Shown here in pieces: positions 1-64,000 of a DNA stretch of 64,000 nucleotides. Source of the DNA: Eledone cirrhosa (taxonomy: Eukaryota); assembly GCA_964016885.1 (NCBI GenBank), contig OZ024753.1, forward strand, positions 32,054,001 to 32,118,000, in the 5' to 3' direction. The notes beneath the pieces are model-generated. The model worked only from the letters and a program-made list of their open reading frames with translations, was not told the origin of the DNA and ran no database searches. Within the stretch, counting starts at the first letter, position 1, and every line of letters starts with the position of its first letter. Position numbers and translations under genes: made by a program.

Positions 1-447
1 TAAACTTCAGGATATGGACTGGAATTGGCCCCAGGAAAAATAAAAAAAGAGTGTGTTGTTGTCAAATAGTTATAGAAATAAACGGGACATATCTATATAT
101 AAAAAAAATAAATAGTATTCACAAGTGTGCCGAGGCACAAAAAATTTGGTTTAGATTCACAGTTGTAATAAAATATATATTACCTCACTCAGGTTTTGAC
201 GTTAGTTTCTGCTTTTCTACATATATACAGACACAGGCAAATACACACAGCTACATACAAACAAATGCACAGACAGAAACACACATATATGACCATTGAG
301 AATGTTACCAATTAATTTCGATTGTGTGAATTTAGTTTCAGATAGACAGATCGAAGAGGGAAAACACCATACAAAATAAATTACATGTTGACGCCTCGGG
401 TGTCAATATGAAACAAATTTACATAAATGAAAAAATAAAAATAAAAT

Positions 448-494
<47 letters not shown>

Positions 495-615
495 CCACCA
501 CCTATATATATATATATGCAGAACAAACACAGTTAAATAGAATCTCACGCCTACGCACGGATCTTTTGAACAGCCAGAAAGTTTGGTTAAAATAATGTTA
601 TATTCTGTTATTATT

Positions 616-802
616 GGTGGATTGGCAGTATCGGTAGAGGGTCGGACACCATGCTTTCCAGCATAGTTACGTCCCTTTACGATCTGAGTTCAAATCCCGC
701 CGAGGTTGACTTTGCCTTTCATCCTTACGGGGTCGATAAAATAAAGTACCAGTAATGCACTGGGTAATTGCTGGCCTTGTGCCTAAAGTAGAAACAATTA
801 TT
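616..802 (+). mobile_element. tRNA-derived SINE, family A (conserved central domain GCCTTTCATCCTTACGGGGTCGATAAAATAAAGTACCAG)
   Basis: A-box-like TGGCAGTATCGG, B-box GAGTTCAAATCC and an (ATT)n-like tail; more than ten similar copies in the window. The central domain resembles MetaSINE-type domains (from memory, not verified). Confidence 0.9.
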
Positions 803-1085
803 TCTAAAAAACGAATTCCCTTAAGTAAACGAAGACTTAATATCTTCGTATTTAAATAACAAGTGAAACACAGAAGAAATACTGCATTGTTGAGGTGAGA
901 AGATACAGAGTTGTTAATCCTCAGAAATGTGATTTGTAGTTTGTAATAAATGTTTTAAGGCTGTAAGTGCAGAAATAGCTTTATATTAAGATTCCTGCTT
1001 AGGGACCATATTAAGGTGAGGGTGGAACGAACATTGAAAGAAAAATTAATACACGTCTTCTGAAGAATCTTTATACACAAGACAA

Positions 1086-1120
<35 letters not shown>

Positions 1121-1126
<6 letters not shown>

Positions 1127-1490
1127 ATAAAAAACGGAGAATAAGTGTTGCGACGAATAACATTTATCATATTACAATCGTTTCTCTGGCGACCAGCTCA
1201 AGGCACGATCGATGCAATGATCGAACCTGACCCTGAAATCATAAGGTCGTCAGATACGTCTCGATTCTACGAAGCAGAGTTTCCAAATGTACGATTTCAG
1301 AGTCAGGTTCGATCATTGCATCGATCATACTTCGAGCTGGTCGCCAGAGAAACGATTGTAATATGTCTAATACATTTTATTCGTCGCAACACTGATTCTC
1401 CGTTTCTTATGTGATATTATACTCTTCTTTGTAAGAGCATCGAGTGCTCAAACGACTTACCGCTTACGGACGCTTTAAGCATCCCACACC

Positions 1491-1493
<3 letters not shown>
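1121..1493 (+). mobile_element. Fold-back element in (TA)n, probable PLE remnant
   Basis: Inverted arms about 1121-1243 and 1290-1417, flanked by (TA)n. The right arm carries GAAACGATTGTA, an HHR 3'-half-like motif. Confidence 0.65.
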
Positions 1494-1547
<54 letters not shown>

Positions 1548-1750
1548 TGTGTGTGTGTAATTACTGACTGATAATTTACAGAAAGTCGGAACATTGTGGT
1601 AGAAATATATAAACGGCAAAAGATGACAAATAAAACAAAACAAAGTAATGCCTTATCCACTCTCTTTTCAAATGTAAAACGAAAACGACTCAAAACAGAA
1701 CGAAAGATATATGCGAGATTTCCAAATATTACACACCAGGTAGTTTATCA

Positions 1751-1970
1751 ATTAGTTGTCGAAATGGCAAGAGCTCAACCGTCGGAGCCCGACGGCTGAG
1801 CTCTTATATATTCATTTATATTAAGGTTAAAAAGTGAACCTCTTTACTCTGGAGTTACAAGTTAAACAGACGAAACTCCAGAGTAACAAGACTCACTTTT
1901 TCGCCTTAATATAAATGAATATTAAAACTCTATTTCGGTATTGAGTACTCCTTTCTCTCAGCCGTCAACC
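1751..1970 (+). mobile_element. Two adjacent fold-back PLE-like remnants
   Basis: Hairpin 1769-1805 belongs to the GAGCTCAGCCGTCGGGG family. A separate inverted repeat 1808-1856/1874-1922 contains GAAACTCCAGAGTA and is followed by ACTCTATTTCGGTATTGAGTACTC. Confidence 0.6.
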
Positions 1971-2467
1971 ACATGTACATATATATATATCTATCTATCT
2001 CTCTATATATATATATATAGTTTTCGAGATGGTTAAAAAGTTTGTTTTTATGTTTTGAATTGATGATACTGTGATATTTTAACGTATATTATCAGGGCAC
2101 CTCACTTGGCTATCTCTGTAAGCGGTTACTGATGAAATAGGCCTGTTCTTGGCAAGACACAACAGGACGAGAAAAATGAAAGTAAAATAAAAAGATAAGA
2201 CACAGCATGAAATTATATCCAAGTTGGAACTCTGCTTATAATTTCGATACCAAAACCAGTAAATGTTTGCCAGAGGCATAAAGATATTTCTAGGAAATAC
2301 ATTTATACACAGTATGTATATCAAAACATATTTGAAATTCGCCTGTTACGAACGTTCCAGGGTATTAAAATATATTATGCACTAACAAATCTGTAAACAT
2401 TGTGTATATCTCTTAGTTTAGTTTCTATTTTGCTTCACTTCCCGTGGCTGCTACACTGCAAGCTGAG

Positions 2468-2539
<72 letters not shown>

Positions 2540-2599
2540 TTCCTCAAATTTTTAGAGGGCTTCAGCAATGCAAATAGGAAAATGAATTTTAAGATTAAT

Positions 2600-2785
2600 T
2601 GTTTCTACTTTTGGCACAATGCCAGCAATTATTCCAGTGTATTACTGGTACTTTATTTTATAGACCCTGTAAGGACGAAAGGCAAAGTTAACATCGGCGG
2701 GATTTGAACTCAGACCATAACGGCCGTAACACTTTGCTGCAAAGCATGGTGTCCCACCGTCCACCGATATCGCCATTCCACCGCC
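2600..2785 (-). mobile_element. SINE family A with TSD
   Basis: Reverse-complement copy; TTTTAAGATTAAT at 2587-2599 and 2786-2798. Confidence 0.9.
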
Positions 2786-2925
2786 TTTTAAGATTAATGA
2801 TAAGAAAGTTGATGGAATGTTACGTTCAAGGTGTTTAATTATTCCTTACAATTTCGGGGAAAAATCCCAGTGTCAAATTATTAGGTATTAATATATCACC
2901 TCAAGGCATTAATATATCACCTCTA

Positions 2926-3112
2926 GGGCGGTGGATTGGCAGTATCGGTAGAGGGTCGGACGCCATGCTTTGACGCATATAGTTACGGTCCTTGCCATTC
3001 TGAGTTCAAATCCCGCCGAGGTTAACTTTGCCTTTCATCCTTACGGGGTCGATAAAATAAAGTACCAGTAATGCACTGGGTAATTGCTGGCCTTGTGCCT
3101 AAAGTAGAAACA
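2926..3112 (+). mobile_element. SINE family A with 18-bp TSD
   Basis: ATTAATATATCACCTCTA at 2908-2925 and 3113-3130. Confidence 0.92.
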
Positions 3113-3289
3113 ATTAATATATCACCTCTATGGTAACGTTTCAACAACTTTCATCAGGGCTTGACGCAAACAACTCCTTATTATACATGCAAATACATAA
3201 TGTATGTATGTGTGTGTGTGTGTGTGTGTGTGCTTGCTCAGTCCGATTCGACGATCAGCTCCATTCGTTCTCTTCCTGGAACTTGACTG

Positions 3290-3520
3290 GTTACTCACCA
3301 CTATAGGCGCTGAGCTGGCCAGCCGCAGGTGTGAGCCTCGCGAGTTGGAATGGCTTTTCCAGCGCGTCTCCCTTGCCGTCCTCCGGGGAAACGCCTTCTC
3401 CATTCTGTCCGCCGGGGTTGTGGGGAGGCCACCAATATGATTGACTGACTTGTCATTTCATCAGCCAACTGTTGCTGTCGTTAACATCTGTCAGTCTTTT
3501 ATACACTAGACTTGAAGGAA
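3290..3520 (+). mobile_element. 3' fragment of a CRE-like non-LTR retrotransposon (C-terminus of the restriction-like endonuclease region)
   Basis: The ORF ending at 3440 encodes IGAELASRRCEPRELEWLFQRVSLAVLRGNAFSIL, matching the LFQR.S.A..RGNA C-terminal motif of CRE-clade elements. It sits next to (TG)n. Confidence 0.75.
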
Positions 3521-3876
3521 TGTATCTGTGTGTGCTGTATCGACTGTGAGAGGATGAAACACAACGTTGAGCTCAGCGGGATTTCAATTCAAAACGTAGT
3601 GAAGAAAGAAGTTTCGGAACAAAATAGCAAAAGGAAGTCTATGACGACTTTACCAATTTGCCGCCTTGACGCGAGTTTAGTCGAAATAAATGACTGTCGG
3701 CCGACAGCCAATTTTATTTGGATGAACTTATCATACAGTGTTTATTTGACATCCATTAACGAGAAGAGCTTGTTTCCGTAGTGTAATTTACAACCAATTT
3801 CAGTAAATCTTGGTTGCGGGAACTATATATTAGCAAATTTAGTAGATTAGTAGATTGTACAGTCAGTTGATTGTAT

Positions 3877-3919
<43 letters not shown>

Positions 3920-3983
3920 ATATAAAATACATATATATGTATATCTGTGTGTCTGATATATGTACATAAATACATATATAGGC

Positions 3984-4066
<83 letters not shown>

Positions 4067-5057
4067 CATATACATATATAATAGGCATGTATGTACTGAG
4101 GTATGCACGTAGTTGTTAGTGTGTGTGCATGCGGGACAGTCTGAGAAGTTTGGATAATTACTTTTGTAAAATGAAATGATTGAGAAAAGATACAATTGAA
4201 AGTAGGTTAAAATTTACGGTTTATTTATAGAGGATGTGGTTTATATGGAAGACGATAGGTGATATAAATGGTATATGAAGCCCTGAGTTGAATTTAATGA
4301 AGTTGAAGGAACAGCATACGTTTGTGTGTACGTGTATATGTTCAAAACCTGCCAAAAGTAACATTGCTTTTTATATTATAATGTACCAGCGCAAAATCGA
4401 AGAAAAATTATTCACGCTCCCTGTTCTTGGCAGAGGAATCGGTTGTGTTCACAGTTGGAAAGGGATGGGGTCCGACAGCAGAGTAACAGGAAATCGGACC
4501 AAGGTGACAATAGTTCCATTGTTATATACATTGCTCTCTTTTATCTGCTGTTTGCAACTCCTGGCAGAAGAGGGCGGTAATTGAACTCCGTGCAGTGAAC
4601 TCAAACATATACCGAGACAGACCAATATGCATACATATACACACACACACATTATATATATATATATATATATATGGTTGTTTATTAGAGAGACAGAGAA
4701 AGAGAGAGAGAGAAAAAGAAAGAGAAAGAGAGATGAGAGAGAGAATGAGAAAGTGAGTACAGACGTAAATCAAAAGTAATTTTAAAGATAACGATGGGAA
4801 ATAATTCACATCTGTTAATAAGCGCAATGAATAAGAAAATTACAAGTTAAGCGTCGATGTTCGTAGCGCAGCTGTTGTCATAATCCAATTTCGGATAACG
4901 GCGTTATATTTTAAATAGAGATTAAATTAAATTCACACATACACACACAAACATATAAATATATATATATAGCCATATATATATATAGCCATATATATAT
5001 ATATACACATACACATGCACGCCCCCATATATAAATCCCCCCCCCCCCTATATATAT

Positions 5058-5483
5058 ATGCAACCCCGTTCTTCCCCCAACCCTTGCTTTCACATACACA
5101 CACACACACACACGTACACCTACACACACACACCACCTTCAGCCCTCCCCGCTCGGACACCCCGTCTCCCTCTCCCCACTCCACCCGCCACCACCCCTAC
5201 ACGCCCCACACCCTTCCACCACCTGTTTTACCCCCTTTTAATTTTATTTTGATCATGCCTTTATTTTTAAATTCATTTGCACCGTTACCGCTCACCCCCT
5301 TTTTGCTATATGTCTCCCCAACACTCCCCTACACACTCTTTGAACTCTCTTCCCACACACTTTTCACCTGAAGAAGGGCTTATGCCCGAAACGTCGTTCC
5401 CCACCACCACCCCACTCTCAAGAGCGTGAAATTAATAAACATTTGTTGTACTGCCTCTCTGTTTTGTTCCCGTTCAACTTTTC

Positions 5484-5485
<2 letters not shown>
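5058..5485 (+). mobile_element. 5'-truncated PLE (family P1) with minimal hammerhead
   Basis: Homologous to about 14293-14770; flanked by (TA)n; contains CTGAAGAAGGGCTTATGCCCGAAACGTC. Confidence 0.8.
5366..5397 (+). ncRNA. Minimal type I hammerhead ribozyme motif
   Basis: AC-CUGAAGA-A-GGGC(UUAU)GCCC-GAAAC-GUC-GU. Stem I is only about 2 bp. Confidence 0.7.
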
Positions 5486-5519
<34 letters not shown>

Positions 5520-5674
5520 GTATAGGATTATCCAAGATGCAGTGATGGTTAATTACTACACTGGATATGGTTGACGTACGGTAAGAGGTTACTCTACGAG
5601 TTATGGAAGAATTGTTCAAGAAACTTAGTTCCTGATCCTTCAGTATTCCGGAGTGTATATAAAGAATGAATAAT

Positions 5675-5857
5675 TGTTTCTACTTTTGGCACAAGGCCAG
5701 CAATTATCCAGTACATTACTGGTACTTTATTTTATCGACCCCGTAAGGATGAAAGGCAAAGTTGACCTCGGCGGGATTTGAACTCAGAATGGAAAGATCC
5801 GTAACTCTATGCGTCAAAGCATATCGTCCGACCCTCTACCGATACTGCCAATCCACC
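5675..5857 (-). mobile_element. SINE family A inserted at the end of a PLE arm
   Basis: TSD TATATAAAGAATGAATAAT at 5656-5674 and 5861-5879. Confidence 0.9.
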
Positions 5858-5860
5858 ATA

Positions 5861-6111
5861 TATATAAAGAATGAATAATAACAGGTAGACATCATAAAAA
5901 GGTAGTTTATTCCGTGTGCTTACAAGTGTTTCCACGGTGGTACTGCAGCCTGCTCTGAGGAAACAGTGGTCACAGCATTGGATATTCGAGTTCTGCAAAT
6001 ACTTGTGAATTTGCACGTAGCGGAACTAGGCTGCAGTACCACCGTGGAAACACTTGTAGCACACGGAATAAACTACCTTTTTATGATGTCTACCTGTTAT
6101 TATTCATTCTT

Positions 6112-6118
<7 letters not shown>
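5861..6118 (+). mobile_element. Fold-back PLE remnant (family P2) with extended hammerhead
   Basis: Arms 5861-5951/6028-6118. TGCT-CTGAGGA...GAAACACTTGTA-(A)GCA at 5951-6061. Same family as 55471-55660. Confidence 0.85.
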
Positions 6119-6149
<31 letters not shown>

Positions 6150-6429
6150 GGTATATGTAAATATATGGATAGATGCAAAATCCTGACTGCGGTGCCAAGC
6201 GGTTTCGATATAAATATATGTATATTACATACATACACACATATATATTACATATATATATATATGTATAGGCACATACACATTTATATACATCAAAATG
6301 TGAACACATATACATATGCACAACAAGTGAGACTATGTGGCTGCAAGAGCTGTTGGCAATATCAGTCTACAGACTACAATGGACCTCCGTCAGTTTCTAC
6401 GATGATTCATCCTGTTTGAGCCACGGAAC

Positions 6430-6576
6430 AGCCTGCTCGTAAAATAAGCATGCAAGCGGCTGAGCATTCCCTAGTTTTGTGTATTCTTAATGTATTTCTC
6501 AGAGAGGTTCAGCATGGACAAAGCTGGCACTTTGAACTATAGGTACACTTCATTGTAGACCAGAGCAACGTAAAAT
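6430..6576 (-). mobile_element. Degenerate 3' part of a CORE-type SINE (family B)
   Basis: Similar to 19040-19196, 28920-29065 and 63745-63981. Confidence 0.6.
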
Positions 6577-6577
6577 C

Positions 6578-6761
6578 TAATTGTTTCTACATTTGGCACA
6601 AAGCCAGCAATTACCCCAGTGCATTACGGGTACTTTATTTTATAGACCCCGTAAGGATGAAAGGCAAAGTTAACCTCGGCGGGATTTGAACTCAGAATGG
6701 CAAGGGCCGTAACTCTATGCGTCAAAGCATGGCGTCCGACGCTCTACCGATACTGCCAATC
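6578..6761 (-). mobile_element. SINE family A
   Basis: Reverse-complement copy of 616-802. Confidence 0.9.
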
Positions 6762-7478
6762 AAAGACTCAAAGCGGCACTGAAAGTGGCACCCTGTTTGC
6801 GAATCATTGCTCCCCACGTTCATGGCAGACCTGGTCGCAAAAAGACAACAACAACAACAGCAGCAACAGGAAATGCACTTACAATCACGAGCAGTCTAAT
6901 AAGTGAATCACCACTGAAACTGAACCGTACAGTCTGTCCCTTATTCCCTCTCTCACTTTCCTTTTTTTTTTTTAGTTTCATTTAATTATTTTTATATTTT
7001 AATTGTAAATATCATTATATTCTAGTTATTATAACAAAAAGTAAAATATGAGAGGAGTTAAATATATGTAAAAAAGCTCTAATAAAGAAGAACATTGTGA
7101 AATTATGTATAAAAGTTGATAGTAGCAGTTGTTATAATCCAATTTCTTATAACGATGTTATAGTTTAAAGATTAGATAAATAAATATATAAAATGCAATG
7201 TAATCTTGGAATTGTCTTTTCCCCCAAAAGGCTAATTTGTATTCGATCATTGCATTTTAAAATAAGCAAATTATAATGATGAAAATAAAAAAAAACATGG
7301 ATGACGAAACACAAAAACAAGTTCCACACTTGGTAAGCAAGCGAGCGAGTGAGAAAGAGAGATAGAAAGAGAGAGATAGTAGAGAGAGTAAGGGAGAGTG
7401 AGGGAAAGCGAGCGAGCGAGAGACACAGAGTGGGAGGAATATAGATATAAAGAGAGAGATGAACACAGAGAAAGAGAG

Positions 7479-7553
<75 letters not shown>

Positions 7554-7950
7554 TAGAGATAGATATAGGGAGGAAGAGATAGCGAAAGTTGAAAAATAAT
7601 TGTCTTCGTATCACGAAGAGCATGAAGATAAGAAGAAATAATGGAAACTATAAGCTTGTAAAGATTTTAACGAGCAAGTCATGAAGATAATCAAGACCTA
7701 AACTAATTATATAGCAAATTCTTTTTCTGTTTATACAAGTTTTTGAAGTAGGAAAAAAACAACAACATGAAACACCTCATCAAAGCGTTATACACACACA
7801 CATATATATATATATACATTTATCACACCACATATATATGTATGTGTATATATATATAACATACAAACATATATGCATATATACACGTATATGTGAGTGC
7901 ATGCATATATATATATGTATAAATACACACACATATACATTTACCTATAT

Positions 7951-8021
<71 letters not shown>

Positions 8022-8287
8022 AGAGAGAGAGTAGAATCGAAGTCAGTGTTACAGTATATGTACAAAATTTATTGGTATATTAAAATTGTTTCAATATTGA
8101 CCAGCTCTGGTTGCAATAAACGTGGCGGGGCCCAACTCTTCTTCGACATCGTTTTACACTCGGCACACTACAGCCGCCTTAAATCTGGAATAAAACCAAC
8201 ACGAGACAGACCTCTCAACAACATTGAGTGCTACGAACGGCGCACCAGCTGTACCTGTAGTTAGACACCTAATATAGACACACACGG

Positions 8288-8341
<54 letters not shown>

Positions 8342-9438
8342 ACCTAGATATACACACATAAATATATATGTATGTGTATATACATACATATACGTGTATC
8401 TATCTATCTATCTATCTAACTCTCTCTCTATATATATATATACTGTATATATATCTATATATATATATACATATACACACCTCATAAAACAGCACTAAGT
8501 AATATAATATATAATATCTACGTATAGAACTAATACCTACCACCTTCCCAGTATAAAGAAAATACAATAAAAAATAAGATTAAATTTTAACTACTAGCAA
8601 CATGCCATATAACTCTCAGAACAGAAACATCTTGCAAAATACACGACACCTACACAGAAAACTAACATTTGTCATAAACAAATCCTTCTTTCATATATAT
8701 ATATATATATTTTATCAATATATAAATAAAAAAAATGAAATTAAATTTACCAATATGTATACAATCGTACATAAACACTTCTAAACACAGCCAAAATGCT
8801 ATAAATATCAGACAAATATACAACCCCCATGTAACTGCAGTGATAGAATAAGATGTTTCTTGAATGGAAAATACCTGATAAAAGAAATAGTATGTATACT
8901 GAGCAGGTGTAGAATCAGTAGACGCTACAATAAAATTATGAACTGCGCTGACCGAAAACACTTTAAACTTTAGATTTATATATGAAATTCTTTCGAAACG
9001 AATTTGATTTTTGAAAGACAGAAGAAATCAATAGAACAATAAAATTGAATATTTTTAGAAAGACAATGACAATCATACTCTGGCAATTGTAACAATACTC
9101 TGGCAGCCGCTCCGATCTATTTGCGACTGAGAGACACAGGCTCTCCATTCGTCCTAATTGTATCTTTATTCCTGCTGTCGTGCAAAGAAAACTACATTTC
9201 AAGTTTTCACGCCTATTTTTGTACCAACAGATTTCGGGTCCCGAACTCGTTAAAAACTCCAAAACATGAGACTAAATAGGTAAAATCAAGTCAAAATATA
9301 ATTTCTTACTAACGAATGAAGTAGAACATCTAATCCTCCCTAGGAAAAAGAAAACGTTCCTACGTCCCTGTATCAAGAAACACAAACGAAGTCTGTACAC
9401 AGTGGATTTACCCCAGAGAAGGATATATATATATATAT

Positions 9439-9580
9439 GTTCGGATCTAGCTATCGAAACGGCTGGAGCTCAGCCGTCGGGGTCCTGACTGTTTTCATAT
9501 TACCCACTTTACTACCGTAAGTATTGAGTACTCTGGTGCGTTATGGTTCACCAGGTATCTTACCACAGCCTCTTTGTTTA
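9439..9580 (+). mobile_element. PLE-like remnant (family P3) carrying the 3' half of an HHR
   Basis: CTAGCTATC-GAAACGGC-TGGAGCTCA-GCCGTC-GGGG, in (TA)n. Other copies at 1751, 11943, 27124 and 47837. Confidence 0.75.
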
Positions 9581-10050
9581 TATATATATATATATGTAGT
9601 AAAAACAGTAAAAATATTCAAAGTCAAAACACTCAGTCTGTAGGCCGAGTTATGCTGTACACTTATATTAAATTACTATTGCATAACGCGAATACGCACG
9701 TTTCATTAGCGTGGTAGGTAACTCCAACTTCTCAATTCATCGTACTCCGAGTTTCATGAATCCTCACTGATGACAGTTGCTTGCGATATCAGTGAACAAT
9801 CAGGAAACAGAGTAATCGAAATAATATAATAAATATATAATACAACAATATATATATATCATCCTGCCACACATATATACACAAATAGACATACACACAC
9901 ATCTTTACAGAAATAGGCATACACAAGCATACACACATAAACTCACATAGAAAGTGATAATATATATGACTATTATTCTAAATAAAAGTGTATTAGACTG
10001 CCTAGACAAAATACATTCTATGCTTATTGCACAATAATGTTATATGTATG

Positions 10051-10148
<98 letters not shown>

Positions 10149-11024
10149 ATGTATTGAATTACTTATGCAGCACACCATAACAGCGTATCATTGATTTTAT
10201 TTTGCAATGGAACGGAAAAAGAGAATGTTTAGCTGTGGTTTTAGATAGAATAAAGTAGTTTTAATCTAGCTAATGCAACTTCGTCTATACCAATTCATTT
10301 ATAGGTACAGACACGACAATACAAACATCTTTATATTTGCTACTAACTGCTTGGATTCTATCAGTGAAGAAAATAGTATTTTTTTAAATATGTTTTCTGT
10401 TTCATTATTTCAACGGATTTCTTTCGAGCAAGATGTGTATTTTTTTACAACACTGAGAGAGTAGAATTTCTATCACGAAATTATAGGATTGTATTTTCTT
10501 TTCTCTCAAATCTCAACAGCAGAATTATTGTAGATTTCTTTTTAAATAAAATATATATATATAAAAATTTCATCTCTCTAGATAATTACATTTTCTTAAG
10601 CACACCAAGACATATTTCAAAATTTACATTGATGAAATAATATTTAGTCTAGAACGTTCACAATTGCAATCGATTTTGCATTATTTGCTGTATTTCAGTC
10701 TGCTACACGAATCCGTATAGGAAGTACTATCGCTTAACTAAATGACCTACAATTAAAAAATCGATTCTGATGAAAATAGGATTTATTAAGGATAATTGTG
10801 ATGGCCCAAGTTATTGGAATCAGCAGTTCGCATTCTTATTTTACAGAAATTTCAACTATTCTCCCTTTCAAATGGTTCTTTCTCTCCTGTCTCTCAATGC
10901 CACTCCTACTCAAATAGAAAGATTTCCCTTTCTACATCCTTCATTTATTTGTATAAAGCGCCATCCATGTTTGTGATGATTCGTTGAGAAATGGCGACGT
11001 TGTTTCCAGGGAATCAGGCAAACC

Positions 11025-11055
<31 letters not shown>

Positions 11056-11370
11056 CCACCTCTTCTACGGCTTCGATATAAATACCCCCTCCGCCTCCGT
11101 GGTATTTTCTTCGGGGTTATAAGAGGCTTAGCTCTGTTTCTCGACCGTTATATCGCGTGACTATCTCCCCCTCCGCCTTTTGGGATTCTTTCTCACGTTG
11201 TGGAGACGCGTTCTTGAGACTAGTAAAATGAGGTATCCTCTTGATAAGTCGGCAGACCTCGCAAGGACTCTATATCTTTATGATATATTGTTTTTGTTTA
11301 TGCCACGAAACTACGTAGTCGAGGAATCTAGGAGCAGTTTAGGTATGATACATTTTATTACTAATTATAT
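11056..11370 (+). mobile_element. PLE-like remnant (family P4) containing a variant hammerhead
   Basis: GC-richer island starting directly from (TA)n; HHR at 11236-11325. Confidence 0.65.
11236..11325 (+). ncRNA. Type I hammerhead ribozyme, U3:A8 core variant
   Basis: Stem I TCCTC/GAGGA; core TTGATAA; stem II GT(C)GGCA/TGCCAC; GAAAC-TACGTA-GTC. Confidence 0.75.
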
Positions 11371-11397
11371 CTAAATGTTTCTTCTCTCTTCATAATG

Positions 11398-11426
<29 letters not shown>

Positions 11427-11428
<2 letters not shown>

Positions 11429-11770
11429 AATGTCAACTCTGGATGTCGGTGAGCATGTCCAGCCAACCTCAGTCTCCTCTGTGTCACTTTTGAGCTGACT
11501 TTTGGGATGCTCCCATACAGCTCTGAGTTTTTCATCCTCAGTGTATACTGATTAATGTTCAGAGCCATCCTCAGCATTCTCGTGTAGCACCCATCCACCA
11601 TCTGAGTGACACACTAGAAGAGGAAGACCAAGGTTAACATATGTTGATGCCCTCAGGACAGACACTGGTCTGTTGGAGATGCAGGAAATGGCAGCGATAA
11701 TGAGGGACAGAGACCGCTGGAGAGAACTCGTCCATGGATCTCGGGAATTTTACCCGCCTTAGATAGATAT
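11427..11770. mobile_element. RTE-like LINE 3' end with a 5' inversion
   Basis: Minus strand 11427-11601 encodes DGCYTRMLRMALN...RRLRLAGHAHRHPEL. Plus strand 11608-11762 encodes the continuation HTRRGRPRLTYVDALRTDTGL...DRDRWREL. Confidence 0.88.
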
Positions 11771-11875
11771 GTGTGTGTGTATATATATATATCTTTTGAA
11801 GTTTGGGTGGCCATCGATATTTTTGTGCCAACACCGTAACTCGTTTGGTTGGCCGTGTGTACCTGTGAGCTTATG

Positions 11876-11932
<57 letters not shown>

Positions 11933-11942
11933 CATACATACG

Positions 11943-12033
11943 TAGGAAATGAGTCAGGACCCAGACAGCTGAGCTCCGGCCGTTCCGACAGCTAGGCGTT
12001 ATGGTCCACCTGGTTCCTTACCACACTTTGTTA
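11943..12033. mobile_element. Family P3 fragment: inverted HHR half fused to the forward tail
   Basis: 11943-11994 is the reverse complement of the HHR part; 11995-12033 is the forward tail GCGTTATGGTCCACCTGG. Confidence 0.7.
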
Positions 12034-43899: not shown

Positions 43900-44200
43900 A
43901 CGACGAAGACGTCCTTCGCATATGTATCTGGGGGATTACTTCCAAGCTGGCTTGGAAACCACTGGACTGAGGATGATACAGAGATGGTAGTCATCCTGCC
44001 AGATTGACCTATGTCCGTACATCTTGTTCCTTTGTTGAATTGGGACACCATATTCACCAATATTTCCAATAACTGCAGCATGCAAGAGGCTGAGAACGAA
44101 CCACGGAGAGCTTTGTGTTTGCTTGGTGGGTTTTGAAAGAGGAGATAGTGTCTATAGCCTTCACAAGACCTCTGAAACCGGTGCTGCACCAGTCAGGAAC
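43900..44200 (-). pseudogene. Decayed non-LTR reverse transcriptase fragment
   Basis: FRGLVKAIDTI resembles F.DL.KAFD.V. After a frameshift, ISVSSSVQWFPSQLGSNPPDTYAKD resembles V.SGVPQGS.LGP.LF..Y..D. Confidence 0.45.
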
Positions 44201-46315
44201 TCTTATGCTATTGCTTACCGGCTTTTCTTTCATAATTGAAACATTATTTATAAAGAAGCCAAAGACATAAAAATCAATTGAAAAATCTTGTACATAATTG
44301 AATAGGAACAGATATAACAAAAAATATCTATTAACAATGAAAAAAGGTTTATTTCTGTTGATTGCAGCACCAAACAAATGACGTGGTATAAAATAACTTT
44401 ACATATTGAAAAGAAGAGAATTTTATTGTAAATTAGAGAAATGCATTAGCAGAATATAGATAAAAAAAATTGAATAAGTTGTTATATCTTAAAAGTTATT
44501 TTTACTTTGGAAAATATTTTCAATCACACATACAAACACACACACAATATATATATATATATACACACATCCACAAACACGTCGGTCTCTGATTATGTGA
44601 GGGAATGTGTGACAATACACGTACTGAGTGGGGGTTTATTGAAGAAACAATTGAATATCATTGATTTAGTTATATTTTCTGAAGACAATAGTGAGAAAAT
44701 GAATTTATTTTGAACAATTTATTTCTAGCTCTAAGAAATGTTAGCTAGCAATAAAACGTGATACAATGACTGAATTAATAACAGATGCGTCGCTTCCGGA
44801 TTCTTGTGATATTTGGCAACGCTTTGAAACCTTCTTTACGACCATGTGATTGAAATCCTCATTAGACGGTTTTAATTGGAGAAATTCTACTTAACAGTAT
44901 TAACAAAATCAATAGTTATTTTATTGCACAACTTTACACAAATGTATGTTTTGCACCAGTTTACGTTCACTTCAAATCTATTCACACAGCATATCATCCT
45001 TATAAAAGGTTATCAGATATACAGAATCCAATGAATTATCTGTTTGCTCGATACAAATTAGAATGCTCTGTATTTCAGTTATATTATAAATTTTATAAGA
45101 AATACAATGCATTGCTATATAATACCCTTCCATTCACAGAATCATATGAATAATTGTTTTCTGATGAGGAGAAATTCTTTTGAAATTTAGTATAAGTTTA
45201 ATCACATATTTTATGTTTGTAATGAACGATAGTTGAATGTGTTTGTAGTTCATTCTTATCAGAGCGATTTTCTACATTCTGAGTTCACATCTCGCCTAGG
45301 TCAATTTTGCCTTTCACCTTTCTTGGGCCGATAAAATAAAGAACCATTTAAGTACTGGGGTCGATTTTCTAGGGCCGATAAAATAAAGAACCATTTAAGT
45401 ACTGCGCTTCGATTTTCTACACCTCGAAAATGCTGGGTCTTTGTCTTAATTAGAAACTTTTAATCAAATCAGTTAAAAATAGCAGCGAAACATAATTTTA
45501 TCACAGTATCATCGTAAAAGATGGGGCACATGTCTATCTTGACTAGTGTAGCCTTGGATACACTATACGTCAGAACAAATGCGCAATGATCGTAGCTTCT
45601 ACGCTTTTAATCATATGTCGGTTTACTCAAGGCTGCCTGGAGTTTAAATAACATTACCACTAGCAACAACAACCGCTTAAATATAAAAGAATGATAATGT
45701 TTGACAGAACTATAACAATTGCATTACTAGATTCAATTAGTATGTATGTACAGTAATTCTAAAATGTTTAAAGTGGAAATGAAGAAATCAATATAGAATA
45801 GCATTTAAAGAAAGTTCCTCTCAGATATCAGAAGACTATATTAGATTTGGGTAAAACACACGAACATTTGAAATACGAAATCGATGATGTTAGGAAGACC
45901 AAATTTTCAATGGAAATTCTATTAAAAGGCAAAAGGTAAATATAACATTACATAAACTAGAAAATATTTCTCTATCTGAATCAATACAGCACAAATCCTG
46001 CAAAATAGCTTCTATCAAATTCTAGAAATTTGCCTTAATCAGTCAGGACGATATCGGGGGTTGAGTTGGCCAGCATTCATCTAATTTAACTGTTGAAAAC
46101 GGTGTGACTTAAAGGTTGACATTGATAGGCTTTCACCGAAATCAATTTAAGATAAATTCATTAATTGTAACTTAAGAAAGGATAGACGTCCATTTAATCA
46201 TAGTGGATGAGTATCACTTAAGAATAGTTTTTTTATTCTCAAGAAATTAAGAATTGCTTTTCAAAAGATGGAGTTTAAATTAACAATTAACATAATATAA
46301 AATCAACAATGATAC

Positions 46316-46354
<39 letters not shown>

Positions 46355-46467
46355 AAGCTTCTCTCGCACTCTTTTTGATTTCTATTTAATGCACAGTTCA
46401 TCCTCTCTCATACAACCCACAGACCAGAAGAATCCTATTATTTTCCTCTTTCGATGCGCCCCCGCCT

Positions 46468-46556
<89 letters not shown>

Positions 46557-46924
46557 TACATATATATGTTTTATGTGTTAAATATTTCCGAAGAAAAAGC
46601 AAAGGGAAAAACAGTGCTCTACGTTAATACAGAGCTATTTAATTAGGAAGTAAAGAATACAATATAACTTATTTACTTACTAATTAAATATATATATATA
46701 TACACACACACATACATTTTACTGTATATATTTTTAAGTCTTAAAGACCAAGTTAGTTTCCTTGATTATTCTTTTGATGAATGGAATTTTGGCTGAGATT
46801 TTGCACTATAATGTACGAGATAGTTTGGAAGGGTTAATTCGAGATCCTCATTTTGTTATCATATTCCAAACGAACGTCAGAGACTATGGTCTTCAAAAAT
46901 AATGAGAAATTTAGAGAGGCTTGT

Positions 46925-47070
46925 TATTAGTAGCGGGATAGGTAGGGAGAGGGGGAGGGATGATGAGGAGAGGAGAAGTAGAAATGACTATTTATATATA
47001 TATATATATATATAGTGTCACTTCTACTTCTTCCTCTCATCGTCATCCTCGCCTCCCCCCTATTCCGTTA

Positions 47071-47076
<6 letters not shown>
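46925..47076. repeat. Imperfect inverted repeat centred on a (TA)n tract
   Basis: TATTAGTAGCGGGATAGG...AGAAGTAGAAATGACTA versus TAGTGTCACTTCTACTTCT...CCTATTCCGTTACTAATA. Confidence 0.75.
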
Positions 47077-47124
<48 letters not shown>

Positions 47125-47126
47125 AA

Positions 47127-47342
47127 TCGATCGACTTTCGTCAAATCGGACCGAGGAAACAATGTTTCCATTGGTCTTTCCAATTGCTAATACTATCTAT
47201 CGGTCGCAACTCCAGGTAGAAGGAGCAACGTGAAATAAAGTGTCTTGCTCAAGGACATAACGCATCACCTGCTCCAGGAATCGAACTCACAACCTTCCGA
47301 TTGCGAATCCAATTCTCTAACCACTCAGCCACACGCCTTCAC
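47127..47342 (-). mobile_element. CORE-type SINE (family B variant)
   Basis: Near-identical to 54470-54686; tRNA-like head at the right end. Confidence 0.88.
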
Positions 47343-47401
47343 TGAGTGAGATATATATATATATATCACTGAGTGAGATATATATATATATATATATATA
47401 C

Positions 47402-47793
47402 ATTTTGAGTATATGTTGATTGTTTACCGACACCTCAGTATGCAGATTGGAGCCCTCGACGAAGTACGCAGGTTGGTTTGTTTACTCCGGAGTAATGTAA
47501 AATAAAATAAGTAAGTCAAATATGTAAAATTTGGCTTCGTTTATTATAAATTATAGATTTGCTGCTATATATACTTTGGTGACAGCCATTATTGTCTGTG
47601 ACCTCTTCAGACAGTCCGAATTGGAGTGGAAAAGACAGGTACACATGTTGTTGAAGTGTTTCACTCTGTCAATACATCGATATGTCCAGCTCTTCGGTGT
47701 ATTGTTAGTCCTCCGAGGAACTGGAATCATATGTAAATCTATAATTTATATTAAACGAAGCCAAATTTTACATATTTGACTTACTTATTTTAT

Positions 47794-47797
<4 letters not shown>
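47402..47797 (-). mobile_element. Family P5 copy with degenerate HHR and short inverted tail
   Basis: Homologous to 15425-16020. The HHR at 47561-47615 has GAAA mutated. Confidence 0.8.
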
Positions 47798-47836
<39 letters not shown>

Positions 47837-47837
<1 letters not shown>

Positions 47838-48794
47838 ACGAGTAGGACCCCGACGGCTGAGCTCAAGCCGTTTCGACGGCTAATTCTGGACTGAATTAGT
47901 CCAGAATTAGCCGTCGAAACGGCTTGAGCTCAGCCGTCGGGGTCCTACTCGTTCCTATTACCCACTCTACTACCGTAAGTATTGAGTACTTTGGTACGTT
48001 ATGGTCCACCTGGTTCCTTACCACATTTCCTCCGTTATATATATATATATATCAGGATAGAGCTAGATTTAAAATTGTTAGACCATTACTCAACAGAGTA
48101 CTCCTTGCATGGATAGTAGAGTATGGTTATATTATAAAAAATCGGGGCCCGAACATTCTTAAAGCCTACTATATAAGCAGCGTTCTCCTTAATAGGCGTG
48201 TTTTTGAAACTAAGTTTCTTACATAAAATTATTATAGAAATCTCAGAAAAATGGGAAAACACGGCTTATGGAAGCTGTTAGAACAACAAAATACCGTCGA
48301 AGCGGCGTTGGGTAAAATATTACCTCGAAGGATAGAGATCAGCGGCTCGATGTGAGTTGACTCGAAACTGCAGGATGTTGAGATCTGAAGAGCATATTTT
48401 AATGCTTGTGACCTGTTCGCTCTCATCCATTCTATTTCCTCCTTCCTATCTTCTCTTCCTTCCTTTGAGTCAACTCACATCGAGCCGCTGAACTCTGTCA
48501 TTCGAGGTAATATTTTACCCAACGCCGCTTTGACGGTATTTTGCTATTCTAACAGCTTCCATACGCCGAGTTTTCCCATTTGTCTGAGATTTCTATAATA
48601 ATTTTATGTAAGAAACTTAGTTTCAAAAACACGCCTGATAAGGAGAACGCTGCAAGAATGTTCGGGCCCCGATTTTTTATAATATAACCATACTCTACTA
48701 TTCCATGCAAGGAGTACTCTGTTGAGTAATGGTCTAACAATTTTAAATCTAGCTCTATCCTGATATATATATATATATATATATCAGGATAGAG

Positions 48795-48840
<46 letters not shown>

Positions 48841-48899
48841 CGGAGGAAATGTGGTAAGGAACCAGGTGGACCATAACGCACCAAAGTACTCAATACTTA
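47837..48899. mobile_element. Composite nested fold-back: a P3 palindrome plus a second element with about 310-bp arms
   Basis: P3 arms 47837-47892/47898-47953; inner arms about 48050-48365/48464-48765; the P3 tail 47977-48040 is mirrored at 48835-48899. Confidence 0.85.
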
Positions 48900-49468
48900 G
48901 AAATGTTTTAGATAGATATAACAAACAGTATTGTACCATAGAACAAGGACTTGTTTCAGGTGGTTTGGTAGCAAGAGGGTAAATAATATCTAATATATAT
49001 GAGAGTTGAGAGTTGCCAAACGTTTCATATCAGATTTATGAGACTTATCCACTATTTTTAATAAAATGAAATGCTTAATTTTAGAAAAAGGTATTTCAGA
49101 AAACGCGCTGATATAAGATATCTTATCAATCCGAAGATATATCTTTCCTTCGTATTCGAAATATAGGAGATAATCTATTATGAGAAACTATATTTCATTT
49201 CCTTTTAACATTCACTAGGCTAAGTCAGTTACTATGGATATTAACGTACAATTTTCTGTTCGTACACAGAAATATGTTTACTAGATATCGCAGGAAAGTT
49301 ATTATCTTCCAAACAGTAAATTCTAAGTATTTCGCTTTGAAATTCCATAATCGGGATACACAGCGTTGGCAAGGTTGGAAATTAGAGTTGAAGTGAAGCA
49401 AAACAAGTAACACTACAGACTCCATTTTCCCTGACTTCGTTTCAAAAGCCACGCACAAATACATAAAC

Positions 49469-49519
<51 letters not shown>

Positions 49520-49600
49520 TCTATATACACATATATACACACACATATATATATATACATATATACACACATATATCTATATACACATATATACACACAT

Positions 49601-49647
<47 letters not shown>

Positions 49648-49654
49648 TATACAT

Positions 49655-49691
<37 letters not shown>

Positions 49692-49695
<4 letters not shown>

Positions 49696-49896
49696 CGTAG
49701 GTCCCGGGTTGAGTCGGGGATAACCACAGTAAGTAAGGTACTCAATACATGGCAGAGTAACATTTTTTATTTTATAGAAGGAGCTTCTACAGGACTAGTA
49801 CTGTTTCATTCAGATGAAATCTTCAGGAAGCCCTTCCTGAAGATTTCATCTGAATGAAACAGTACTAGTCCTGTAGAAGCTCCTTCTATAAAATAA
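49692..49896 (-). mobile_element. Fold-back PLE-like element (family P10): 130-bp palindrome with a 2-nt centre
   Basis: 64-bp arms 49767-49830/49833-49896; the tail continues on the minus strand to about 49692 and then into (TA)n. Confidence 0.88.
49781..49833 (-). ncRNA. Type I hammerhead ribozyme
   Basis: GGGCTTC-CTGAAGA-T-TTCA(TC)TGAA-T-GAAAC-AG(TACTAGTC)CT-GTA-GAAGCTC; 7-bp stem I including one G:U pair. Confidence 0.85.
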
Positions 49897-50805
49897 TATA
49901 TATATACGCACACATATACATATATATATATATATATATATACACAGAGTATATATGGTATACGTGTGTGTATTAGCGTGTTTGCTTCTATTCATTCGAT
50001 AGAAAACGTGCTATATAGATATAATTCGTCTTACTACATACAAACATTGAATGTTCATCGTCTAAACCAGAGGATGCAGAAATGTTAGTTTTATTGATGC
50101 GGTTGATATTCTGGCGTCAATGACACTTGTTCAATACAAGTTTTGCCTTTGTATATGTTTATCTTTTTTTTGTCAGGGTGGGTGGGGTGGCAGTAGTTTA
50201 TCGCCATATTAATTTTTCTAATTATGAATTTTACCTTCTCACTTTGTATTCTCTGCGAATCTAAAAACAGCCATGTTATTACATCTTAAATTTCTCTTCT
50301 ATTTATCTAATTAAATTTCTAAAGAAGCCATAGATATGATTACACACAATTTTGTTAAGATAAAGATACTACCGAAATAAAAACCAACACAGCTCTACTG
50401 AGAATAGCCTGGTTCTCATTAACGTTTGGTGTTGTTGCTATTGGTGGTTTCGTTGCTGTTATTGTATTTTCTTTTATGTTCTTATGTTTCGGTTTAACTC
50501 ATGTCATACAAATCTTAAGTTATACTATATAATATTTTGTTCTGTTCCTTGTTTCAGTCATTAGATTGCGGCCATGCCGAAGCAGCGCTGTAAATTGATT
50601 TTAATGGATAATATCGATCCCAATACTTACTTTTCAAAGTCTGGTACTTGCTGTTTCGATCTCGTTTTGTAAAACGACTAATTATGAGAGATCAGCAGAG
50701 AAACAGACGTAAGCGGGCACAGCTTCGTACACGCACCTCAACATCCTTCTGATAAATATTGCCTGTACAGGTAATCAAATTGTGTATATATTTTTAGGGC
50801 ACACC

Positions 50806-50867
<62 letters not shown>

Positions 50868-50877
<10 letters not shown>

Positions 50878-51016
50878 GTTTTATATATGTGAGTGAAATT
50901 TAGTAGACGGAAGGAAACTGCATATATGTATATATACATATAAATATGTTTTATATATGTGAGTGAAATTTAGTAGACGGAAGGAAACTGCAGTAGCTCG
51001 TCGTATATATGTTCTG

Positions 51017-51079
<63 letters not shown>

Positions 51080-51241
51080 ACGTGCTTCTGCAGTTTCCAA
51101 CCGTCTACTAAATTTCACTCACATGGCAATTGTCAATTCGAGGTTATAGATAAAAAGACATGTGACGAAAATAGCACACATTAAATTTGAACCTGAGAAC
51201 ACATGGGTGCGAATCGAACTCTTTAACCCCCCAGACATGCT
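50868..51241 (-). mobile_element. Degenerate SINE (family C) whose 3' end is duplicated in tandem and inverted around (TA)n
   Basis: GTGAGTGAAATTTAGTAGACGGAAGGAAACTGCA occurs twice (about 50889 and 50959), and its near reverse complement lies at about 51089-51124. Confidence 0.65.
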
Positions 51242-51574
51242 TACATCTCGGGGTGGGGGTGTGGCTTATGATTTTTAAATTTCCACGTCATGAATATACT
51301 AATTGTTTATGTTAAAAGTTTGTGTTTATATATGACAAAAAGAGAGGGCGATAGATATTTCTGATTCTAACATTAATTAAATAATTACTAATTTAGAAGT
51401 TAATCCATTCGAAATAATTAAGTTAGGATTTAAATATTTTTATGTTATTTTTTCCAAATTGCTGTTAATTAAATATGGCAACGGATTCATATATAATTAT
51501 TGCTAATTATTCTTAATTATATTTTCTCTTGACATTGCTGTTGCCAATCTTATTTCGGAGTTATTATATTTTGT

Positions 51575-51753
51575 TGGATTGGAAGAATCGGTAGAGAAGC
51601 GGGCACCTTGCTGTGCAGTATATAGTTACGGCCCTTCCTTTCCGAGTTCAAATCTCGCCGAGGTTAACTAAGCCTTTCATCCTTACGGGGTTCGATGAAA
51701 TAAAGTACCAGACAAATACGGGGTCGATAGAGACGATTATCCCCTTGCTCCCC
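51575..51753 (+). mobile_element. Diverged SINE family A
   Basis: GAGTTCAAATCTCGCCGAGGTTAAC...GCCTTTCATCCTTACGGGG. Confidence 0.78.
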
Positions 51754-51952
51754 TACGGTGGTGGTGTGGTAGAGATTGAGAAAGTATTAGAGTTGGAGGC
51801 GATGGTAGTAGTGTTGGTTTTAATGATGGAGGTGGTAGTCGTAATAGTGATTGTTGTTGGTGAGGTGGTGTGTGTGTGTGGAGGGGGGTGGGTAATGCTA
51901 ATGATTGCCTTAGCGTTTGCTCTGATGTTGATGATGCTAGTGTTAATGGTGA

Positions 51953-52135
51953 TAATTGTTTATATTTTTGGCACAAGGCCAGCAAATTAACCAGTGTATT
52001 ACTGGTACTTTATTTTATCGACACCGTAAGGATGAAAGGCAAAGTTAACCTGGGCGGGATTTGAACTCAGAATAGCAAGGGCCGTAACTCAATGCGTCAA
52101 AGGATGGCGTCCGACCCTCTACCGATACTGCCAAT
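51953..52135 (-). mobile_element. SINE family A
   Basis: Reverse-complement full copy. Confidence 0.9.
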
Positions 52136-52239
52136 TGACAATGATGGTTGGGTTGTCATAGTAATGCGGCGGTTGTTTCCGCTGGTAGTGGTGTGTGGGG
52201 GGGGGGGGGTTAAGACTGTAGTGTTCGTTAAGATGCCGT

Positions 52240-53410
52240 AGTTGTTGTTGGCGGTGGTGATGGTTGTTGATGTTGCTCGTGGTGGTGGTGGTGTGGTGTT
52301 GTTGTTGGCGGTGGTGATGGTTGTTGATGTTGCTCGTGGTGCTGGAGGTGATGATGGTACTGGTGATGGTGGTGTGGTGATGGTGTTGGTGGTGGTGGTG
52401 GTGGTGATGTTGCTCGTGGTGCTGGAGGTGATGATGGTAGTGGTGATGGTGTTGGTGTTGCTGGTGGTGGTGGTGGTGTGGTGATGGCGTTGGTGGTGGT
52501 GGTGGTGTTGATGGTAGTGGTGGTGGTGGTGTGGTGATGGTGTTGGTGTTGGTGGTGGTGGTTGTGTTGATGTTGCTCGTGGTGCTGGAGGTGATGATGG
52601 TAGTGGTGATGGTGTTGGTGTTGCTGGTGGTGGTGGTGGTGTGGTGATGGCGTTGGTGGTGGTGGTGGTGTTGATGGTAGTGGTGGTGGTGGTGTGGTGA
52701 TGGTGTTGGTGTTGGTGGTGGTGGTTGTGTTGATGTTGCTCGTGGTGCTGGAGGTGATGATGGTAGTGGTGATGGTGTTGGTGTTGCTGGTGGTGGTGGT
52801 GGTGTGGTGATGGCGTTGGTGGTGGTGGTAGTGTTGATGGTAGTGGTGGTGGTGGTGTGGTGATGGTGTTGGTGTTGGTGGTGGTGGTTGTGTTGATGTT
52901 GCTCGTGGTGCTGGAGGTGATGATGGTAGTGGTGATGGTGTTGGTGTTGCTGGTGGTGGTGGTGGTGTTGCTGGTATTGGTGGTGCTGGTGTTAGTGACG
53001 ATGTTGATACTGCTAGTGGTGGTGATGTCGCTAGTGCTGGTGGTAATGGTGATAGTGGTGATGGTGATAGTGGTGGTGGTGGATGTGATGGTGTTGATGG
53101 TGGTGATGTCGTTGCTAGTGGTGGTGGTGGTGTTGGTGGTGATGTGGCTAGTGGTGGTGGTAGTGGTGGTGGTGTCGCTAGTGGTAATGGTATTGGTGGT
53201 GGTGATGTCGCTAGTGGTGGTGGTGGTAGTGGTGGTGATGTGGCTAGTGGTAATGGTATTGGTGGTGGTGATGTCGCTAGTGGTGGTGGTAGTGGTGGTG
53301 ATGTCGCTAGTGGTGGTGGTGGTGGTAGTGGTGGTGGTGGTGGTGTCGCTAGTGGTAATGATATTGGTGGTGGTGATGTCGCTAGTGGTGGTGGTGGTGA
53401 TGGTTAAGGT
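52240..53410. repeat. (GGT)n-derived satellite with a 163-bp higher-order period
   Basis: TGCTCGTGGTGCTGGAGG recurs at 52411, 52574, 52737 and 52900. Confidence 0.88.
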
Positions 53411-53804
53411 GATAATCATATTAGTTGTGTTATAATCTTCCATTCGATTCGTCATCATTTAGCTGGCAATATAATTACCTCAGATGTCATTGAACTACAG
53501 ATACATATGTAATTACTGTGTTAATTATGAAAGGGGCCATCTACGTACGTTGCTATCTATGATGATATTGTATGCTATATCATCTATAATTCATTATTTC
53601 AACAGTAATTCACTTAGTTTGCTGTTGCGGTGAAATTAAAAAAAAAAAAATCATACGTAGTCAGCAATGAAGGAATCATTCAATGAAGAATATATGTTTG
53701 CATTGTCTGTCAGAAAATTAAAATTATCTGTAAATGAAACGTTACAACTGCTGGATTTCTTAGGTATATATATATATCTATATATATATATATATATATA
53801 TTTC

Positions 53805-53942
53805 GTTTCTGAGTTTGTTTAGCAAGATTCTTTATCTAAAATCGTGTGTTGAAACCGATATTGTTACACTTTGGGAGGGTCATGTTGCCAATACTGGTGC
53901 GTGTGTTTCTTATTGGCAACATGACCCTCCCAAAGTGTAACA

Positions 53943-53946
<4 letters not shown>
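53805..53946. mobile_element. Family P8 hairpin copy
   Basis: 36-bp perfect arms 53858-53893/53911-53946. Confidence 0.72.
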
Positions 53947-53975
<29 letters not shown>

Positions 53976-54005
53976 TGTATGTATGTATGTATATATGTAT
54001 GTGTG

Positions 54006-54111
<106 letters not shown>

Positions 54112-54271
54112 TGTGTGTGTGAGTGAGTGAGTGAGTGAGTGAGTGAGTGAGTGTGTGTGTAATATAGACTTATAATTGTTTCTACTTTAGACACAAGGCC
54201 AGCAATTATCCAGTGCATTACTGGTACTTTATTTTATAGACTTATAATGTATAAGATATATGGGTACACAA

Positions 54272-54308
<37 letters not shown>

Positions 54309-54402
54309 CTATCCCCCATAAATGTATGCACACTTTGATGATCTGTACAGGCAATATATTTTAGAATGTTTTTGAAGCGTAAACATTTGTGGGGGACACA
54401 TG

Positions 54403-54433
<31 letters not shown>

Positions 54434-54469
54434 ATATACATATGTATATATGTATATATATATCGACAG

Positions 54470-54686
54470 TCGATCGACTTTCCTCAAATCGGACCGAGGG
54501 AACAATGTTTCCGTTGGTCTTTCCAATTGCTAATACTATCTATCGGTCGCAATTCTAGGTAGAAGGAACAACGTGAAATAAAGTGTCTTGCTCAAGGACA
54601 TAACGCATCGCCCGGTCCCTGGATTCGAACTCACAACCTCTCGATTGCAAATCCAATTCTCTAACCACTCGGTCACGCGCCTTCAC
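54470..54686 (-). mobile_element. CORE-type SINE (family B variant)
   Basis: Copy of 47127-47342. Confidence 0.88.
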
Positions 54687-54812
54687 ACACGCATATATAT
54701 GTATATATAATTGTTTCTAGTTTTGGGACAAGGCCAGCAATTATCTCAGTGTATTACTGGTACTTTATTTTATCGACCCCCGTAAGGTTACATAACCTGC
54801 AGTACTTCAATC

Positions 54813-54959
54813 CATGGATTGAAGTACTGCAGGTTATGTAACCTTGAACTCTTTTACATATTAAAATCCAAAAACAAACTACTTAACGATAGAATCGAAC
54901 GATCATTATACTGCAACCACAAACTAAAAGCTAAATTCTCTCACTATAAAATAACTTAA
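54813..54959 (+). pseudogene. C-terminal fragment of a PLE GIY-YIG endonuclease
   Basis: HGLKYCRLCNLELFYILKSKNKLLNDRIERSLYCNHKLKAKFSHYKIT* matches the C..C..E...I....LLN.R.E....C.H pattern recalled from invertebrate PLEs. Confidence 0.8.
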
Positions 54960-55157
54960 CATTCGAACCCGTAACTATAACATCGCTTTCTAGCTAACCA
55001 CCTTCTCTTCCCCCACACTACAAGACAATACACTGCTTATCACTATAAATGGTAACTCAGTGCAATTCTCAGATTACTACTACGAACCCAGAGTTCACTC
55101 ACCACATAGACTTCGTCTGTCCCCTCTCTATCTCTCTCTCTACATCCATTACACACA

Positions 55158-55196
<39 letters not shown>

Positions 55197-55470
55197 CTTT
55201 GGCCTACCTCCCTCTCCACATCTATGAACCTGGCCTCTGGGGCAATAAATAATTCCGACCTTAACTATCAACGCATCTCTCCAAAAGTAACCAGTATAAT
55301 AAACCCCTACCATAACTTTTGATTAAGATATCTACAAACCACTCTCTCCTATCTCTCCAACCCCTGCATATCTTTCTCTCCCTCTCCCCTACTTTTCTCT
55401 CTTCCTTTTCTACTCTATCTTCTCCAACAACCCCACTTAAGGGTATTTACATTGTACATTTAAACCAGTC

Positions 55471-55582
55471 TGCTCTGAGGATAAAGTGGTCACAGCATTG
55501 GATATTTGAGTTCTGCAAATAGTTGTAAATTTGCACATACCATAACTAGGCTGTAGTACCACCGTGGAAACATTTGTAAGCA
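55471..55582 (+). ncRNA. Type I hammerhead with a long stem II insertion
   Basis: TGCT-CTGAGGA-[..GTGGT(C)ACAGC...GCTGT(AGT)ACCAC..]-GAAAC-ATTT-GTA-AGCA. Confidence 0.75.
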
Positions 55583-55684
55583 CACGGAATAAATTACCTT
55601 TTTATGATGTCTACCTGTTATTATTCATTCTTTATATATATTCATTCTTTATATATATTATTCTTTATATATATTATATATATA

Positions 55685-55725
<41 letters not shown>

Positions 55726-64000: not shown

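Follow-up and report, generated by a model that had tools for sequence, protein, structure and literature searches.

A probable Hydra-clade Penelope-like element remnant with a predicted outsized hammerhead and a 31-bp inverted edge in Eledone cirrhosa

The insertion and its endonuclease tip

The window analysed here is a 64-kb stretch of Eledone cirrhosa DNA (GenBank assembly GCA_964016885.1, contig OZ024753.1, positions 32,054,001 to 32,118,000), AT-rich and microsatellite-rich animal sequence in which an insertion at 54784-55637 lies between a SINE-like repeat and a (TA)n array. Positions 54815-55637 are very probably a 5'-truncated, non-coding remnant of a Penelope-like element (PLE) of the Hydra clade; it retains the endonuclease tip and 3' untranslated region (UTR) as well as the 3' end, with a predicted hammerhead between the last two. 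Judged from its sequence, the remnant is a member of a new family within this known clade. The locus is laid out as follows:

54707..54787, putative minus strand (from tail and target-site duplication pattern): 3' part of an abundant SINE-like repeat, the insertion target, outside the element (window hits, depth)
54784..54787, no strand: 4-nt microhomology in which the SINE matches the inverted arm's outer end (SINE copies diverge after 54787; the palindrome runs from 54784)
54784..54814, minus strand: inverted copy of the truncated element's first 31 nt, a non-native arm and perfect complement of 54815-54845
54815..54959, plus strand: final 47 codons of a Hydra-type PLE ORF with its stop, the end of a GIY-YIG endonuclease (CxxC...E...N...CxH), as read from profile, invariant columns and hhalign
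54960..55470, plus strand: 3' UTR rich in pyrimidines and poor in G, including a (CT)n run (67% C+T, 8% G)
55471..55582, plus strand: predicted type I hammerhead (descriptor, shuffles)
55583..55637, plus strand: element 3' terminus with a TA-rich junction at its end (same end in both arms of a second copy at 5861-6118)
55638..55725, plus strand: two more partial copies of the last 17-20 nt, then the (TA)n array that is the target (from the sequence)

An earlier, sequence-only reading had described a perfect 62-bp palindrome whose right half runs into an unannotated frame of 48 codons, and both descriptions hold. Positions 54784-54845 comprise 31 + 31 bp with no spacer and no mismatch, against a longest zero-spacer arm of 7-11 bp in 20 shuffles of the non-microsatellite window, and 54813-54959 encodes 48 amino acids and a stop, with CxxC, E, LN-x-R-x-E and CxH. 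The frame is without a start codon and its stop-to-stop frame opens at 54786; the first residue of the peptide is non-native, because its codon straddles the fold point.

A similarity search of the peptide against 1.84 billion representatives returned three hits, of which P0002 (138 aa) is 55% identical to the window peptide at E 3e-4 and P0003 (71 aa) matches at E 5e-4; P0001 (E 8e-10) is a tandem-repeat protein, judged spurious and left out. Hydra-type loci were collected by a degenerate pattern for the Hydra end motif, yielding at least 120 metagenome loci (about 390 estimated) and 15 genome loci. CxxC, which was not part of the selection, occurs in 81 of the 93 listed loci with enough upstream frame. 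All 13 ORFs of at least 400 aa among the loci listed carry the Y.DD motif of the RT, and among the same listed loci RWK is found in 8 of 12 and the CxCX5C linker in 11 of 12 of the relatives' ORFs. The end of one locus, L010, corresponds by eye to the Penelope-1_NV row of Fig. S7 in PMC8557442, as far as that source was available. Fifteen Hydra-type loci (L121-L135) lie in contigs filed as bacterial genomes, which are probably animal host DNA in the bins.

The peptide had been proposed as a Hydra-type CxxC...CxH endonuclease, with a TBLASTN or HHpred comparison against PLE proteins named as the check, and a profile comparison does find similarity. Against a profile of 64 distinct tails from the Hydra-type loci listed, the window peptide ranks first of 2,607 six-frame segments (E 3e-4), the next-best segment reaching E 0.23; with a control profile from which the selected motif was left out it still ranks first, but at E 0.23. 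On a full-ORF profile of 703 positions it aligns to positions 659-700, and it keeps all eight invariant columns of a 13-row Hydra-type alignment. Comparison by hhalign gives a probability of 80.9 (E 1.2e-5) for the peptide alone. Taken singly, then, the peptide is a moderate match by sequence (E 3e-4, or E 0.23 with the control profile). It is P0002 that bridges the tip to the whole GIY-YIG domain, matching the tail profile at E 2.7e-26; hhalign gives a probability of 99.4 for the three-sequence alignment. The predicted model of the domain of one relative, L079 (pLDDT 91), aligns with I-TevI (Z 9.1, rmsd 2.4, 89 aligned), and its top three structural matches are the known GIY-YIG domains of I-TevI, T4 EndoII and UvrC; Foldseek gave the same top hits, none at E <= 0.001. 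As modelled, the domain of this relative folds like GIY-YIG nucleases.

General databases named little. Pfam gave nothing above cut-off for the peptide (only KDM6_GATAL below it), no match for P0002 or P0003, and no RT or nuclease in the three full-length Hydra-type ORFs tested (3/3); a PDB sequence search returned one unrelated match at E 0.46; and the top ESM Atlas hits for P0002 were unnamed, one set at 0.93 carrying GIY-YIG on 37% of its members, which we take as a lead only. Homolog searches for longer proteins were empty (0 of 3 candidates for the peptide, 0 of 174 for P0002; weak evidence), only P0002 and P0003 were near-length homologs among 93 (again weak evidence), and no RT-bearing copy of the focal family was seen. 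A related-locus search with A1 confirmed none of 476 metagenome and 39 genome pattern matches, and a motif scan of viral contigs gave no matches.

The available parts of Craig et al. 2021 (PMC8557442) describe Hydra PLEs as having a C-terminal GIY-YIG domain without CCHH and with possible CxxC and CxH beside a conserved E and N, together with hammerheads and insertion targeted to (TA)n; Hydra-1_Obim, of Octopus bimaculoides, is among those listed. In Fig. S7 of that paper, CxxC and CxH are marked as Hydra-specific and are absent from nine Penelope/Poseidon, Nematis and Neptune rows. The focal peptide resembles Hydra-1_Obim, Penelope-1_NV and Penelope-13_HM, as shown there, in its C-terminal GIY-YIG tail and in CxxC and CxH placed around E and N, whereas its C-terminal sequence and hammerhead differ by eye from those of Hydra-1_Obim in the material available. 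By profile and alignment, the window peptide forms the C-terminal tip of an endonuclease from a Hydra-clade PLE. A Naiad/Chlamys PLE was considered and rejected, the endonuclease tip lying C-terminally in the ORF, immediately before the stop and 3' UTR, and not at the N-terminus.

An unusual predicted hammerhead before a fixed 3' end

The stretch between stop and hammerhead, correctly described beforehand as C/T-rich, is covered by related contigs on both sides of a skipped repeat, and the distance from the stop to the hammerhead core, 516 nt, compares with 80-295 nt in 30 Hydra-type relatives (loci listed). The predicted hammerhead that follows, all on the plus strand, consists of:

55471-55474 and 55579-55582: stem I, 4 bp
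55475-55481 and 55567-55570: CUGANGA and GAAA cores
55483-55490 and 55558-55565: stem II, 8 bp, enclosing a 67-nt insert
55491-55557: the 67-nt stem II insert, in which three further helices are possible (folding)
between 55578 and 55579: predicted UH cut site, with a short stem III

The sequence-only reading had called a hammerhead here; the motif itself stands, at 55475, but it is non-canonical and degenerate and has no Rfam match. A strict descriptor found five other hammerheads in the window (0.03 per shuffle) and missed both copies of the focal family; relaxed afterwards to 6 of 8 stem II pairs it matched at 55475, and the relaxed form matched none of 3,000 dinucleotide shuffles of 54960-55640. 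Rfam gave no match at gathering score in the window, no local match to its hammerhead families at E up to 10, and only a chance SNORD105 below threshold. Both cores, the UH cut site, stems I-III and an extra nucleotide after A9 are present, and the sequence supports reading the hammerhead as real as a motif. Between the cores lie 85 nt, as against 11-25 nt in the 30 of 76 listed Hydra-type loci in which a hammerhead was found. The motif lies 53-59 nt before the 3' end, a distance that is 32-61 nt in 14 of 16 listed relatives at TA arrays.

The minimum-energy fold of the focal copy recovers most of the stem II arm, and folding z-scores are -0.03 (focal copy) and -0.72. In the stems 67 of 75 cells are paired (89%) versus 26-36% in slid controls, a comparison in which the structure was drawn on the same sequences, and three near-identical rows show no covariation. 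Both window copies of the hammerhead are damaged, the focal copy by two mismatches at the base of stem II; related contigs mostly carry a pairing base at 55484 and 55540, so that the defects look copy-specific.

In its type I topology and extra nucleotide after A9 the motif resembles the minimal hammerheads of PLEs (Cervera and de la Pena 2014, PMC4209133) and those of non-LTR retrozymes (bioRxiv 10.64898/2026.07.22.740005), so far as these sources were available. PLE hammerheads are described in the accessible part of PMC4209133 as having a long helix II of 7-8 bp, short helices I and III and the extra nucleotide after A9; the focal motif shares with those of both sources the long helix II and short helices I and III, and like them would probably need a dimer or a protein. 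It differs from the minimal hammerheads in the 67-nt structured insert in helix II, and the element differs from the retrozymes, as described in what could be seen of the preprint, in being a coding-derived fragment that is not tandem. The non-LTR retrozyme reading was rejected for the focal copy, a single unit with a coding remnant and no tandem repeat of the unit. PAc, a green anole element of the Poseidon clade (Frangieh et al. 2024, PMC11167929), has in common with the focal element an AT-rich target and a hammerhead near the end, and the PAc hammerhead is dispensable for insertion in vitro (PMC11167929). We found no description of so large a stem II insert in any Hydra element in the mostly open-access literature. 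The locus adds to the Hydra clade a family distinct from Hydra-1_Obim; its outsized hammerhead escapes standard screens, and hammerhead counts in such genomes are for that reason probably low.

Other hammerheads accompany it in the window. In the palindrome at 49690-49896, whose arms measure 64 bp, each arm has a canonical short hammerhead, and a tail of about 75 nt is attached to the left arm alone; another hammerhead family, with 26 nt between cores, occupies 15420-15925 and 47402-47792, its two copies oriented towards one another with a (TA)n array between them; and hammerhead-like motifs with 36 and 62 nt between cores lie at 25590-25866 and 1253 (minus strand).

The 3' ends of both window copies of the focal family run into (TA)n, and a type I hammerhead in the 3' UTR with insertion at (TA)n is what PMC8557442, in its available parts, gives for the Hydra clade. 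The repeated last 17-20 nt behind the focal copy may come from restarted reverse transcription or from later slippage.

A short two-armed copy and longer relatives

Homology between the hammerhead end and a fold-back without an ORF at 5861-6118 had been noted from the sequence and was borne out: 55470-55637 is 92.3% identical to the right arm of the fold-back over 168 nt and 96.7% identical to its left arm over the last 90 nt. The features of this second copy are:

5519..5655, minus strand: candidate one-sided tail, flanked by a (TA)n array and the left arm's true tip
5656..5860, no strand: later SINE insertion (5675-5860) in the left-arm tip, with a 19-bp target duplication (5656-5674 = 5861-5879)
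5861..5951, minus strand: left arm, the element's last 91 nt, inverted (alignment)
5950..6118, plus strand: right arm, hammerhead stem I to 3' end, then (TA)n (alignment)

Both arms reach the element's 3' end, the right arm (5950-6118) is without one A at the predicted cut site, the copy has a 76-nt spacer, and the head-to-head junction has a 2-nt microhomology. By sequence the fold-back is a short two-armed copy of the focal family. Apart from this fold-back the window has no second copy of the coding part, of the UTR or of the hammerhead. The reading that the window's hairpins are truncation and fold-back products of this element stands for 5861-6118, which belongs to the same family, but not for the others, which come from other families; to call the focal insertion the key copy for them overstated the case, as they share no sequence with it. 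An ORF-less hammerhead fold-back is here tied to a coding Hydra-clade parent, and we suggest that such hairpins be annotated as PLE stumps and not as MITEs. A MITE reading was rejected for the focal copy itself.

Two-armed insertions, with an inverted 5'-truncated copy, are the published and typical PLE layout in the available parts of PMC8557442, and the focal element resembles Penelope-13_HM, as given there, in combining 5' truncation with an inverted copy. Among 69 listed Hydra-type loci, 14 have an inverted match near the 5' coding edge; not all of these were inspected, several are clear 3'-end arms, two-armed insertions among the relatives include L004, L027 and L121, and no clear case of the same zero-spacer coding palindrome was met. 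No tandem arrangement (pLTR or partial tandem) was seen in the focal copy.

The 137 nt at 5519-5655 are single-copy in the window, with a folding z-score of -1.74, and are a candidate one-sided tail by analogy with other two-armed elements of the window. Such one-sided tails, as found on those other elements, are explained by the two RT start sites of PAc, whose fixed internal start sites have a likeness to those of the focal element (PMC11167929). Another small two-armed family, with half a hammerhead, is found at 27110-27305, 47836-48030, 9439-9578, 11943-12029, 1750-1803 and 48845-48900; its one-sided tail measures about 80-90 nt, and the palindrome centre at 27137 is apparently its own stem II loop. 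A small bulged hairpin motif recurs in tails at 9507, 27229, 47965 and 1928, resembling by eye a string at the 3' end of Hydra-2_Amil, and was not clearly found for the focal family.

Related contigs come from four runs (at most three samples, two studies, organisms A, B and C), and they bear out the expectation that longer copies of the element exist, in which coding sequence goes on upstream beyond the fold point. Matches beginning at 54815 come from X4 and X5, whose contigs add 384 and 43 bases upstream; three contigs in X2 have a loose end at 54815, and in all three runs other sequence stands upstream of 54815. Because the native element continues upstream exactly at the symmetry centre, the left arm is an added inverted copy; the truncation lies within the ORF, and its position, 54815, is also the fold point. 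In the 30-nt loose-end consensus there is no in-frame stop, and it reads Y-R-x-G before CxxC, as in Hydra-1_Obim by eye. As far as they were read, the related contigs do not reach an RT.

Summed depth in X1 rises from about 15,000-25,000 over the coding tip through 41,000-48,000 at the hammerhead to 254,000 close to the 3' end, a gradient that is what 5' truncation gives and is not a copy number. The element is repeated and 3'-biased, in three organism labels and two studies, and inverted arms occur in both window copies, as expected of a PLE. No RNA dataset was among the sequencing runs matched by window sequence, and A-to-G hyper-editing was not apparent among the 40 variant rows of related contigs listed, out of 70.

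A rival reading takes the insertion for a non-coding repeat (SINE, retrozyme or MITE) whose frame has its motif, and whose hammerhead its fit, by chance. The lack of any Pfam match above cut-off or Rfam match, the z-scores of -0.03 and -0.72 and the missing covariation speak for it. Against these stand a profile match at the exact C-terminus of Hydra-type ORFs, native upstream sequence that continues in frame with the Hydra-1_Obim-like Y-R-x-G before CxxC, the 0 of 3,000 shuffles fitting the hammerhead, and the failure of Pfam to name an RT or nuclease even in 3/3 full-length Hydra-type ORFs. We regard chance as largely refuted and scarcely credible.

The left junction and routes to the palindrome

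The SINE-like repeat in which the insertion begins is abundant: 17 window hits begin at the same end, and its summed contig depth in X1 is about 7e6. After 54787 its copies continue differently, as loose ends in contigs and the alignment end at 54787 both show, and the other SINE copies inspected in the window have target duplications. A TA-rich string of 10 nt at 54702-54711 is found again at 55716-55725, where the (TA)n array behind the PLE ends, and may be the SINE's target-site duplication, bracketing SINE and PLE together, although it is of low complexity. This candidate duplication suggests, within the limits of so simple a string, that the SINE inserted first and the PLE landed at its edge. 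The left junction is outside (TA)n: the arm is internal and ends in microhomology inside the SINE, and by its sequence the junction looks like a repair junction. In this it departs from the inverted copies of the Hydra clade as far as PMC8557442 describes them, being internal, 31 bp long and not a copy of the 3' end. The palindrome and the fold-back at 5861-6118, earlier treated as one type of product, are therefore better kept apart, a 31-bp internal arm with microhomology being a different kind of junction.

For the palindrome we favour snap-back synthesis, and give that route, together with the identity proposed above, about an even chance. The element's GIY-YIG nuclease would nick the (TA)n array just right of the older SINE, and reverse transcription would begin at the element's fixed 3' end, perhaps restarting twice, both steps being modelled on the PLE literature. 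Synthesis stopped, as the contigs show, within the ORF at 54815; the 3' end of the cDNA would snap back on itself and be extended by 31 nt; and the new end would anneal to the four matching SINE bases seen at the junction and be sealed by microhomology-mediated repair, with loss of the target between those bases and the nick. For R2, junctions in which snap-back precedes 5' joining form a class described in the available parts of PMC11371274. The focal junction resembles these, and the twin-primed inversions of L1 (PMC10191854, likewise seen in part), in joining an antisense element copy to upstream target, but R2 and L1 are other retroelement classes, and no zero-spacer 31-nt duplication appears in the parts of the two sources available. 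An internal arm that ends in SINE microhomology and not in (TA)n counts for such a snap-back and repair junction. Against it, a loop would normally be left, yet the spacer is zero, and the palindrome is absent at 54815 in three X2 relatives; snap-back must consequently assume untemplated bases or loss of the loop. The loose-end consensus holds, 19 nt upstream, a 5-nt inverted copy of 54815-54819, a possible fold-back seed that would normally leave a 19-nt spacer.

The zero spacer is explained directly if two cDNAs were made on one RNA by twin priming, the bottom strand primed at (TA)n and the resected top strand, with its four matching bases, primed internally at 54845, so that both run off the same broken RNA end at 54815 and are joined blunt and head to head. 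In vitro, a PLE protein is able to cut both strands and to extend them (PMC11167929), twin priming accounts for L1 5' inversions (cited in PMC10191854, available in part), and three other head-to-head junctions in the window have spacers of 2, 2 and 5 nt. The reverse transcription of PAc, however, starts at fixed sites without target homology and not at internal microhomology (PMC11167929); PAc belongs to another clade, and such a start gives by itself no internal microhomology arm. The left junction, moreover, is outside (TA)n, and at 27137 the centre resembles, in comparison with the copy at 9442, the stem II loop belonging to that family, so that the small spacers there need no shared RNA end. 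We consider twin priming doubtful.

Two-armed insertions, typical of PLEs in the available parts of PMC8557442 and present in the focal family and its relatives, also invite the reading that an ordinary long two-armed copy later lost most of its left arm, down to 31 bp, through palindrome instability or a SINE-associated deletion. A perfect palindrome of 846 bp would be unstable. Palindromes usually lose their centre, however, and the perfect centre is intact here; the candidate duplication brackets SINE and PLE, placing the SINE first, with the caveat of its low complexity. Later trimming is in our view quite unlikely.

No contig among those listed in the four runs spans the palindrome, as would be expected if the 31-bp arm came from misassembly or misread sequence, or from a later fold-back without connection to the element; the best run, though, has less than half of the sequence words, so that the locus may be absent there, and the arm's start coincides exactly with the native truncation and its end lies in microhomology, which makes this highly improbable. 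A single locus cannot decide among snap-back, twin priming and later trimming, whereas a genome-wide collection of such junctions can separate the first two.

A bolder combination, which we hold to be unlikely, would have the hammerhead active, its 67-nt multi-helix stem II domain having a job of its own in protein docking or cleavage control, and the zero-spacer palindrome the fossil of one PLE enzyme complex that, working from both target strands, copied a single RNA twice and stopped each time at an identical last nucleotide. If true, a single complex of this kind would explain the inverted 5' ends of PLEs generally.

Hydra PLEs, (TA)n targeting, inverted 5' copies, snap-back junctions and an octopus family are already published; of the focal family we found no description in the mostly open-access literature, repeat libraries being outside that scope.

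Further rearranged sequences were noted in the window and among the relatives. An imperfect self-palindrome of 710 bp lies between TA arrays at 48052-48762, with a short tail-to-tail palindrome at 48750-48797, and at 19203-19762 SINE fragments are arrayed in tandem, two of them 77 nt and two about 188 nt long. One truncated Hydra-type copy, L060, has an 18-nt perfect palindrome 71-54 nt upstream of the motif in the oriented copy, near its 5' coding edge, possibly a smaller analogue of the focal junction.
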